Below are positions 1 through 64,000 of a stretch of DNA of 64,000 bases, in pieces. Source of the DNA: Bacillota bacterium (GTDB taxonomy: Bacteria; Bacillota; Limnochordia; Darwinibacteriales; Darwinibacteriaceae); contig DURH01000020.1 of the NCBI GenBank assembly GCA_012837385.1, positions 65,972 through 129,971 on the forward strand, read 5' to 3'. Positions within the stretch are counted from its first letter, which is position 1, and the number at the start of each line of letters is the position of its first letter. Below the pieces are notes generated by a model, which was not told where the DNA came from, searched no databases, and saw only the letters and a program-made list of their open reading frames with translations. Made by a program: the position numbers and the translations under genes.

Positions 1-487
1 GGTAGACAGTCTGAAGATTGAAGGGCGCATGAAGAGCGCCTACTATGTGGCCACTGTTGTGCGGGCCTATCGGCAGGCCCTAGACCTGTACGCCCAGGAT
101 CCTGAAAATTACCAGCTCCCAATGGAGCTCCTGGAGGAGCTGGACAAGGTGAGCCACCGGCCCTATTGGTCTGGCTTCTTTGTTCCCACTGGTGCAGGGA
201 TTCACCGCCCAACAGGCTCCTATATCCGCAGCTATGATGTGGTGGGAGTTGTAGAGGGCTATGATGATCAGCGCGGTGAAGCGGTGGTCGGCGTGCGTAA
301 CCGCCTGCCTGTGGGCTCAGAGGTGGAAATCATGCAGCCCCGGGGTCCTATCACAACGGCAGTGGTGAGCCGCCTGACCCGAGTGGAACCAGAGGAGGAG
401 CTGGAAGAAGCTCACGCAAACTTCAAGGTACGCATACCCATGGAAAAGGTAAGACCCCTTTCCATGCTGAGGATGAAAGCAGAATAA
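1..487 (+). CDS. U32 family peptidase, C-terminal part; the 5' end lies upstream of the window
   Basis: The frame is open from position 2 and reads ...DSLKIEGRMKSAYYVATVV..., the conserved U32 collagenase-like motif region. The stop is at 485-487 and a terminator follows. Confidence 0.7.
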   Translation, partial: VDSLKIEGRMKSAYYVATVVRAYRQALDLYAQDPENYQLPMELLEELDKVSHRPYWSGFFVPTGAGIHRPTGSYIRSYDVVGVVEGYDDQRGEAVVGVRNRLPVGSEVEIMQPRGPITTAVVSRLTRVEPEEELEEAHANFKVRIPMEKVRPLSMLRMKAE

Positions 488-494
488 GCACTAA

Positions 495-532
495 GCCCGA
501 GAACCGATTCCCAATCAGTTCTGGGCTTTTTT
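495..532 (+). terminator. Intrinsic terminator after the U32 peptidase gene
   Basis: An imperfect GC-rich stem (gcccgagaac...gttctgggc) is followed by TTTTTT at 527-532. Confidence 0.6.
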
Positions 533-548
533 AAAGGGAAGTGGAGCT

Positions 549-1910
549 ATGACAGCCTGGAGAGTAGGAGCAGAACATCTAGTGGAGATAACCGGCCTCA
601 CCCATGAAGGATTTGGAGTGGGGAGGGTGAACGATCGGGTAGTGTTTGTACCCCAGGCCATCCCCGGCGATCAGGTGCTGCTTCGCCTTGTACATGTTAA
701 AGAACGTTTGTCCTATGGAGATCTTCTGCGAGTAGTGGAGCCTTCTCAAGATCGCCGTAAGCCCAGTTGTCCCCATGCGGAACTCTGCGGAGGCTGCCAG
801 CTGCAGCATATGGAGTATGGCGCGCAGCTGAGCTGGAAGCGGCAGCAGGTAGTGGATGCCCTGGCGCGCTTGGGCAAGCTCTCCGTGGAAGTCCTGCCTA
901 CCATAGGAATGCAGGAGCCATACCATTACCGGAACAAAGCCCAGCTTCCCCTGGGACGCCAGGGGGGAGAACTGGTGATGGGCTTTTTCCAAAAGGGCAG
1001 TCACCGTATTGTTGATCTGTCTACCTGTGAAATCCAGCATCCCCTGATCACCACTTTGGCTCTAGCGGTGAAAAAGGCTGTGCAGGAACTGGGCATAGAG
1101 CCATATGATGAGCAGCGCCATCGGGGCGTGCTGAGGCATGCGGTGATAAGGGCCAGTTTCTCTAAAGATGCGCTCATGTTGACCCTCGTGACCAGGACCC
1201 CTGAGCTGCCCCAGCAGGCTGAACTCATTGCTCGGCTTAGCAAGGAAGTGCCCAACTTGGTGAGTGTGGCCCACAACATCAACCCAGAAGTGACCAATGT
1301 CATCCTAGGGAAAGAGACTAGGATTGTCTGGGGCGCGGAGTACCTGGAGGATTCCATTGGCCATGTGAGCTATGCCATCTCCCCTGGTTCGTTCTTTCAG
1401 GTTAACCCAGCCCAAACCAGAGTTTTATATGATCTTGTGCGGCAGAACCTGCGGTTAACAGGAAGGGAAATGGTGCTGGATCTGTACTGCGGTGCAGGAA
1501 CTATTGGGCTTTACTTAGCCGCACAGGCGGGGAAGATTGTTGGCGTGGAGACGGTAGAGGCGGCTGTACAGGATGCACGGAGAAATGCCGACCTAAACGG
1601 AATTGCCAATGCAGATTTTTACCTTGGCAGGGCAGAAGAAGTGCTTCCCAGGCTGATCAAGGACTACAAGAAAGTGGATGCAGCGGTTGTGGATCCTCCC
1701 AGGAAGGGCTGTGACGTCGCTGTGCTGAACGCTTTGGCTGAGGCTGATGTTCCTGCCCTGGTTTATGTGTCCTGCAACCCGGCGACCCTGGCCAGGGATT
1801 TGAGCCATCTCGCCGGCCTGGGCTATGGGGTGGGCTCTGTGCAGCCGGTGGACATGTTCCCCTGGACCAGCCACGTTGAGAGCGTGACAATGATATCTAG
1901 GGTAAAATAG
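549..1910 (+). CDS. rlmD: 23S rRNA (uracil-C5)-methyltransferase RlmD/RumA (TRAM domain, 4Fe-4S cluster, SAM MTase)
   Basis: N-terminal TRAM-like domain; Cys cluster CPHAELCGGCQLQH; class I MTase motif VLDLYCGAGTIGL; C-terminal SCNPATLARD with conserved Cys; RBS GGGAAGTGGAG. Confidence 0.9.
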   Translation: MTAWRVGAEHLVEITGLTHEGFGVGRVNDRVVFVPQAIPGDQVLLRLVHVKERLSYGDLLRVVEPSQDRRKPSCPHAELCGGCQLQHMEYGAQLSWKRQQVVDALARLGKLSVEVLPTIGMQEPYHYRNKAQLPLGRQGGELVMGFFQKGSHRIVDLSTCEIQHPLITTLALAVKKAVQELGIEPYDEQRHRGVLRHAVIRASFSKDALMLTLVTRTPELPQQAELIARLSKEVPNLVSVAHNINPEVTNVILGKETRIVWGAEYLEDSIGHVSYAISPGSFFQVNPAQTRVLYDLVRQNLRLTGREMVLDLYCGAGTIGLYLAAQAGKIVGVETVEAAVQDARRNADLNGIANADFYLGRAEEVLPRLIKDYKKVDAAVVDPPRKGCDVAVLNALAEADVPALVYVSCNPATLARDLSHLAGLGYGVGSVQPVDMFPWTSHVESVTMISRVK

Positions 1911-1966
1911 CATGAAGTCCGAAAACCCTGATATAACAAGGTTTTTCACACATATAGATTTGAACT

Positions 1967-2001
1967 CCACAAAGCAAGAATTACATTTTTTCGCTTTGTG
2001 G
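1967..2001. repeat. Perfect 9-bp inverted repeat (ccacaaagc / gctttgtgg) with a 17-nt loop, at the GC-rich/AT-rich boundary
   Basis: Read directly from the sequence. It lies just 3' of rlmD, where base composition drops. Confidence 0.5.
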
Positions 2002-2152
2002 GAATAAGTTAAGAAATGCCGTATTAGATAGTCAAGTGGTCAGGTTAGATGTTCTCCGGAGGTTTTTGAGGTTGACAGAGCAGGTCGGATGCAAGTATTC
2101 AGGAAGAAATTCTGTGGATTCAGCGCTATAATCTACCAATGGGGGGAAGATT

Positions 2153-3247
2153 ATGGGATACCACAGTTGTATTCTACTTGGTATTATTACTCTTTTAGTT
2201 AGCTTTCTATCTGTATCTAACAGGCAAAAACTGATCAAAAATGTTATGTTAAAAAGAATGGTAAATGTACCCACTATAATTGCCATCGTGTTTATTGCAT
2301 TTGCGGTTGTGTTGTTTCCTGATCTGGGAAGTATAAAAACCACGGGTGAATATTCTTACACTCATAGCGTGCTGGAACTGACAGATACATCACGCTTGGA
2401 AGATTATAAAAGTGATGGCTGCTTTCGCAAATTATCAGTATTGGTCTATTACCCTGACTCGGATGGTATCGAAAATAACACCTGTCCTTTGATTGTTTTT
2501 TCCCACGGCGGCATTTCAACAAAAACAAGCAACCTTTCGCTCTACAAAGAACTTGCAAGCTACGGCTATGTGGTTGTTAGCATCGATCATACATATCATT
2601 CGCTCAGTACAGAAGTTGGGGGGAAGAAAATATACATAGATTCAGGGTATATGAAAGAATTAATCACAGAGGACTCCCATTCTGATATAGAAAATTCCTA
2701 TGCCCTTTTTCAGAAGTGGATGAAACTTCGCACCGAAGACATAAATTTCGTGCTTGATACCTTTATCCGGAACGCCGCAGAAGACGGCAATTCCTTTTAT
2801 GCATTGATAAATGTGAAAAATATCGGCGTTGCCGGGCATTCTCTCGGAGGTTCCGCCGCACTTGGGGTTGCAAGGCAGCGTGATGATATAAAAGCGGTGA
2901 TCGCTATGGAATCTCCCTATATGTGTGATATAACAGGGATAGACGGAAATGACTTTATATGGGATGCGAGACCGTATTCAAGTGCTGTTATGAACATCTA
3001 TAGTGACAGTGGTTACCCTTTGATTGAAACAGACAATAAGTATGTTCAAAACAAAAATATGTACCAGAATGAAAATGTAGAAAATTACTATATTAGGGGC
3101 AGCAATCATTATACACTGACTGATTTAGTTAGAACATCACCAATTTTATGTGCTATCCTTGGTGGTGGATATAAGAAATCCGGATATGATACTTTAGAGT
3201 TTATAAATCAAAAAAGCCTTGTCTTTTTTGATAAATACCTGAAATGA
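2153..3247 (+). CDS. Membrane-anchored alpha/beta hydrolase (lipase / PAF-acetylhydrolase / dienelactone-hydrolase-like)
   Basis: Two N-terminal TM helices; SHGGISTK oxyanion region; nucleophile elbow GVAGHSLGGSAA; AT-rich codon usage unlike the flanking genes; RBS GGGGGGAAG. Confidence 0.75.
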   Translation: MGYHSCILLGIITLLVSFLSVSNRQKLIKNVMLKRMVNVPTIIAIVFIAFAVVLFPDLGSIKTTGEYSYTHSVLELTDTSRLEDYKSDGCFRKLSVLVYYPDSDGIENNTCPLIVFSHGGISTKTSNLSLYKELASYGYVVVSIDHTYHSLSTEVGGKKIYIDSGYMKELITEDSHSDIENSYALFQKWMKLRTEDINFVLDTFIRNAAEDGNSFYALINVKNIGVAGHSLGGSAALGVARQRDDIKAVIAMESPYMCDITGIDGNDFIWDARPYSSAVMNIYSDSGYPLIETDNKYVQNKNMYQNENVENYYIRGSNHYTLTDLVRTSPILCAILGGGYKKSGYDTLEFINQKSLVFFDKYLK

Positions 3248-3472
3248 TCTATATGCGGTCGATTAGTATGGTGTTGTCAGTCACCATAATTGTCCAGATT
3301 TTGCTCAGGGTGTTTGACCGAGTAACCGGGTTGAACCCGTTTCAAGTAGAATCTTCCTCTAGTTCAATTAGGGGAGGAAAGGGAGAAGCGTTGCCTGGTG
3401 GTCAAGGGTGTAAGCCTAAGTTGACAGAATGGAAAACGGGTATTTTCCTAGGGTTGAGGAGAGGGCGATAAC

Positions 3473-4390
3473 GTGGGGAAAGTTGACAGGCTATATGCGA
3501 TAACCACATATTTGATGAACCATGGTAAAACTCCAGCACGCGAGCTTTCTCAAAAATTCGAAGTGTCAGTACGCACAATTCAACGTGATATAGACTCATT
3601 ATGTCAAGCGGGGATTCCCATAGTGGCAGAAACCGGAGCAAACGGAGGCTATTATCTGGAAGAGGATTTCCGCATGGATGCACATACGGTATCAAATGAA
3701 GATTACTCGTTTATCCTTACTTCCCTAAAGGGATTCTATTCTGCTATGAAAAGTCCGAGAATTATTTCAACCCTTGAAAAAGTTGCCTCGTTAACCAAAA
3801 ATCCAGATAACACAATTATCCTTGATTTTTCGGTGTTGCGCGAGGGTGATAATCAGCTTCTGCAAATACTCCAGGATGCTATACATACCAAGTGCCCTGT
3901 CCGCTTTGAGTATACAAATGCAGACAACATTACACGAATACATAACGTTGAACCGATAGCCGTCGTATACCGGTGGTATTCTTGGTACTTGCTTGCTTAT
4001 TCTGTTGTTAAGAACGATTATAGAACATATAAACTGATTAGAATGAGAAAGGCCAAGATAGTCGACGCTGCTTTTACGCTGGAGCATAGAAAGGCAGAAG
4101 AAATCTTACATGACATAGATAAACAGATGCCACGAAAGCTTACCGAAATAACTGTTTACGTCAAATCGGAGGCGCGTGCCAAGGCCGTTGAATATCTAAA
4201 CGGTACAATTACTCGTGAATATGACAATAACGACTGTGATATGGTACTGAATGTCATTGAAAATGAGCACCTATGGTTTGGAATGCTGTTATCGCTTGGT
4301 GATGGGATTGAGGTCAAGGCACCAGAGCATATCAGAAATCGGGTACTTGAGTCGGCGAAAAAAATGGTAGCGCTGTATCAAAAACTGTGA
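3473..4390 (+). CDS. WYL-domain transcriptional regulator (HTH_11 plus WYL, YafY-like); GTG start
   Basis: N-terminal HTH RLYAITTYLMNHGKTPARELSQKFEVSVRTIQRDIDSL; central WYL core YRWYSWYLLAYS; RBS GAGGAGAGGG; AT-rich. Confidence 0.8.
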   Translation: MGKVDRLYAITTYLMNHGKTPARELSQKFEVSVRTIQRDIDSLCQAGIPIVAETGANGGYYLEEDFRMDAHTVSNEDYSFILTSLKGFYSAMKSPRIISTLEKVASLTKNPDNTIILDFSVLREGDNQLLQILQDAIHTKCPVRFEYTNADNITRIHNVEPIAVVYRWYSWYLLAYSVVKNDYRTYKLIRMRKAKIVDAAFTLEHRKAEEILHDIDKQMPRKLTEITVYVKSEARAKAVEYLNGTITREYDNNDCDMVLNVIENEHLWFGMLLSLGDGIEVKAPEHIRNRVLESAKKMVALYQKL

Positions 4391-4457
4391 CATGACGTTG
4401 TCGTAGTTTCTCTGTTATGATTAACTCATAACAACAAAGAAACGGAGGCAACGAACG

Positions 4458-4823
4458 ATGGCTAGTATTAAAAGATACGATGTAAGCGAGGAAAACGCAT
4501 GGTCACAAATGGTAGAGGCGGGAGATTTTGTGTTTCTGAATTTCTGTGTAGGAAATGTTGGCCAATCTGTTGAAGCACAGGTACATGGTGCATTGGATGA
4601 TTTGGAAAATCGTCTAAAAGACATTGGCTTGACTTTAGAATCTGTGGTCAAGGTAGATGTTTTATTACGAGATGCATGGAATATACCTATCATGGAAAAG
4701 GTTTTTCAGGAACGTTTCGCTGGTACATATCCCGCGAGAAAGACGATCCAGACAGATTTTGCACATTTTGGTGGTCCAGATGGGCTTCATGCGCAACTTG
4801 ATGCAATTGCGTATAGGAGATAA
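4458..4823 (+). CDS. ridA: RidA/YjgF/L-PSP family reactive-intermediate deaminase
   Basis: About 120 aa with YjgF-like signature (...VKVDVLLRD...ARKTIQ...); GGAGG RBS. Confidence 0.8.
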   Translation: MASIKRYDVSEENAWSQMVEAGDFVFLNFCVGNVGQSVEAQVHGALDDLENRLKDIGLTLESVVKVDVLLRDAWNIPIMEKVFQERFAGTYPARKTIQTDFAHFGGPDGLHAQLDAIAYRR

Positions 4824-4892
4824 GCTGCAGATAACAACTACAGAGTGACTGTGTGAGCGTTGACCTGGAATTGGAGGGTGGAGTGGGTGGAT

Positions 4893-5636
4893 ATGAGATT
4901 TGACCCGAACAATGCCGTTATCCAACTGTGTATGAACGGGCTGAAATTGGAGGATAGCGGAAAGCCTGAAGAGGCAGCCGCGCTTTTTCATCAGGCATGG
5001 CGCGAAGCAGCTGACGACTATGAAAGGTTCATTGCGGCCTATCATTTGGCTCGGCAGCAGAAGAGTGTTACAGACAAGTTGCGCCTGCTGGAAACCTCTT
5101 TGCAGTGTGCACTAAAAGTGGATGATGACAATGTTAAAAGCGCCTACCCTACGCTGTATGCAAACATTGCCAGATGCTATGAGGAGTTACGGGATTTTGA
5201 CAATGCAAAAAGAAACTATGAGCTATCAAGTGTACATAAGGGTGCGCCGTCTGATCAAGGGCCGTTTTATCATGGAACAAAGGCAGATTTGCAGGTTGGT
5301 GATTTCTTGACAGCCGGTGGGAAGTCAAATTACGACCCCGAGCTTAGAATGAACCACATATATTTCACTGCCAATCTAAATGGCGCAAGACTTGCGGCGG
5401 CTCTGGCGAAAGGTGAAGGCAGGGAACGCGTTTATATAGTGGAGCCCACAGGTGAATTTGAGGACGACCCCAATGTTACTGACAAGAAGTTCCCGGGCAA
5501 CTTGACACGTTCCTATCGCTCGCGAGAACCCTTAAGAATTATTGGAGAAGAGACTGAGTGGGAGAAACTGACAGCTAAAGAGCGAGGTGAATGGCACAAA
5601 AAACTAGCTGAAAACAAGGGTGAAATCATCAACTGA
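4893..5636 (+). CDS. arr: Arr-type NAD+--rifampin ADP-ribosyltransferase domain fused to a roughly 100-aa N-terminal helical (TPR-like) extension
   Basis: The C-terminal 140 aa read GPFYHGTKADLQVGDFLTAG...HIYFTANLNGA...YIVEPTGEFEDDPNVTDKKFPGNLTRSYRSREPLRIIGE, collinear with the Arr signature. Start ATG 4893 has RBS GGAGGGTGGAGTGGGTGG. The N-terminal part has no Arr counterpart. Confidence 0.75.
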   Translation: MRFDPNNAVIQLCMNGLKLEDSGKPEEAAALFHQAWREAADDYERFIAAYHLARQQKSVTDKLRLLETSLQCALKVDDDNVKSAYPTLYANIARCYEELRDFDNAKRNYELSSVHKGAPSDQGPFYHGTKADLQVGDFLTAGGKSNYDPELRMNHIYFTANLNGARLAAALAKGEGRERVYIVEPTGEFEDDPNVTDKKFPGNLTRSYRSREPLRIIGEETEWEKLTAKERGEWHKKLAENKGEIIN

Positions 5637-5741
5637 GCATGAAGCTGAATCAGTGGACGGTACGATACGTGCCGAAGGTGTGCTACTGAGAAGCAGATAG
5701 CCGTTAACAGGGAAGAATCCGCCCATGGGGGATGACATAGC

Positions 5742-6848
5742 ATGCATACTGCAGCATATCTGATAGACATCGCAGCACTGTTTTATCTGATGGGACTCCT
5801 GCATTCAAACACCTCGTTGAATGCTGAGCGCCAGAAGCCCTTTCTTATCGCCGTAACGCTCACTATATCCGTAATCGTGTTGGAAGCGGCGACGATCGTG
5901 ACCAACAATTACAACCTCAATCTCCGTGGTTTTCACATTCTCTGTAATACCCTGGGCTTTGCCCTGGCCCCACTGATTCCCTTGGCCATAGCCCTCATTT
6001 TTGACCGTATGATTTTGGAGAAACACAGGATTATGCTGCTGCCCACGGTGTTAAACGCCGCGGCTGCAGCATTGTCTCCTGTGTTTGGATGGATCTTTAC
6101 GGTGGATGCAGCTAACAACTACACACGGGGTGATTTCTTCTTTGCTTTTGTCGCAGTGTACGCCACAAATCTCCTGTGTCTAATCATCGCCACCGTAGAA
6201 GTGGCAAAGAGGAAGAACTATCCCATCGTAAGTAAGATGGCGGGGCTGGGAGTTTTCACCTTCATTGGGACAAGCGTCCAGCTGCTTTTTCCTTCCTCTT
6301 ATACTTCCTGGCACTGCGTTACGCTGTCCCTCCTGCTTTATCTGCTCTTGATGTCGGAGTTTGACAGCAGCTTTGACACTCTAACCAATGTATACAACCG
6401 AGCAGCCTTTGATAAGCAGGTGAAACGCATCTCTGAAGCCAAGGGAAAGGACCATGCATTCTCCCTGATCATGCTTGATATCGATGATTTTAAGGCGGTC
6501 AACGACACCTACGGACATGATTGCGGAGACGATGTGATCAAGGCAGTGGCAGCTGTTGTGCGGGAATCCTTCGACAAGCGATACACCTGTTACCGAGTGG
6601 GCGGCGATGAGTTCTCCCTGATCGGCAGCGAGACAGATGCAGAGAAGATTGAGGAACAGCTTGCAAATCTGAAAAGCGGCCTGGCCAGGCTTAGGGAAGA
6701 GGGAGCCATCCTGCCAACAGTGTCCTGTGGATACAGCGTTTATATAGGCGGAGAAAAGCTGAATTTTCACAAGGTCCTGAAGGAGGCCGACGGCCAGATG
6801 TATCACAACAAGCTGAGGACCAAGGGACGGGAGAAGAGCACTCCCTAG
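5742..6848 (+). CDS. Membrane-sensor diguanylate cyclase (multi-TM N-terminus plus GGDEF)
   Basis: Five to six predicted TM helices, then a GGDEF domain with an intact RVGGDEFSL active-site motif. Confidence 0.85.
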   Translation: MHTAAYLIDIAALFYLMGLLHSNTSLNAERQKPFLIAVTLTISVIVLEAATIVTNNYNLNLRGFHILCNTLGFALAPLIPLAIALIFDRMILEKHRIMLLPTVLNAAAAALSPVFGWIFTVDAANNYTRGDFFFAFVAVYATNLLCLIIATVEVAKRKNYPIVSKMAGLGVFTFIGTSVQLLFPSSYTSWHCVTLSLLLYLLLMSEFDSSFDTLTNVYNRAAFDKQVKRISEAKGKDHAFSLIMLDIDDFKAVNDTYGHDCGDDVIKAVAAVVRESFDKRYTCYRVGGDEFSLIGSETDAEKIEEQLANLKSGLARLREEGAILPTVSCGYSVYIGGEKLNFHKVLKEADGQMYHNKLRTKGREKSTP

Positions 6849-6874
6849 CTTGGCCGGCTGGAGGGGAGGAAGCG

Positions 6875-7642
6875 GTGATGAAACAGTGGTACGAAAAGTT
6901 GTGGGAGAATTTCGGGAAGGGGTATGATCAGGAGCCCTTTACTCAGGGGACTATTGGCGAATGTGATTTCCTTGAAAAGGAGCTGAACTACGATAGATCC
7001 CTAGAGATCATCGATGTCGGCTGCGGAACGGGCAGGCATACCATCGAACTCACCAAACGAGGCTACTCCGTCACTGGGATCGATTTGTCTGAGGCTCAGC
7101 TGAGAAGGGCTAAGGAAAAGGCGAAGGAGCAGAATCTGCAGATTGAGTTCTTCCGGCATGATGCGCGGGACCTGCCCTTTGATCATCAGTTCGATGCAGC
7201 CATTATGCTCTGCGAAGGTGCCTTTCCCCTTATGGAAACGGATGAGATGAACTTCCAGATCTTAAGGAGCGTCACTAAGGCCCTTAAACGCGGTGGCAAG
7301 TTCATATTCACCACACTCAACGGCTTATATCCGTTGGTGCGGTTCAAAGCTCTCTATGGCAAACCCGGTGCCCAAGGAGAGGGAGAGGCAGCTGCCGGAG
7401 GCAGTTTCGATCTACTCACCATGCGGGAACGCTCCATCTTGGACTTCATCGATGACGATGGCCGCCAACAGCGCGTTGAGGTCGAGGAGAGATACTATCT
7501 ACCCAGTGAAATTACCTGGCTCTTGAAATCCTTGGGATACAGAAGAGTAGAAATCTTCGGGGTTACACTGGGAGCCTTCTCTAGAGATGAGCCTCTCACA
7601 CCGGATCACTTCGAAATGCTCGTAGTGGCTGAGAAGGAATAG
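6875..7642 (+). CDS. Class I SAM-dependent methyltransferase
   Basis: Motif I IIDVGCGTGRHTIEL; acidic residue after beta-2 (TGIDLS); RBS GGAGGGGAGGAAG. Confidence 0.8.
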   Translation: MMKQWYEKLWENFGKGYDQEPFTQGTIGECDFLEKELNYDRSLEIIDVGCGTGRHTIELTKRGYSVTGIDLSEAQLRRAKEKAKEQNLQIEFFRHDARDLPFDHQFDAAIMLCEGAFPLMETDEMNFQILRSVTKALKRGGKFIFTTLNGLYPLVRFKALYGKPGAQGEGEAAAGGSFDLLTMRERSILDFIDDDGRQQRVEVEERYYLPSEITWLLKSLGYRRVEIFGVTLGAFSRDEPLTPDHFEMLVVAEKE

Positions 7643-7645
7643 AAA

Positions 7646-7668
7646 GGGGGAAGCCCAGCGCTTCCCCC
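7646..7668. terminator. Bidirectional hairpin terminator between the convergent MTase and rsgA genes
   Basis: A 9-bp perfect stem gggggaagc/gcttccccc with a 5-nt loop lies between two convergent stop codons. Confidence 0.6.
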
Positions 7669-7675
7669 TCAGTAT

Positions 7676-8758
7676 CTAGTTCTTCTTGCCCTTGAACTGC
7701 TTTCTGTGCTGCTTCATTTCGTTTTTGCCGCCAAACATTCGGTTGAGCTTTTCCTGTTCACGCTGCCGGGAATTGAGCTCCGCATATGCTGCTTCCCGCT
7801 GCAGCTTCAGATAGCTTTGCAGACGCTCTGCCGAAAGTGTCCCGCTGTGGATAGCTTCCCGAACTGCGCAGCCTGGTTCTGAGCCGTGAGAACAGTCGCT
7901 GAAGCGGCACGATCCAGCAATTTCCTCAATGTCCTCAAAAGCCCTGGAAAGGTTGGCGGTGTAGATCTGCAGTTCCCGCATACCAGGGGTATCGATCACT
8001 ATGCCGCCGCTGGGCAGCTTCAACAGTTGGCGGTAGGTAGTGGTATGCCGTCCTCGACCATCATCTTCCCGGATTGCCCCAGTGGCAAGTACCTCTTGCC
8101 CCATAAGGCGATTGATGATGGTGGACTTGCCCACACCTGAGGAGCCCACAAAGGCGATGGTTCTACCAGCTTCAACATAGGAATTGATTTCCTCAAAACC
8201 CTGCCCATTTTCTGCAGAGCAGGTGATCACATCCACCCCAACGCTCACAGCGGAGATTTCTCTGAGCTTGTGCGGTAGATCAGAGCACAGGTCAGACTTG
8301 GTCAACACGATAATAGGAGCAGCCATGCTGTCCCAGGCGATGGTTAGGTAGCGTTCCAGGCGCCTGACGTTGAAGTCCTCATTGAGCGCCATGCAGATGA
8401 AAATGGTGTCAATATTGGCTGCGATAACTTGTTCCGAGTACTTCGTCCCCGCGGCTTTGCGCACTAGGGCGCTCTTCCGGCGCAGGATATGATGGATTAT
8501 AGCGCTGCCCGTTCTGTCATTGCAGCGGTCCACCATCACCCAGTCCCCAACAGCAGGGAAGCTAAGTTGGCTGTCAGCCTGATGCACCAGTTTCCCTGCC
8601 AATCTGGCCTCGAATCCTCCGCCCTCTCCGATTACCCGATATAGGTCACGGTGCTGTTCTGACACTCTGGCCAGAAACAGTCCATCGTACATGGCCGCCT
8701 CTTGGGTAAACCGTTCGCTCAAACCGTATTCTTTCAAGTTTATAGTCAATGCTGTCAA
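7676..8758 (-). CDS. rsgA: Ribosome small-subunit-dependent GTPase A (RsgA/YjeQ); the annotated TTG start at 8758 lacks a good RBS, and an alternative ATG at 8692 has an AAGAGG RBS
   Basis: OB-fold N-terminus; circularly permuted GTPase motifs (TKSDL, VGSSGVGKSTIINRL, DTPGMRE); C-terminal zinc knuckle CRFSDCSHGSEPGCAV. Confidence 0.85.
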   Translation of the reverse strand: MTALTINLKEYGLSERFTQEAAMYDGLFLARVSEQHRDLYRVIGEGGGFEARLAGKLVHQADSQLSFPAVGDWVMVDRCNDRTGSAIIHHILRRKSALVRKAAGTKYSEQVIAANIDTIFICMALNEDFNVRRLERYLTIAWDSMAAPIIVLTKSDLCSDLPHKLREISAVSVGVDVITCSAENGQGFEEINSYVEAGRTIAFVGSSGVGKSTIINRLMGQEVLATGAIREDDGRGRHTTTYRQLLKLPSGGIVIDTPGMRELQIYTANLSRAFEDIEEIAGSCRFSDCSHGSEPGCAVREAIHSGTLSAERLQSYLKLQREAAYAELNSRQREQEKLNRMFGGKNEMKQHRKQFKGKKN

Positions 8759-8800
8759 ATCCTTTCGCTAAGGTATGTGCTCCAAAGAACCTGCGAAAGC

Positions 8801-8858
8801 AAAAAGCGCAGTTGCCCACTGCGCTGTACACGAAAAAGCGGAAAAGAGACGCTCTTCC
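8801..8858 (-). promoter_or_regulatory. Two tandem terminator-like hairpins with T-tracts inside the rsgA 5' leader (putative attenuator, or the SPFH-RHH operon terminator)
   Basis: Minus strand: ggaagagcgtctcttttcc then gcttttt, and gcgcagtgggcaactgcgc then tttttgctttc. Both lie between a candidate promoter and the rsgA start. Confidence 0.4.
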
Positions 8859-8976
8859 GTCCTTCCTCAAGGCTCCTGGGCACACTTAACAAGCGGGTGA
8901 AAACCCACTTCTGTGACACACAACTAACGGCCTCAACGAAGGACAGACATCCGCACACCTCTTTCTTCTAGAAAGA

Positions 8977-9005
8977 AGTGTACCACTCAGCTGAGAAGCT
9001 GTCAA
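8977..9005 (-). promoter_or_regulatory. Candidate sigma-A promoter on the minus strand (TTGACA, 17 nt, TACACT)
   Basis: Perfect -35, 17-nt spacer, -10 matching 4 of 6. It sits about 220-290 nt upstream of rsgA. Confidence 0.4.
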
Positions 9006-9032
9006 AGGGGAAAAAGACGGCGCCATAATAGG

Positions 9033-9065
9033 ATCACCCTGCTTCTCCTGGAAAAGCAGGGTGAT
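9033..9065. terminator. Perfect 12-bp stem hairpin (atcaccctgctt / aagcagggtgat, 9-nt loop) immediately 3' of the RHH gene
   Basis: Read directly. There is no clean U-tract, so it may be a terminator or an operator. Confidence 0.4.
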
Positions 9066-9068
9066 GCT

Positions 9069-9266
9069 TTAAGGCTCTGGTGTTTGCTTGTCAGACAGAT
9101 CCGGGGGAACATATCTGCCTGTTTTCTTGCGCTGCCGGACACATTGGGTTAGCAGATATTCGATTTGACCGTTGATGGATCTGAAATCCTCCCCAGCCCA
9201 AGCTGCAATTTCATCATACAGCTTCTGCGATAGGCGCAGGGGAATCTGCTTTTTCTTCTCAGCCAT
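9069..9266 (-). CDS. Small ribbon-helix-helix (Arc/MetJ-like) DNA-binding protein, translationally coupled to the upstream SPFH gene
   Basis: 65 aa; the N-terminus KKQIPLRLSQKLYDEIAAWA has an RHH-like beta-strand then helix pattern; its start lies 2 nt after the SPFH stop. Confidence 0.55.
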   Translation of the reverse strand: MAEKKKQIPLRLSQKLYDEIAAWAGEDFRSINGQIEYLLTQCVRQRKKTGRYVPPDLSDKQTPEP

Positions 9267-9268
9267 GC

Positions 9269-10294
9269 TTAATACAGACTCCCGCTATTCACTACCGGCT
9301 GGGCATCTCGATTCCCGCAGAGGACAACCAGCAAGTTGGACACCATAGCAGCTTTCCTCTCCTCGTCCAGGTTGATTACATCATTTTCGTTGAGCTTATC
9401 TAAGGCCATTTCCACTATGCTTACCGCACCATCCACAATCATCTTCCGGGCGTCCACAATGGCGCTGGCCTGCTGCCTCTGGAGCATTACTGCCGCGATT
9501 TCCGGAGCGTAGGCAAGGTAGGTGATGCGTGTTTCTAAGATTTCCAGGCCGGCATCCTTGACCTTCTCCTGGAGCTGTTTACGGATGCGTTCAGCCACGA
9601 TGGTGCTGGAACCGCGCAGGCTTCCTTCGTCCGGCTGCCCATCACCAGTGGTGTCAATGCCTGGAGCCATATCATAAGGGTAAATCCGGACGATGTCCCT
9701 CACCGCACTATCGCACTGCAGCGAGAGGTACTCTTTGTAGTTGTCCACGTTAAAAACGGCTTTCGCGGTGTCCACAACCCGCCACATGACGGCCACCCCG
9801 ATCTCTACCGGGTTGCCCAAGGCATCATTTACTTTCTGCCTGGAATTGCTCAGCGTTAGGATTTTCAGTGACACCTTCTTGCTGAGACGGCTGTCTAGAG
9901 AGACATTGCCAGATTGCGATACTGTGACATTGAATTTGCTGTCGCTTTCCACATCTCCGCTCTGCCCGAGCCGCGTTCTAGCCGCGGGGTTTACAGCCAC
10001 TGCAAAGGGGTGGACGAAATAGAATCCCGGTTCTTTGAGGGTTCCGATGTACTTTCCAAACAGGGTCAAGACTAACGCTTCTTGAGGCTTGATGATCTTC
10101 AGTCCTAGGAAGGGGATAAAACCGACTATTACCCACAGGAGCCCTGTCCCCAGCAGCACGCCTCCCAAGGCAGCAGCTCCCCTATCCAGCAAGACACCAC
10201 CCACGATGATCAGGGCAATGGCTGCCGCGTAAAGCAAAATGAAGAGGATCAATATGGGCATACCAGCTCTAGCCTTTAATGTTTTCTCCTGCAT
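9269..10294 (-). CDS. SPFH/band-7 (stomatin/prohibitin-like) membrane protein
   Basis: N-terminal TM helices; SPFH core (KIIKPQEALVLTLFGKYIGTLKEPGFYFVHPF...). Start ATG 10294 has RBS GGAGGCGGAAT; the longer ORF reaching 10357 lacks an RBS. Confidence 0.85.
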   Translation of the reverse strand: MQEKTLKARAGMPILILFILLYAAAIALIIVGGVLLDRGAAALGGVLLGTGLLWVIVGFIPFLGLKIIKPQEALVLTLFGKYIGTLKEPGFYFVHPFAVAVNPAARTRLGQSGDVESDSKFNVTVSQSGNVSLDSRLSKKVSLKILTLSNSRQKVNDALGNPVEIGVAVMWRVVDTAKAVFNVDNYKEYLSLQCDSAVRDIVRIYPYDMAPGIDTTGDGQPDEGSLRGSSTIVAERIRKQLQEKVKDAGLEILETRITYLAYAPEIAAVMLQRQQASAIVDARKMIVDGAVSIVEMALDKLNENDVINLDEERKAAMVSNLLVVLCGNRDAQPVVNSGSLY

Positions 10295-10312
10295 ATTCCG
10301 CCTCCACTCATA

Positions 10313-10340
10313 TTGATATGATATATTAATGATATCATAA
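10313..10340. promoter_or_regulatory. Operator-like site in the divergent intergenic region: direct repeat ATGATAT x2 including the perfect palindrome ATGATATCAT
   Basis: Read directly, between the SPFH start and the TPP-enzyme start. Confidence 0.3.
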
Positions 10341-10485
10341 TGGTATGAATCCAACAATAGGGTTTTTCCTCATTTGGCAGATCATGGCTTGGTCATGTGA
10401 GCTTCGGCCCCGAGAGCTGGCAGCAAGGGTAAAAAAACCAGCAGAGGGCATGCTTTTGGTAAAACATAATGGAGTGAAACCAGCG

Positions 10486-12087
10486 ATGAATCAAGCAACG
10501 GTGGCCCGCGCATTGGCCGATCTGCTGAATGCTTGGGGTGTGGAACACGTCTTTGGTACGGCGGGAGATACTATCCTGCACTTCCTGGCCTCCCTGCACG
10601 GTCATCCCACTCGGTTTATCCAACTGAGAAATGAAGAAACAGCGGCGTATGCAGCTTCGGCCTATGCCAAACTCACAGGGAAACTAGGTGTGGTGGTGGC
10701 TGATGGAGGGCCCGGAACAGGGCGGTTAGTAAATGGTTTGGCTGACGCCATAAGTGATAGGGCTCCGGTCTTGGCCATTACCGGCCAGGTGGAGACCACT
10801 TTTTTGGGGACAGGCTACAAGCAGTACATCAACCAGCAGCAGCTGCTTGGTGCGGTTACTATCCGATCCGAGAATCTAGGCGTTCCAACCAGTTTAGTGG
10901 CAGTAGCCTCCGCCCTGGTGCGCACGGCACTCGCCCAAGGAGGGCCAGTACACCTCAGCATCCCCAAGGATTTCTGGCAGGAGCACGTAGGATCTGCCTT
11001 GGTTAAGACAGAGCCTTTTCTATCTGAGATGCCCCAATCGGCTGATTCAGTAATCGCCAAAGGGGCTGAATGGGTCTCGGCTCTGCAGAAGCCCATGGTC
11101 TTAGTGGGCAGGGGAGCTTCACATGCTGTACCAGAAGTGCTTGCCCTGGCTGAACGGTTGGGAGCAGGGATAGCATACACCCTGCCAATGGTGGGTGCTA
11201 TGCCCGAACATCCCCTCGTTGTAGGGGGAATAGGTGAGGGAGGATCGGAGGTATCCGTTGAGCTTCTGCGTCAGTGCGACGGCGTAGTTAGAGTTGGCGC
11301 GACCTATTGGCCTCCTGAGTTTACCTCTGATGAGAAGAGAGTTTTGTCCCTTGATGCAGTTCCTGCTCAGGTGAGCATGGGCATCTCCGCGGACTTCGGT
11401 TTGGTAGGTGACACTAAGGCGGTGCTTGCCAAGCTGCTCAGCCAACTCGGGGACACAGCTGTGCACGGTCCATGGATCGACCAGGTGAGAAATGAAGCTG
11501 CGGAATGGCACCAGCGGCTGGAGAGAGAATTGGAGGAGGCTTCACCAAACCATCCTGGGAAGGCGGTAAGGATTCTGGCCGAGCACGCAGCAGCTGATGT
11601 CGTGATCTGCCTGGATGTGGGCGATCATGTGCTCTGGTTCAGCCGGTTCTTCCAAGGGAAGGGACAGAAGGTCTTGGTCTCAGGACGCTGGCGCGGCATG
11701 GGCTTTTCCCTGGGAGCCAGCATTGCCGCGCAGCTTGCCAAACCCCAGAGCCAAGTGTTAACGGTTGTAGGCGATGGAGGTTTTTCCATGTTAATGGGCG
11801 ATTTTGTGTCCGCAGTTGAGTTAGGACTTCCCATCACTTACATACTCATGAACAATAAGTCCTATGCGCTGGAAGCTAATGCCATGGCTGCCTCGGGGCT
11901 TGAGCCCTGTGGCGTACAGCTCGGTGATATCCGCTTTGACCAAGTGTCTCAGGCCTGTGGGGGTTTGGGCTATCGGATATCTCCCCCAGAGCTGCAGTCT
12001 GTGTTGGATACGGCAAAGAATGCTATCAAGCCCGTTCTCATCGACCTGCAGGTGGACCCCATCAAATTTCCAACAGCGCGGCTGTAG
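10486..12087 (+). CDS. Thiamine-pyrophosphate-dependent enzyme (pyruvate oxidase / acetolactate synthase family)
   Basis: N-terminal TPP-pyrimidine domain (GVEHVFGTAGDTILHF), central domain, C-terminal TPP-binding GDGGFSM...N motif. Start ATG 10486 has RBS GGAGTG; the ORF-track start at 10345 lacks an RBS. Confidence 0.8.
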   Translation: MNQATVARALADLLNAWGVEHVFGTAGDTILHFLASLHGHPTRFIQLRNEETAAYAASAYAKLTGKLGVVVADGGPGTGRLVNGLADAISDRAPVLAITGQVETTFLGTGYKQYINQQQLLGAVTIRSENLGVPTSLVAVASALVRTALAQGGPVHLSIPKDFWQEHVGSALVKTEPFLSEMPQSADSVIAKGAEWVSALQKPMVLVGRGASHAVPEVLALAERLGAGIAYTLPMVGAMPEHPLVVGGIGEGGSEVSVELLRQCDGVVRVGATYWPPEFTSDEKRVLSLDAVPAQVSMGISADFGLVGDTKAVLAKLLSQLGDTAVHGPWIDQVRNEAAEWHQRLERELEEASPNHPGKAVRILAEHAAADVVICLDVGDHVLWFSRFFQGKGQKVLVSGRWRGMGFSLGASIAAQLAKPQSQVLTVVGDGGFSMLMGDFVSAVELGLPITYILMNNKSYALEANAMAASGLEPCGVQLGDIRFDQVSQACGGLGYRISPPELQSVLDTAKNAIKPVLIDLQVDPIKFPTARL

Positions 12088-12221
12088 ATGGGCAGGTATT
12101 CGGCCCTCGATAGAATATTCTCTCTGTGTAGAGGCGAGTGCAGGCAGGCAAAGAAAAGGTCAATGCGGAATAAGCAATCAAGGGGGAAATACATCCATAT
12201 GGATTCGAAGCAGGTAACGCA

Positions 12222-13448
12222 ATGTTAAACAAAAACTCTGTGAAGCAGCCCATAGTCCTAGTGTCTGTAGTAACTGCCCTGGCCATGCTGGGGGACTCTC
12301 TGTTGTACAGTCTCCTGCCTCTTTATGCAAGTTCTCTTGGCATCTCCACCTTCATGGTAGGTGTTCTGTTGAGTGCGAACCGCTGGGTACGCCTGGCTGC
12401 CAATTCACTGGCAGCCCGCACTTTTGAACGGTGGAATTTCTCCGTTATCATGCTTGTGGTAAGTATTGTTACGGCCATTACAACGGGAATCTATGCCTTT
12501 CCCATGGGGATGGCAGCCTTTCTAGCAGCTCGCATTCTGTGGGGAATCTGCTACTCCCATTTCCGCTTGGGTGGATACCTTGTGGCGCTGAAGACCAGTC
12601 CGAATCGCTTAGGAACTGCCATGGGAGTCATTCAATCTGTTTCTTATCTGGGAAGCGTGTTCGCTGTGTTAGGCGGCGGGTTACTGGCGGACCACGTAGG
12701 TTACAGCTGGACTTTTGCCATTGTGGCCCTGCTTTCCTTGGGAGCTGTCCCCTTTGTATTTGGCTTGGACCAGCTGGTCACTCCTCCTGTCGCAGCAGAG
12801 GACAAGAGGAACCTGCAGCCGGTGATGAAGGAGCGATCCAACGGCACACTATCCTTGGCCTTCTGTTACGGAGCGGGCTTTATCACCCACCTAGTGGCGT
12901 GGGGTATGGTCTTCTCCAGTCTCTCAGCAGTCCTGCACGAACGAGTTGGATCGGAAATGCAGCTCTTGGGCTGGGCGATTGGGATCGCCACCATCTCAGG
13001 TTTTGTGAACGCGATCAACTGGGTGAGCACCTTGGTGGTTTCCCCCATCGCGGGGAGGCTGTGCGATACCTACGGCAGACGAGGGCCATTTGTAGTCTCA
13101 ACCCTTCTGCAGGCAGGCTCTTTGGCACTTATCGCGGTGATGTCCAATACCTTGGTTGTCATTCTGTTCTTTACGGTGTTCTTCATAGTCACCAACGCTC
13201 AGAAGGTCTTTCTAGATGCGGCGGTGGGAGATGGAGCTCAGGAGAAGGGGTCTGGGCCAGTTGGGTGGTACAATTCATGGCAGGATTTGGGTGCTGCCGC
13301 GGGTCCGGTGCTCGGCTATGGCTTGGCATCTTTTGTCAGCTTTTCCGAGGCTTATCTGGGAGGTGCAGTGCTGCTCCTGGCCATCGGTTTGTCCACGGCA
13401 GGGGTCACGAAACAGACCCGGTATCGTGGGAGAGCTCAGATGGGATAG
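12222..13448 (+). CDS. MFS transporter
   Basis: Twelve predicted TM helices and an MFS-like loop motif; the overlapping 387-aa alternative-frame ORF is a high-GC artefact. Confidence 0.85.
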   Translation: MLNKNSVKQPIVLVSVVTALAMLGDSLLYSLLPLYASSLGISTFMVGVLLSANRWVRLAANSLAARTFERWNFSVIMLVVSIVTAITTGIYAFPMGMAAFLAARILWGICYSHFRLGGYLVALKTSPNRLGTAMGVIQSVSYLGSVFAVLGGGLLADHVGYSWTFAIVALLSLGAVPFVFGLDQLVTPPVAAEDKRNLQPVMKERSNGTLSLAFCYGAGFITHLVAWGMVFSSLSAVLHERVGSEMQLLGWAIGIATISGFVNAINWVSTLVVSPIAGRLCDTYGRRGPFVVSTLLQAGSLALIAVMSNTLVVILFFTVFFIVTNAQKVFLDAAVGDGAQEKGSGPVGWYNSWQDLGAAAGPVLGYGLASFVSFSEAYLGGAVLLLAIGLSTAGVTKQTRYRGRAQMG

Positions 13449-13696
13449 TGAGGTCACGGACACGAGGTACGGGATCGATTTGGTCAAGAAGACAGCAAGG
13501 GAAAAGAGCAGGGGGAGAACAGATGCCAGGCGCTGCAAGTAGAACACGTGGGCTCAACCTCGGTGCAGGGGCTGTGCGCCGAACCGATTATTGATATACT
13601 ATTAGTTGTGGAGGCACGTGGAGCATTACGCGGACGCCAAGACTGAGGTAATAGAGGAAATCCTGGCCAGGGCCGGCTGGGAAGAGAAGTGATGGA

Positions 13697-14431
13697 ATGA
13701 TGAAGTATAGATTCGAAGTGGAGAGAAAGGATTACAGCGATTTCGCCAGCGGACGCGTTTTGTACAGTGCTCCCAACACAACGGCCTTTCCGGTGCGGTT
13801 GGCCAGCGAGATCGTGCAGCGAGCTTTCGATATCTTAGAAGCAAAGGGGGCCAAAGGCCCTTATACCATTTATGATCCCTGTTGTGGTGGTGGGTTCTTA
13901 CTTGCCACTGTCGGGTTCTTATTTTCTGAACGAATCGCGGAGTTGATCGGCACCGATATTGACCCAGATGTACTGGAAGTGGCCGCTAAGAACCTATCCC
14001 TGCTTTCCCAAGCAGGTTTGGAGGGGAGGGAAAGGGAACTACAAGGGTTCGAGGCGGCCTTCGGCAAAGCCTCTCATCGGGAAGCGCTGGCCAGCCTGGG
14101 GCGCCTGCGGGCACTGTTGGGGGGCAGGGAAATCAAGACGTCCTGCCAGCAGCGAGATATTGCCACACCCAACGCTTTCCCCATCGCCGGCAGCGATATC
14201 GTTATGACTGATCTTCCCTATGGGCAGCTGGTATCTTGGGCTGGGGAGCAAAGTTCCACGCCCCTGGAAGGCCTGTTTCAAAACTGCCATGGCGCACTGA
14301 AAAAGGACGCATCGGTGTTGATCATCGTCGCGGACAAGAAGACTAAGCTGCAGCACGAACTCTTTAAGCGCATTCAATACTTTAAACTGGGCAAACGCCA
14401 GATAGCGTTTTTCGAGCCACTGGAGCTGTAA
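13697..14431 (+). CDS. Class I SAM-dependent methyltransferase with a DPPY-like motif (TDLPYG), resembling the UPF0020/RlmL catalytic module without a THUMP domain
   Basis: Motif I YDPCCGGGFLL; acidic GTDIDPD; motif IV IVMTDLPYGQ, the (D/N)PPY variant of amino-group (m6A/m2G) methyltransferases. Confidence 0.7.
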   Translation: MMKYRFEVERKDYSDFASGRVLYSAPNTTAFPVRLASEIVQRAFDILEAKGAKGPYTIYDPCCGGGFLLATVGFLFSERIAELIGTDIDPDVLEVAAKNLSLLSQAGLEGRERELQGFEAAFGKASHREALASLGRLRALLGGREIKTSCQQRDIATPNAFPIAGSDIVMTDLPYGQLVSWAGEQSSTPLEGLFQNCHGALKKDASVLIIVADKKTKLQHELFKRIQYFKLGKRQIAFFEPLEL

Positions 14432-14447
14432 GTAGGAGGCGGCCGGC

Positions 14448-15086
14448 ATGTTTGCCATACTCAGCGTCGACTTTGACTATTTTATCCATGCTTCTGCTGA
14501 GGAACGAGCTCGGTTTTTTCTCAAAGGTGGGGAGGAAATACCCCGGGATCAGCTCTCTGCTTTGTGGGCAGAGCAGTACGCACGCTATCCAGAGTTGAGA
14601 GGCATCGGGGTGGTTGATGAGTATTATTATCTGAAAGCCTTCTTGGAAGGGCTGGCTGGGGACCTCTGGGCTTTTCGCCAGTCAGACACACATAGAGCGA
14701 TCAAAGATCTAATTGACAGGATACCTAGGGAACTACCGCTGCGCATTGTCAACATCGATTTCCATCACGATTACTACCATTATTTCAGCGGATCAGACTA
14801 CTGCAATTGCGGGAACTGGCTGCGCCGGGTGATGGAGGAAAGGCCACACACAGCAGTAAAATGGATTAGGAGGGCAGATTCTCAAATCTGCAGCCTGGAG
14901 GGCGAAGTCCCCTTTGAACATACTACTGATCTGAGGTGTGTGTTTACGGAACGATTTGACTGCCTCTTCATGTGCCGCAGCCCTGAATGGAGCCCGCCCC
15001 ATCTGAGCTGTATGTATGAAGAATTGGTGCAGGCGGCGCTCAAGGCCCCCCAGGATTCTTGGAACCAGGGAGGCCTGTGGGCCTAG
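14448..15086 (+). CDS. Hypothetical protein with SVDFDYF and NIDFHHDYY motifs (possible metal-dependent hydrolase), translationally coupled to the upstream MTase
   Basis: AGGAGG RBS 8 nt upstream; 16-nt gap to the MTase stop; Asp/His-rich motifs; I do not recognise a named family. Confidence 0.55.
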   Translation: MFAILSVDFDYFIHASAEERARFFLKGGEEIPRDQLSALWAEQYARYPELRGIGVVDEYYYLKAFLEGLAGDLWAFRQSDTHRAIKDLIDRIPRELPLRIVNIDFHHDYYHYFSGSDYCNCGNWLRRVMEERPHTAVKWIRRADSQICSLEGEVPFEHTTDLRCVFTERFDCLFMCRSPEWSPPHLSCMYEELVQAALKAPQDSWNQGGLWA

Positions 15087-16360
15087 AAGGTTACTCCACG
15101 CAGCTTGCTGGCGGTAACAATTCTGTCCAGTGCGAGCATGTAGGCGCCCATGCGCAGAGAGGTACCTGCCTGCTCCGCCATATTCCAGACATCGTGAAAT
15201 GCCTTGACCATCGTATATTCCAGTTTCCTGTTGATTTCATCTTCTTCCCACTTCACTGACTGTAGGTTCTGCAGCCATTCGAAGTAGGAAACTACAACCC
15301 CACCGGCATTGGTGAGGATGTCTGGTACTACTGTAATGCCTCTTTCGGCTAGGATGTTATCGGCGTCAGCAGTGGTGGGGCCGTTAGCACCCTCCAGAAC
15401 GATCTGAGCTTTGATGTGAGGAGCATTTTCTGCCGTGATGGCATTCTCTAGGGCTGCGGGTACCAGAATGTCTACCTGCAGCTGGAGCAGTTCTGTGTTG
15501 GATATCCTGCTGAGGCCAGGCGCATCATAGTCTTTCAGAAGCCTGCCCCGCTCTGCCCGGAGAAAACTCCAGATCTCTTCAATATCCAGCCCATCTTCTT
15601 TATACACTGCACCCGATACATCGCTGATGGCCACCACCTGGCAGCCTTCTCTATGCAGGAATCGGGCGGCAGTTCCGCCCACGTTTCCGGCACCCTGTAC
15701 AGCAACCCGTGCCCCTTTCAGATCCAATCCGACCTTGCGCGCGATTTCTCGAGCAGTTAACATGATACCCCTTCCAGTGGCCTCGCTGCGGCCCAGGGAA
15801 CCTCCTAGGGGAACGGGCTTTCCGGTCACAACCGCCAGGGTAAGCTGACCATTGAGTATGCTGTAGGTGTCCATAAACCAGGCCATCACTTCATCATTAG
15901 TGTTGACGTCAGGCGCGGGAATATCAATGTGGGGACCGACTATGGGATAGAGCAGGGTAGTATACTTCCGAGTTAGCCTCTCCAATTCGGCCTTGGACAG
16001 TTTGGTTGCATCCACAGTGATGCCGCCCTTGCCTCCGCCATAGGGGATATCCACTACAGCGCACTTGAAGGTCATGGCTGCAGCCAGGGCCTTGACTTCG
16101 TCCATGTCCACGTTTTGATGGTAGCGGGTACCACCCTTATAGGGACCCCGCACTCCCGAATGCTGTACTCTGTAGCCTTCAAACACTTGGATGGATCCGT
16201 CGTCCATCCGAACTGGCACGGAAACCTTGAGTTCTCTTTCGGGCGACTTGAGCTGAATGTAGTCACGCTTTTCTAGTCCCAGTAGGGCAGCGGCCTGATC
16301 CACAATTCTCAGTATTTCTTCATGGGGATTGTAGCTTTTGCTCATGGATTCGGTTCTCAC
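15083..16360 (-). CDS. gdhA: NAD(P)-dependent glutamate dehydrogenase
   Basis: Glu/Leu/Phe/Val dehydrogenase signature PYGGGKGGITVD; C-terminal Rossmann fold GAGNVGG. Confidence 0.9.
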   Translation of the reverse strand: MRTESMSKSYNPHEEILRIVDQAAALLGLEKRDYIQLKSPERELKVSVPVRMDDGSIQVFEGYRVQHSGVRGPYKGGTRYHQNVDMDEVKALAAAMTFKCAVVDIPYGGGKGGITVDATKLSKAELERLTRKYTTLLYPIVGPHIDIPAPDVNTNDEVMAWFMDTYSILNGQLTLAVVTGKPVPLGGSLGRSEATGRGIMLTAREIARKVGLDLKGARVAVQGAGNVGGTAARFLHREGCQVVAISDVSGAVYKEDGLDIEEIWSFLRAERGRLLKDYDAPGLSRISNTELLQLQVDILVPAALENAITAENAPHIKAQIVLEGANGPTTADADNILAERGITVVPDILTNAGGVVVSYFEWLQNLQSVKWEEDEINRKLEYTMVKAFHDVWNMAEQAGTSLRMGAYMLALDRIVTASKLRGVTF

Positions 16361-16496
16361 CTCAAAGCTTTGTTGTAGCGGCGCTGATGGGCGCCACTCA
16401 GAGTTTTCATCAGTTTACTAGTCTTATGTTCTAATGTCAACGTCAGTTGTGATGACCCCTTTCTTCATCTTTTGCCCTGCAGAAAGGAAAGATGCA

Positions 16497-17921
16497 ATGA
16501 AACAGATCTTGTCACTTCTTTACATCGGTTATCTCTTCTTCGTCATTCTGCTCATCTTCTTTAGCCGGAAAAAACCAACTCAGCGTTTCAGTTGGATTTT
16601 GGTGCTCATTTTTCTGCCTGTGGTTGGCCTCATCGTGTACAGCCTGATGGGGAGTGAGATGTACTGGGATTACAAACGCAGTAGAATCCGGCAGCGCCAT
16701 CGGGCCACATTTCTTGAGCTAGACACGATTGTGGGGCAGCTGCACAACCCCTCAGACGCAGAGCTGTCCCCAACTCAGGAGTTCCACTACAAGTGGTGCG
16801 GCAGCATTTTTACGGATAATAACGGAGTGGAAGTGTTTACAAACGGCAGGCCGAAGTTCGCTCGCCTGTTCGAGGATTTGAGGGCGGCTGAGGATCACAT
16901 TCATGTCCAGTACTTTACGATCCACAATGATCCCGTGGGCAAAGAACTCATTTCTATCCTTCGGGAAAAGGCTCAGCAGGGCGTGGAAGTGAAGCTTCTC
17001 TATGACAGCTTTGGGTGTTGGTTTACTTTTGTCCGGCCCCTGTTTAGGGAGCTAAAGAACGCTGGCGGTAAGATTCAGGGCATTAGGCCCAGGGCCAGGG
17101 CTTTAAACTACCGGAATCACCGCAAACTGGTGATCATCGATGGACAGGTTGGCTACTTGGGCGGAATGAACGTGGGAGTGCACTATGCTGAGGGAGTGGG
17201 AGGAAAAGAGTGGAGAGACACCCACGTGCGCCTTACTGGAGGGGTGGTTCGGGATCTCCAGCAGATCTTCATCTCCGATTGGATTGCCTCTGCCAAGGAA
17301 GGACGCCTTGGTTTCCGCGACCGCTTGCGCCACTATTTCCCGGAGGCTAAGGCAAATGGTACCCTCCCGGCGCAGATTATCGCCAATGGTCTGTACAACA
17401 AGTACATCGGCCAGGATGTGATCAATGTGAGTTACTTCAACCTGATCAATGGCGCCAAGGAGAGGCTGTGGATTCAGACTCCCTATTTCGCCCCATCGGA
17501 GCCCGTGCTCCAGAGCCTAAAAACGCTGGCTCAGAGAGGCGTGGATGTACGTATCATGACCTCATCCTACTACACCTTCGGAGGGCTGTTTCACCACAAC
17601 ATTAAGAACTACTTTTTCCGCCAGCTTATCGGCAGTGGCGTGAGGGTGTTCAAGTACAAGGGGATCATGCATGCCAAGACCATGCTCATCGATGATGAGC
17701 AGCTCTGTATCGGCACCGTGAATCTCAACGTACGCAGTCTGGAGAGGGATGATGAGCTCTTCATCTACTTCGAGTCTCCTGAACAGAATGCGCAGTACTC
17801 CGAGATTTTCCAGAAAGATTTGGAGGATAGCTGGGAGCTGGATTATGCCAGATTCCGGAATGAGACCCTGCTCTCCCGGGCCTTAGAGTCAGTTGTGAGC
17901 CTTTTCTCTCCTCTGTCGTGA
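16497..17921 (+). CDS. cls: Cardiolipin synthase (two PLD/HKD motifs)
   Basis: Two N-terminal TM helices; HKD motifs NHRKLVIIDGQVGYLGGMN and MHAKTMLIDDEQLCIGTVNL. Start ATG 16497 has RBS AAAGGAAAG. Confidence 0.9.
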   Translation: MKQILSLLYIGYLFFVILLIFFSRKKPTQRFSWILVLIFLPVVGLIVYSLMGSEMYWDYKRSRIRQRHRATFLELDTIVGQLHNPSDAELSPTQEFHYKWCGSIFTDNNGVEVFTNGRPKFARLFEDLRAAEDHIHVQYFTIHNDPVGKELISILREKAQQGVEVKLLYDSFGCWFTFVRPLFRELKNAGGKIQGIRPRARALNYRNHRKLVIIDGQVGYLGGMNVGVHYAEGVGGKEWRDTHVRLTGGVVRDLQQIFISDWIASAKEGRLGFRDRLRHYFPEAKANGTLPAQIIANGLYNKYIGQDVINVSYFNLINGAKERLWIQTPYFAPSEPVLQSLKTLAQRGVDVRIMTSSYYTFGGLFHHNIKNYFFRQLIGSGVRVFKYKGIMHAKTMLIDDEQLCIGTVNLNVRSLERDDELFIYFESPEQNAQYSEIFQKDLEDSWELDYARFRNETLLSRALESVVSLFSPLS

Positions 17922-17989
17922 AAATCTCACTTCCCCTTTTCCCCCTTAGGCGGTATTATAGGGACAGACCTTTTTGGGGGAGGAGTATT

Positions 17990-18574
17990 GTGGACAAGGC
18001 GCATCTTTATGTTGTACTGACCAGAACCAACACAGTCATTTCTCGCCTGATCCACCTCGTGACTCGTGATGAGTACACCCATGCTGCCTTGGCGCTGGAT
18101 AGGGACCTCAAGGAAATGTACAGTTTTGCGCGCAAATACACACATAATCCCTTCATTGGACGATTCAAACACGAGAGACTGGACGAGGGTATCTACAGGT
18201 TGGCCAAACGGCTGCCTGGGTTGATTCTAGAGATTGAGGTGGCTGAGGAACAGTATCAGCAAGTGAGCAGGCTCATTCAGGAGTTTGTCGACAACAGCTC
18301 GCGTTATAAATACAACTGTCGTGGCTTAGTTTATGGGCTGCTCAACAAGCCCACTAAGCGCGACGATCGCTTTTTGTGCTCCCAGTTTGTCTATTATCTA
18401 CTCAAGGAAAGCGGAGTCGTGGACTTCCACATGCCCGCCAACTTGGTTAAGCCGCAGCACTTCCTGGATCTGCAGGCCAGGGTTGTCTATCAAGGCGACT
18501 TGAAAGAGCTTCTGGGAACTGCGGGGCAGGGAGGGAGATTTCGCATTAGGCGGTGGGTTAAAAAAACTGGCTAA
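17990..18574 (+). CDS. Circularly permuted papain-like (NlpC/P60-LRAT superfamily, YiiX/DUF830-like) protein; GTG start
   Basis: His-before-Cys arrangement (..YTHAALAL.. then ..DRFLCSQFVYY..). GTG 17990 has a strong RBS GGGGGAGGAG; the upstream 24 codons overlap the cls stop and lack an RBS. Confidence 0.6.
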   Translation: MDKAHLYVVLTRTNTVISRLIHLVTRDEYTHAALALDRDLKEMYSFARKYTHNPFIGRFKHERLDEGIYRLAKRLPGLILEIEVAEEQYQQVSRLIQEFVDNSSRYKYNCRGLVYGLLNKPTKRDDRFLCSQFVYYLLKESGVVDFHMPANLVKPQHFLDLQARVVYQGDLKELLGTAGQGGRFRIRRWVKKTG

Positions 18575-18586
18575 CGCTGACGTTAA

Positions 18587-19441
18587 GTGATGGGGGTGGA
18601 CGCTGTGCAGATTTCCAAAAAAGAGGAAGCGCTGAGGCGCTTTGCAGGAAACCTAGAGCTGTTCCGGTGCCCTATCTGTCAGGAATCTTTTCGGCGCCAC
18701 GAAGAGGGTTTTCGCTGCTTAGGAGGGCATCATTTTGATCTGGCCCGCAGCGGTTACCTGAATCTATATATGGGTTCACAGAGCAGTATTTACGATCGGA
18801 GCCTGTTTGCCGCCAGGCAACAAGTGTTTATGCGGGGAGTGTACGATCCTCTTATTGCTGAGGCTGCTTCTCTGATCCAAAGCCAGTCCGCTGCCCACCC
18901 TGTCATCCTAGATGCTGGCTGCGGGGAAGGCTCCTTTTTGGCGCGCTTGCAGGGGCGGTTCTCGGGCCCTTTGATCGGAGTGGATATTTCTAAGGATGGG
19001 ATTCGTTTAGCCGCTGCTAGCTACCGCTCTGCTATGTGGTGTGTGGGTGATCTGGCCTCTCTTCCTCTGGCCGACTCTTGTACAGACGTTATCCTCAACG
19101 TTCTATCCCCAGCCAACTATGGTGAGTTCCAGAGGGTGCTCAAGCCTGGAGGTATGGTGATCAAAGTGGTTCCTGGGCCAGCCTACCTGCAGGAGATCAG
19201 GGAGCGCCTTCAGGGGAGTGAAGACTATTCCAATGATGAGGTGCTGTCGCTTCTGGAAGAGCGGCTGGAGATAGTGCAGCAGAAGAGCCTGTACTACCGA
19301 GTGCCAGTAGATCAAGGACTGTGGAAGGCTTTGGTGGAGATGACGCCCCTCACCCAGCACCGCAGGGTGGAAGGGCTGCCTCCGAAAACACTCACCGTTG
19401 ATCTGCTGGTTGTGAAGGGTATGTTGGACTTTTCCAGATAA
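18587..19441 (+). CDS. rlmA: 23S rRNA (guanine745-N1)-methyltransferase RlmA-like (N-terminal Zn ribbon plus SAM MTase); alternative GTG start at 18605
   Basis: Zn-ribbon FRCPICQ...FRCLGGHHFDLARSGYLNL; MTase motif I ILDAGCGEGSF. Confidence 0.8.
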   Translation: MMGVDAVQISKKEEALRRFAGNLELFRCPICQESFRRHEEGFRCLGGHHFDLARSGYLNLYMGSQSSIYDRSLFAARQQVFMRGVYDPLIAEAASLIQSQSAAHPVILDAGCGEGSFLARLQGRFSGPLIGVDISKDGIRLAAASYRSAMWCVGDLASLPLADSCTDVILNVLSPANYGEFQRVLKPGGMVIKVVPGPAYLQEIRERLQGSEDYSNDEVLSLLEERLEIVQQKSLYYRVPVDQGLWKALVEMTPLTQHRRVEGLPPKTLTVDLLVVKGMLDFSR

Positions 19442-19531
19442 TATGTAATTCGCCAGCTAGTAAACAAGGGATTGTGGTCATGATGTCGAATTAAGAGATG
19501 AACAAGACTAGGTTGGGGGTAACAGGTCGAA

Positions 19532-20455
19532 ATGCTCGATGACATAGATCTCGGGAGAAGGCAGCGCATCCTTATTGTTGAGGATGTTAAGCTCAACGCC
19601 CAGATACTTGTGAATGTCCTCAAGGATGAGTATGATTTGCGGGTGGCCAACAATGGCGTGGAAGCTTTGGCCATGGTTCGCGAGCAGATGCCTGATTTGA
19701 TTCTGCTCGATATTATTATGCCCGAAATGGATGGCTATGAAGTATGCGCCAAGCTGCAGAGCGATCCCAACACTCGCGATATCCCCATCTTGTTTCTCAC
19801 TGCCTTGGAAGGCGACCAGAATGAGGCCTACGGCCTGGAACTGGGGGCTATGGACTATATCCGCAAACCCTTTACTGTTCCTATTGTGAAAGCAAAAATA
19901 CGCAACCACCTGGAACTGAAGCGCTACAAAGACATCCTTAAGAGGGACAGCAGGGTGGACGGCTTGACCAGGATACCTAACCGGCGTCGTTTCGATGAGG
20001 CTTTTGCAGATGAGCGCCAGCGGGCGCGGCGCACCAAGTCGTCTCTAGCTGTGTTGATGATCGATCTAGACCGCTTCAAGTCCTACAACGATGCCTATGG
20101 GCATCTCCAGGGCGACGATGTGTTGAAGCTGGTGGCTAGGACGCTCTACCATGCACTGCAGCGCCCAGGTGATTTAGTGGCTCGCTGGGGAGGGGAAGAG
20201 TTTGCAGTGCTGCTGCCACAGACCGATCTCGAGGGCGCGATACACGTGGCAGAGCGGCTGAGGAATGCCGTGCTCGATTTGGAGATTCCCCATGAGGCTT
20301 CCACGGTTGCCGATGTGCTCACCATCTCCGTGGGGGTGGCTGCTTCCAAAGCCGATGACCCTTCTTCCTATGACATGCTGTTGCAGTGGGCGGACGAGGC
20401 TGCCTATCGAGCCAAAGATCGAGGACGCAACTGCGTAGTTGCCTATGAAGATTGA
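19532..20455 (+). CDS. Response regulator with a GGDEF output domain (PleD/WspR-like diguanylate cyclase)
   Basis: REC domain (ILIVEDV..., DLILLDIIMPEMDG, phospho-accepting Asp); GGDEF domain with an active GGEEF variant (RWGGEEFAV). Confidence 0.85.
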   Translation: MLDDIDLGRRQRILIVEDVKLNAQILVNVLKDEYDLRVANNGVEALAMVREQMPDLILLDIIMPEMDGYEVCAKLQSDPNTRDIPILFLTALEGDQNEAYGLELGAMDYIRKPFTVPIVKAKIRNHLELKRYKDILKRDSRVDGLTRIPNRRRFDEAFADERQRARRTKSSLAVLMIDLDRFKSYNDAYGHLQGDDVLKLVARTLYHALQRPGDLVARWGGEEFAVLLPQTDLEGAIHVAERLRNAVLDLEIPHEASTVADVLTISVGVAASKADDPSSYDMLLQWADEAAYRAKDRGRNCVVAYED

Positions 20456-20490
20456 CCCATCGCACCGCGATGGGTTTTCTGTTTCTTTTG
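20455..20490 (+). terminator. Intrinsic terminator after the REC-GGDEF gene, followed within 20496-20620 by two further bidirectional hairpins
   Basis: 9-bp stem acccatcgc/gcgatgggt then TTTTCTGTTTCTTTT; downstream hairpins ggcgcc...ggcgcc and ggactcc/ggagtcc then TTTCTT. Confidence 0.7.
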
Positions 20491-20622
20491 TCAAGGCAAA
20501 AGCAGCCCCCGTTTGCTGCCAGAATTGGAAAAGGCGCCTTTCAGCAGCGTGAAAAGCGCCTTTTAGAACCTTTTTGGGACTCCCTTTGCGGAGTCCTTTC
20601 TTGATTGGGGTCGTCAAGAGCC

Positions 20623-21477
20623 CTATCCCTTAACAGCACCAGCGGACACGCCCTCGGTGATCTGCTTCCTAAAGAACAGGTAGAAAATTACCATTGGCAC
20701 CAAACCGATGGTTAGGGCTGCGAACTGGCGCCCATGGTCGGAAGCGAGGGGGCCTGAGAATTTGAGGATCCCCACAGGCAGCGTGCGCAGGGCGTCACTG
20801 GAAACTAAGATGTTCACGAGCATAAACTCGTTCCAGACTCCCGACACGTTAAGAATGGCCAGGGTAACACCTACCGGTTTGGCCATAGGGGCGACTATGG
20901 ATGCGAAGATGCGCAGATAGGAAGCGCCATCAATGCGTGCCGATTCCACCACCGAATCAGGGATGGACTTGATAAACTCTGTACAGAGGTAGATGCCCAT
21001 GGGCATTCCCATGCCCACATAGGGGATGAGCACACCCAGCCTTGTGTTATACAGATCCGTGGCCACCGCCATCAAGAAGAGGGGTACCATGATGGACTGC
21101 AAGGTGAGCAGGATTCCGATGACAAAGCTGCCATGTAGGAAGGGCGTGGCTTTGGACCGGATCTTGGCAAAGGCAAACCCGGCCATCATGGAAAATAGGA
21201 TCACCAGGAGTGTGGACAGCGTCGTAAAGAAAATGCTGTTCACAAACAGAGTATCAAACTGTGCCAAGCGCCAGGCGGTGGGATAGTTTTGAAATGTTGG
21301 ATTCCACGGCCAGCCTGTAATATTCAACTGAAACTCGGTGTTGGTTTTCAGCGAGCTGATGAACAACCAGTACAGAGGATAGAGGGCGAGCACAGTAAAA
21401 ATGGCCACCATGACATAGACAAAGATCCTCAGGAGGGGGTGGAAATCTGTTTTTTTGATGCGGTTTGTGTTCCTCAT
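20623..21477 (-). CDS. Carbohydrate ABC transporter permease (BPD_transp_1)
   Basis: Six TM helices; EAA-like loop ARIDGASYLRIFASIVAPMAKP. Confidence 0.9.
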   Translation of the reverse strand: MRNTNRIKKTDFHPLLRIFVYVMVAIFTVLALYPLYWLFISSLKTNTEFQLNITGWPWNPTFQNYPTAWRLAQFDTLFVNSIFFTTLSTLLVILFSMMAGFAFAKIRSKATPFLHGSFVIGILLTLQSIMVPLFLMAVATDLYNTRLGVLIPYVGMGMPMGIYLCTEFIKSIPDSVVESARIDGASYLRIFASIVAPMAKPVGVTLAILNVSGVWNEFMLVNILVSSDALRTLPVGILKFSGPLASDHGRQFAALTIGLVPMVIFYLFFRKQITEGVSAGAVKG

Positions 21478-22385
21478 TCTTCCCGACCTCCAAATCTAGC
21501 TTCAGTAACCCTAACCAGGACAATCAAAGCGAAGCTGACTAAGACCATGAACACGGAGATGGAATTGGCAAGCGGATAGTTGGGCGAATGCCTAAAGGCC
21601 GTGTCATACATGTATAAAGCCAGCACCGACGTTCGTCGTGCCGGATTTCCTCCGGTCATGGCATAGACCAAGTCGAAGCTTTTCAATGACCCTGAAATGG
21701 CCAAGATGCATGCAGTAACAATAACGCCAGAGAGGGCAGGGAGGATGATCTTGGTGAGGACCTGCCATTCCGTAGCCCCGTCGATGCGGGCCGCCTCTAT
21801 GAGAGAGGGGTCGATTTTCTGAAGGTTAGCCAAGAAAATGATCATGTAGGTGCCTGTATACATCCATAGGATGACAAACAGGACAGGGATAATCGCCCGC
21901 TGGGGGTCATAAGCTAGTTCATTCTCCCAACCCGGCTGAAATCTCTGCATAAACTTGGTGAAAGGACCATACGGCGAAAAGAAAGACTGCCACAGCCTGC
22001 CCACGACGATGGTTGAGATCACGCAGGGCAGGTAGATAATGGTTTGGAAGAAGTCACCGAATTTGATCAATTTGCGGTGTATTACATACGCAAATAGGAA
22101 ACCCAGAGGTATTTGGCCAAAGACCGATATAGCCATAATAAGGCCGTTGTTCTTAAGGGAAATCCAGAAATATCTGTCTTCGAACATGCGCAGATAGTGC
22201 TTAAGTCCGACAAACTGAATGTTAGGATTACCAAAGATAACGCCACCGTTGTAATTGGTTAGACTCAGTCCCAAAGAAAAAACTGTGGGGAACGCCATAA
22301 CCGCCCAGTAGACTAATACTCCAGGCAGAACCAGCAGGAGGTAGGCACGGCGCTCTTCTGTCCACCATGCTAGGAATCTTTTCAT
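21474..22385 (-). CDS. Carbohydrate ABC transporter permease
   Basis: Six TM helices; EAA loop AARIDGATEWQVLTKIILP; 4-nt overlap with the downstream permease; RBS AGGAGGGAAG. Confidence 0.9.
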   Translation of the reverse strand: MKRFLAWWTEERRAYLLLVLPGVLVYWAVMAFPTVFSLGLSLTNYNGGVIFGNPNIQFVGLKHYLRMFEDRYFWISLKNNGLIMAISVFGQIPLGFLFAYVIHRKLIKFGDFFQTIIYLPCVISTIVVGRLWQSFFSPYGPFTKFMQRFQPGWENELAYDPQRAIIPVLFVILWMYTGTYMIIFLANLQKIDPSLIEAARIDGATEWQVLTKIILPALSGVIVTACILAISGSLKSFDLVYAMTGGNPARRTSVLALYMYDTAFRHSPNYPLANSISVFMVLVSFALIVLVRVTEARFGGREE

Positions 22386-22458
22386 GGGTCTTCCCTCCTT
22401 AAGGGAAAGGGGTAGGCTCGAAAACGAGCCTGCCCCTCTGTAGTAGATAAGGTTGTGG

Positions 22459-23769
22459 CTATTTTTTCGCTCTCCAGGATTCCAGAGCTTCTTGGACGCG
22501 CTCTGCCACTTCCATCGGCGTGGCTAAGCCGAGGCCGATTTCCTGCAGGCCTACGTTGAGCGGCAGGTAGACTTCGCCTTCTAGGGCGTTGTCGAGAACT
22601 TCTGTGTAGACTTCGATGTCTTCATAGTAGCGAATTCTCTCAAGTACCAGGGGTTCCAGCTTGTCGGAAGTGACGTCGATGCGGCTGGGGATGGTGCCCG
22701 CAGTCTCGAGGCGCATCTTCTGGACTTCTGGTCCTTGCAGCCACTTGATCAGTTCCCAAGCCGCTGCTTCTTTAGCGGAGCCATCAGGAATCTTGGCGTT
22801 CATACCAAAACCTACACCCACAACACCAGACGAAGACTTCTTGTTGATTTCGCCTGGGATGGCGGGGAAGATGGTCATCTTGAAGTCAGGCTGCTTGTCA
22901 ACGGGGATCAAAGCCTCGCCAGTGGTTACGTCGGTGAGGAAGTTAGCTGTTTTCCAGTCGCCGTCAACCATGAACGGTGCCCGGCCAGCGGCAAAGAGGC
23001 CGTTGATCTCAGAGTAGTTGATGTTCATGATCTTGCGATCGAGAACGCCGTCCTTGTACATCTGGGCGTAGAACTCCAGAGCACCAACGAACTCCGGATC
23101 CGTGAATTTGGCATCGCCCCGGATGATCTCATAGAGTTTCTCATCGCCAACCAAGCGGCCTACGATCATTGAGAACAGGCAGGATTGGATTACCCAGTCA
23201 TCTTGAGCACCCATGAGGATTACGTCCAGGCCAGCGCCCTTGATCACAGGCACCATAGCCACTAATTCTTCATAGGTCTCAGGAATGGACAGGCCAAGGC
23301 TCTCCAGCAGAGGAACGTTGATATAGAGGGCATGGCTGGAGGTCATGGTCTGAGGAAGTTCAGCTAAGTATCCGCCTGCTTGAGGTGCTAGAACGGCTGG
23401 GATGAAGTACTGAGCGTCGTCACCAAGGAGAGGCCGGAGGTCCTTGACCAGACCCAGGGTATGCAGGGACGTGGAACGGCCGCCTGGCCACATATACACT
23501 ACGTCAGGGAGGCGGTCAGCCGCTGCATAGGCTTCTACTTTTTGGTGGAATGCATCTAGGAACAAGTCCTCACGCTCAACAATGATATTAGGATTGCGGC
23601 GGGAGAACTCGCGCCATACTTCTTCCAATTCCCTTTCAGCGCCTGGAGATGTGAGGTCAAAGTAGTTTAGTACTGTAAGCGTGATCTTCTCCTCAGCAAG
23701 GACAGTAGGAACAAAGATTCCTATGGCCACGAGAACAGCTAACAGAATCGATGTAAACTTTCTTAACAT
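22459..23769 (-). CDS. ABC transporter extracellular solute-binding protein (sugar family 1) with a lipoprotein/signal peptide
   Basis: Signal peptide MLRKFTSILLAVLVAIGIFV. Start ATG 23769 has RBS GGAGGAAAGAGA; the ORF-track start at 23802 lacks an RBS. Confidence 0.85.
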   Translation of the reverse strand: MLRKFTSILLAVLVAIGIFVPTVLAEEKITLTVLNYFDLTSPGAERELEEVWREFSRRNPNIIVEREDLFLDAFHQKVEAYAAADRLPDVVYMWPGGRSTSLHTLGLVKDLRPLLGDDAQYFIPAVLAPQAGGYLAELPQTMTSSHALYINVPLLESLGLSIPETYEELVAMVPVIKGAGLDVILMGAQDDWVIQSCLFSMIVGRLVGDEKLYEIIRGDAKFTDPEFVGALEFYAQMYKDGVLDRKIMNINYSEINGLFAAGRAPFMVDGDWKTANFLTDVTTGEALIPVDKQPDFKMTIFPAIPGEINKKSSSGVVGVGFGMNAKIPDGSAKEAAAWELIKWLQGPEVQKMRLETAGTIPSRIDVTSDKLEPLVLERIRYYEDIEVYTEVLDNALEGEVYLPLNVGLQEIGLGLATPMEVAERVQEALESWRAKK

Positions 23770-23867
23770 TCTCTTTCCTCCTAGCTTTTTTGATTGAAAC
23801 AACGGGCAACACTACACGTTAGCTCTGAGACCACCTCCTTTGGACCGCTTTGACTAACAACCCTGCA

Positions 23868-25046
23868 TTATCTGTTAAAAGGTACAGATAATGGGTCAAA
23901 CCATCGATCAATGACCAACCCAGCTGCGCCAAGGAGGTCAGCGTCCTCACTAAAATCCGAACCAGTGATGGTGGTACTGCAGGGAATTCCCGATTGCCTT
24001 AAAATGGCTATGTAATAATTTTGACAATGTTCCACAATATCCTGCTTAAATGTTCCCCAAAAGCCACCAATGGTTATAACATCAAGGTCCAGAAGAATGC
24101 CCCAATGTGCACAGGCTAAAGCCAGTGCTGATGCGGTTTCCCTCACTAGGCGAAGTGCCTGTTCGTCTCTGGAGTGGACGAGTTCTATGAACTGCCCACG
24201 GTCGACTCTTTTTCCCGACATTCTCCCGTAACGAGCTTGCACGTCTCTGAAATAGACATAGGGTTCCAGACAACCCTGCTGACCGCAGCGACAGGGTTCT
24301 CCCTGGGGAATAACTGGGATATGGCCGATTTCACCAGTCATAAAGCGTGAGCCGCTCAACAGCGCCTTGTTGGAGATGATTCCTGCACCGGCGCCTTCTT
24401 CCGTTTTGATGTACATGGAGTTAGCGGCATCCTTAGCTGCACCCAACCACAACTCCGCTAGGGCACAGGCGTTGGCATCGTTCTCGATAAAGACGGGGAG
24501 TTCTAGCTGTGCGCCGAGGATGCTGGCTATCGGAACATCCTCCCAGCCCAAATTGACCGAGCGGATTACTCTTCCTTCTCCTGGATGGCAGATCCCCGAT
24601 ACGGCAACTCCCACTCCAATAATGTGCTCTCGGTTTACTTGTTCTTTTTCAAACATGGCGCTCAAGATTTTGACGGCGTCATTAAGCAGTACTTCAGGCT
24701 GTGCGTTCCAAGCAAGATGTTCCGTGTGCAGAATGCTTCCTTTCAGATCCAGCAGTGCAGCGCAGCAGTCGTCGCGCAGCAGCTTCAGGCTTGCTATGTA
24801 CAGCTTGCTGTGGTCGATGTGGAGGTAGATGGGCTTTCTACCGCCTGTCGATTTGCCGGCTCTTCCCTCTAGGACGATACCCTGTTCCATGAGCTCGGCT
24901 ACGATGCGCGTAATGGTAGCAGGGCTCATCCCTGTGAGCTTGGCCAGCTGTGACCGGGAGCAGCTGCCGTGCTTGTACAGGGTTTGGAGTACAGTGGAGG
25001 CATTGTAGGAGCGTACCAACCGCGTACTGTTGATATGTCGACTCAC
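23868..25046 (-). CDS. ROK-family transcriptional repressor (NagC/XylR-like: N-terminal HTH plus ROK sugar-kinase fold); start uncertain, GTG 25046 proposed
   Basis: HTH LAKLTGMSPATITRIVAEL; ROK motifs including the CxCGxxGCxE zinc site (CRCGQQGCLE). Confidence 0.7.
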   Translation of the reverse strand: MSRHINSTRLVRSYNASTVLQTLYKHGSCSRSQLAKLTGMSPATITRIVAELMEQGIVLEGRAGKSTGGRKPIYLHIDHSKLYIASLKLLRDDCCAALLDLKGSILHTEHLAWNAQPEVLLNDAVKILSAMFEKEQVNREHIIGVGVAVSGICHPGEGRVIRSVNLGWEDVPIASILGAQLELPVFIENDANACALAELWLGAAKDAANSMYIKTEEGAGAGIISNKALLSGSRFMTGEIGHIPVIPQGEPCRCGQQGCLEPYVYFRDVQARYGRMSGKRVDRGQFIELVHSRDEQALRLVRETASALALACAHWGILLDLDVITIGGFWGTFKQDIVEHCQNYYIAILRQSGIPCSTTITGSDFSEDADLLGAAGLVIDRWFDPLSVPFNR

Positions 25047-25225
25047 TAGACTCACCAACTTTTTTCCACTATGAAAACATCTAATTTCATAATAACTCAC
25101 AACACATTTCTTTGCAATACTTTCTTTTCGGTAAAGTAAGATGGAGTTTGGCAGAGGACTCTGGCGGGCAGATGTGGAATAGGCAAGGTAACGCAATTAT
25201 ATCCATTCATAAAAGGAGTAGGTCT

Positions 25226-26746
25226 ATGCTTAAGCTGAGTGGTTCTAACTTAAGCGGTCATGAAGTGGTGAGAGCGATAAGACAGGGTAAAACGTTCTCG
25301 CTAGATACTAAACAGCTGGAAAAAGCGGCAAAGGCCAGGGAGTTGGTACTGCGTCTTTTAGACGAAGGCTCACCTGTATACGGGATCAACACAGGTTTCG
25401 GCAAGCTGGCGGACACTTCCATTTCCCCGGCCAGCGTAGCAGAGCTGCAGCGCAATTTGATTCTGAGCCACAGCTGTGGTGTGGGAGAACCCTTCTCTGG
25501 GGAAGTAGTGAAAACCATGATTATCCTTCGGGCTAATGCCTTGATGAAAGGCCATTCGGGCATTCGGCCTGAGGTGATCAGGCTTCTCGTAGAATTGGTG
25601 AACCAGAATGTGATTCCAGTGGTTCCCAGCCAGGGTTCAGTAGGCGCCAGCGGAGATTTGGTGCCCTTGGCCCACATGTCTGCCGTGCTTATCGGTGAGG
25701 GGGAAGCCTACTATCGGGATCAACGGCTGCCTGGGGCTAAGGCCCTGGAACGGGCGGGTTTAGCGCCTGTGCAGTTGGAGGCGAAGGAAGGATTGGCCCT
25801 GATTAACGGCACTCAGGCCATGACGGCCCAAGCCGTGTTGGCTCTCTATGACAGTGAAATTCTGCTCAAGACTTCTGATGTGGCTTCCAGCTTGACCATG
25901 GAAGCTCTGCATGGGATCCCAGATTCCCTCGATGAGCGAGTGCATGCCCTGCGGGCGCACCGCGGTCAAATGCTCGTGGCGAGTAACCTGCGGAGGCTGC
26001 TGTCTGGAAGCGATTTGGTGTATGGTAGGACTCACCCCCGCATCCAGGACGCCTATTCCCTACGCTGCATACCCCAAGTGCACGGGGCCACCCGTGATGC
26101 CTATAGCTATGTGGAACAGGTGATCAACACTGAAATCAACTCCGTCACAGATAACCCCATTTTGTTCCCTGAGGATGGTCAGGTGATCTCTGCAGGCAAC
26201 TTCCACGGCCAGCCTGTGGCCTTAGCCTTGGATTTTCTCGGCATAGCCCTAGCGGAGTTGGGGAACATCTCTGAGCGCCGGATTGAGCGCTTAGTGAACC
26301 CGCAGCTCAGTGGGCTGCCTCCCTTCTTGACCAGGGAAAGTGGACTAAATTCCGGGTATATGATCGTTCAATACACAGCCGCAGCGCTTGTTTCCGAGAA
26401 CAAGGTGCTGGCCCATCCGGCATCGGTGGATTCCATCCCAACTTCGGCCAATCAAGAAGACCATGTCAGTATGGGCAGCATAGCAGCGCGCAAGCTGGGC
26501 AGCATTTTGGCCAATGTGCAGAACATTGCTGCCATTGAGATCCTGTGTGCCTGCCAAGCCCTGGAGTTTAGTGATCGCAGCCGAATGGCGCCGGCTACCA
26601 GGGCGGTGTATGACTTGGTAAGGAGTGCGGTACCGCCTCTGGAAGGCGACCGCTTCTTAGAACCAGAAATAAAAGCGGTGAGGGATCTGGTCGTGTCTGG
26701 CCAAATCCTCAAGGCCGCAGCGGGCCAAGTCGGACAGGTAGATTAA
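25226..26746 (+). CDS. hutH: Histidine ammonia-lyase
   Basis: MIO-forming ASG triad in SQGSVGASGDLVPLAHM. Start ATG 25226 has RBS AAAGGAG; the upstream in-frame extension lacks an RBS. Confidence 0.9.
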   Translation: MLKLSGSNLSGHEVVRAIRQGKTFSLDTKQLEKAAKARELVLRLLDEGSPVYGINTGFGKLADTSISPASVAELQRNLILSHSCGVGEPFSGEVVKTMIILRANALMKGHSGIRPEVIRLLVELVNQNVIPVVPSQGSVGASGDLVPLAHMSAVLIGEGEAYYRDQRLPGAKALERAGLAPVQLEAKEGLALINGTQAMTAQAVLALYDSEILLKTSDVASSLTMEALHGIPDSLDERVHALRAHRGQMLVASNLRRLLSGSDLVYGRTHPRIQDAYSLRCIPQVHGATRDAYSYVEQVINTEINSVTDNPILFPEDGQVISAGNFHGQPVALALDFLGIALAELGNISERRIERLVNPQLSGLPPFLTRESGLNSGYMIVQYTAAALVSENKVLAHPASVDSIPTSANQEDHVSMGSIAARKLGSILANVQNIAAIEILCACQALEFSDRSRMAPATRAVYDLVRSAVPPLEGDRFLEPEIKAVRDLVVSGQILKAAAGQVGQVD

Positions 26747-26785
26747 GATGTCATATAGATTAGATTTCAAATGGGAGGTCGTTTT

Positions 26786-28429
26786 ATGATCAGAGCGCCG
26801 CGAGGAGCAAAACTGAACTGCAAAGGGTGGCATCAGGAAGCAGCCCTGCGCATGCTCATGAATAACCTGGATCCAGAGGTTGCTGAGCGCCCAGATGACT
26901 TGGTGGTCTACGGCGGGATGGGCAAGGCTGCCCGCAATTGGGAGTGCTACCACTCCATCGTGCGCACCCTGCAGAGCTTAGAGGACGATGAAACCCTGCT
27001 GGTGCAGTCTGGAAAGCCGGTGGGAGTGTTCAAAACTACGGCCCAATCGCCAAGGGTGCTGATCGCCAACTCCAATTTGGTACCTGCTTGGGGCACTTGG
27101 GAGCATTTCCGAGAGCTGGAGCGCAAGGGTTTGATGATGTACGGCCAGATGACTGCAGGCAGCTGGATTTATATCGGCACACAAGGTATTCTGCAGGGTA
27201 CCTATGAGACCCTGGCTGAACTGGCCCATCAGCATTTCGGAGGATCCCTCAAAGGCCGATTGGTGCTTACGGCTGGCTTAGGCGGCATGGGAGGAGCTCA
27301 ACCCCTGGCGGTCACCATGAACGGCGGGGTAGCTTTGGTTGTTGAGGTTGATCCGGAGCGCATAGAGAAAAGACTAGCCACTAAGTACTGCCAGGTTTCC
27401 ACCGATAGCCTCGACGAAGCGCTGCGCCTGGCCATGGACGCCAAGGAAAAGGGCGAGGCCCTGTCCATCGGCCTGTTGGGCAATGCCGCTGAAATTTTGC
27501 CTGAGTTTGTGAAGCGGGGCATCACCCCCGATGTGGTCACTGACCAGACCTCAGCCCACGATCCCTTGAACGGGTACATCCCTGCGGGGCACAGCCTCGA
27601 AGAGGCTGCGCGGCTGAGGGCCGAGGATCCCGAGCGCTACATTCAGCTAGCTAAGGAGTCCATGGGAGTCCATGTACAGGCCATGCTTCAGCTGATGGAG
27701 CGGGGAGCGGTGGTGTTCGACTACGGGAACAACATCAGGCAGCAGGCTAAAGAAGTGGGTGTGGAGAACGCTTTTGCTTTCCCCGGTTTTGTGCCTGCCT
27801 ATATACGTCCCCTGTTTTGCGAGGGTAAGGGGCCCTTCCGCTGGGTGGCCCTGTCCGGTGATCCGGAGGATATTCACAAAATCGATGACAGGCTCTGTCA
27901 GGAGTTCAGTGACAACGAGCGGCTGGTGCGCTGGATCAAGATGGCCAAAGAGCAGGTGGCGTTCCAGGGGCTGCCCTCCCGCATCTGCTGGCTGGGCTAT
28001 GGCGAAAGGGCACGCTTTGGATTGCTCATCAACGAAATGGTGAGAACGGGTGATTTGTCAGCTCCTATAGTGATTGGAAGGGATCATCTCGATGCTGGCT
28101 CGGTGGCATCGCCCCACCGGGAAACGGAAGGGATGAAGGATGGCAGCGATGCCGTGGCCGATTGGCCTATCCTCAACGCACTGGTTAATGCCTGTGCTGG
28201 GGCAAGCTGGATTTCAGTCCACCACGGAGGAGGAGTGGGAATTGGCTACTCCATCCACGCTGGTATGGTTGTAGTAGCTGATGGTACCGATGAGGGAGCC
28301 GCTCGCCTAGAAAGGGTTCTCACTTCTGACCCCGGTATGGGCGTAGTCCGCCATGCCGACGCTGGATATGAGCTGGCCATCAAAACGGCCAGGGAAAAGG
28401 GCATTAGAGTTCCCATGCTGGAAGATTAG
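26786..28429 (+). CDS. hutU: Urocanate hydratase
   Basis: Full-length urocanase with an NAD-binding GGMGGAQP region. Start ATG 26786 has RBS GGGAGG. Confidence 0.9.
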
Positions 28430-28440
28430 GAGGAAAGTTC

Positions 28441-29334
28441 GTGACGCAGATTGTACAGTGTGTACCCAATATCAGTGAAGGCCGCCGCCTGGACGTGGTG
28501 GAAAAGGTGGTGGATCAGATTCGCCAGACAAGCGGGGTAAAGCTGCTCGATTACTCCTCAGATTACGACCACAACCGCTCTGTACTCACTTTCGTCGGCG
28601 ATCTGGCTGCGGTGACAGAGGCTGCCTTCCGTTTGAGTAAGCAAGCCGTGCAGCTGATTAATATGGAGGAACACCAGGGAGCCCATCCCCGCATCGGTGC
28701 TGTGGATGTGATTCCCCTCATTCCCATTGAAGGTGTCACCATGGCCGAATGCGTTCAGGCAGCTGTCAGCTTGGCGCAGAGGATCACAGAAGAGCTTGAG
28801 GTTCCCACCTACCTCTATGGGGAAGCGGCAGCCACACCTTCCCGCAGGAACTTAAGCAATATCCGCAAGGGGCAGTATGAGGGTCTGAAAGCCTCAATCG
28901 AGCAGGAGGACCGGCATCCCGATTTCGGCCAGCCCAGGCTGCATCCCACGGCTGGGGCAACTGTGGTTGGCGCCCGCCTGCCCCTGATCGCCTTTAACGT
29001 CAATTTGGGCACCAACAAAAAAGAGGTGGCCGACCACATCGCCAGGGCGGTTCGGGAGCGCAACGGGGGTTTTCGCAATGTGAAAGCCATGGGGGTTGTG
29101 CTAGAAGAGAGAAACCAGGTACAGGTGTCCATGAACCTGGAGAACTACCAAGCCACACCTATCCATCGAGTCTTGGAGGCCATTCGTAGGGAAGCGGCAC
29201 GCTTTGGCGTCCCTGTGGTGGGCACAGAGATCGTGGGTTTAGTTCCCCAGCAGGCGCTCCTTGATGTGGCAGAGTGGTATCTGCAGTTGGAGAGCTTTGC
29301 ATCCAACCAGGTGTTGGAAAACCGTTTGCGTTAG
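28441..29334 (+). CDS. ftcD: Glutamate formimidoyltransferase (formiminotransferase domain)
   Basis: N-terminus MTQIVQCVPNISEGRR, typical of the formiminotransferase N-subdomain; about 297 aa. Confidence 0.85.
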   Translation: MTQIVQCVPNISEGRRLDVVEKVVDQIRQTSGVKLLDYSSDYDHNRSVLTFVGDLAAVTEAAFRLSKQAVQLINMEEHQGAHPRIGAVDVIPLIPIEGVTMAECVQAAVSLAQRITEELEVPTYLYGEAAATPSRRNLSNIRKGQYEGLKASIEQEDRHPDFGQPRLHPTAGATVVGARLPLIAFNVNLGTNKKEVADHIARAVRERNGGFRNVKAMGVVLEERNQVQVSMNLENYQATPIHRVLEAIRREAARFGVPVVGTEIVGLVPQQALLDVAEWYLQLESFASNQVLENRLR

Positions 29335-29345
29335 GGGGAGTCAGG

Positions 29346-30608
29346 GTGGCGAGAACGGAGATTGACCTGTTAATCAAGGGAGGACAAGTAGTAACTGCTT
29401 TGAGCGGCAGTGCCCCTGTTCGGGGCGGAGACATGCAAAAGCTGGAGATCATTGAAGAGGGCTGGGTGGCTTGTGCTGCTGGCCAGATCACCGCTGTGGG
29501 TCCTGCCGAAGAGGTTCGGGAGCAAGTAGAGTTAACAAATGAGACCATGGTGATAGGTGCAGCTGGTAAGGTGATCACACCGGGGCTGATCGATCCCCAT
29601 ACCCACTTGGTGTTTGGCGGGAGCAGGGAGGATGAGTTCTATCTCAGGGCCCGTGGCGCTGATTACATGGAGATTATGGAGGCCGGGGGAGGAATCCTCA
29701 GCTCAGTTCGGGCAACCAGGGCTGCTTCCCTGGAAGAGTTGGTATCAGCGGGGACAGATCGGCTGCGCTGGATGCTGGAGCAGGGTGTAACCACCGTGGA
29801 GTGTAAGAGCGGTTACGGCCTGGATTTGGACACGGAGCTGAAACAGCTGGAGGCAGTGCGCATCCTTAAAGACGCACAGCCAGTGGAGTTGGTTTCCACT
29901 TATCTTGGGGCCCATGCCTGGCCACCTGAATACGCTGAAGACAGGGATGGCTATGTTGACTTTGTAATCAATACAGTGCTTCCCAAGATCAGGGAAGAGG
30001 GTCTGGCGGAGTTTGTGGATGTGTTTACGGAGAAAGGCGTTTTCTCGGTGGAGCAGAGCCGCCGCATTTTCAACAAGGCTAAGGAGCTAGGATTTGCCCT
30101 GAGGGTGCATGCTGATGAGATGCATACCTTGGGGGGTGCAGAATTAGCTGCGGAGCTGGGCATGGCCAGTGCCGACCATCTGCTCATGGTTTCTGAGGAG
30201 GGGATCCAGGCTCTAGCTGAGAGCGGTGTTATACCCATCCTCCTTCCCGGTACAGCTTTCAGTTTGCGTAAGCCCTACGCACCGGCCCGCAAAATGCTGG
30301 ATGCCGGGCTTCCCCTGGCTCTGGCCACAGATTTTAACCCAGGTTCCTGTCCCATAACCAGTCTGGCCTTGGTTATGTCCCTGGCCTGCCTGTACATGGC
30401 CATGACCCCTGAAGAAGTGCTTAACGCCGTCACGATCAATGCCGCTTATTCTCTCGGCAGATCAGAGCGTATAGGGAGCCTGGAAGCGGGGAAACAGGCA
30501 GACATCGTTATTTTCCAAGTAGATGATTACAGGAAGATTCCTTATTACATCGGCACGAACCTCGTGGAAACAGTGATCAAAACCGGAAAAGTGGTAGTAA
30601 GCAGGTAG
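29346..30608 (+). CDS. hutI: Imidazolonepropionase; GTG start
   Basis: Amidohydrolase metal site GLIDPHTHLVFGGSR. GTG 29346 has RBS GGGGGAG; the longer ORF-track start at 29274 overlaps ftcD by 60 nt. Confidence 0.85.
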   Translation: MARTEIDLLIKGGQVVTALSGSAPVRGGDMQKLEIIEEGWVACAAGQITAVGPAEEVREQVELTNETMVIGAAGKVITPGLIDPHTHLVFGGSREDEFYLRARGADYMEIMEAGGGILSSVRATRAASLEELVSAGTDRLRWMLEQGVTTVECKSGYGLDLDTELKQLEAVRILKDAQPVELVSTYLGAHAWPPEYAEDRDGYVDFVINTVLPKIREEGLAEFVDVFTEKGVFSVEQSRRIFNKAKELGFALRVHADEMHTLGGAELAAELGMASADHLLMVSEEGIQALAESGVIPILLPGTAFSLRKPYAPARKMLDAGLPLALATDFNPGSCPITSLALVMSLACLYMAMTPEEVLNAVTINAAYSLGRSERIGSLEAGKQADIVIFQVDDYRKIPYYIGTNLVETVIKTGKVVVSR

Positions 30609-30627
30609 AAAAGAAAAGGGTGGTAGT

Positions 30628-31227
30628 TTGCTCACGGAACAGAAGATCAGAGAGTTTGCCACAGGGCTGGGCTCTGCAGATCCCGCTCCAGGAGGGGGAA
30701 GTGCCTCTGCCTTGGCGGGGGCGTTAGCTGGTTCTTTGGTTCAGATGGTCGCTCGGTTGAGCGGTGAAGGCTGGGATGATGTGATAGCCAGGGCCGAGAC
30801 CTTGACTGACCAGCTGCTGCACCTAGTAAATAGAGATACAGAGGCTTTCAACCAGGTGATGGCTGCTCTGCAGATGCCAAAAGAGACGGAGGAGGAAAAG
30901 CAGCAGCGGCGCCGAGCATTACGCTTGGCTACTCGTTTGGCCACAGAGGTACCGCTGCAGGTTATGGAAGTATCCCTGCAGGCTTTGGCTTTAGCCCGGG
31001 AAGTGGCGCTGCAGGGCAACAAGAACTGTTTGAGCGATGCTGGAGTGGCTGGATTGCTGGCCGCCGCAGCGTGCCGAGGAGCGTCCTATAATGTGCTCAT
31101 CAATCTTCCTGGACTGAAGGGCGATGACCTTGCAGCGGAGGCCAAAGAAAGGCTGCAGGATATGCTCGCAGATGTGGAAGTTTTAGAGAGCGCGGTAGCC
31201 CATCACGTTACCGAAGCTTTAGGGTAG
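30628..31227 (+). CDS. fchA: Formimidoyltetrahydrofolate cyclodeaminase / methenyl-THF cyclohydrolase-like protein (FTCD C-domain family); TTG start
   Basis: Motif DPAPGGGSASALAGALAGSL; RBS GGGTGG. Confidence 0.8.
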   Translation: MLTEQKIREFATGLGSADPAPGGGSASALAGALAGSLVQMVARLSGEGWDDVIARAETLTDQLLHLVNRDTEAFNQVMAALQMPKETEEEKQQRRRALRLATRLATEVPLQVMEVSLQALALAREVALQGNKNCLSDAGVAGLLAAAACRGASYNVLINLPGLKGDDLAAEAKERLQDMLADVEVLESAVAHHVTEALG

Positions 31228-31228
31228 A

Positions 31229-31536
31229 TTCTTGACAGCTGGGCTTGAATTGTGGTAGAATTTTGACCAACATAGATCGGGCTGTGAAGGAGCTAGTAGC
31301 CGACCATGGGTACTCAGAGAGCAGGCTGGGTGGTGCGAAGCCTGTAGAACATGGTAGCAGGGCAGGAGCGCTGCTGGGCGAATTACACTCTGGAGCTTGG
31401 GCAGGAGACTGTCCCGGATGCCATCCGTTAGCATGGCTGCAAGGCACGTCTTTGGCGTGCGAAGTAAGGTGGTACCACGGGTTCTCTCGTCCTTAGGGAT
31501 CGAGGGAACTTTTGCATTAATGGAGGAGGAATTCCC
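31229..31536 (+). promoter_or_regulatory. Promoter plus tyrosine-specific T-box riboswitch leader of tyrS
   Basis: Promoter cTTGACA, 18 nt, TAGAAT at 31230-31259. Specifier-like region gggUACucagag carries the Tyr codon UAC. Conserved T-box sequence gaaGUAAGGUGGUACCACGG at about 31461-31480, followed by an imperfect terminator helix and TTTT. Confidence 0.75.
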
Positions 31537-32763
31537 ATGAGGAACGTATTGGATGTGCTGGAAGAACGAGGTTTTGTGGAACAGATCACCCATCGCGAAG
31601 AGCTGAGGGAGCTGTTGGCCAAAGAATCGGTCACTTTCTATGTGGGCTTCGATGCCACTGCCCCCAGCCTGACCCTGGGGCACTTGATTCCAGTCATGAG
31701 TATGCTGCACCTATACAGGGCTGGCCATCGCCCCATTTTCGTTATGGGTGGTGGAACAACCATGATCGGTGATCCGTCGGGCAAATCGGAGATGAGGCAG
31801 ATGCTCGCCGCCGAGACCATTGCCCAGAATATTAAGTGTTTTCACAGCCAGTTCTCGCGCTTTGTCAACTTTGAGGACGGATCAGCCATCATGGTGAACA
31901 ACGCGGAGTGGCTGCTTGATCTCAATTTCATGGAGTTCATGCGGGAGATCGGGAGGCACTTTTCGGTAAACCGCATGCTGTCTATGGAGGCGTACAAATC
32001 ACGCTTGGATACGGGCCTCACCTTCTTGGAGTTCAGCTATCTGCTTACCCAGTCCTATGACTTCCTGGAGCTGTTCCGCCGTTACAACTGCCGGCTGCAG
32101 ATCGGCGGCAATGATCAGTGGTCGAACATCATCGGCGGCTGTGAGCTGGTGCGTAAGGTAGAGGGCGCAGAGGCTTACGGCCTCACTCTGAAGCTGCTTA
32201 CCACCAATGCAGGGACCAAGATGGGCAAGACGGAGAAGGGTACGGTGTGGCTTGATGCCGAGCGGACCAGTCCCTATGATTTCTATCAATACCTGCGCAA
32301 CATTGATGACGCCTATGTGGAGAGCACCCTGGGCCTGCTCACCTTCTTACCTATGGAAGAGGTACGCCGTTTGGGTTCGCTGCAGGGATCTGAGATCAAC
32401 CAGGCCAAGGAGGTTTTGGCCTTCGAAGTAACCAAGTTTGTCCATGGGGAAGAGGAGGCAGTGAAAGCTCAGGAAGCTGCCAAGGCAGTGTTTGGAGGAG
32501 GCGGCACCCATGACAGCATGCCTTCCACTACCCTATCCCAAGCCCTTTTCCAAGCAGGGATGGATATTCTCACCCTGCTCACCGAACTCAAGCTCGCGTC
32601 CAGCCGCAGTGAGGCACGGCGCTTGGTCACTCAGGGTGGAATCACCCTAGGCGAAGAACGGGTGGAGGATATTGAGAGAACGGTAACCCTGGAAGACTTC
32701 ACCGAGAACGAGCTCATTGTACGCAAGGGCAAGAAAGTTTACCATCGGGTTATAATAGAGTAA
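31537..32763 (+). CDS. tyrS: Tyrosine--tRNA ligase
   Basis: HIGH-like PSLTLGHL, KMGKT (KMSKS), C-terminal S4 domain; RBS GGAGGAGG. Confidence 0.9.
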   Translation: MRNVLDVLEERGFVEQITHREELRELLAKESVTFYVGFDATAPSLTLGHLIPVMSMLHLYRAGHRPIFVMGGGTTMIGDPSGKSEMRQMLAAETIAQNIKCFHSQFSRFVNFEDGSAIMVNNAEWLLDLNFMEFMREIGRHFSVNRMLSMEAYKSRLDTGLTFLEFSYLLTQSYDFLELFRRYNCRLQIGGNDQWSNIIGGCELVRKVEGAEAYGLTLKLLTTNAGTKMGKTEKGTVWLDAERTSPYDFYQYLRNIDDAYVESTLGLLTFLPMEEVRRLGSLQGSEINQAKEVLAFEVTKFVHGEEEAVKAQEAAKAVFGGGGTHDSMPSTTLSQALFQAGMDILTLLTELKLASSRSEARRLVTQGGITLGEERVEDIERTVTLEDFTENELIVRKGKKVYHRVIIE

Positions 32764-32776
32764 AAGGCTGGGGAAA

Positions 32777-32799
32777 AGCTGGGGAAACCCAGCTTTTTT
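32777..32799 (+). terminator. Intrinsic terminator after tyrS
   Basis: agctggg gaaa cccagct then TTTTTT. Confidence 0.7.
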
Positions 32800-32800
32800 C

Positions 32801-32829
32801 TTGACTCGGAAATAGTTCTCCTCTAGAAT
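32801..32829 (+). promoter_or_regulatory. Sigma-A-type promoter for the marR-ABC exporter operon (TTGACT, 17 nt, TAGAAT)
   Basis: Read directly; it starts immediately after the terminator T-tract. Confidence 0.5.
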
Positions 32830-32874
32830 AGTTTATGTTGCTAATTATTCAGGAGTCAAACGATCGGAGTGAAC

Positions 32875-33357
32875 ATGTTGCCGCAGGGAGACCTTGTGCT
32901 GGACTTTATCGAAACCATGGAAAGCCTGAAACTTTACAGACGCTCCATTTTCCGCTGTGTGGCGCCGATTAGGGGCAATGCCATGAGGCTGCTGATGTTT
33001 CTGCACTACCATGCGCCAAGAGACTGCCCTGGCATTCAACCCTCGGAGTTAGGGGAGATGCTGAGACTGACCCGCCCGACCATCACTTCCCTGGTCAACG
33101 ACTTGGAAGGGCAGGGCCTGGTGGAACGCATCAGCGATGACGAAGACCGCAGGGCGGTCTACGTAAGGCCCACCTCTCAGGGGGTGGAGCTGGTACATGA
33201 GGCTCGAGCAGAGTTTTCCCGAGGCATCAGCGAGATGATGGAATACCTGGGAGAGGCCGATGGACATGAGCTCATGCGTATTCTACGCAGGGTTCGCCAG
33301 TTCTTGCAGGACAAGGAGAACGAGCAGGAAAGGAACCAAGCACCATGTGGAAATTAA
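32875..33357 (+). CDS. MarR-family transcriptional regulator
   Basis: Winged-helix region SELGEMLRLTRPTITSLVNDLEGQGLVERISDDEDRRAVYVRPT; RBS GGAGTG. Confidence 0.8.
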   Translation: MLPQGDLVLDFIETMESLKLYRRSIFRCVAPIRGNAMRLLMFLHYHAPRDCPGIQPSELGEMLRLTRPTITSLVNDLEGQGLVERISDDEDRRAVYVRPTSQGVELVHEARAEFSRGISEMMEYLGEADGHELMRILRRVRQFLQDKENEQERNQAPCGN

Positions 33358-35069
33358 AGCACTATATCAAACCCTACTTGCTCACTTTAGTTGTGGTCTC
33401 GGGGTTAGTATTTCTGGAAGTAATGTCCACCTTAAGACTTCCTGATCTTATGAGCCGCATTGTGGATGAAGGGATCGCCCTGGGCAATGTGGGCTTAATC
33501 TGGAGAGTCGGAGCCGTGATGCTGCTTGTGGCTTCAGCGGGAGTGGCATGCTCTATAGCAGGAAGTTACCTCGCGTCCAGGGCATCAAGCGGTTTCGGGC
33601 GGGATCTGCGTTTCGCCGTCTTCAGCAGGGTTGGCCAGTTCTCCCCACGGGAGTTCGGCCAGTTTGGGACGGCGTCCCTGATCACCAGGACGACCAATGA
33701 CGTACAGCAGATTCAGCAGATGTTCCATATGAGCATGCGCATGGCTCTGCGGGCCCCTCTCATGGCAGTTGGCGGCGTTCTGATGGTGGTGAGGAAGGAT
33801 GCCCAGCTGGCAGTGATTCTCCTGGCCTTAATTCCGGTTATGGCTGCCATCATAGGTTTTGTTGTGCTAAAAGGGGTGCCTCTGTTTAAGGGTCTCCAGA
33901 CCAGGCTGGACCGCCTCAGTTTGGTGCTGAGAGAACAGCTGATGGGGGTTCGCGTTATTAGGGCTTTCAATAAAGGTCGGGATGAACAGGAGCGTTTTCA
34001 AAAGGCCAATCGCGATCTCACTGAAGCCACCCTGCGGGTGAGCCGCATGATGATCACCTTAATGCCCCTTTTGGGCTTGTTGATCAACTTCACCAACATC
34101 GTAATCATCTGGTTTGCTGCGCAGCGCATCGATGCTGGAGTTATGCAGGTGGGCAACCTTATGGCATTTCTGCAGTACACCATGCAGATTTTCATGGCGG
34201 TGATGATGCTGTCCATGATCTTTATGCAGCTGCCGAGAGCCTCTGCTTCAGCTGAACGCATAGTGGAAGTGCTGCATACCGAGCCGGTGATCAAAGACCC
34301 AGAGACGCCCAGTACTCTACACTCTGATCGAGGAGTAGTGCAGTTTGAGGACGTGACCTTTTCCTATCCTGGGGCAGCTCAGCCCGTTCTGAGCGGGATC
34401 AGCTTTACTGCCCGCCCTGGGGAGACCACAGCTATCATAGGCGGAACCGGTTCCGGTAAGTCGACCATCCTAGAGCTGTTGCTCCGTTTCCATGACCCCG
34501 ATTCAGGCAGGATTACTTTGGACGGTGTGGATATCAGGCATCTGTCCCAAAGATACCTGCGGTCCCGTTTGGGCTATGTTCCTCAACAGGCCGTGCTGTT
34601 TTCAGGGACCATAGCGTCGAACATCAGGAGCGGCAAAGGGGACGCTGCCGACGAGGAAGTGGAAGAGGCCGCTCGGGTTGCTCAAGCTCTGGGCTTCATC
34701 AAAGAACGGGACGGCGGATTTGATGCGGAGGTAGCCCAAGGGGGAACCAATCTTTCAGGGGGGCAGAAGCAGAGGCTTTCCATTGCCCGAGCCTTGGTAC
34801 GTAAGCCCAAGGTCTATCTGCTGGACGACACCTTTTCCGCCTTGGATTACAAAACAGATGCTAATCTGCGCAGGGAATTGGCCCAGGCTGCCCAAGACGC
34901 CGCGGTAATCGTGGTGGCGCAGCGGGTGAGCACCATTCTCCATGCCGAGCAAATTCTGGTCTTGGATGCAGGCAGGATTGTGGGCCAGGGTACTCATGGG
35001 GAACTGCTGAGAAGCTGCCGAGTCTACCAAGAGATTGTGGCGTCTCAGTTCGGAGAGGAGGCAGTGTAA
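33345..35069 (+). CDS. ABC exporter, fused TMD-NBD half transporter (heterodimer partner 1)
   Basis: Six TM helices; Walker A GGTGSGKST; signature LSGGQKQR; Walker B LLDDTFSALD; overlaps marR by 13 nt. Confidence 0.9.
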   Translation: MWKLKHYIKPYLLTLVVVSGLVFLEVMSTLRLPDLMSRIVDEGIALGNVGLIWRVGAVMLLVASAGVACSIAGSYLASRASSGFGRDLRFAVFSRVGQFSPREFGQFGTASLITRTTNDVQQIQQMFHMSMRMALRAPLMAVGGVLMVVRKDAQLAVILLALIPVMAAIIGFVVLKGVPLFKGLQTRLDRLSLVLREQLMGVRVIRAFNKGRDEQERFQKANRDLTEATLRVSRMMITLMPLLGLLINFTNIVIIWFAAQRIDAGVMQVGNLMAFLQYTMQIFMAVMMLSMIFMQLPRASASAERIVEVLHTEPVIKDPETPSTLHSDRGVVQFEDVTFSYPGAAQPVLSGISFTARPGETTAIIGGTGSGKSTILELLLRFHDPDSGRITLDGVDIRHLSQRYLRSRLGYVPQQAVLFSGTIASNIRSGKGDAADEEVEEAARVAQALGFIKERDGGFDAEVAQGGTNLSGGQKQRLSIARALVRKPKVYLLDDTFSALDYKTDANLRRELAQAAQDAAVIVVAQRVSTILHAEQILVLDAGRIVGQGTHGELLRSCRVYQEIVASQFGEEAV

Positions 35070-36928
35070 TGAGCCGACAGATGAGTGGCAGAGGCGGCCG
35101 AGGCAGAGGGGGCGGCTTCGGACCCCGGGGGATTGGCAGGCCAGTGGAAAAGCCCAAAGACTTCAAGGGTACAGTGAAGCGGTTGGCTGGCTATCTCCGC
35201 CCCTACAGATGGAGACTTCTCCTGGTGTTGATTGCCACCATATTGAGCAATGTCTTTTCCATCCTCAGCCCTCGCATTATGGGCCAGGCCACAACTACCC
35301 TCTTTGATGGGATGATGAACCGGTTGCAGGGCACGGGGCTGGGCGTGGATTTCGCAGCCATCGGGCGCATTTTGATAATGCTGGGGTCGGTTTATGCTTT
35401 CAGCACCATCTTCAGCTACATCCAGCAGATGGTGATGGTGGGTGTAACCCAGCGAACAGTGTTTCAGCTGAGGGAAGATATCAGCTCAAAGCTGGCCAAA
35501 CTTCCCCTGAAGTTTTATGATTCCACCGCCCACGGCGACACTCTAAGCCGAGTGACCAATGACGTGGACACGGTGAGCCAGTCCTTGCAGCAGAGTGTTA
35601 TTCAGATGATCACATCGCTGATCAGTATTATCGGCGTTACCGCCATGATGCTCAGTATCAGCCCTGTGCTCACGCTGCTTACCATGGGCATGCTGCCCTT
35701 GAGCGTGCTGATCAGCACTTTGATAGCGGGCCGGTCCCAGAAGTACTTCATGCGGCAGCAAAACATCCTAGGTGACCTCAATGGGCATGTGGAAGAAGTA
35801 TTTACAGGACACCGGATTGTCAAGGCCTATGGTTTGGAGCAGGACGTGCGGGATAGATTCCGCCAGGTCAACGATGAACTCTATGACAACGGCTGGAAAG
35901 CTCAGTTTGTTTCAGGAACCATCATGCCCTTAATTAGATTTGTGGGCAATTTGGGTTATGTGGTTATTGCGGTAGTAGGGGGTCTCTATGCCGCCAGGGG
36001 AGCAATCACCATCGGCAATGTGCAGGCCTTCATGCAGTATTCCAGGCAGTTTGGTATGCCCATCACCGAACTGGCCAGCATAGCGAATATGCTCCAGTCC
36101 ACAGTGGCCGCCGCCGAGCGGGTGTTTGAGCTGCTGGATGAAGAGGAAGAACCGGCTGATCACCCCCAAGCCCTCACCCTCAGCGAGCCGCAGGGCGAGA
36201 TCAAGTTGAGCAATGTCAGCTTTGGCTATGAGCCAGGCAGCCCGGTGATCAAGAACCTCAATTTGGATGTCAGGCCAGGACAGCTTGTGGCTATTGTGGG
36301 GCCTACAGGTGCAGGGAAAACGACTCTAGTCAACCTACTCATGCGCTTCTATGATGTGAACTCAGGAGTCATTTCGTTTGATGGGCACAATATTCTAGAG
36401 ATCAAGCGAGGGCATCTTCGCACCTTGTTTGGCATGGTGCTGCAGGATACCTGGCTCTTTGAGGGCACTATCAGGGAAAACATTGCCTACGGTAGGCCGG
36501 GGGCGACGGATCAGGAAATCGAAGAGGCGGCTAAAGCAGCCCATGTGGATCATTTTATCCGCACTTTGCCCCAAGGATATGATACTATCTTAAGGGGCGA
36601 TGCGTCAGAGATCTCCCAAGGGCAGAAGCAACTGCTCACCATCGCCCGGGCGATTCTGGCAGATCCAGTTGTGTTGGTGCTGGATGAGGCCACCAGTTCT
36701 GTAGATACGCGCACAGAACGTTTGATTCAAAGCGCCATGGCTCGACTGATGGAAGGGCGTACGAGCTTTGTCATCGCCCATAGGCTGTCCACTATCCTCG
36801 ATGCAGATCGCATTCTGGTGATCAACGAAGGCGAGATTGTGGAGCAGGGAACCCATGAAGAGCTCATGGCCAAGGGTGGTTTCTATGCTGAGCTGTACAA
36901 CAGTCAATTCACAGCAGCGACAGCTTAA
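35069..36928 (+). CDS. ABC exporter, fused TMD-NBD half transporter (heterodimer partner 2) with a Gly/Arg-rich N-terminal tail
   Basis: TAATG overlap with the upstream gene; Walker A GPTGAGKTT; signature ISQGQKQL; N-terminus MSRQMSGRGGRGRGGGFGPRG. Confidence 0.9.
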   Translation: MSRQMSGRGGRGRGGGFGPRGIGRPVEKPKDFKGTVKRLAGYLRPYRWRLLLVLIATILSNVFSILSPRIMGQATTTLFDGMMNRLQGTGLGVDFAAIGRILIMLGSVYAFSTIFSYIQQMVMVGVTQRTVFQLREDISSKLAKLPLKFYDSTAHGDTLSRVTNDVDTVSQSLQQSVIQMITSLISIIGVTAMMLSISPVLTLLTMGMLPLSVLISTLIAGRSQKYFMRQQNILGDLNGHVEEVFTGHRIVKAYGLEQDVRDRFRQVNDELYDNGWKAQFVSGTIMPLIRFVGNLGYVVIAVVGGLYAARGAITIGNVQAFMQYSRQFGMPITELASIANMLQSTVAAAERVFELLDEEEEPADHPQALTLSEPQGEIKLSNVSFGYEPGSPVIKNLNLDVRPGQLVAIVGPTGAGKTTLVNLLMRFYDVNSGVISFDGHNILEIKRGHLRTLFGMVLQDTWLFEGTIRENIAYGRPGATDQEIEEAAKAAHVDHFIRTLPQGYDTILRGDASEISQGQKQLLTIARAILADPVVLVLDEATSSVDTRTERLIQSAMARLMEGRTSFVIAHRLSTILDADRILVINEGEIVEQGTHEELMAKGGFYAELYNSQFTAATA

Positions 36929-36941
36929 GGAAGGTGTGTAA

Positions 36942-38009
<1,068 letters not shown>

Positions 38010-38020
38010 GAGGAAGCCAA

Positions 38021-38302
38021 ATGCTGGTGGGAACCTTACAGGTGGAAGTACACATTCCAGGGGCGACGTCCCTGAAAGAGAAGAGGAAGGTCGTCCGCAG
38101 CATGATCCAAAAAGTCCAGCACCGCTTTAACGTGTCAATTGCCGAACTGGATGGAACGGATCTCTGGCAGAGAGCCACCATCGGCGTAGCCATGGTTGGT
38201 GGCAGTAGAGAGTATGTGGAACGGCAGCTGCAGTATGTTTTGAACTATCTGGAGGCCGAACCACGCTGGAACATTACCGAAGTGGAAATGGACTGGTGTT
38301 GA
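38021..38302 (+). CDS. DUF503-family small protein
   Basis: MLVGTLQVEVHIPGATSLKEKR... matches the DUF503 (YlxP-like) pattern; RBS AGGAGGAAG; about 93 aa. Confidence 0.65.
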   Translation: MLVGTLQVEVHIPGATSLKEKRKVVRSMIQKVQHRFNVSIAELDGTDLWQRATIGVAMVGGSREYVERQLQYVLNYLEAEPRWNITEVEMDWC

Positions 38303-38351
38303 GAGGTTTTTTCCCCTTGTTGGGGAATGGTACATGGATGGAGGGTGAGTT

Positions 38352-39200
38352 ATGCAGGAGAAAATCGCGATCGTGACGGACAGCACCAGCGACATTCCAC
38401 GGGAGATTGTGGAACAGTATGACATTCGGGTGATTCCCCTAAGGATTCTATATCAGGATAGGGAATACCGAGACCAAATAGACATCACGGCAGACGAAGT
38501 ATATAGGAGGCTGGAACAGGAAGTTCCCACAACCTCCCTACCAGCGCCAGGAGATGTGCTGGCTTTGTTTGAACAGCTGAAATCGGAAGGGTTTACCCAT
38601 GTCCTAGCTATACACATCTCTTCCGGCCTAAGTGGTACAGCCCAGCTCATCAGTCACCTGGCAGGCCAGGTGGAAGACATGGTGATCAGGGTAGTAGACT
38701 CCAGGAGCATCTCTATGGGGTTGGGCTATACTGTAATTGAAGCGGCCCGTAAGTTGACTCATAATGTCGGCTTTGAGGCCCTATGCACTCATGTGCAGGC
38801 GGTTCTCAGCAGAATGAAGGTTTATTTCGTTCTGGAGACCCTTGAGTACCTTAAGAAAGGGGGAAGAATTGGCAGAGTCGCGGGTACACTGGGCCAAATC
38901 CTTAATCTAAAGCCCATAATCACCGTGAATGAGGATGGTGTTTATACCACATACGCTAAGGTGAGAGGCCGCAAACAGTCCCTAGAGCGTCTTATGGAAG
39001 TGGCCAAGGAGCATTTAGCCAAGCCCATGAGCAATGTGGCCGTGTGCCACGGAGCAGCTCTTGAGGAAGCGCGTGATTTTGTGCAGCGCATCAAGAATCT
39101 GGGCAATGTAGGAGAAGTGCTGATGGGACATGTGAGCCCCGTTATTGGGGTGCATACAGGGCCAGGAACTTTGGGGTTTGTGGTATATCAGACAGACTAA
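38352..39200 (+). CDS. DegV-family fatty-acid-binding protein
   Basis: N-terminus [12 protein letters not shown]; about 282 aa with a DegV fold pattern; RBS GGAGGGTGAG. Confidence 0.85.
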
Positions 39201-39250
39201 TTGGCAGCCCATGGGAGCTGCCCATGGTTGCAGCAAGGAGGTTCACACAA

Positions 39251-40837
39251 ATGACAGAAAATATGTCATCCAAATTACAGACAGTATTGAGCAAATCTAC
39301 CACCCAGTTCAACCTAGGAGCCGCGCAGTTGGTGCAGGCTGCCGTGAGACGGGGAGAGGGAAGGCTGGCGTCCACAGGTGCTCTTTCTACTACTACGGGA
39401 AAATACACCGGACGCTCACCCCACGATAAATTCGTAGTTGAAGACGAAGTGACCAGGGATACGGTGGCTTGGGGCCCAGTAAATGTCCCTTTTAGCGAAG
39501 AGAAGTTCTACAAGATCTATCAGATGGTGCTGGATTACTTAGAGCAACAAGAGGAACTTTTTGTATTTGATGGTTATGTAGGTGCTGATCCTGAGCATCG
39601 TATGCCGCTGAGGGTGGTCAACCAGTACGCTTGGCAGAACCTCTTTGCCCGGCAGTTATTCATCCGTCCTCTCCGGGAGGACCTCGAATCGCATCAACCT
39701 CAGTTCACCGTTATTGCCGTTCCCGGCCTCCAGGCAGTTCCGGAGAGAGATGGAACAAACTCTGAGGCTTTTGTCATAGTGTCCTTTAAGGAAAGGGTAG
39801 TGCTCATCGGCGGCACTGCGTACGCAGGGGAAATGAAAAAGTCGATTTTCACTGTGATGAACTACCTCTTGCCCTCCAAAGGCGTCTTATCCATGCACTG
39901 CTCAGCAAACGTTGGCCAAGACGGACGCACTGCCCTGTTTTTCGGGCTGTCTGGCACTGGCAAAACCACTCTCTCCGCTGATCCCCAGAGGAAGCTGGTA
40001 GGCGATGATGAGCATGGCTGGTCTGAGACGGGTATCTTCAATCTGGAAGGCGGCTGCTATGCCAAGTGTATCAATCTCTCCCGGGAGCATGAGCCGCAGA
40101 TTTGGGATGCTATTCGCTTTGGCTCAGTTCTTGAGAACGTGGTGCTGGATCCCCACGATCACGTCGCCGATTACTCCGACGGTTCCCTCACGGAGAACAC
40201 CAGGTGCGCATATCCCCTGGATTATATCCCGGGACGAGTAGACCCCAGCATCGCCGGCCATCCCACGGCAGTTGTTTTCCTCACCGCTGATGCCTTCGGA
40301 GTTCTGCCGCCCATCAGCATATTGGAAGATGAACAGATTATGTATCACTTTATCTCGGGCTACACCAGCAAACTCGCTGGCACAGAACGGGGAATCAAAC
40401 AGCCAGAGGCTACATTCTCAGCCTGCTTCGGCGAACCGTTCCTGCCCCTGAGCCCCCTGACCTATGCTGAGATGCTGAAGGACCGCGTCAATAAGCATGG
40501 GGCTAAGGTCTACCTGATCAACACAGGCTGGTCTGGTGGCCCCTATGGAGTGGGCGAACGGATTTCCCTCAAGTATACCAGGCAGATGGTTACTGCCGCA
40601 TTGTCTGGGGACCTGGATAATGTGGAAACCCGCCTAGATCCAGTCTTTGGTTTCAAGGTTCCCACCGGCTGCCCCGGTGTTCCCAGTGAGATTCTGGATC
40701 CCAAGACGACCTGGGCTGACCCCGCTGCCTATGATGAAAAGGCGAGGGAGCTGGCCAAGGCCTTCCAGGACAACTTCAAAGCAAAATACGCTGACTTGGC
40801 CCCAGAAGTGCGCCAAGCTGGCCCGAAACTAGACTAA
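39251..40837 (+). CDS. pckA: Phosphoenolpyruvate carboxykinase (ATP)
   Basis: Kinase-1a loop [11 protein letters not shown]; PEPCK-ATP signature regions. Start ATG 39251 has RBS AGGAGG. Confidence 0.9.
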
Positions 40838-40848
40838 CTCGCTGTTAA

Positions 40849-40884
40849 CTGCAGAATAACTCATCTGGGTTATTCTGCAGTTTT
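40849..40884 (+). terminator. Intrinsic terminator after pckA
   Basis: 12-bp perfect stem ctgcagaataac/gttattctgcag, 8-nt loop, then TTTT. Confidence 0.75.
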
Positions 40885-41010
40885 CGTAAACAGGAAATGA
40901 CCCAATTGGGCCGAATATTTACAGGTTATAAACGGGAGACGGGGGAGGGATGGCATGATTGCCGGCCATGTCCCGTGGCCTGTTGGGCCATTACTGATGA
41001 GGTGGCGCAA

Positions 41011-41472
41011 TTGTTTAAGGTGATTGTAGATGCCGATGCCTGCCCACGGGCCTGCCTGCTCTTGCTGCAGAAGTACCAGAAAACCTGGCATTACAGATTG
41101 CTCACCATCGCGTCGGTGGATCATCGCGTTGACCATGGGGATCATGTAGTGGTGGGAAAAGGCCGAGATGCAGCTGATCTGGCGGTGATCAACCACACTG
41201 CTAAAGGGGATATTGTAGTTACTCAAGATTGGGGTTTGGCAGCCCTTGTGCTGGGGAAAGGGGCCCACGCTCTGTCGCCTTCAGGGAGGATTTATTCCGA
41301 TGAGAATATCGACTTCCTGCTGGAGGAGCGGTTTGTGAAAGCCAAGCATAGAAGGGCTGGGGGGCGTACCAAGGGTCCCGCTGCCCGTACAGACGAAGAT
41401 AACCGTAGATTTGAACAGAGTTTAATCAACCTACTGGAACGCGCTGCCCAAGGCGGCAGCTGCAGTAGGTAA
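41011..41472 (+). CDS. YaiI/YqxD-family protein (DUF188/UPF0178; PIN-like fold); TTG start proposed
   Basis: [10 protein letters not shown]... and [27 protein letters not shown] pattern of DUF188. TTG 41011 has RBS GAGGTGG; the ORF-track ATG at 40897 would add 38 residues with no family counterpart. Confidence 0.55.
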
Positions 41473-41497
41473 GTTTGAGTATGTAAGGAGGATTTTA

Positions 41498-42451
41498 GTG
41501 GCAGAACATCGTTTTGCCGTCTTAGTAGATGGCGAGAACATTTCGCCTCGGTTTTTAGGTCCCATCCTGGCCGAAATCAACCGTTCCGGTGAAATCATAT
41601 TGACAAGAGTATACGGGGACTGGACTGAACCGCATATGGGAGGATGGAAGGACCTTTTGCAGAGCTATCCGGTAAGGCCGATTCAACAGTTTCGCTATGG
41701 CCAAAACGCCACAGACGGCGCTTTGATTATGGATGCCATAGAAATAGTCTCTACGAACCGCAACCCTGTAAATGCATTCTGTATAGTGTCCAGCGACAGT
41801 GACTACTACAGCCTGGCTTTACGTTTGCGGGAGCATGGGATGTATGTATGCGGAATTGGCCGTCAAGGAACCAAGAACATCTTAGTGCGCTCCTGCAATC
41901 GCTTTATCTATCTGGAGAACCTAGGTTTTTCGGGCAGCTCCCCCATCAAAGAAGAGGTTGAAACATCTCCGGGACAGCTTCCTGTGGAGGATATTGTGCG
42001 CAGGGCTTATGAGGCCAGTGACGAGGACAGCGATGGCTGGCTCCTTTTGGCCCACTTGGGACAAGCCATTCGCAGGGAGTATTCAGATTTTGATCCCCGC
42101 AGTTACAACTATACTAACCTGCTGGATATCCTGCGCTCCTATCCTGATTTGTTTGAGGTGCGCAGCAATAACAAGACTCCCCCTGTCTATTGGATGAGGG
42201 TTATTCCCACCGAATCCATGCCCCGCAAGCATAGAGGTGTAATCAAGCGCTTTATGGGCAACTATGGATTCATCCGTGGCGATAAAGGAGACTATTTTTT
42301 CACAAAAGCCAACCTAGCCGCGGATCAGAGAGACAAACATCTGAAACCGGGAACAACCGTGGAGTTCATCGAGATTAAGGCTCCTGATCCCGGTGGAGAG
42401 ACATCTTTAGAGAAGAATGGCCGAGCCCGCAATGTAGTGGTAGTCCACTAG
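41498..42451 (+). CDS. NYN-domain (LabA-like) ribonuclease-fold protein with central OST-HTH/LOTUS and C-terminal cold-shock domain
   Basis: NYN core AVLVDGENIS...VYGDW...FCIVSSDSDYYSLALRL...GIGR; LOTUS-like segment DGWLLLAHLGQAIRREY; C-terminal CSD HRGVIKRFMGNYGFIRGDKGDYFFTKANL; RBS AGGAGG. Confidence 0.75.
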   Translation: MAEHRFAVLVDGENISPRFLGPILAEINRSGEIILTRVYGDWTEPHMGGWKDLLQSYPVRPIQQFRYGQNATDGALIMDAIEIVSTNRNPVNAFCIVSSDSDYYSLALRLREHGMYVCGIGRQGTKNILVRSCNRFIYLENLGFSGSSPIKEEVETSPGQLPVEDIVRRAYEASDEDSDGWLLLAHLGQAIRREYSDFDPRSYNYTNLLDILRSYPDLFEVRSNNKTPPVYWMRVIPTESMPRKHRGVIKRFMGNYGFIRGDKGDYFFTKANLAADQRDKHLKPGTTVEFIEIKAPDPGGETSLEKNGRARNVVVVH

Positions 42452-42466
42452 AGAGGGAAGGATACC

Positions 42467-43237
42467 ATGCGCTTTCTACTCTTGTGTGACGCTTCTCAGC
42501 CCAGCAAAGTTGCCCCCATTTGCAGGAAAGCAGGGCTGGGAGTGGAAATGCAGTCCTTTTCGAATCCAGAATACCCCGTGAGGCAGCCAGATTCCGTTGA
42601 ACTGCACAGCGCTGCTTACCATGGGGTACACCCGAGATCCCTGCATGGGCCCTTTGGCGATCTCAGCCCGGGCAGCTGCGATCCCTTGATTCGCCAGGTT
42701 ACCAGGGAGCGGTTTGAGTTCGCCTACGACTATGCTGTAAGGCTGGGAGCCCAGCATGTCGTACTGCACCATGGGTATGTTCCCCACACCAATACCTACG
42801 GCGGGTGGCTGCGGCGCTGTGTGCAGTTTTGGGAGGACTTTTTGGAGGACAAAGACCCGAACCTGGCTTTTTACCTGGAGAACCTCTTGGAACAGGAGCC
42901 AAAGCTTCTAGGCGAGGTGGTGGGCACGGTTGATCGTCCCAACTTGAGAGTGTGTTTGGATGTAGGCCACGCCTTTTGCCACGGCAAAACTCCAGTGGAA
43001 CGCTGGATTGAGGAACTTGGAGAGCTCATTGGTTATGTGCATTTTCACGATAATCAAGGGGACCAAGATGCCCATCTTTCCTTAGGAGAGGGGCGTCTTC
43101 CCTTGGATCAGATCTGTCACAGCTTGGAAAAGAACGCGCCAGGAGCGGTGTGGGCGCTGGAAGTTGGGCCAGAAAACCTAGAAGACTCCCTGTTTTGGCT
43201 GGAGTCCCATGGCTATCTTCCCGTAGGTGGGTGTTAG
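42467..43237 (+). CDS. Xylose-isomerase-like TIM-barrel protein (AP_endonuc_2 / sugar-phosphate isomerase-epimerase family)
   Basis: Conserved HVVLHHG, ENLLEQE, CLDVGHAF and HFHDNQGD metal-ligand pattern of the Endo IV / sugar isomerase TIM barrel. Confidence 0.7.
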   Translation: MRFLLLCDASQPSKVAPICRKAGLGVEMQSFSNPEYPVRQPDSVELHSAAYHGVHPRSLHGPFGDLSPGSCDPLIRQVTRERFEFAYDYAVRLGAQHVVLHHGYVPHTNTYGGWLRRCVQFWEDFLEDKDPNLAFYLENLLEQEPKLLGEVVGTVDRPNLRVCLDVGHAFCHGKTPVERWIEELGELIGYVHFHDNQGDQDAHLSLGEGRLPLDQICHSLEKNAPGAVWALEVGPENLEDSLFWLESHGYLPVGGC

Positions 43238-43239
43238 CA

Positions 43240-43731
43240 GTGAATTTTGATTTTCAGCCCATGGATCTGCGGTCAGCACTGTCCATTGTGGAGTGGGAGT
43301 ACCCACCTCCCTATGAAGAGTACAACCTCTATGGCTCGCCCTTAGCCCTGCTGAGGATGCTGGAAGGAGAGTACTTTGCAGCTTTTGCAGGGGAAGTCTT
43401 AATGGGTTTTATCTGTTTTGGGCGCGCTGCACAGCTCGTGGAGGAGCGGGACCATGACCTCTATCAGGAACCCTATCTGGATCTCGGCCTGGGCATGCAC
43501 CCCCAGTGGTGTTCCAAAGGGCTGGGGACAGCTTTCGTGGGCAGGGCCCTGGAGTTTGCCGGGCAGTTCTGGCCAGGTGGTTTCAGGCTCACAGTGGCCT
43601 CCAAGAATCTTCGGGCCATGAAAGTGTACTCCCGCCTGGGTTTCCGGGAGGTGGGGCGGATCAATGCGGGTTTTCTGGTAATGATTCGAGATAATCCCGG
43701 GCAAGCAGAACCAGGGTCTGGGGATGGTTGA
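43240..43731 (+). CDS. GNAT-family N-acetyltransferase; GTG start proposed
   Basis: Acetyl-CoA motif A GLGTAFVGRALEFA. GTG 43240 has RBS AGGTGGG; its 3' end overlaps the convergent cca gene. Confidence 0.65.
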   Translation: MNFDFQPMDLRSALSIVEWEYPPPYEEYNLYGSPLALLRMLEGEYFAAFAGEVLMGFICFGRAAQLVEERDHDLYQEPYLDLGLGMHPQWCSKGLGTAFVGRALEFAGQFWPGGFRLTVASKNLRAMKVYSRLGFREVGRINAGFLVMIRDNPGQAEPGSGDG

Positions 43732-44995
43732 GCTTAGGGTCTTCCCATACCCGTTCCAGCAAATAGGTTAGGATCTCCCCGATGATGGGGCCGGGTTTTA
43801 GATTCAGCTCCTTCATCACTTGATGGCCATCGATCTTCAGATCTTGGAGGGTAAGGGCAGAGGCCTCGTCTAAAACCGCTTGGATGCGCGCTTCCAGCTC
43901 TCTTCCGAAGGCTAGGATCTGACGGGGCGCGGCGTTCATGCCTGCCATATCTGCCTGTCTGAGTTTGACCAGTTCTAAAGCGGTCTCAGGACCCACTTTT
44001 CCTACAAACCTACGCACGGCTTTGTGGGAAGAGTGGGGATGGAGGCCAAACATATGATGGGCGATGAGCGTAGAGACCCTGGTGATCAGACTGCTGCTGG
44101 CGCGCAGACGCTTCAGCAGCTTTTCTGCCATCTGGGCGCTGATCTCTGCATGGCATCGCCCTGGCTCCTCCTGCTTGCCTAGGTCGTGGAGGAGGGCGGC
44201 CCAGCGCAGGGGCAGATCAGGGTAGGCGAAGTGGGCTGCTGTAAGGGAATGGGTAAGGAGATCATAGGGATGGCTTGGGCCTGCTGAAATTCCGCGGCAG
44301 GCAGCGAGCTCGGGAATTACCTGCTCCATGAGGCCGCTGGAGTAAAAGGTTTGCAGGGCAGGGAGCAGTTCCCGGCCCACCAGCATCTTATTAAGCTCGG
44401 ACAAGACCCGCTCTGGGCTGACACTGGACATGAGGTGAACCAGCTCGGGCAGGGCTCTCTCAGTTTTTTTGGCGATACGGAAGCCCAGGGTGGCTTGAAA
44501 GCGGATCAAGCGAAGCATGCGCAGGGGGTCTTCCTGAAAGCGCGTGAAAGGCTCTCCCACAGTGGTCAGGAGTTTCTTTTTGAGGTGCTTAGCGCCTCCA
44601 AAGGGGTCAATGATTCGCTTGGCAAAAGGATCATAGCCCAAGGCGTTAATTGTAAAGTCGCGCCTGCTCAGATCCAGCTCCAGGCTGCTGGTATAGGTGA
44701 TGTAATCGGGGTGCCGCCTGTCACTGTAAGGGCCGTCGCTCCGCATGGTGGTCACTTCCAGGGGCATACCTTCCAGAAGGACCGTTACTGTTCCAAATCT
44801 TCTGCCTGTGGGCAGGGAATGGGGAAACAAAGCTTCGATTTGATCAGGCTCAGCATCGGTAGCGATATCCCAGTCTGTGGGAGTTAGGCCCAGGAGACTG
44901 TCGCGGATGGCTCCACCGACTAGGTACGCCTGGAAGCTTTGTTTTTTTAGAATCTCGCAGGCACAAAGGGCCTGTGGGGGCACCTTGATGGGCAT
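43661..44995 (-). CDS. cca: CCA-adding tRNA nucleotidyltransferase / poly(A) polymerase family with a C-terminal HD domain
   Basis: Head domain GGAIRDSLLG...DWD; HD motif LHDLGK; about 444 aa. Confidence 0.85.
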   Translation of the reverse strand: MPIKVPPQALCACEILKKQSFQAYLVGGAIRDSLLGLTPTDWDIATDAEPDQIEALFPHSLPTGRRFGTVTVLLEGMPLEVTTMRSDGPYSDRRHPDYITYTSSLELDLSRRDFTINALGYDPFAKRIIDPFGGAKHLKKKLLTTVGEPFTRFQEDPLRMLRLIRFQATLGFRIAKKTERALPELVHLMSSVSPERVLSELNKMLVGRELLPALQTFYSSGLMEQVIPELAACRGISAGPSHPYDLLTHSLTAAHFAYPDLPLRWAALLHDLGKQEEPGRCHAEISAQMAEKLLKRLRASSSLITRVSTLIAHHMFGLHPHSSHKAVRRFVGKVGPETALELVKLRQADMAGMNAAPRQILAFGRELEARIQAVLDEASALTLQDLKIDGHQVMKELNLKPGPIIGEILTYLLERVWEDPKLNHPQTLVLLARDYLESLPENPH

Positions 44996-45124
44996 ACGCG
45001 TTCCTCCTCAGCGCCTTTTCCTTTCGTCATTTGCTACTCTTTCTCCTTTTCAGCGAAGGAATGCTCTTCTAAATATGGAATTGTATTAGTCACTACGGAA
45101 TCATCAGACACAGGTGGTGCAGCA

Positions 45125-45844
45125 GTGCAGAGCAATCTATCCCTGGAATTCGGCCCCTTAGTGCGAGCGGTGTTCCTAGAACGCCCTAATCGATTCTTGG
45201 CCATCTGTCAGCTGGAGTGTTCCAGTGAGACTGTGGAAGCCCATGTAGCGGATCCAGGGCGCTTGAAGGAACTCTTGGTGCCAGGCGCGGTAGTTTATCT
45301 AAGATCCTCAGATAATCCCACACGCAGAACCAAGTGGTCTGTGATCTTAGTGGAAGCGCCAGGGGCCGTCTTGGTTTCTCTGCAGTCTGCCCTCGTTAAC
45401 CAATTGACAGATATGGCGCTGCGCAATAAAGCCGTTGCCGAGTTGGAGGATTGGGAACTGGTGAACCGTGAGTACACCGTAGGAAAATCGAGGTTTGATT
45501 TTCTACTGCGAAAGAGTAGAGGAAAGCAGATGCTCCTGGAGGTAAAGAGCTGTACTTTGGTGCAGGATGGAATGGCCATGTTCCCTGATGCGGTTACCAC
45601 TAGGGGCAGGAGGCATCTGCAGGAGTTGACTCACCTCCAGGCCAGCGGAGCCTATGGAGGTACGGTGTTGTTTGTTGTACAGAGGTCAGATGCCCGGGCC
45701 TTTAAGCCTGCTGAGCATATTGATCCCCAATTTGCTGAAGCGCTGCGGCAGGCGCATCAGGGAGGTATTGGGGTATTGGTCTATGACTGTAAGGTGGACG
45801 TGCACGGCATAGCTTGGGGGCAGAGACTTCCCGTCGATCTTTAG
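45125..45844 (+). CDS. sfsA: Sugar fermentation stimulation protein A
   Basis: Characteristic SfsA N-terminus VFLERPNRFLAICQLE; GTG start with RBS AGGTGG. Confidence 0.85.
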   Translation: MQSNLSLEFGPLVRAVFLERPNRFLAICQLECSSETVEAHVADPGRLKELLVPGAVVYLRSSDNPTRRTKWSVILVEAPGAVLVSLQSALVNQLTDMALRNKAVAELEDWELVNREYTVGKSRFDFLLRKSRGKQMLLEVKSCTLVQDGMAMFPDAVTTRGRRHLQELTHLQASGAYGGTVLFVVQRSDARAFKPAEHIDPQFAEALRQAHQGGIGVLVYDCKVDVHGIAWGQRLPVDL

Positions 45845-45859
45845 AAGGAGGTTGGTTGC

Positions 45860-46843
45860 ATGGTCGCTGAGCTCTTCACCAAGACGCATATTGCGGTGAT
45901 TTGGGATTTCGACAAGACGCTCATTCCCGGTTATATGCAGGAGCCTTTGTTTCGGCATTACAAAGTAGACAGCCGGAAATTCTGGCGCGAGGTCAACTCC
46001 CTCCCTGCGTATCTGCGCCGGGAAGGAAACGAAATGGTGGCTGAGGACAGCATCTACCTTAACCATATCTTGTCCTATGTACGGGCAGGGGTGTTCAGGG
46101 GCTTAAATAACAAGCTTTTGAGGAAACTAGGAAGTGAGCTGGAGTTTTACCCCGGGCTGCCGCAGTTCTTTCTTGAGGTAAAGGAACATGTGACCAACCA
46201 TCCAGTGTATCGTAAACATGACATCAAAGTGGAACACTATATTGTCAGCACCGGACTGCGCCAGATGATTTTGGGCAGCAAAATTGCGGAGTATGTGGAT
46301 GGTGTTTGGGCCTGTGAGTTTGTGGAGATGCGGCTGCCGCCAGGCTATCTGCAAAACGGAGTTCCCGAACGGCCTGAAGAAGAGATTACCATCGAGGACA
46401 TAGGTTTTATCATCGATAACACCACCAAGACTCGAGCCATTTTCGAGATCAATAAGGGAGTAAACAAACTAGAGGCCATTGATGTTAACACCTTTATTCC
46501 CCGGTCTGAACGGCGCATCCCCTTCCAGAATATGATTTATATCGCCGATGGCCCCAGTGATGTGCCGGTCTTTTCCCTAATTAACCAAAATGGGGGCAGA
46601 ACTTTTGGAGTGTATGCCAAGGGTGCCCGGGAGGAGTTCGCTCAAGTCAACAAGCTGCAGAAGCAAGGCAGGATTCATTCCTTTGGAGAGGCAAATTACG
46701 AGCCCAATACTCAGACCTATATGTGGATTATGAACGCTGTGGACGAAATCGCCGAAACCATAGTCCGCAACACAGAGTTTGTGCTCTCAAGCAGAACTGG
46801 AGAATCGCCGCGGCACTTAGATGGACAGGAGGAGCTGGAGTGA
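45860..46843 (+). CDS. HAD-superfamily hydrolase (phosphatase)
   Basis: HAD motif I VIWDFDKTL, motif II STG, Lys motif KTRAIFEINKG, motif IV IYIADGPSD; RBS GGAGG. Confidence 0.7.
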   Translation: MVAELFTKTHIAVIWDFDKTLIPGYMQEPLFRHYKVDSRKFWREVNSLPAYLRREGNEMVAEDSIYLNHILSYVRAGVFRGLNNKLLRKLGSELEFYPGLPQFFLEVKEHVTNHPVYRKHDIKVEHYIVSTGLRQMILGSKIAEYVDGVWACEFVEMRLPPGYLQNGVPERPEEEITIEDIGFIIDNTTKTRAIFEINKGVNKLEAIDVNTFIPRSERRIPFQNMIYIADGPSDVPVFSLINQNGGRTFGVYAKGAREEFAQVNKLQKQGRIHSFGEANYEPNTQTYMWIMNAVDEIAETIVRNTEFVLSSRTGESPRHLDGQEELE

Positions 46844-47772
46844 AGGAGCTATTGGTTAAGTGGGGTTCTGAGTTTAGAGATGCTGACATTTCATCCCTGC
46901 AAGATGGGGTCTGGCGGGTCCAAGTTGGGGATCAGACTTACATTCTCAAACACCGGGACACCCGCACGCGGGTCTGGGAGGAGTATAACCTGCTCACCTG
47001 GCTGACGGAACAGGGGCATCCCATTTCTCCTCTGCTCTACACTACAGAGGGGCTGCCTTGGGCCGAATACCAGCTGGGGATCTATGTTCTCTACCGCTTC
47101 GTCGAAGGCACGCCAGGCGACGAACTGAACAGCTGCTCGCCGGAGTTCGCTAGGGAAGCTGGATCTACGCTAGCTCGCTTGCACCAGGCCTTGGCTGCTT
47201 ACGATGCCGGTGACGCGTTTCCTACCTTTGATCTGTTTCACGAAGTGGCGAGTTTTGCCTGGCCAACAGTGCAGGGTTACGCTGCCCAGAGGTTCGGCCA
47301 CACCCTCCATGCCTTAAAGGAGACCATAGAAGGGGAGCTGGTCAACCCCTATGAATCCCTGCCTAGGCAGCTGATTCACCGGGATTTCCATCCAGCGAAC
47401 TTGATTTTTCGGGGGAATAAGATCGCAGGTATCCTGGATTTCGATCGGGTGCGCTTGGGTGTCCGCCTCTTTGATCTGTGCTATTTGGCCACCGCGGTCT
47501 TGAGCGAGGTGTTCGATGATCCGAATAAGCGCAGTGCCTGGCTGAGCTTTGTGCAGGAGCTTATTGCAGGGTACCATTCAGTCCAGCCCATGGAAAGGAC
47601 GGAGGGCTACGCCTTCCTCTGTATGGCTTATTTGATTCAAGTGCTTTTTGCCGCTTACTTCCTGGACGCTGGGAATATTGGCCTGGCCGACCGCAATCTG
47701 GCTATGCTGATGTGGCTCTATGACCAGCAGGAGTTTCTTCAGCCTGTGATTGAGAAAATGGTGGCGGGCTAA
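46840..47772 (+). CDS. Phosphotransferase-family kinase (APH/choline kinase/CotS-like fold); GTG start overlapping the HAD stop (GTGA)
   Basis: Brenner motif LIHRDFHPANLIF and DFD. GTG 46840 has RBS AGGAGGAG; the ORF-track ATG at 46723 lies inside the HAD gene. Confidence 0.7.
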   Translation: MKELLVKWGSEFRDADISSLQDGVWRVQVGDQTYILKHRDTRTRVWEEYNLLTWLTEQGHPISPLLYTTEGLPWAEYQLGIYVLYRFVEGTPGDELNSCSPEFAREAGSTLARLHQALAAYDAGDAFPTFDLFHEVASFAWPTVQGYAAQRFGHTLHALKETIEGELVNPYESLPRQLIHRDFHPANLIFRGNKIAGILDFDRVRLGVRLFDLCYLATAVLSEVFDDPNKRSAWLSFVQELIAGYHSVQPMERTEGYAFLCMAYLIQVLFAAYFLDAGNIGLADRNLAMLMWLYDQQEFLQPVIEKMVAG

Positions 47773-47783
47773 GTAGGTGATGC

Positions 47784-48989
47784 GTGATGAGAGAGTTCAG
47801 CAAACTGGGGGATCTGCTTAAGGAAATGCTGCCCACAGGGAAGGTGTTAGCCTGTACGCTGAGCAAGCGCCGGCGCAAGTCCCTTCCCTATGAACGGGTG
47901 TCCCTGCGTCCCGTGGAACTGAGGGGTAGGCTGCATTACCAGGCTGCTTACCACTACCCCCAAAAAGTACTGCATGAGAACCTTCTTCCAGAGCAGGCCC
48001 AGGAGTTGGTCCTGCAGATGATGGAGGATACTTTTCGCCAGGCGCACTTCTGCACACCTGAGGCCGATTACCAAGTATTGGTAAGTAAGAAGGGGGTAGA
48101 GAAGATTCTGCGCCTAGCCCCTTCCCGCCAAGAGCAGGACGCGGTTTTGGCCCACAATCGGCCCAAGCGCTATGCCCTCCAAGAAGGAACCGTCTATCCC
48201 TTCTTGGTGGAGCTGGGGGTTATGAACAGCTCGGGAAAGGTTTTGGCCAAGCGCTACCACAAGTTCAGGCAGCTGAATAAGTACCTGGAGATTGTAGAAG
48301 ACTGTTTACCCCATCTGCAGAACCGTTCCGCTTCGCCACTGACTATCGTAGACTTTGGGAGCGGCAAAGCCTATCTCACCTTTGCCCTCTACCATTTCTT
48401 GGTTGAGCATCTGCACATCCCGGTACGGATTGTGGGGCTCGATCTCAAGGCAGACGTGGTCAACTTCTGCAATCAGATGGCCCGCAAACTGGGTTACCAG
48501 CACCTAGAGTTTCTCTGTGCTGATATCCGGGACTTCGAAGCATCAGGACCAGTGGATATGGTGGTCTCCCTGCACGCCTGCGATACGGCCACTGACTATG
48601 CCTTGGCACAGGCAGTGCAGTGGGGGGCGCAGGTGATTCTGGCAGTCCCCTGCTGCCAGCATGAGGTCGCTGCCCAACTGGGCAAAGAAGTGGATCCAGT
48701 GCTTTTGGAACATGGTATTGTGAAAGAACGGGTGGCGGCACTGCTTACTGATGCTGCTAGGGGCAAACTCTTGGAGACAGTGGGCTATTCAGTGCAGATT
48801 ATGGAATTCGTCGATCTGGAACACACTCCGAAGAATATCCTGATCCGTGCCTTCAAGGGCCGCCCATCGGGAGTGGCGCGGGCGGTACAGGACTACAGTC
48901 GTTTCAAGGAGTATTGGGGCGCTAAACCGACATTAGAAGTTCTTTTGACGAAGGAGAGTCGAGATGCTGAGACTAAGCCAGGAAGTTAG
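47784..48989 (+). CDS. Class I SAM-dependent methyltransferase (about 400 aa, Methyltransf_32/METTL25-like architecture)
   Basis: Motif I IVDFGSGKAYLTFAL; acidic VGLDLK; post-motif-II CADIRDF; long N-terminal domain of unknown function. Confidence 0.65.
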   Translation: MMREFSKLGDLLKEMLPTGKVLACTLSKRRRKSLPYERVSLRPVELRGRLHYQAAYHYPQKVLHENLLPEQAQELVLQMMEDTFRQAHFCTPEADYQVLVSKKGVEKILRLAPSRQEQDAVLAHNRPKRYALQEGTVYPFLVELGVMNSSGKVLAKRYHKFRQLNKYLEIVEDCLPHLQNRSASPLTIVDFGSGKAYLTFALYHFLVEHLHIPVRIVGLDLKADVVNFCNQMARKLGYQHLEFLCADIRDFEASGPVDMVVSLHACDTATDYALAQAVQWGAQVILAVPCCQHEVAAQLGKEVDPVLLEHGIVKERVAALLTDAARGKLLETVGYSVQIMEFVDLEHTPKNILIRAFKGRPSGVARAVQDYSRFKEYWGAKPTLEVLLTKESRDAETKPGS

Positions 48990-49875
48990 CAGTGCGTTAG
49001 CGGAGAACAGGCCCGTAGTAGCGTTGGAGTCGACTATTATCGCCCATGGTTTTCCCTATCCGGAAAACTATGAGCTCGCTGTGGAGCTTGAGGCTCTGCT
49101 CCGAGAAGAGGGAGTAGTTCCCGCCACCATCGCGGTTTTAGGCGGAGAGCTCAAAGTAGGCTTGTCAGAACAGGAGCTGCGTTACCTCGCGGAGTCGGGC
49201 AGCATTCCCAAGGCCAGTCTACGGGATGTGCCAATCCTTTTGGCCTTGGGCCTGGATGGGGCCACCACGGTGGCATCCACCATGCAGATCGCCCACTGGG
49301 CAGGGATCAAGGTGTTCGTGACTGGCGGCATTGGTGGAGTGCACCGCGCGGCTGAGCAGACCTTTGATGTGTCTGCAGACTTGAAAGCCCTGGCAACCTA
49401 CAATGTCATGGTTGTCTGTGCGGGAGCAAAATCTGTGCTGGATCTGCCCAAGACCTTGGAGGTTCTCGAGAGCCAGGGGACAAGCGTTGTGGGTTATCAG
49501 ACCGACAGTTTTCCAGCCTTCTATCTGCGGGACAGCGGCCTCAAGGTAGATTACCGAGTGGATGACCCTGCTCGCATCGTGCGCGCCTTCAAGGCTAAAG
49601 AGCAGCTGGGCATCCCGGGGGGAATGGTGGTGGCCACACCTATTCCTGAAGAAGATGAACTGGATACAGAGCGTTTTAACGCCTGGCTGGATCAGATTTT
49701 GAAGGAGTGCGAGGAGCAGGGGATTATGGGGAAGGACGTTACCCCCTTTATCCTAAGCCGCCTGCACCAAATCAGCCAGGGTGAGACAGTTCAGGCCAAT
49801 ATTGCCTTGGTCAAGAACAACCTCAAGTTAGGGGCGGCGTTGGCGCAAGCCTACTGCCGGGAAGACATGCTATGA
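48964..49875 (+). CDS. psuG: Pseudouridine-5'-phosphate glycosidase
   Basis: N-terminus ...VVALESTIIAHGFPYPEN with the IndA/PsuG fold pattern; RBS GGAGAG. Confidence 0.9.
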   Translation: MLRLSQEVSSALAENRPVVALESTIIAHGFPYPENYELAVELEALLREEGVVPATIAVLGGELKVGLSEQELRYLAESGSIPKASLRDVPILLALGLDGATTVASTMQIAHWAGIKVFVTGGIGGVHRAAEQTFDVSADLKALATYNVMVVCAGAKSVLDLPKTLEVLESQGTSVVGYQTDSFPAFYLRDSGLKVDYRVDDPARIVRAFKAKEQLGIPGGMVVATPIPEEDELDTERFNAWLDQILKECEEQGIMGKDVTPFILSRLHQISQGETVQANIALVKNNLKLGAALAQAYCREDML

Positions 49876-50756
49876 TTGGAGTTTTCGGAGATCTTACCCT
49901 GGATATCGCAGCCGCCACCCACGGTCCCCTGCAGCCGCGCAGCGATGTAACCGGGGACATCTCCTGCCGAGGTGGAGGCTCAGCAGCCAATGTCGCGGCT
50001 TGGCTGGGCAGTCTGGGCACTCCAGTCCGGTTTGCAGGTGCGATCGGCCGAGATGAGGTGGGCAGGAACTTAGCAGCTGAATTGGAACGTCTAGGTGTGG
50101 AGCTTTATCTGGCAGAGAAAGACAGCCCAACGGGGATGATCCTGGTTTTCCTCGATACAGAGGGGGAGAGGACCATGGTAACGTCCCGGGGGGCCAACCT
50201 CCTGTTTCGAGCGGAGGATCTGCCTGATCAGTTTTTTGCAGGGCTGCAGCATCTCCATATAACGGGGTACTCCTTTTTTGGCTCCGAGAGCCTGGCCGCT
50301 TCCACCGCCGCTGTACTGGGTAAAGCCCGGGAACTGGGCATTCCCTTTTCGGTGGACCCTTCGTCCTATGCTCTATTGGAGGATTTTGGGGTGGAGCGGT
50401 TCCTAGAGTTCACTCAGGGAGCAGCTTTGGTCTTCCCTAACTTGGATGAAGGCCGTGTCCTCAGCGGTCAATTGGAGCCAGAGAACGTGGTACGGCAGCT
50501 CCTTCAGTACTATCCCCGCGTCGTCTTGACCCTGGGTTCCCAGGGCTGCATTTGTGGCGAAGGAGAGGCAGTTGAGGCGGTCCCTGGGCAGAAGGCCCAG
50601 GCGCTGGATACCACAGGGGCAGGGGATGCTTTTTGCGCTGGGTTCCTCCACGAGTTTTTCCAGGGTGCAGGCTTGGTGGCCAGCGCCCAAACGGGGAATG
50701 AGATAGCCCGCCGCTGTGTGAGTCACTTGGGCGGTAGACCCCTTCACGCCGGATAA
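49872..50756 (+). CDS. psuK: Pseudouridine kinase (PfkB family)
   Basis: PfkB motifs GGGSAANVA and DTTGAGDAF; ATGA overlap with psuG. Confidence 0.85.
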
Positions 50757-50758
50757 AC

Positions 50759-50786
50759 TTGACAGTGAGTGTGGTTGTGCTACAGT
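50759..50786 (+). promoter_or_regulatory. Candidate internal promoter for glnS (TTGACA, 16 nt, TACAGT)
   Basis: Read directly in the 58-nt psuK-glnS gap. Confidence 0.3.
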
Positions 50787-50814
50787 GAATAGGAGGAAAG
50801 TTATAGGAGAGGAT

Positions 50815-52488
50815 ATGCCGATGGATGTCAATGTAAATACGCCAAGCAATTTTATCCGCAATATCATAGATGAGGATCTGGCTTCAGGCAAGCATAAGAA
50901 GATAATTACCAGGTTTCCCCCAGAACCCAATGGCTACCTGCATATCGGGCATGCCAAGTCGATCTGCCTAAACTTCGGCTTAGCCAAGGACTATAACGGG
51001 ACCTGCCATCTGCGCTTTGATGATACCAATCCTGAAAAAGAAGAGGTTGAGTATATCGAGAGCATTCAAAACGATGTGCGCTGGCTGGGTTTCGACTGGG
51101 GCGAGCATCTGTATTTTGCCTCCGATTATTTTGACCAACTTTATGGCTTTGCAGTTGAGCTCATCAAGCAGGGCAAGGCATACGTCTGTGAGCTCACTGC
51201 AGAACAGATCCGCGAATACCGCGGCACACTGACTGAACCCGGAAAGGACAGCCCCTACCGCAACCGTTCGGTTGAGGAGAATCTGGATCTGTTTGAGAGA
51301 ATGAAGAACGGGGAGTTCGAAGAGGGCAGCCATGTACTCCGGGCGAAAATCGACATGGCTTCGCCTAATGTGGTGATGCGCGACCCAGTCCTGTATCGCA
51401 TCCGCAAGGTATCCCATCACCGCACAGGGGATAAGTGGTGTATCTATCCCATGTACGATTTTACCCACTGCCTGTCAGATGCCATTGAGGGCATCACCCA
51501 CTCGATTTGCACACTGGAGTTCGAGAACAACAGGCCTTTGTACGAATGGATTCTGGAACAGGTATTTCCCGATCCCCATCCCCGGCAGATAGAGTTTGCC
51601 CGTTTAAACCTTTCCTACACAGTGATGAGCAAACGCAAGCTGTTGAGGCTAGTGGAAAGCGGTGTGGTAAGCGGCTGGGACGATCCCCGCATGCCCACCA
51701 TCGCTGGGCTCAGGCGCAGGGGCTATACTCCAGAAGCGATTCGGGACTTCTGCGACCGCATTGGCGTGGCCAAAGCCAACAGCGTGGTGGATGTTGCCCT
51801 GCTGGAGCACTGCCTCCGCGAAGATTTGAACAGGACTTCTCCCCGCACCATGGCAGTTCTCCGGCCCCTTAAGGTGGTTATTGAAAACTACCCCGAAGGC
51901 CAAGTGGAGTATCTAGAAGCAATGAACAACCCCCAAGACCCTGAGGCAGGCACCCGGCTGATCCCCTTTGCCAGGGAGATCTTCATCGAGCAGGATGACT
52001 TTATGCTCGATCCTCCCAAAAAGTTCTTCAGGCTGGCTCCAGGCAGGGAAGTGCGTCTCAGATTTGCCTACTTCATTACCTGCACCGATGTGGTCTATGA
52101 CGATGAGGGTAATGTGGTGGAGATTCGGGCTACTTACGATCCGGAGACCAAGGGGGGGTCGGCACCTGATGGACGCAAGGTGAAGGCGACCCTGCATTGG
52201 GTAGCAGCCGACCATTCTCTACCAGCTGAGATCCGCCTCTACGATCACCTGTTCAACAAGGAGGATCCCAACGAAGGTGAACTGGAAGAGAACCTCAATC
52301 CCAACTCTCTGGAGATCTTAACAGACGCCAGAGTGGAGCTGAACATGAAGGATGTTCAGCCTGGGGATCGGTTCCAGTTTGAGCGGCAGGGTTATTACTG
52401 CGTGGATGTGGATTCCTCTCCAGAGAAACTGGTGTTCAACCGCACCGTACCCTTGAGAGATACTTGGGCAAAAATGCAGGATAAATAG
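50815..52488 (+). CDS. glnS: Glutamine--tRNA ligase
   Basis: HIGH region [16 protein letters not shown]; VMSKRKL (KMSKS); C-terminal anticodon-binding beta-barrels; about 558 aa. Start ATG 50815 has RBS AGGAGAGG. Confidence 0.9.
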
Positions 52489-52496
52489 AAAAAAGA

Positions 52497-52536
52497 ACGG
52501 GAACCTAGGCGGACAGCCTGGGTTCCCGTAGTTTTT
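52497..52536. terminator. Bidirectional intrinsic terminator between the convergent glnS and luxS genes
   Basis: 9-bp stem acgggaacc/ggttcccgt, flanked by AAAAAAGA on one side and GTTTTTG on the other. Confidence 0.7.
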
Positions 52537-52549
52537 GCCGGAAATCGCT

Positions 52550-53008
52550 TCAGCTAAGAGGATACTTCTCACTCAATTTTCCCCTCACTGTCTTGGCGTA
52601 CTCCTGGGCGCCAAACAGAGAGAGATCCCGATAGTTCCCGCACTGCACAGGACTGCGTGCCGGAACATCTTTCGCTCCCAGAACTCTATCCAGGGCCCTC
52701 ACTAGTGCTTGTGCTACCTCCTGTTCACTGGCTTGGCCCAGCCTGATCAGGTAGAAGCCGGTGCGGCAGCCCATGGGAGAAAGGTCGATTATCCCATCCA
52801 GCTCCTCTCTGAGGAATCCTGCCAGAAGATGTTCCAAGGCATGGACTGCCCCTGTGGGCATGATGTCTTGATTGGGCTGGGTAAAGCGCAGGTCATACTT
52901 GGTGATCACATCACCCTTGGGGGTGTGAAAGATCTCCGCCTGGCGTACATGGGGTGCACTTACTGTGGTATGATCGAGGGAGAAGCTCTCCACTTTCACG
53001 TCGTTCAC
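52550..53008 (-). CDS. luxS: S-ribosylhomocysteine lyase LuxS; GTG start
   Basis: VESFSLDHT N-terminus; metal motif HALEHL; Cys in SPMGCRTGFY. GTG 53008 has RBS AGGTGA; the ORF-track start at 53026 has none. Confidence 0.85.
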   Translation of the reverse strand: MNDVKVESFSLDHTTVSAPHVRQAEIFHTPKGDVITKYDLRFTQPNQDIMPTGAVHALEHLLAGFLREELDGIIDLSPMGCRTGFYLIRLGQASEQEVAQALVRALDRVLGAKDVPARSPVQCGNYRDLSLFGAQEYAKTVRGKLSEKYPLS

Positions 53009-53012
53009 GAAA

Positions 53013-53699
53013 TCACCTGTCTTCACTGTTTTCGATGATGCTGGTCAATTCGTCCAGTAGTTCCTGAATGGCTGTGCCTTTAGCTTTCTTGTCCAGCATT
53101 TCCTCAGGAGTCAAGGTTTCTTCCCAGTACAGTTTGTTGGTGCTGGCATTGTTGCTGATGGTTGCGCCTTCAAAAGATGCACCGGCAAAGACACCCTTGC
53201 TCATGGAATAGCTGTACATGGCGGCTTTGAGTTGAACGTCCATGCTGGCTTCAGCGGATCGGCCTACAGGGCCCGCTGCTAGCGATACATTGCCACCTAA
53301 GGTGATGCGGCCATCCTCCAGGCTTCTGATGCCTTCTTCCGTGGCCACTACCAGGACCAGGGCAGTGCTTTGAATCCCAGCTTGCAGGCCGTAAGACAGT
53401 CCTTTCATTTCCACGAAGTAGGGGCCATACCATGTGCCTGTGGAGGTGTCGCGCCGCAGAACCACCCCTTCACCATACCGCCCTCCGATGCCTAATCCTG
53501 CCTTGATTACTGAGGGGAAGATGGCTATGCCGTGGGCGTCTTTGAGGATGCTCTTCAGCTGTTCGGAGTCTGGCTGTTGGGTCATATCTTTCAGCACTGC
53601 AGCAGCATTTGTTAAGACGGTTTCGGGAAGCTGGGCAGCAAAAGCTAAACTACTGGCCAGAAGAACAAGGATCAGCGCCAAACACACTACTCTTCGCAT
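53013..53699 (-). CDS. Secreted SYLF (Ysc84/DUF500) lipid-binding-domain protein
   Basis: Signal peptide; SYLF pattern GIAIFPSVIKAGLGIGGRYGEGVV...GLQAGIQS...LAAGPVGR. Confidence 0.65.
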   Translation of the reverse strand: MRRVVCLALILVLLASSLAFAAQLPETVLTNAAAVLKDMTQQPDSEQLKSILKDAHGIAIFPSVIKAGLGIGGRYGEGVVLRRDTSTGTWYGPYFVEMKGLSYGLQAGIQSTALVLVVATEEGIRSLEDGRITLGGNVSLAAGPVGRSAEASMDVQLKAAMYSYSMSKGVFAGASFEGATISNNASTNKLYWEETLTPEEMLDKKAKGTAIQELLDELTSIIENSEDR

Positions 53700-53785
53700 T
53701 GTTGTTCCTCCCTTTCGAGTTTTTTATCTTCTGCTTAGGCCAACCCATCCCTGAATATACATGGGAAGGAAAGGGGGCCTAAGGC

Positions 53786-54523
53786 ATGTCCCGTTTGTAC
53801 ATACTTGTCATCCCCAGAAACTCGGTGTGGTTTCTCCTGGCTGCCCTGGGCATTGTCGTTTTGCTGTCCATGTACCACCACTATCCCTTCGGACTGTACG
53901 CACTCAGCCTGGTTCACCAGGAAGTAATCTACGACATCATGCTGGATCCAGGCCACGGCGGCATTGATTCAGGTGCGGTGGGAGCAGGGGACATCTATGA
54001 GAAACACTATGTCCTGGATATTGTTCTGCAGATGGCTGAGCTGCTGGAAGCCGAAGGCCTTAGAGTAGGCCTCACCCGAGATACGGATCGCGATGTGAGC
54101 CATCTGGTCAGCGAAGGTACGCGCCACCGCAGGGATCTGCTGGGCCGCTTCAAGCTTATGAACCAGGCGCACCTGGGGATGAGTGTGCACGCCAATGCTG
54201 CCAAGGATGCTGGCGAGTCGGGTGCCATCGTGTTTTACATGAAAGACCGTTATGCGGGCCAAATCTATGCCCAACTGGTTCTGGAGGAGCTGGAGAAGGT
54301 ACAGGTGCTCAACGAGGCGGCACCAATACCCCGCAGCACTCTGCTGCTGCTTAAAGCTAGGCCTCCCGTGGTTTTGGTGGAGATCGGCTTTATGTCCAAT
54401 CCCACTGATTTAGCGAAGTTGGGCGATCCCCAGTTCCGCACCGCTGTGGCCCGTGCCCTCTGCCAGGGGATCTTAAACTACTGGGAATGGGCGTCAGGTG
54501 AGCAATCGGAGACTAGCCCTTGA
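53786..54523 (+). CDS. cwlD: N-acetylmuramoyl-L-alanine amidase (Amidase_3), CwlD-like germination-specific amidase
   Basis: N-terminal TM anchor; Zn-binding MLDPGHGGIDSGAVG...E...H motifs; about 245 aa, as in CwlD. Confidence 0.75.
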   Translation: MSRLYILVIPRNSVWFLLAALGIVVLLSMYHHYPFGLYALSLVHQEVIYDIMLDPGHGGIDSGAVGAGDIYEKHYVLDIVLQMAELLEAEGLRVGLTRDTDRDVSHLVSEGTRHRRDLLGRFKLMNQAHLGMSVHANAAKDAGESGAIVFYMKDRYAGQIYAQLVLEELEKVQVLNEAAPIPRSTLLLLKARPPVVLVEIGFMSNPTDLAKLGDPQFRTAVARALCQGILNYWEWASGEQSETSP

Positions 54524-55232
54524 GCAGTTTCACCAGCCTTGCCACCACTAAGTGGAGATCAGCCAGGACCTCGGAGAGGGATTGTCTATATCCATGAGTT
54601 GCGTTATGATCAGCTTGGTCGGACATGGCCTGCAAAATCAGGTGGGGTACGCGGTTAACGGCAGCCACTTGGGCGATGGCAGCGGCTTCCATATCCGCAC
54701 ACATTGCCCCGGGAAAGAACTCCAGGATCTCCTGTTTTTCCTCCATGGAGGCCACAAAGACGTCTCCAGATACCACCAGTCCTTGATGGACCCGGTTGAC
54801 ACCCAGCTCCTCCTGGGCCGCGGCTGTGGCGAGTTCTACGAGGCGCGAGTCTGGGAGGAACAAACTGGTGGCCAGCCTTGGGATAACCCCCCTGGCATAA
54901 CCGAAACGGCTGGCGTCAAAGTCATGCTGCTGGGCTCCGGTGCCCACAACCACATCACCAATGCGCAGTTTAGGACTGAGCGCTCCAGCTACCCCAGCGG
55001 TGATGATCTTCTTAGGTTGGAAGCGATCGATGGTGTACTGGGTGGCCAAGGCGGCATTAACCTTGCCAATCCCACACTGGACAACTACTACGTCATAGCC
55101 CTGCAGACTGCCTGCAAAAACCGGGAGATCGCCTAAGAAAGCCGCCGTTTCTTCACGGGGTGTCAGGCACTGCTTTAGGGCCGTCAGTTCTTCTTCCATA
55201 GCTGCAATAAACGCTACATCCACTGTTTTCAC
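54513..55232 (-). CDS. mtnN: 5'-methylthioadenosine / S-adenosylhomocysteine nucleosidase
   Basis: PNP/UDP phosphorylase fold; FIAAMEEE and SGDVFV motifs; convergent 11-nt overlap with cwlD. Confidence 0.9.
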   Translation of the reverse strand: MKTVDVAFIAAMEEELTALKQCLTPREETAAFLGDLPVFAGSLQGYDVVVVQCGIGKVNAALATQYTIDRFQPKKIITAGVAGALSPKLRIGDVVVGTGAQQHDFDASRFGYARGVIPRLATSLFLPDSRLVELATAAAQEELGVNRVHQGLVVSGDVFVASMEEKQEILEFFPGAMCADMEAAAIAQVAAVNRVPHLILQAMSDQADHNATHGYRQSLSEVLADLHLVVARLVKLLKG

Positions 55233-55328
55233 CTCGTCTTTAGTCTACCACAAAGTGGTATTGTTGGGAAGGTGACAGAACTGCGGTGTCGTATTCATGA
55301 AAGGAATCTAAGAAAGGGATGAAAGCAC

Positions 55329-56678
55329 GTGAGAGAGCTTACTCTGAACTATAGATATGCCGAGTCATTTTTGGACCCAGACGATCTGTCGGCCGTTGCC
55401 CAAGAGGTAGCGCAGGCCCACAGCAAGCTGCATGAGGGGACAGGTGCAGGCAGCGATTTCCTAGGCTGGCTGGATCTCCCAATCAGCTTCGATGCAGCTG
55501 AATTAGCCAGGATCAAAGAAGCGGCGGAGAGAATCCAGGCTGATTCTGAGGTGCTGATCGTTATCGGGATCGGTGGCTCTTACTTAGGAGCCCGGGCTGT
55601 GATTGAAGCGCTATCCCATTCATTTTACAACTTGCTCAGCACTGGTGCCAGGAAGACGCCTCAAGTCTTCTTCGCCGGCCATGCGGTGAGTGATAAGTAC
55701 CTGTGCGACTTAATTGAACTGATTGCGGATCGGGACTTCTCAGTGAATGTCATCTCCAAGTCTGGCACAACCACAGAGCCAGCTATCGCTTTTCGCATCT
55801 TCCGGGACCTGCTGGAGAAGAGATATGGGGTGGAAGGGGCGAGGAAACGCATTTACGCGACCACTGATGCCTCTCAAGGGGCTTTAAAGCAGATGGCAGA
55901 TGCGGAGGGCTATACCAGTTTCGTTATCCCAGATGATGTAGGCGGAAGGTTTTCCGTTCTAACCGCAGTGGGGCTTTTGCCCATTGCGGTGGCGGGCATC
56001 GATGTAGAATCCCTGCTTCACGGTGCTGCCGCTGCTTACGGCTGGTTCAGCACTCCAGAACTAGGTGCCAACGCAGCTTACCAGTATGCTGCTCTGCGCA
56101 ATCTCCTGTACCGACAAGGTAAGCAAACAGAGGTGCTGGTGAACTATGAGCCATCGCTGCAGTACTTTGCCGAATGGTGGAAACAGCTCTTTGGCGAGAG
56201 CGAAGGCAAAGAACACAAGGGAATCTTTCCTGCCAGCGTCAGTTTCACCACTGACCTGCATTCCCTGGGGCAGTACATGCAGGATGGAGCACGCCATATC
56301 TTCGCAACCACGCTCTGGTTTGAAGAGTCCGGCAAAGACCTAGTGGTGCCTGGCGACCCCCAGGACAGGGATGGCCTCAATTACCTGGCAGGCCGAAGCC
56401 TGAGCCAGGTGAACAGTAAGGCTTTTCAGGGGACCATCTTGGCTCACACGGACGGTGGAGTGCCCAATCTGATTGTGGAGGTGCCGAAGCTTGACGCCTT
56501 CTACTTCGGATCTCTACTGTACTTCTTTGAAAAAGCATGCGCTATCAGCGGTTACCTGTTGGGCGTAAATCCCTTTAACCAACCTGGGGTAGAGACATAC
56601 AAGCGAAACATGTTCGCCCTTTTAGGAAAGCCGGGTTTTGAGGCAGAACAGAAGGTGCTGGAAGAGCGGCTGAAGTAG
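55329..56678 (+). CDS. pgi: Glucose-6-phosphate isomerase (short bacterial/archaeal type)
   Basis: SIS domains, [11 protein letters not shown] and [10 protein letters not shown] motifs; GTG start. Confidence 0.9.
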
Positions 56679-56688
56679 GAGGAATTAC

Positions 56689-57645
56689 ATGAAGCATGAA
56701 CTGTACCCATTGACCTTCCACCCCATCTACAAAGAGAAGATTTGGGGTGGGCGGCAGTTGGAGAGAATTCTGGGGCGGACTCTCCCCTCTGGCCTGATTG
56801 GGGAGAGTTGGGATGTGGCAGCCCATCCCCACGGAACCAGTGTTGTGGACCGGGGCCCCCTAGCTGGTAGAAATTTGTCGCAATTAGTTGAGGAATATGG
56901 TGAAGAGCTGTTAGGGCCAGGAAGGATACCAGCTTCCGGCAAATTCCCCCTGCTGTTGAAGCTGATTGACGCCAATGATGACCTTTCTGTTCAGGTTCAC
57001 CCCGACGATGCCTATGCAAGGGAACATGGTGGGGAGGCCTGGGGCAAGACCGAGCTGTGGTACATCGTGCACAGCGAGCCTGGGGCCTGGATTGTCTGGG
57101 GCCTGCGGAGCGGGGTGACCAAGGAGCAGTTCGCTCAGGCCATCGAGGCCGGCGGCCAGGAGATTTTGGCCTGTTTGAACAAGGTTCCTGTGCAGGCCGG
57201 CCAGATCTACCCCGTTTCTGCAGGGTTAGTACACGCTTTGGGCGCGGGTTGTGTGGTAGCAGAAATCCAGCAGAATTCTGATACCACCTACCGAGTTTAC
57301 GATTGGGATCGCGTCGATCAGCAAGGCAAGGGCCGCGATCTCCATGTCCAGCAAGCCTTAGACGTGATCGATTTTTCGCCCCAGGCAGCAGATTTTGACT
57401 ATCAGCTGTCCCGCTGTACCCGTTTTTTTAGCTTCCAGGTGCTGGACAAACCCCAGAGTGCCGCCTTGGATCTGCGGAGCGGTTTTCAAATCCTGACTGC
57501 AGTGGAGGGGAGGGCAGAGGTAGCCTGGCGAGGGAATGTTACAGAGCTGACTGTGGGCCAGTCCTGCCTGCTGCCTGCGGCCCTAGGAGTGTGTGAGCTA
57601 AAAGCTGAAGGCCAAGTGCTCAGGAGCAGCCTGCCAGAAAGGTAG
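56689..57645 (+). CDS. manA: Mannose-6-phosphate isomerase, class I
   Basis: N-terminus YPLTFHPIYKEKIWGG; cupin Zn ligands (QVHPDD...E...H); RBS GGAGG. Confidence 0.85.
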   Translation: MKHELYPLTFHPIYKEKIWGGRQLERILGRTLPSGLIGESWDVAAHPHGTSVVDRGPLAGRNLSQLVEEYGEELLGPGRIPASGKFPLLLKLIDANDDLSVQVHPDDAYAREHGGEAWGKTELWYIVHSEPGAWIVWGLRSGVTKEQFAQAIEAGGQEILACLNKVPVQAGQIYPVSAGLVHALGAGCVVAEIQQNSDTTYRVYDWDRVDQQGKGRDLHVQQALDVIDFSPQAADFDYQLSRCTRFFSFQVLDKPQSAALDLRSGFQILTAVEGRAEVAWRGNVTELTVGQSCLLPAALGVCELKAEGQVLRSSLPER

Positions 57646-57673
57646 GCTTTCTTGTAGATGAGTAGGTGATAAC

Positions 57674-58582
57674 TTGAGAAAGAGAGTATTGAGTTTTTTG
57701 CTGCTGGTCCTGATCTTGGGAATTCTGGGTGTAAACCCACCTGTCCTCCATGCGGCGCAGATCCAAGTGGTTACCACGTTTTCCATTCTCCACGATTTCG
57801 TCAGCCAAGTAGGGGGCGAGCAGGTAGTAGTGAACTCCTTGGTTCCCGCAGGTGCGGATCCCCATACTTGGGAACCCTCTCCCAGGGAGGCAAGCTTGGT
57901 GGCTAAGGCAGATTTAGTGGTGGCCAATGGAGCAGGTTTCGATGATTGGCTGCTTCCCCTGGTACAGAACGCTGCCCGGCCAGGTGTGCCCATTGTCCTT
58001 GCCTCAGAGGGTTTGTCTGTTTTTGAGCAGGATCATGACCACCAAGGCCACCAACACGGCCATGAGTCTGATCCCCATTTATGGCTGAGTGTGCCCAATG
58101 CCATTGCCTACGTCGAGAAGATTACCGCGGCTTTGGCAGAACTCTCCCCAGAACACAGCCAGTATTTTACTGGGCGGTCCAAGGTTTACCTTCAGGAGCT
58201 GGAAGCCCTGGATCAAAAAATGCTTGAGCTCCTGGCGGAGATTTCCCCAAAGAACCGCGTGCTGGTCACCTATCACAACGCTTTCAGTTACCTGGCGGAG
58301 CGCTACGGATTTGAGGTGGCGGAGTTCTTGGTAGAGAATCCTGAGGCCGAACCCAGTCCCCGGGATTTGGGGCGTCTGGTGGAACTGCTGAGAAACCTAT
58401 CCAAGCCCGTGGTTTTTACTGAACCGCAGCTCACCAGCGGCACCCGTTATGTGCAGGCCCTGGCCCGAGAAGTTGGTGCCCAGGTATACGTCTTGTACAG
58501 CGACAGCTTGACTTCTGAGGTGTCTACGTATGTGGAAATGATGGAGTACAATCTGCAGGTGTTATTGGAGGCTTTGAGATAA
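57674..58582 (+). CDS. znuA: Metal ABC transporter substrate-binding lipoprotein (ZnuA/TroA cluster-9) with a His-rich loop; TTG start
   Basis: Signal peptide; His-rich insert DHDHQGHQHGHESDPH, typical of Zn-specific ZnuA. Confidence 0.8.
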   Translation: MRKRVLSFLLLVLILGILGVNPPVLHAAQIQVVTTFSILHDFVSQVGGEQVVVNSLVPAGADPHTWEPSPREASLVAKADLVVANGAGFDDWLLPLVQNAARPGVPIVLASEGLSVFEQDHDHQGHQHGHESDPHLWLSVPNAIAYVEKITAALAELSPEHSQYFTGRSKVYLQELEALDQKMLELLAEISPKNRVLVTYHNAFSYLAERYGFEVAEFLVENPEAEPSPRDLGRLVELLRNLSKPVVFTEPQLTSGTRYVQALAREVGAQVYVLYSDSLTSEVSTYVEMMEYNLQVLLEALR

Positions 58583-59346
58583 TGACGGCAGAGCTGGCAC
58601 TGGACATTCAAAATCTCAGCTCGGGATATCAGGACCAGGTTGTGCTTGAGGGCGTATCCTGGCAGGTGCCCCGAGGTACCTTAGCTGCTGTGATCGGGCC
58701 CAATGGTGGCGGCAAGTCCACCCTACTGAAGACGGCAGTGGGACTGCTTCAGCCCTTCAGTTATCAGGCCCTAGCGCTTTTTGGCCAGACCCCCCGGGAA
58801 GGGCGGAGAAGGGTAGCCTATCTGCCCCAGAGAGAAGAGGTGGATTGGGCCTTTCCCATTTCTGTCCTAGAGGTTGTGCTGCAGGGGCGGCTGGTCAGGT
58901 TGGGATGGCGGGGCCGTCTGCGCCGTGAAGACTATGCTGCCAGTCGGGAAGCCCTCAGGTTTTTCGGTCTGGATAATCTGGAGGAGGTGCAGATCGGATC
59001 TCTCAGCGGCGGGCAGCGCCAGAGAGTTTTCCTGGCCAGGGCCCTGGTGCAGGAGGCGGATCTGATCCTGCTGGATGAGCCCGCTGCGGGCCTAGACGCC
59101 AAGGCTCAGCATGAGTTGGCAGACCTGTTGGTCTCGCTTAGAGATGCTGGCAAAACCATTATCGCGGCCACCCACGATCTGGACTGCCTCACCGAGTGTT
59201 TTGATCAGGTGCTGGCACTGAACAGACGGGTTTTTGCCGTGGGCGATCCCGCGCAGGTGTTGACGGAGGAGACGATGGTGAAGCTGTTCGCCAGGCATTT
59301 TCCCAAAGTGGGATCAGCGGGGGAGGTCATCGTTCATGAGTCTTAA
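58582..59346 (+). CDS. znuC: Metal (Zn/Mn) ABC transporter ATP-binding protein
   Basis: Walker [10 protein letters not shown]; signature LSGGQRQR; Walker B LLDEP. Confidence 0.85.
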
Positions 59347-60172
59347 TCTTCTATTTGAGCCTTTTCAATATGGGTTTATGGTGCGGGCCTTTGTCGGTGT
59401 TGGCCTGGTGGCGGTTGTGGCAGCAGCCATTGGTACATTTGTTGTACTTAAGGGCTTGGCCTTTATGGGCGATGCCATTGCCCACACTGCTTTTACCGGT
59501 ATTGCCATCGGCCTGCTGCTGGGTGTTTCAATTCACTTAGGCGCGCTGGTCTTTGCCCTGCTAACCGCTTTAGGCGTTGTGTTTCTAACCAGAGTCTCCA
59601 ACGTGAGAAATGATACCGCCCTGGCTATCCTTTTCACCGGGGTCTTCGCCTTGGGTATCGTGCTGCTGGCTTCCAGCCCAGGCTTTGTGGGGGATTTGAA
59701 CAGCCTGCTCCTCGGTTCCGTACTGGCCATCCAAGCTGAGGAGATAGCCCTCATCGCCGTCTTTGCCCTGGTGCTCTTAGGGGTTTTGGGCGTTTTCTTT
59801 TCCCATTTTGTCTTGATCTCCTTTGATCCTGTGGGTGCTGAGGCTGCGGGGTTTCCAGTAGCAGTCTTCCAAAGCCTTCTTCTGGCCTTAATTGCAGTTG
59901 CCATCGTCATTTCCATCCAAGCTGTAGGGGTGGTGCTGGTGGTTGCCCTCTTGATCACTCCCGCTGCTACAGCAGGGCTGTTGACCAGGCGGCTGAAACC
60001 GCAGATATTCCTGTCTTCCCTAGTTGGGTTAGCTTCCTCTTTGATCGGTCTGTACATTTCCTACTTCTTCGGTGCTCCTCCAGGAGCAACAGTGGTGTTA
60101 GTGGCCACCATGTTTTTCGCGGTGGTCCTGATTGTGCAGAAGTTGCGCAGGGCAGGAGGGAGGGCATGCTAG
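59336..60172 (+). CDS. znuB: Metal ABC transporter permease (ABC-3 family)
   Basis: Eight TM helices; overlaps znuC by 11 nt. Confidence 0.85.
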   Translation: MSLNLLFEPFQYGFMVRAFVGVGLVAVVAAAIGTFVVLKGLAFMGDAIAHTAFTGIAIGLLLGVSIHLGALVFALLTALGVVFLTRVSNVRNDTALAILFTGVFALGIVLLASSPGFVGDLNSLLLGSVLAIQAEEIALIAVFALVLLGVLGVFFSHFVLISFDPVGAEAAGFPVAVFQSLLLALIAVAIVISIQAVGVVLVVALLITPAATAGLLTRRLKPQIFLSSLVGLASSLIGLYISYFFGAPPGATVVLVATMFFAVVLIVQKLRRAGGRAC

Positions 60173-61089
60173 ATCACCCCCATGTGCTCACCACGATCGT
60201 GGACAACGGTGAGGAAGGCTTGATGGTGAAGGATATCGTTTATGGAAGGCTGGGATTAAGCCGCGGCCTCTTGAGGAGGATGAAAAGAGGTGGAGGGATC
60301 TACCTCAACGGGAAGCGCGACTATCTGACCAGGCGGGTCCAGGCGGGAGATAAGATTCAAATCGTTTTCCATGACGAGAAGACCACGATGGAACCTGAGG
60401 ATCTGCCCCTGAATATCGTGTTTGAAGATGAGTACCTCTTGGTAGTGAATAAGCCGCCTGGCATGTCTGTGCACCCGGCGGGAAGGTATCAAGAAGGGAC
60501 TCTCGCCAACGCGATTGCCCATCACTGGTTGGTGCTCGGCCTCGATACGAAAGTACGTTTAGTGCATCGTCTAGATAGGGACACCTCGGGTCTAATTCTG
60601 GTAGCGAAGGAGCCCTATACTCTGCACGGGCTTTTGGAGCAGTTGAGCCGCCGTGAGCTGGTCAGGGAGTACCTGGCCATTGTCCAAGGATGCCCGGCAG
60701 AGTGCGAAGGGGTGATTACCCTGCCCATCGGCCGCGATCTAACCCACGGTGTGAAGCGCGCTGCCGATCCTCAAGGGAAAGCAGCTAAGACAGTGTACAG
60801 TGTTGTCAAGGGCGGGGAGGAGGCCAGCCTTGTACGCGTCTGTTTAGAGAGTGGCCGCACCCATCAGATTCGGGTGCATTTTGCCCATATTGGCCATCCA
60901 GTAGTGGGCGATCCGCTCTACAGCGAGGCAGTACCAGGTTTGACTGGCCAGGCTCTCCATTCCTGGAAATTGAGGTTTGTTCACCCCAGATCAAAGCAGG
61001 AACACGTCATAACATGCCCCATACCTGAAGCAATGCTCGCGGTTTGGAAAGGGCTAGGGGGAAGGAGTCACCCAGAATGTTTGAAGTGA
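60166..61089 (+). CDS. rluD: RluA-family 23S rRNA pseudouridine synthase (S4 plus catalytic domain, RluD-like)
   Basis: S4-like N-terminus; catalytic HRLDRDTSGLILVAK; RBS GGAGGGAGGG. Confidence 0.85.
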   Translation: MLDHPHVLTTIVDNGEEGLMVKDIVYGRLGLSRGLLRRMKRGGGIYLNGKRDYLTRRVQAGDKIQIVFHDEKTTMEPEDLPLNIVFEDEYLLVVNKPPGMSVHPAGRYQEGTLANAIAHHWLVLGLDTKVRLVHRLDRDTSGLILVAKEPYTLHGLLEQLSRRELVREYLAIVQGCPAECEGVITLPIGRDLTHGVKRAADPQGKAAKTVYSVVKGGEEASLVRVCLESGRTHQIRVHFAHIGHPVVGDPLYSEAVPGLTGQALHSWKLRFVHPRSKQEHVITCPIPEAMLAVWKGLGGRSHPECLK

Positions 61090-61505
61090 CAGGAAAGATG
61101 ATTCAAAGGGGGGCTAAAGCAGGCTTAGAGACAACTTGGGAGTTAGCCAAGGTAGTAGTACCCACCGCAGTAGTGGTGGCTGTTTTTCGTGCCAGCGGAC
61201 TCCTAGACACGATCACAGCGTGGTCAGCCCCCTATATGAAGTGGTTTGGCCTTTCAGGCGAGGCAGCTGTGGTTCTGTTCAGCGGCCTTTTCGTCAACCT
61301 CTATGCCGCCGCTGGGAGCATCATGGCCCTCACCCTCAGCGTCAGGGAAATCACCATCTGTGCAGTGATGCTCATGTTCTGCCATTCCCTCTTGGTGGAA
61401 CTGCCCATCAGCAAGAAAGCAGGCAGCCCCTTAAGCTACATTTTCTTGGTCCGTCTCGCCTGCTCTGTGGCAGTAGGCTTAGTGCTGGGGGTGGTGCTGC
61501 CGTGA
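61077..61505 (+). CDS. spmA: Nucleoside-recognition (Gate) domain protein, spore maturation protein A-like
   Basis: Four TM helices. Start ATG 61077 has RBS GGAAGGAG; overlaps the rluD 3' end by 13 nt. Confidence 0.65.
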   Translation: MFEVTGKMIQRGAKAGLETTWELAKVVVPTAVVVAVFRASGLLDTITAWSAPYMKWFGLSGEAAVVLFSGLFVNLYAAAGSIMALTLSVREITICAVMLMFCHSLLVELPISKKAGSPLSYIFLVRLACSVAVGLVLGVVLP

Positions 61506-61960
61506 ATGTGCTGTGGGAAGGACTTATCCAAGGGTTAAAGGGAGTATGGAACATTGCTCTGATTGTGGTTCCCTTAATGATTGTGCTGGAGATAGTGCAG
61601 AGCAACGGCTGGCTGCGCAAGCTTAACCGCTATTTTGCCAAGCCTTTTGCGGGAATCGGCGTAAGTGAAGAAGGTGCCTTTCCCGTGGTTGTGGCTATGG
61701 TGTTTGGCCTTACCTATGGCTCCGGCTTAATTATCAATCATGTGCGCACCGGCAGGGTAACAGCCAAGGAAGCCAAGGTTATCGGCACCTTTATGGCCAT
61801 TTCCCATGCCTTAATTGAAGACACCATTCTCTTCTCTGTCCTGGGTGCATCGCCGCTGCTCCTGCTGCTGCCCCGACTGCTCCTGGCCTATGTGGTGGCC
61901 TTCTTCGTGAACAGATGGACTGTGGAGCCTTCAGCTAAGGGGAACAACCTGAACGCCTAA
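61502..61960 (+). CDS. spmB: Nucleoside-recognition domain protein, spore maturation protein B-like; GTG start overlapping the spmA stop (GTGA)
   Basis: Four TM helices with SpmB-like conserved segments (GVSEEGAFPVVVAMVFGLTYGSG). The ORF-track 61136-61501 portion overlaps spmA in another frame and is not coding. Confidence 0.6.
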   Translation: MNVLWEGLIQGLKGVWNIALIVVPLMIVLEIVQSNGWLRKLNRYFAKPFAGIGVSEEGAFPVVVAMVFGLTYGSGLIINHVRTGRVTAKEAKVIGTFMAISHALIEDTILFSVLGASPLLLLLPRLLLAYVVAFFVNRWTVEPSAKGNNLNA

Positions 61961-63241
61961 AAGCAGCCAGTGGTACTGGCCGGGAGTCAAATCCAGTTTG
62001 AGCAGGAACTTCGCACCATCAAGTGGTGGTGTGAGCACTGTGATTGAGAACGGCTCCAGGGTGACATGTTCAATGGTCCAAGGCTCGCTGCTGTCCAGGC
62101 TGAACAGCAGGTGCAGGATTTCTTCCGCATCCTGCTGCAGATCGGGTGCCAGGAGGGAGCTGATCTTCCCTTGGTCCTCCATTTGCAGAGCTGCCTGGAG
62201 CTCCTGCAGGAAGAGTTCACAGGAGTCAGCCACTTCCTTGGGCACTGTCGGCTCATAGGGAGTAAGGCGGAACTGGTGAAGCTGCAGGGAACCCGCCTCT
62301 TCCCTCCACGCCATGGAGGCTAGGTACCTATCTCCCCGTTCGGTGGAGAAGACAACAGTATAGTCCTGGTATGGGTCTTCAGGCATTGCGACGATTTCGG
62401 CGATGACTCTACCGTAGTAAGGGGGCAGGCTGGCTAGATAGTGAGCCAGCCCTTCTTCTTGTAAGGCTGGGCTGAGGAGTTCTGCAAGCTCGGCTTGGCT
62501 CCGCAGGCCCAAGGCTCTGGTAAACCTGTTGATCTGAATCTGAACCCTTGCCGCAAAGGGATCCCTGGGCTGTTCTTCTGGCTCGCCCTGCTCGGCTTCC
62601 TCTAGAGAAGCCGGCTCTTCTCCTAGCTCAGCTAGGTCCGCCGTCTCAACAGGCGCTAACCACTCTTCCGATTCTTCGACCAGTGCTTCTTCTGGATCCT
62701 CGGGTTCCTCTGCGGGCTTAAAGGAGTAATTTACCAGCTTGAGGTTGGGATATGACGAGGAGGGCTGGAGCAGAACTAGACTGAATGAGCCTTCGGTACT
62801 TGTTTCCCGTACCTCTCCTTCGGCAACCTCCCAGCCTAGGGGCAGCTGAACTGCCACGTCCCAGTCTTGTGCTGGGATGGTGAACTCTGGAAGCCAGAGC
62901 TGGTCACGCCCAAGGACTGCTTCCTGCTGCTTTGGTTCGATGAGCCCTTCATAGGAGAAGCTGATGGTTTGGGGACCCAGCTGCCGCACCGCCAGGATGA
63001 CGGTGGTACCGTGGGGATGCCGCTCTACTCTATATTCCATCAAGTGATCGGCCCAAAACTCCGTCAAGTGGGCGGTGGGGAAGATCAGGAAAGATAGCGA
63101 TGCCGCCTCAGGTTCGATCACCATCTCCCCAGATACCCTTAGAAAACCGCTTTCAGGCACATAAAAGACATTGATTCCAGCTTGTGCCGTTCCCCAGAGT
63201 AAGAGGACGAGCAGAACAACCAGCAGACTTCTCTTCATCAT
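61931..63241 (-). CDS. Secreted hypothetical protein with a central highly acidic Glu/Pro/Ala-rich linker
   Basis: Signal peptide MMKRSLLVVLLVLLLWGTAQA. ATG 63241 has RBS GGGAGG; no recognisable catalytic motif; 30-nt convergent overlap with spmB. Confidence 0.6.
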   Translation of the reverse strand: MMKRSLLVVLLVLLLWGTAQAGINVFYVPESGFLRVSGEMVIEPEAASLSFLIFPTAHLTEFWADHLMEYRVERHPHGTTVILAVRQLGPQTISFSYEGLIEPKQQEAVLGRDQLWLPEFTIPAQDWDVAVQLPLGWEVAEGEVRETSTEGSFSLVLLQPSSSYPNLKLVNYSFKPAEEPEDPEEALVEESEEWLAPVETADLAELGEEPASLEEAEQGEPEEQPRDPFAARVQIQINRFTRALGLRSQAELAELLSPALQEEGLAHYLASLPPYYGRVIAEIVAMPEDPYQDYTVVFSTERGDRYLASMAWREEAGSLQLHQFRLTPYEPTVPKEVADSCELFLQELQAALQMEDQGKISSLLAPDLQQDAEEILHLLFSLDSSEPWTIEHVTLEPFSITVLTPPLDGAKFLLKLDLTPGQYHWLLLGVQVVPLS

Positions 63242-63372
63242 GCAACCTCCCGGCCACTGTGAGTAAACCCCTCGTACCTTATGTTTAATCTTTTTCATTG
63301 AAATCCCTGCCAAGAGTTGTTATAATTAAGACTGTGCACAAAGTGTGCTCAATACCATGGGGAGGTACAAGG

Positions 63373-64000
63373 ATGCATCCATACATAGAATTCGTGAATC
63401 CACATCTCGGTAAACTGATCACAGAGATTGGGTTAGGTAAGCGCTTTCAACGAGGCCAGGGCGTCTATTTATATGATCACGAGGGTGACCAATACTTAGA
63501 CTGCATTGCCGCTTACGGAGCTCTGCCCTTTGGCTACAATCCTCCCGAGATTTGGCAGGCCCTGCATGGGATCGAGTCCAGACAGGAGCCTAGTTTTATC
63601 CAGCCTTCCCTCTTAGAGGCAGCTGGCGAGCTGGCCGCCCGTTTGATTGCGGTGGCACCGCCTGGCCTGCAGTATGTTACCTTTGCCAACAGCGGCGCTG
63701 AGGCTGTGGAAGCGGCCTTCAAGTTGGTGCGGGCCAAGACTGGAAAACCTGCCATTTTGTCCACTAGAAACAGCTTCCACGGCAAAACTTTAGGGGCGCT
63801 ATCGGCAACTGGAAATGAAAACTATCAAAAGGTCTTTCGTGCCCCTGTTGAGGGTTTTCGTTATATTCCCTATGGAGATCCAACTGCCCTAGAAGAGTAC
63901 TTAAAGGAGTACGCCCATGACACTGCCGCCTTTATCGTGGAGCCCATCCAGGGTGAAGGAGGTATCGTGGAGCCTCCCGCGGGTTATCTGCGTAAGGTGC
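63373..64000 (+). CDS. Class III (PLP-dependent, omega-) aminotransferase, acetylornithine/GABA aminotransferase-like; 3' end beyond the window
   Basis: Open frame from ATG 63373 (RBS GGAGG) to the window end with no stop: ...FANSGAEAVEAAFKLVRA...SFHGKTLGALS...EPIQGEGG. It is absent from the ORF track because it has no stop in the window. Confidence 0.8.
   Translation, partial: MHPYIEFVNPHLGKLITEIGLGKRFQRGQGVYLYDHEGDQYLDCIAAYGALPFGYNPPEIWQALHGIESRQEPSFIQPSLLEAAGELAARLIAVAPPGLQYVTFANSGAEAVEAAFKLVRAKTGKPAILSTRNSFHGKTLGALSATGNENYQKVFRAPVEGFRYIPYGDPTALEEYLKEYAHDTAAFIVEPIQGEGGIVEPPAGYLRKV

Follow-up and report, generated by a model that had tools for sequence, protein, structure and literature searches.

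A long-form Arr-type ADP-ribosyltransferase gene with an N-terminal TPR domain as a member of a large annotated subfamily

The gene, its start codon and its surroundings

The window, i.e. the whole stretch of DNA that was analysed with a length of 64,000 nucleotides, carries on its forward strand a gene for a two-domain protein, in which a three-repeat TPR domain precedes an Arr-type ADP-ribosyltransferase domain. The features of the locus are the following, with counterparts in Arr-ms of Mycobacterium smegmatis given where available:

4873..4883, + strand: Shine-Dalgarno-like sequence GGAGGGTGGAG, found by reading of the sequence and aligning with the invariant GGAGG of relatives
4893..5636, + strand: coding sequence of the long-form (TPR-Arr) rifamycin ADP-ribosyltransferase, 247 aa plus stop (open reading frame with ATG at 4893 and stop codon at 5634-5636)
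4893..5246, + strand: three-repeat TPR domain, aa 1-118, with helices at residues 8-21, 25-38, 42-53, 59-75, 79-82, 85-98 and 102-115
5253..5633, + strand: Arr ADP-ribosyltransferase domain, aa 121-247
5271..5279, + strand: HGT motif H127-G128-T129, equivalent to Arr-ms H19-G20-T21 (alignment)
5325..5333, + strand: S145-N146-Y147, the SN[Y/F] NAD+-site motif (alignment; roles according to PMC6092378)
5361..5363, + strand: Y157, equivalent to Arr-ms Y49 of the H-Y-D motif (alignment; PMC6092378)
5466..5501, + strand: catalytic D192 (Arr-ms D84) followed by the rifampin-binding loop P-N194-V195-T196-D-K198-K199-F200-P-G-N203 (alignment)
5592..5606, + strand: alpha-2 helix W234-H-K-K-L238, at the position of the short-form M[R/K][D/E]xL rifampin-site motif (alignment)

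An in-frame alternative start, GTG at 4887, would give a protein of 249 aa beginning with MDMRFD. In the alignment of the 5′ regions the ATG of relatives falls on this GTG, and 249 aa is the usual length in the family. GGAGG at 4873-4877 is located 9 nt upstream of the GTG, and GGAG at 4880-4883 is located 9 nt upstream of the ATG at 4893.

As described in an earlier sequence-only reading of this DNA, the gene adjoins a RidA-family gene (PF01042, 4458-4823) and an AT-rich islet with a GC content of 0.37-0.43 over about positions 2000-4800, compared to about 0.51-0.59 in the flanks. These surroundings, which also include a WYL regulator, are specific to this genome: among 81 long-form loci the RidA neighbour was seen only in the window and the WYL regulator only in the window and in one further locus (L026). 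No riboswitch or other RNA element was detected upstream in an Rfam scan of positions 1-12000 (E<=0.1), and promoter and terminator matches within 3300-6000 were no more numerous than in shuffled sequence. A weak extended -10 promoter-like match lies at 4392-4421, ahead of ridA. An anti-phage defence function, conceivable from the combination of ADP-ribosyltransferase, TPR and adjacent WYL regulator, was rejected, since PADLOC-DB models gave 0 matches for the TPR-Arr protein; the stand-alone TPR protein P0375 likewise gave none, and the neighbouring WYL regulator matched generic PADLOC WYL models only.

The two domains of the protein

The assignment of the C-terminal part to the Arr family was confirmed at several levels. 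Pfam family PF12120 (Arr-ms) matched residues 125-223 over its full profile (1-99) with an E-value of 1.4e-45 and 153.9 bits (cutoff 25), the NCBIfam equivalog NF033144 'rifampin_ARR' scored 147.2 bits against a cutoff of 130, and the PDB entries of Arr-ms (2hw2/9iaf) and Arr-2 (9iba) were matched with E-values of 1.6e-35 and 4.1e-34, respectively. The domain has the Arr fold, and the motifs that had been pointed out before (GPFYHGTKA, HIYFT, YIVEPTGEFEDDPNVTDKKFPGN.TRSYR and PLRIIG) were all found.

Alignment to 2hw2 revealed that the H-Y-D triad (H127, Y157, D192) and the HGT and SN[Y/F] motifs are all kept. In Arr-ms, H19-G20-T21 serve NAD+ binding and catalysis, F39 (the counterpart of Y147) makes a hydrophobic contact and K91 (the counterpart of K199) a cation-pi contact with rifampin, and M[R/K][D/E]xL is the rifampin-site motif in alpha-2 of the short forms (PMC6092378). 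The rifampin loop between beta5 and beta6 (D192 to N203) is retained together with S207 (= S99), so that the query possesses H127, G128, T129, S145-N146-Y147, Y157, D192, N194, V195, T196, K198, K199, F200, S207 and L238 (roles according to PMC6092378 and PMC8492726). Across 35 long forms from several phyla, H127/G128, S145-N146-Y147, Y157, D192, N194, T196, K198-K199-F200 and S207 are invariant, while T129, V195 and L238 are conserved in at least 90%.

Three parts of the substrate pocket are changed. In alpha-2 the short-form M126 is replaced by W234, with L130 kept as L238, and the sequence WHKKL of the query carries a lysine at the acidic position of the long-form consensus W-R-E-x-L (W[R/H][E/K]xL). 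The alpha-1 sequence 'AxWGAELA' of the short forms reads 'GA(G/R)LAAALA' in the long forms. P96 of Arr-ms is L204 in the window gene and its Bacillota relatives and stays P in the aligned long forms of Bacteroidota, Cyanobacteria, Acidobacteriota and Chloroflexota. Due to these changes in alpha-1, alpha-2 and at P96 the substrate preference could differ. An invariant C-terminal tail, 'NKGEIIN', was considered as a long-form-specific ligand of the TPR domain; the idea was dropped because two aligned Bacteroidota short Arrs carry a comparable hydrophobic tail after alpha-2.

For the N-terminal domain, TPR profile matches remained below threshold, the best being TPR_2 with 20.2 bits against a gathering score of 27; some homologues of the query carry precomputed TPR matches. 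The AlphaFold2 model contains seven helices in this domain, arranged in the TPR helix-turn-helix fold with three repeats, and the mean pLDDT of 10-residue blocks is 75-97, rising to 86-97 beyond residue 20. With a shallow alignment the Arr domain was modelled poorly (pLDDT 69); with 131 sequences a pLDDT of 82.7 and a pTM of 0.56 were reached, the rifampin-binding loop 195-203 having low pLDDT in the model.

The sequence-only reading had named an internal Met start, giving a protein of about 150 aa, as the event that would remove the fusion. In that case the long open reading frame would be an annotation artefact: translation would begin internally and yield an Arr of about 125-150 aa, and the 118 codons before it would stay untranslated, in agreement with the 140-150 aa of the characterised Arrs. 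The present data refute such an internal start, and we assign it practically no probability. The N-terminal 118 codons show a dN/dS of 0.12-0.15 at a pS of about 0.55-0.6 (Arr domain: dN/dS 0.05-0.10) and give a confidently predicted TPR fold. Among 586 relatives, the 80 species genomes that match best retain the domain as protein sequence; its median identity to relatives is 56% (Arr domain: 75%), and it is 47-58% identical across other phyla. Furthermore, after residue 14 the translation has no Met until M153, which itself lies inside the Arr domain past the HGT motif, and the GGAGG ribosome binding site and the 5′ leader are kept at the long start in relatives. The proposed N-terminal extension is thus a genuine translated TPR-like domain, as evident from low dN/dS, conservation across phyla and the predicted helices.

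Distribution, mobility and the stand-alone TPR family

The rarity of the fusion that the earlier reading had implied did not hold, because long-form Arr proved to be a well-populated and already annotated subfamily, a situation which that reading itself had named as refuting. The best 120 database matches are all 247-249 aa long except one 298-aa variant, and at least 80 species genomes (the best 80 of 586 relatives) contain a full-length copy; they belong to Bacillota, Bacteroidota, Cyanobacteria, Ignavibacteriales, Caldilineaceae and Acidobacteriota. In PGAP the long forms are called "NAD(+)--rifampin ADP-ribosyltransferase". The identical protein is found on 91 contigs of public collections, where its JGI name is 'tetratricopeptide (TPR) repeat protein'. 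The window gene is therefore an ordinary member of a large annotated subfamily and no one-off fusion.

On the conjugative Enterococcus faecium multiresistance plasmid pI, one copy belongs to a resistance island: it is flanked by aph(2'')-IVa on one side and lsa(E)/lnu(B) on the other, and a transposase of IS1216 lies about 3.5 kb upstream. In the table for this one plasmid record, AMRFinderPlus/RGI 'predicted_resistance_gene' rows exist for the neighbours and none for arr. Clustering of the open reading frames of 81 long-form loci yielded no conserved partner gene; the commonest neighbours were RibD_C (10), glyoxalase/bleomycin-resistance-type (8) and ABC (8) genes. The 5′ leader and the ribosome binding site are common to unrelated Bacillota genera, which indicates a cassette-like, horizontal transfer of long-form arr.

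Residues 1-115 of the query are homologous to a family of stand-alone TPR proteins of about 140-150 aa with the signature 'AAHYVARHQ ... PSLYLN' (e.g. P0375, P0391). The three-TPR layout is found in both, at E-values down to 3e-39 and 35-56% identity, and both occur in similar neighbourhoods of small resistance or detoxification genes with RibD_C. An additional conserved helix, 'LPxDGYGxMIRxGIxxGLERV', closes the stand-alone proteins at the position where the query runs on into the Arr domain, so that the N-terminal domain of the query is without the C-terminal capping helix of its homologues. Beyond weak TPR matches, no Pfam or NCBIfam family covers them. Some are labelled 'rifampin ADP-ribosylating transferase' by JGI though they have no enzyme domain. 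Arr is the sole enzymatic fusion partner seen among the longer TPR matches inspected, four of which were run against Pfam.

In Bacteroidota contigs (L092, L167-176, L183-189) a spacer of about 70 bp separates the gene for a stand-alone TPR protein (140 aa) from a downstream short arr (151 aa), and stand-alone TPR genes were also found in co-oriented clusters with short arr (L105, L135/136) or long arr (L177-179). The genes lying beside short arr in the Bacteroidota cassettes suggest that the TPR family and Arr are functionally linked. At the same time, most stand-alone homologues have no arr nearby, the Actinomycetota plasmid loci are devoid of nearby arr or rifamycin genes, and one operon encodes a stand-alone TPR in addition to a long-form Arr. 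The absence of arr near most of these genes and the operon with both forms mean that the role of the TPR family is not strictly Arr-specific.

The same cassettes bear on a regulatory role of the TPR domain. The domain might pair with a Crp-like transcription factor, or act as an autoinhibitory or NAD+-sparing switch, and might have been fused through operon adjacency; the Arr chemistry would then be unchanged and the TPR domain would control only its timing. In the Bacteroidota cassettes the order of a cNMP_binding Crp-like regulator (188 aa) followed by the TPR gene (140 aa) is indeed constant, while the downstream cargo varies between short Arr, GNAT, RibD_C and DUF4180...long Arr. The adjacency of TPR and short arr offers an obvious route to fusion, and in a crude neighbor-joining tree the stand-alone TPRs of these cassettes lie beside the long-form TPRs of Bacteroidota and Cyanobacteria, although a tree of 118 columns is not robust. 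However, the Crp-like neighbour is not recurrent in the Bacillota long-form loci, and purifying selection has preserved the fused TPR domain in at least six phylum-level lineages in the absence of that regulator. A purely regulatory role is therefore regarded as rather unlikely.

Proposed function and comparison with known Arr enzymes

Characterised Arr enzymes ADP-ribosylate rifamycins at the C23 hydroxyl of the ansa chain, which ends the inhibition of RNA polymerase. Since the long forms retain the catalytic and NAD+-binding residues and most of those in contact with rifampin, they too are best read as inactivating rifamycins. We consider it reasonably probable that the protein belongs to a widespread subfamily of long-form Arr proteins and is a cytoplasmic two-domain rifamycin-inactivating enzyme with an obligate accessory TPR domain. 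The C-terminal domain would act as a class-I mono-ADP-ribosyltransferase converting NAD+ and rifamycin to ADP-ribosylated rifamycin, as judged from residue conservation, and rifamycin is thus the inferred substrate.

The TPR domain would be an obligate accessory module under joint selection with the enzyme. Its junction with the Arr domain lies about 6-10 residues ahead of the HGT strand and adjoins the part that lines one side of the rifampin cleft (F9, V87, L92 and P96 of the short forms). Because the TPR domain lacks its own capping helix and is joined beside this side of the cleft, it most likely packs against the Arr domain. The role that we infer for it is structural: the packed domain may be a stabilising, cleft-modulating or partner-binding element rather than one that redirects the enzyme to a new substrate.

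Such a redirection had been put forward in the sequence-only reading. The TPR domain would then recruit a protein partner or another small molecule, which would be ADP-ribosylated instead of or besides rifamycins. The pocket differs from that of the short forms (M126->W234, P96->L204, altered alpha-1), environmental taxa such as Nostoc and Chitinophagaceae contain many members of the family, stand-alone TPR genes head operons of varied small putative detoxification genes, and the title of PMC3138739 as well as PMC8492726 suggest roles of Arr other than on rifamycins. Against this, the rifampin contacts, among them K199 (K91) and the DPN[V/L]T.KK.PGN loop, are almost all invariant or nearly so across phyla, the NCBIfam equivalog score exceeds its cutoff, and the Arr domain is nearer to Arr-ms/Arr-2 than to Bacteroidota short Arrs. 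Moreover, a copy sits with antibiotic-resistance genes on a conjugative plasmid, and the 81 loci have no conserved partner gene. Retargeting found no positive support and is held to be unlikely.

Beyond the inactivation of rifamycins by the long forms themselves, the TPR domain could be a hitherto unrecognised accessory factor of rifamycin resistance, acting in cis in long-form Arr or in trans where it is encoded directly upstream of short arr. It might shape the cleft, stabilise the enzyme or tether it, for example to RNA polymerase; 'Crp-like regulator, TPR, Arr, RibD_C' would be a mobile Bacteroidota cassette. The long forms would then make up a large, unvalidated resistome branch that has reached a conjugative E. 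faecium plasmid and differs in its properties from Arr-ms/Arr-2, including in its range towards newer rifamycins. We regard this wider proposal as doubtful.

Arr is a clinically relevant rifamycin-inactivating enzyme, and the design of rifamycins and inhibitors against it rests on the short forms. TPR-Arr proteins are abundant in Bacillota, Bacteroidota and Cyanobacteria and present on a conjugative E. faecium multiresistance plasmid; if the pocket changes (M->W in alpha-2) or the TPR domain alter substrate range or stability, sequence-based resistance predictions would need adjusting. The main genomic Arr survey apparently excluded the long forms by its filters; its supplement gives 0/80 for Nostoc and 0/16 for Desulfosporosinus, though both genera carry them. 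In the literature searched, neither an activity study of a long-form member nor a paper on the two-domain architecture was found. For the window gene itself the outcome is mostly deflationary, as the subfamily is large and annotated already.

Compared to the long-form arr genes in databases, the query has no architectural difference: WP_021401106.1 on E. faecium plasmid pI (NZ_CP045013.1), WP_461363683.1 from a Bacillota bacterium and the plasmid-borne arr of Nostoc, Fischerella and Gloeothece have the same two-domain layout with 247-249 aa. The identity of the query is 64-76% to nine plasmid copies, 74% to the E. faecium protein, up to 85% to the closest relatives and at least 90% to the same-cluster entry WP_461363683.1.

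The functionally verified Arrs are about 140-150 aa long, as the earlier reading had said of canonical Arr proteins, and no long-form member is among them (PMC8492726); the solved Arr structures found are likewise short forms only, namely 2hw2, 9iaf (with rifampicin and the ligand Chr-16) and 9iba. With 247/249 aa and an added TPR domain of 118 aa, the query does not fit the single-domain size of about 140-150 aa. The alignment that the earlier reading had proposed gave, over about 105-115 residues of the Arr domain, 58% identity to Arr-ms (M. smegmatis, 2HW2/9IAF) and 56% to the integron-borne Arr-2 (9IBA), whereas bona fide Bacteroidota short Arrs reach 41-47%; compared to two aligned members of the latter, the C-terminus of the query is about 5 residues shorter. 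Common to the query, Arr-ms and Arr-2 are the H-Y-D triad, HGT, SN[Y/F], the DPN[V/L]T.KK.PGN..SYR rifampin loop and a C-terminal amphipathic helix with a hydrophobic tail. The query differs from both by W[RH][EK]xL instead of M[RK][DE]xL in alpha-2, by 'GA(G/R)LAAALA' instead of 'AxWGAELA' in alpha-1, by L instead of P96 in the Bacillota branch, and by the extra 118-aa N-terminal TPR domain.

Domain organisation of TPR-Arr

The open reading frame of TPR-Arr is intact and comprises 247 codons (window 4893..5636, forward strand). Two domains were assigned:

Residues 1-118, forward strand: TPR domain (sub-threshold TPR HMM matches and AlphaFold2)
Residues about 121-247, forward strand: Arr domain (Pfam, NCBIfam and PDB matches)

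The Arr-type domain claimed in the sequence-only reading was confirmed by PF12120, which was covered over the whole profile in the Pfam search (1.4e-45), by the NCBIfam equivalog NF033144 (147 bits, above the cutoff of 130) and by alignment with the PDB chains of the single-domain enzymes Arr-ms of M. smegmatis (2hw2/9iaf, 1e-35) and Arr-2 (9iba, 4e-34), to which the aligned domain is 58% and 56% identical, respectively. With the roles of functional residues taken from Shin et al. (PMC6092378) and Morgado et al. (PMC8492726), H127-G-T (H19-G20-T21), S145-N-Y147 (SN[Y/F]; F39), Y157 (Y49), D192 (D84), N194, V195, T196, K198, K199 (K91, cation-pi), F200 (L92), S207 (S99) and L238 (L130) were found to be kept, and these positions are invariant or nearly so in long forms of several phyla.

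All TPR HMM matches to residues 1-118 were below threshold, and AlphaFold2, run with a 131-sequence alignment, gave seven helices in this region with a pLDDT of mostly 86-97, lower in the first 20 residues; the extension had been described as helical and TPR-like, and this description holds. In comparison to eight relatives, dN/dS was 0.12-0.15 for codons 1-118 (pS about 0.55-0.6) and 0.05-0.10 for the Arr domain. The median identity of 34 long-form relatives to the window protein was 56% for the N-domain and 75% for the Arr domain.

The relatives start with ATG ('MN(I/V)KFDPNN'), preceded at 8 nt by an invariant GGAGG, and the leader 'tttcattaatttGGAGGtaagattagATG' is common to Oceanobacillus, Fictibacillus, Pelotomaculum and Lacrimispora. 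In the window, the position of their ATG is taken by an in-frame GTG at 4887, from which a protein of the usual family length of 249 aa (MDMRFD...) would result, while ATG 4893 yields 247 aa. Both codons have GGAG(G) 9 nt upstream, and the start is ambiguous, the choice being immaterial to the finding. A short Arr arising from a mis-called start or an internal Met, an alternative raised in the sequence-only reading, was excluded by the purifying selection on codons 1-118, by the kept leader and RBS and by the lack of a suitable Met: none occurs from residue 14 until M153, which lies within the Arr domain past the HGT motif, so that a 150-aa product is unavailable. On this sequence evidence, the extension is translated.

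Distribution, mobility and genomic context

In a search of a 5.8-billion-protein collection the best 120 matches were inspected. All were 247-249 aa long with full coverage and 77-85% identity, except for a 298-aa variant with 91% coverage. Several were named 'NAD(+)--rifampin ADP-ribosyltransferase' (Clostridium, Neobacillus, Desulfosporosinus, Aminipila, Sporolactobacillus, Bacillus), and others were labelled 'TPR repeat protein' by JGI. The 298-aa metagenomic protein (P0002) contains a direct duplication inside its Arr domain that covers about 60 residues (KGEGRERVYIVEPTG...LNKWRE twice) and is due either to tandem duplication or to an assembly artefact of the 1.6 kb contig.

At least 586 relatives were found in a one-genome-per-species scan, the best 80 of which all span residues 1-247 (or 2-247) and include, at 55-68% identity, members from Bacteroidota (Pedobacter, Mucilaginibacter, Chitinophagaceae), Cyanobacteria (Nostoc, Calothrix, Microcoleus), Ignavibacteriales, Caldilineaceae and Pyrinomonadaceae. 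A second search with a divergent member as query again returned long forms only. The exact window protein was found on 91 public contigs, and long forms are located on nine plasmids, eight of them with the annotation arr or 'rifampin ADP-ribosyl transferase' and one, in Niallia taxi, with a match without a listed feature. TPR-Arr belongs, as an unexceptional member, to a long-form Arr subfamily that is large, horizontally mobile and annotated in databases. The earlier interpretation stands in part, namely for the Arr domain and the translated TPR-like extension; the implied rarity of the fusion does not, given the almost exclusively long best 120 matches, the number of relatives and the database names of this well-populated, annotated subfamily.

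On the conjugative E. faecium plasmid pI (NZ_CP045013.1; L163, 5992-6741) a long-form arr encoding 249 aa (74% identical) is flanked by aph(2'')-IVa on one side and lsa(E)/lnu(B) on the other, in a multiresistance region that also holds a DinB-family gene; an IS1216 transposase is located about 3.5 kb upstream of arr. The plasmid record holds no AMRFinderPlus/RGI 'predicted resistance gene' row for arr, but such rows for the neighbouring genes. About 30-120 nt upstream of arr were compared between nine loci (L002, L003, L004, L005, L006, L010, L012, L020, L026): leader and RBS share 87-96% DNA identity among distantly related Bacillota genera and the sequence further upstream is unrelated, which suggests that long-form arr travels as a small cassette that brings along its translation signals.

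The genes surrounding TPR-Arr in the window are, in order:

Before 549: peptidase-U32 fragment
549-1910: TRAM/U5-methyltransferase
2153-3247: PAF-AH/PETase-like alpha/beta hydrolase (low-GC islet)
3473-4390: HTH-WYL-WCX regulator (low-GC islet)
4458-4823: RidA-family gene, PF01042 (low-GC islet), followed by TPR-Arr
5742-6848: membrane GGDEF protein
After 6848: methyltransferase, then RsgA

The RidA neighbour and the AT-rich islet noticed before were both recovered, the latter at about 2000-4800 with a GC content of 0.37-0.43 vs about 0.51-0.59 in the flanks. Apart from two cases, these neighbours are not shared with the other long-form loci. A TRAM-methyltransferase also precedes arr in L003 and L006, and in Lacrimispora (L026, 4824-5732) an HTH-WYL-WCX regulator, 30% identical to that of the window, lies directly downstream of long-form arr, the sole other such adjacency among 81 loci. 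As the homologous methyltransferase of Pelotomaculum (L003) is located about 250 bp upstream of arr and the gap in the window is about 3 kb, the islet appears to have been inserted between the two genes. Given that 70 bp separate ridA from arr and that a promoter-like site precedes ridA, co-transcription of both genes is possible. No Rfam element was found at the TPR-Arr locus, and PADLOC gave no match for TPR-Arr.

The TPR family outside the fusion

Residues 1-119 were searched against 1.84 billion cluster representatives, resulting in 466 matches at E<=1e-3 (200 at E<=1e-10). The majority are stand-alone proteins of about 140-150 aa in which a conserved helix, 'LPxDGYGxMIRxGIxxGLERV', comes after the three TPRs shared with the long form; this capping helix occupies the position at which the Arr domain starts in the long form. 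A minority of about 220 aa carries a further, uncharacterised helical C-terminal extension. In a branch of about 220-270 aa (P0155, P0159, P0205, P0253) an additional helical region at the C-terminus shows the conserved pattern 'DLKxLAxLLPxYxGNLG...LPxxEQ', without a Pfam match. Apart from weak TPR matches, the stand-alone proteins matched no Pfam or NCBIfam family, and Arr was the sole enzymatic fusion partner seen for this TPR family among the longer matches inspected. Several stand-alone TPRs of 140-144 aa without an Arr domain (P0383, P0389, P0394, P0402, P0436, P0448, P0471, P0481) are named 'rifampin ADP-ribosylating transferase' by JGI, which looks like annotation carried over from the long-form N-domain.

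An unbiased metagenome sample provided 80 stand-alone-TPR loci, which were analysed together with two earlier look-ups (82 loci, 44 of them >4 kb). An Arr domain occurred within 6 kb of the TPR on four contigs, in two architectures. From look-ups of further members beyond this sample a recurrent Bacteroidota module was described, in which a Crp-like regulator (cNMP_binding, 188 aa) and a TPR protein (140 aa) are followed by variable cargo:

L092, L167-176, L183-189: short Arr (151 aa, about 70 bp downstream) and RibD_C
L177-179: DUF4180-SnoaL_2-DUF1801-AHSA1-Cupin_2-(no Pfam hit)-RibD_C-long-form Arr
L193 (Parapedobacter): GNAT and RibD_C
L194: RibD_C in a conjugative-transposon-like region (relaxase, MobC, TraG-like, RteC)
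L195: AraC and RibD_C

A RibD_C reductase is nearly always among the cargo (Bacteroidota contigs L092, L167-L189, L193-L196), and reductases of this type are the commonest neighbour of stand-alone TPRs and likewise of long-form arr. The Crp-then-TPR pair is absent from L105 and L135/136, which are arranged MarR-short Arr-...-TPR, and L190 has neither this pair nor Arr. Directly downstream of the Crp-TPR-Arr-RibD_C cassette, L167 (3827-4186) and L170 (3261-3620) carry a small mCpol/Cas10-palm-like gene (PF18182, PF22335).

Altogether, Arr is present in 3 of 7 distinct stand-alone-TPR architectures, vs any Arr in only about 5% of genomes (PMC8492726), an informal comparison that would place TPR-Arr linkage far above chance expectation. 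The link is not exclusive: the majority of stand-alone TPRs have no arr nearby, and in one operon a stand-alone TPR occurs together with a long Arr. In a crude and weak NJ tree the Bacteroidota stand-alone TPRs are placed beside long-form TPRs of Bacteroidota and Cyanobacteria, compatible with a fusion of adjacent genes.

Proposed mechanism and comparison with known Arr enzymes

The likeliest mechanism, and a fairly probable one, is that the C-terminal domain would ADP-ribosylate rifamycins in an NAD+-dependent reaction, with the TPR domain as a selected accessory module to Arr. The TPR/Arr junction lies about 6-10 residues ahead of the HGT strand, and in Arr-ms the region before HGT supplies F9, one of the residues on the shallow 'hydrophobic-2' side of the rifampin cleft (PMC6092378). 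Taken together with the missing capping helix, this points to a TPR domain that may pack against Arr near the cleft; the pTM of 0.56 of the two-domain AlphaFold2 model is too low to fix the orientation. A mainly regulatory TPR, as previously proposed, is rather unlikely beside the accessory role.

In the literature search no paper describing the TPR-Arr architecture was found. Arr-domain proteins ranging from 36 to 679 aa were recorded by Morgado et al. (PMC8492726), whose analysis was confined to those passing identity and coverage limits relative to Arr-ms. Since their supplementary genus table gives 0/80 for Nostoc and 0/16 for Desulfosporosinus and both genera carry long forms according to database matches, the long forms were presumably filtered out of that survey. 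This presumed filtering, the lack of a TPR-Arr paper and the missing AMRFinderPlus/RGI rows indicate that the long-form subfamily is annotated by homology alone. The novelty lies not in the fusion itself but in a TPR-Arr partnership observed in cis as well as in trans, and in a branch that had been overlooked.

Compared to short forms, long forms have W[RH][EK]xL (WHKKL in the window) in place of the alpha-2 motif M[RK][DE]xL, and 'GA(G/R)LAAALA' in place of 'AxWGAELA' of alpha-1; in the Bacillota branch P96 of Arr-ms is replaced by L204. These differences could tune specificity and would not suggest a loss of the pocket. A long-form enzyme retargeted to another substrate, the other role put forward earlier, is considered improbable. 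The long-form Arr domain is nearer to Arr-ms and Arr-2 than to the short Arrs of Bacteroidota (41-47%).

Follow-up and report, generated by a model that had tools for sequence, protein, structure and literature searches.

Does a methyltransferase gene that is followed, on the same strand and at close spacing, by a gene for a putative metal-dependent hydrolase form a dedicated two-gene module with it, or are the two neighbours by shared descent? We addressed this question for one pair, gene A (the methyltransferase) and gene B (the second gene), in a stretch of 64,000 nucleotides from a Bacillota bacterium, to which we refer as the window. An earlier reading of this DNA, made from the sequence alone, had proposed that the two products could modify and demodify a substrate or jointly tailor a small molecule.

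Gene layout in the window and the family of gene A

We confirmed the coordinates of the two same-strand ORFs of 244 and 212 aa, the 16-nt spacer between them (14432-14447) with its AGGAGG, and the 4-nt overlap between the stop codons of B (TAG, 15084-15086) and of gdh, which is convergent with it, as well as the presence of all four motifs that had been singled out, TDLPYG in A and SVDFDYF, NIDFHHDYY and CNCGNW in B (Table 1). Both are real genes, since many homologues exist for each. Translation of A probably begins at its second ATG (13700); one database protein (P0121, 243 aa) is identical to the product that begins there. The annotation of P0121 comes from a Firmicutes MAG, on a contig of 408 kb. 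In this lineage A and B are probably co-transcribed. Upon scanning positions 13300-15400 we found nothing that resembles a promoter, while the number of terminator-like sites was at the level of chance, and an Rfam scan of the whole window returned no RNA family. Upstream of A the window holds the remnant of a GrpB gene, for which the intact GrpB of a related locus (L062; 196 aa, Pfam PF04229, E 7e-56) served as comparator, and in related genomes an intact GrpB gene abuts the start of gene A. The remnant here and the intact gene in relatives indicate that the ancestral block was MFS-GrpB-A-B with a convergent gdh.

Table 1. Features of the A-B locus and its surroundings, in positions of the window
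Feature	Position	Strand	Description
MFS transporter	12222-13448		upstream of the GrpB remnant and gene A
GrpB remnant (pseudogene)	13527..13674	+	two fragments in different frames; matches residues 59-87 and 170-191 of the L062 GrpB
Gene A ORF	13697..14431	+	244 aa; AviRa-family SAM-dependent methyltransferase, putative 23S rRNA (guanine2535-N1)-methyltransferase
SAM-binding motif I of A (DPCCGGG, residues 60-66)	13874..13894	+	aligns to AviRa DPCCGSG
Motif IV of A (TDLPYG, residues 171-176)	14207..14224	+	same as AviRa TDLPYG
AGGAGG ribosome-binding site of B	14434..14439	+	8 nt upstream of the B ATG, within the A-B spacer; read from sequence
Gene B ORF	14448..15086	+	212 aa; belongs to a large family without annotation, of compact putative metallohydrolases that are arginase/UPF0489-like
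SVDFDYF of B (residues 6-12; S6-x-D8-x-D10)	14463..14483	+	putative counterpart of arginase S-x-D-x-D and UPF0489 DIDLD; N-terminal in B
His82 of B (in DTH/DSH)	14691..14693	+	invariant; putative counterpart of arginase His101 (GGDHS) and UPF0489 EDH
N-I-D104-F-H106-H-D108 of B (within NIDFHHDYY, 102-110)	14751..14771	+	putative counterpart of arginase D124-A-H126-x-D128 and UPF0489 D-S-H-P-D
C-G-N-W of B (121-124; in CNCGNW, 119-124)	14808..14819	+	putative counterpart of arginase S-G-N-L-H-G and UPF0489 E-N-W, by hhalign
gdh	15083..16360	-	425-aa ORF; Glu/Leu/Phe/Val dehydrogenase, PF00208 (ELFV_dehydrog) and PF02812

Judged by its sequence, A belongs to the known AviRa family and is unremarkable within it. 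It matches Pfam PF11599 (AviRa) over the entire profile (positions 1-232 of 232; 279.1 bits against a cut-off of 25.7, E 3.3e-83), and it aligns with the AviRa crystal structures PDB 1o9g/1o9h almost end to end (1o9g_A, E 8.4e-49, query 1-237 on chain 1-238), with 44% identity to AviRa over 232 aligned positions. Across 34 AviRa-family sequences, A included, residues D60, P61, C63 and G64 of motif I and D172, P174, Y175 and G176 of motif IV are invariant, and a Pfam scan found neither a THUMP nor another extra domain in A. The sequence-only reading had taken A for a THUMP-less enzyme of the UPF0020/RlmL/Trm11 type; an rRNA base N-methyltransferase without THUMP it is by homology, but its family is AviRa, and the match to PF01170 (UPF0020) reaches 22.0 bits (E 1.5e-4), which lies under the cut-off of 22.3 and far under the AviRa score. 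A match to the PADLOC defence protein 'mad2' (E 3.8e-10) was rejected as a defence role for A, since it covers the generic methyltransferase core only and is far weaker than the match to AviRa.

A word-indexed search returned 711 homologues of A, mostly labelled "hypothetical" and sometimes "23S rRNA (guanine2535-N1)-methyltransferase", and AviRa-family homologues are widespread in Clostridia, Paenibacillus and Cohnella. The review PMC13602947 describes, for AviRa, methylation of N1 of 23S rRNA G2535 and avilamycin resistance in the producer (citing Treede et al. 2003, Mosbacher et al. 2003), and the N1-G2535 methylation and lowered avilamycin sensitivity are given there as known for the Streptomyces enzyme only (Treede et al. 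2003, via PMC13602947). By homology, we infer that A targets the same position, N1 of G2535 in 23S rRNA helix 91, which it would methylate in a SAM-dependent reaction. In the avilamycin producer this methylation blocks orthosomycin binding, and in the present lineage A may serve to modify rRNA or to confer intrinsic resistance. A in itself adds a single member to a known family of resistance-type rRNA methyltransferases; homologues of AviRa occur commonly in anaerobic Bacillota that are not producers and in Paenibacillus, which is relevant to intrinsic orthosomycin insensitivity.

Distribution of the A-B pair across genomes

We scanned 57 loci of B homologues, drawn from one genome per species, for a partner within 6 kb, and found an AviRa homologue in five of them (L005-L009, with B at least 63% identical) and none in the remaining 52. 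Convergent gdh occurs at each of the five, with the MFS transporter upstream as well in three of them, L007-L009. On the A side, in a sample of 80 metagenomic loci, B was present in 13, every one with gdh downstream, and absent in 67. The A-B order and a spacing of 16-25 nt with a strong ribosome-binding site are kept in 18 loci, at about 60-77% protein identity. A homologues at 58-63% identity, and all of those at 52% or lower, were found without B; on the B side, A was missing next to homologues at 62% identity or lower. Every A-B co-occurrence falls within a single synteny block, (MFS)-GrpB-A-B-gdh. Upon clustering the flanking ORFs (three neighbours on either side, 58 B loci), no recurrent neighbour of B was found, and outside this block there was none for either the A or the B family; the Pfam censuses of B neighbours likewise returned scattered, unrelated families only.

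The confinement of the co-occurrences to one synteny block indicates that shared descent explains the adjacency, which is a lineage-specific gene order inherited together with its surroundings, and A and B are probably not a dedicated pair. The idea of a dedicated module does not hold up against the counts on either side, and the notion of a modify/demodify pair found no support, the co-occurrence being confined to a lineage and a conserved partner being absent elsewhere for both proteins. Measured by the refuting condition that the sequence-only reading had set, a pair that is never co-conserved, the module is essentially refuted. A narrower version, in which the two act on a common substrate, as a modify/demodify pair or in small-molecule tailoring, through a link local to this lineage, can draw on the 16-nt spacing with AGGAGG and on the retention of order and spacing in five genome and 13 metagenome loci. 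We nevertheless consider it quite unlikely, because all of these loci belong to the inherited block, the partners are already missing at the identities given above, a fused methyltransferase domain is absent from the best 150 B-family representatives, and AviRa, the homologue that has been characterised, works without a partner hydrolase according to the account of it in PMC13602947. A different proposal would make MFS-GrpB-AviRa-B an antibiotic-resistance islet that combines efflux, a nucleotidyltransferase-fold protein and ribosome methylation with inactivation of the drug by B, for instance by guanidino or amide removal. This appears highly improbable, since GrpB has decayed to a pseudogene in the window, which argues against joint selection on the MFS-GrpB-A-B block, and most genes of the B family occur singly, in unrelated surroundings. 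On balance, and with some reserve, we favour the reading that A and B are functionally unrelated and became neighbours in one Limnochordia-like Bacillota lineage, A as an AviRa-family enzyme and B as a rearranged arginase-like one.

The family, fold and putative metal site of gene B

The absence of a named family for B, as initially supposed, was borne out: the protein has no match in Pfam, NCBIfam or PADLOC, and against PDB sequences there was none for the single sequence, nor for the family profile even at E 10. A word-indexed search returned 122 homologues, all "hypothetical", with hosts in Acetivibrio clariflavus, A. thermocellus, Clostridium thermarum, Limnochordia, Peptococcaceae, Tissierellia and Halanaerobiales. 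In A. clariflavus the homologue lies 255 nt after the spermidine synthase gene (speE), an adjacency seen in that species only, and in A. thermocellus it stands alone. The family also includes a more distant branch of 240-260 aa, and a profile search of 1.84 billion representatives yielded 1,887 clusters (50% identity) at E <= 1e-3 and 1,084 at E <= 1e-10. The B family is therefore large and unnamed, and has neither a Pfam nor an NCBIfam model. No domain fusions were found in the longer members examined. A phage origin of the family was rejected, with two marginal PHROG matches among 133 members and no tblastn match in 50,697 phage genomes.

Conservation was assessed in 48 closer members and separately in 133 diverse members, whose mean column identity is 16%. 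In the diverse set D8, D10, W40, H82, H106, D108, W124, W139, S178 and H185 are invariant, and N102, D104, C121, G122, N123, S145, C176, W181 and P183 are conserved in at least 90% of members; D8 and D10 are invariant in the closer set as well. The Asp/His motifs of B are very probably the metal ligands of a hydrolase. The sequence-only reading had likened them to hydrolases of the DHH/phosphoesterase or deacetylase kind, of which the latter probably names the right superfamily, the arginase/deacetylase fold, whereas the former is excluded, a DHH match being absent both by sequence and by fold.

An AlphaFold2 model of B built from 48 sequences (mean pLDDT 92.4, pTM 0.88) consists of six beta-strands that alternate with helices, with strands at residues 2-8 before D8/D10, at 75-79 before H82 and at 98-103 before D104-D108. 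The ligand-equivalent residues directly follow predicted strands, which would place them at the active-site edge of a parallel sheet. A Foldseek search, the check that had been advised, put arginase-type ureohydrolases first, namely guanidinopropionase (E 1.3e-3, probability 0.82) followed by agmatinase and arginase, and then acetylpolyamine amidohydrolases (APAH) and HDACs, at low TM-scores of 0.29-0.37; about 125 of 200 residues superpose sequentially on the arginase-type ureohydrolases.

Permissive Pfam scans of the family members point in the same direction. PF00491 (Arginase) was matched by 28 of the 48 close and 16 of the 133 diverse members (best E 7e-4), always with residues of about 96-132 on profile positions of about 110-146, the DAHxD region; the best member scores 16.8 bits (profile positions 109-146) against a cut-off of 22, and the protein of the window itself has no match. 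PF12640 (UPF0489) was matched by 13 of the 133 members (best E 1.4e-3), the best of them at 16.9-17.7 bits against a cut-off of 27 and on profile positions 1-47 only, and no third family recurs. The first two positions of the UPF0489 profile fall on residue 83 in one member (P0293) and on residue 168 in another that has an N-terminal extension of about 85 residues (P0257), so that some 80 residues specific to the family come before the UPF0489 domain.

Alignment by hhalign extended these matches to the remaining motifs. Against human arginase-1 (ARG1, template sequence checked against PDB 1wva), the B family aligns H82 with H101, D104-x-H106-x-D108 with D124-x-H126-x-D128 and CGNW with SGNLHG, at E 0.19, the weak statistics being due to a template that is a single sequence, and H82 aligns likewise with H25 of human C5orf22 (template sequence 94-99% identical to primate orthologues that carry PF12640). 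The best match of the N-terminal segment of B within arginase-1 is HLSFDVDGL (S-x-D232-x-D234), with B 4-12 on ARG1 228-236. The C5orf22/UPF0489 match is better than that to arginase-1: against an alignment of 22 UPF0489 sequences, B 73-146 aligns on positions 16-105 (E 1.8e-4, probability 49%) and B 2-70 on positions 247-315 (E 2.8e-3), with LSVDFDYF on LDIDLDFF. The order of the metal motifs in B is SxDxD, H, DxHxD, whereas in arginase and UPF0489 it is H, DxHxD, SxDxD, and a literature search found no description of a permuted arginase fold. UPF0489 is presented as a recognised clade of the arginase-deacetylase family in the passages of PMC5454378 that concern it, and one UPF0489 protein, BipC of biphenomycin biosynthesis, has been shown experimentally to be a Mn-dependent peptide arginase, with the motifs EEHxE, DxHxD and DIDLD in that order (PMC12707348).

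On the most economical reading of the alignments and the model, B would be an arginase/UPF0489-like metallohydrolase in a compact and rearranged form. Residues H82, D104, H106, D108, D8 and D10 apparently correspond to the six residues that coordinate the binuclear Mn centre in arginase. Judging only from their secondary-structure positions, we infer that D8/D10 converge with H82/D104/H106/D108 on one metal site, where Mn would be the metal and the chemistry ureohydrolase-like. B falls outside formal membership of PF00491 and PF12640, given its scores under the gathering thresholds and its different motif order, but it very probably works like the arginase/UPF0489 enzymes. As a mechanism, a cytoplasmic protein of about 200-260 aa with an arginase-type alpha/beta fold would carry the six residues at the C-terminal ends of its strands, bind a binuclear Mn2+ centre as in arginases, agmatinases and UPF0489 peptide arginases, and activate a metal-bridging hydroxide that attacks a guanidino or amide carbon. 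Relative to arginase and UPF0489, the S-x-D-x-D strand and the helices that follow it would have been relocated to the N-terminus, giving a rearranged mini-fold. For the family as a whole we tentatively put forward, as a serious possibility, that it is an unrecognised arginase/UPF0489 branch in which this strand moved N-terminally and the binuclear Mn site was rebuilt, with a chromosomal branch in Clostridia and a conjugative-element branch in gut Firmicutes.

Two other assignments of B share the proposed superfamily and differ in the chemistry. B could be an HDAC/APAH-type mononuclear Zn2+ deacetylase or amidohydrolase instead of a binuclear Mn2+ ureohydrolase, which we regard as a reasonable alternative, if an unlikely one: beyond the D/H/D triad, all six arginase-type ligands are kept, ureohydrolases rank above deacetylases in both fold searches and with both models, and the weak Pfam matches are to Arginase and UPF0489 and never to Hist_deacetyl. 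It could also be a non-catalytic, arginase-like pseudo-enzyme or a metal- or ligand-binding protein, as the part of PMC5454378 on this superfamily describes pseudo-arginase and pseudo-deacetylase clades and the predicted fold is truncated to six strands. However, the ligand equivalents together with W40, W124, W139, S178 and H185 are invariant or near-invariant at the low overall identity of the 133 members, a pattern typical of an active site, and we judge a loss of catalysis very unlikely.

B, rather than A, is the part of interest in the locus. If the family is indeed an unrecognised arginase/UPF0489 branch, B would be a minimal ureohydrolase (about 200 aa) or a peptide/protein arginase with a new substrate, and agmatinase, peptide arginase and guanidine hydrolase are its candidate activities. 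An active B would provide the smallest known scaffold of the ureohydrolase type and illustrate how segments of an old enzyme fold can be rearranged in a non-circular way, and it would turn about two thousand clusters of "hypothetical protein", some of them on mobile elements of gut bacteria, into testable candidates.

Comparison with known systems

Gene A most resembles AviRa of Streptomyces viridochromogenes, with which it shares the length, the DPCCGxG and TDLPYG motifs and the lack of an extra RNA-binding domain, but it comes from the MAG of an anaerobic Bacillota without known orthosomycin production, and its locus has neither aviRb nor an ABC-transporter context. With the UPF0020/RlmL/Trm11 proteins (PF01170) it has in common the Rossmann methyltransferase core and the motif IV pattern (D/N)-[LP]-P-[YF], in addition to the weak profile match; these are m2G methyltransferases, whereas the AviRa family methylates N1 and not N2 according to the AviRa passages of PMC13602947, and A has no THUMP.

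For gene B, the Asp/His-rich motifs are the sole, superficial likeness to DHH phosphoesterases. The arginase/agmatinase family (PF00491), which includes the peptide arginase OspR (PDB 8brp), has equivalents of six putative metal ligands in B, with weak hhalign statistics, and differs in having eight strands against the predicted six of B, in the order of the motifs and in a Pfam score that for B stays below threshold. UPF0489 (PF12640; C5orf22, BipC) is the family that the core of B matches best in profile-profile comparison, and B carries the xxH, DxHxD and [DS]-I-D-x-D-[FY]-F metal motifs and the (E/G)-N-W motif of that family; B is half the size, scores below the Pfam threshold and lies outside a RiPP gene context, and its D-x-D strand, with the helices, precedes the H and DxHxD strands.

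Gene remnants and neighbours around the gene pair

Upstream of A, the AviRa-family putative 23S rRNA methyltransferase gene, we found a decayed GrpB gene. Of the 196 aa present in relatives it retains nothing beyond residues 59-87 and 170-191; these two fragments are in different reading frames, and the N-terminus and an internal stretch of about 82 codons are lost. In the Limnochordia-like relatives (L009, L066, L067), gdh, the Glu/Leu/Phe/Val dehydrogenase gene, is matched in two tblastn segments joining at residue 277/278, which suggests a frameshift or assembly error.

Elsewhere in the window, the cardiolipin-synthase-like gene (16434-17921) and a 218-aa ORF overlap by 4 nt at the stop of the former; the ORF had no match in a Pfam search at E ≤ 1e-4. 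We also observed a second rRNA guanine-N1-type methyltransferase gene, 4 kb from A, whose product combines an RlmA N-terminal zinc ribbon with a class I MTase domain.

Features and their coordinates
Feature	Position	Strand	Basis or remark
Decayed GrpB gene	window 13527-13674	+	comparison with the 196-aa GrpB upstream of A in related genomes
ORF, 218 aa	window 17918-18574	+	start overlaps preceding gene
Second rRNA guanine-N1-type methyltransferase, 284 aa	window 18587-19441	+	PF21302, class I MTase domain
gdh match in two segments	L009:6619-7883; L066:6360-7624; L067:6371-7635		tblastn
Distant B-family branch	L142:6001-6735; L143:77-787; L053:6001-6582 (Oscillibacter plasmid pOBV01, AP012045.1 57057-57782)		
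speE and B homologue, Acetivibrio clariflavus	L001:3900-5618; L002:3900-5618		

Relatives of the putative metallohydrolase B

A distant branch of the B family (240-260 aa) is set among small unannotated ORFs in long co-directional arrays, with DnaB_C, Zeta_toxin, ADDT, DUF1653, Rep3, TraX, YodL, DUF3846, SprT-like and PemK genes as neighbours. One copy is carried by a conjugative plasmid, and no members were found in 50,697 phage genomes; conjugative elements of gut Firmicutes appear to carry this branch as cargo.

Among the B loci examined, exclusively in Acetivibrio clariflavus does a B homologue follow the spermidine synthase gene speE, at a distance of 255 nt. This position is often occupied by the agmatinase gene speB, and the adjacency could hint at an agmatinase-like activity of the B homologue.
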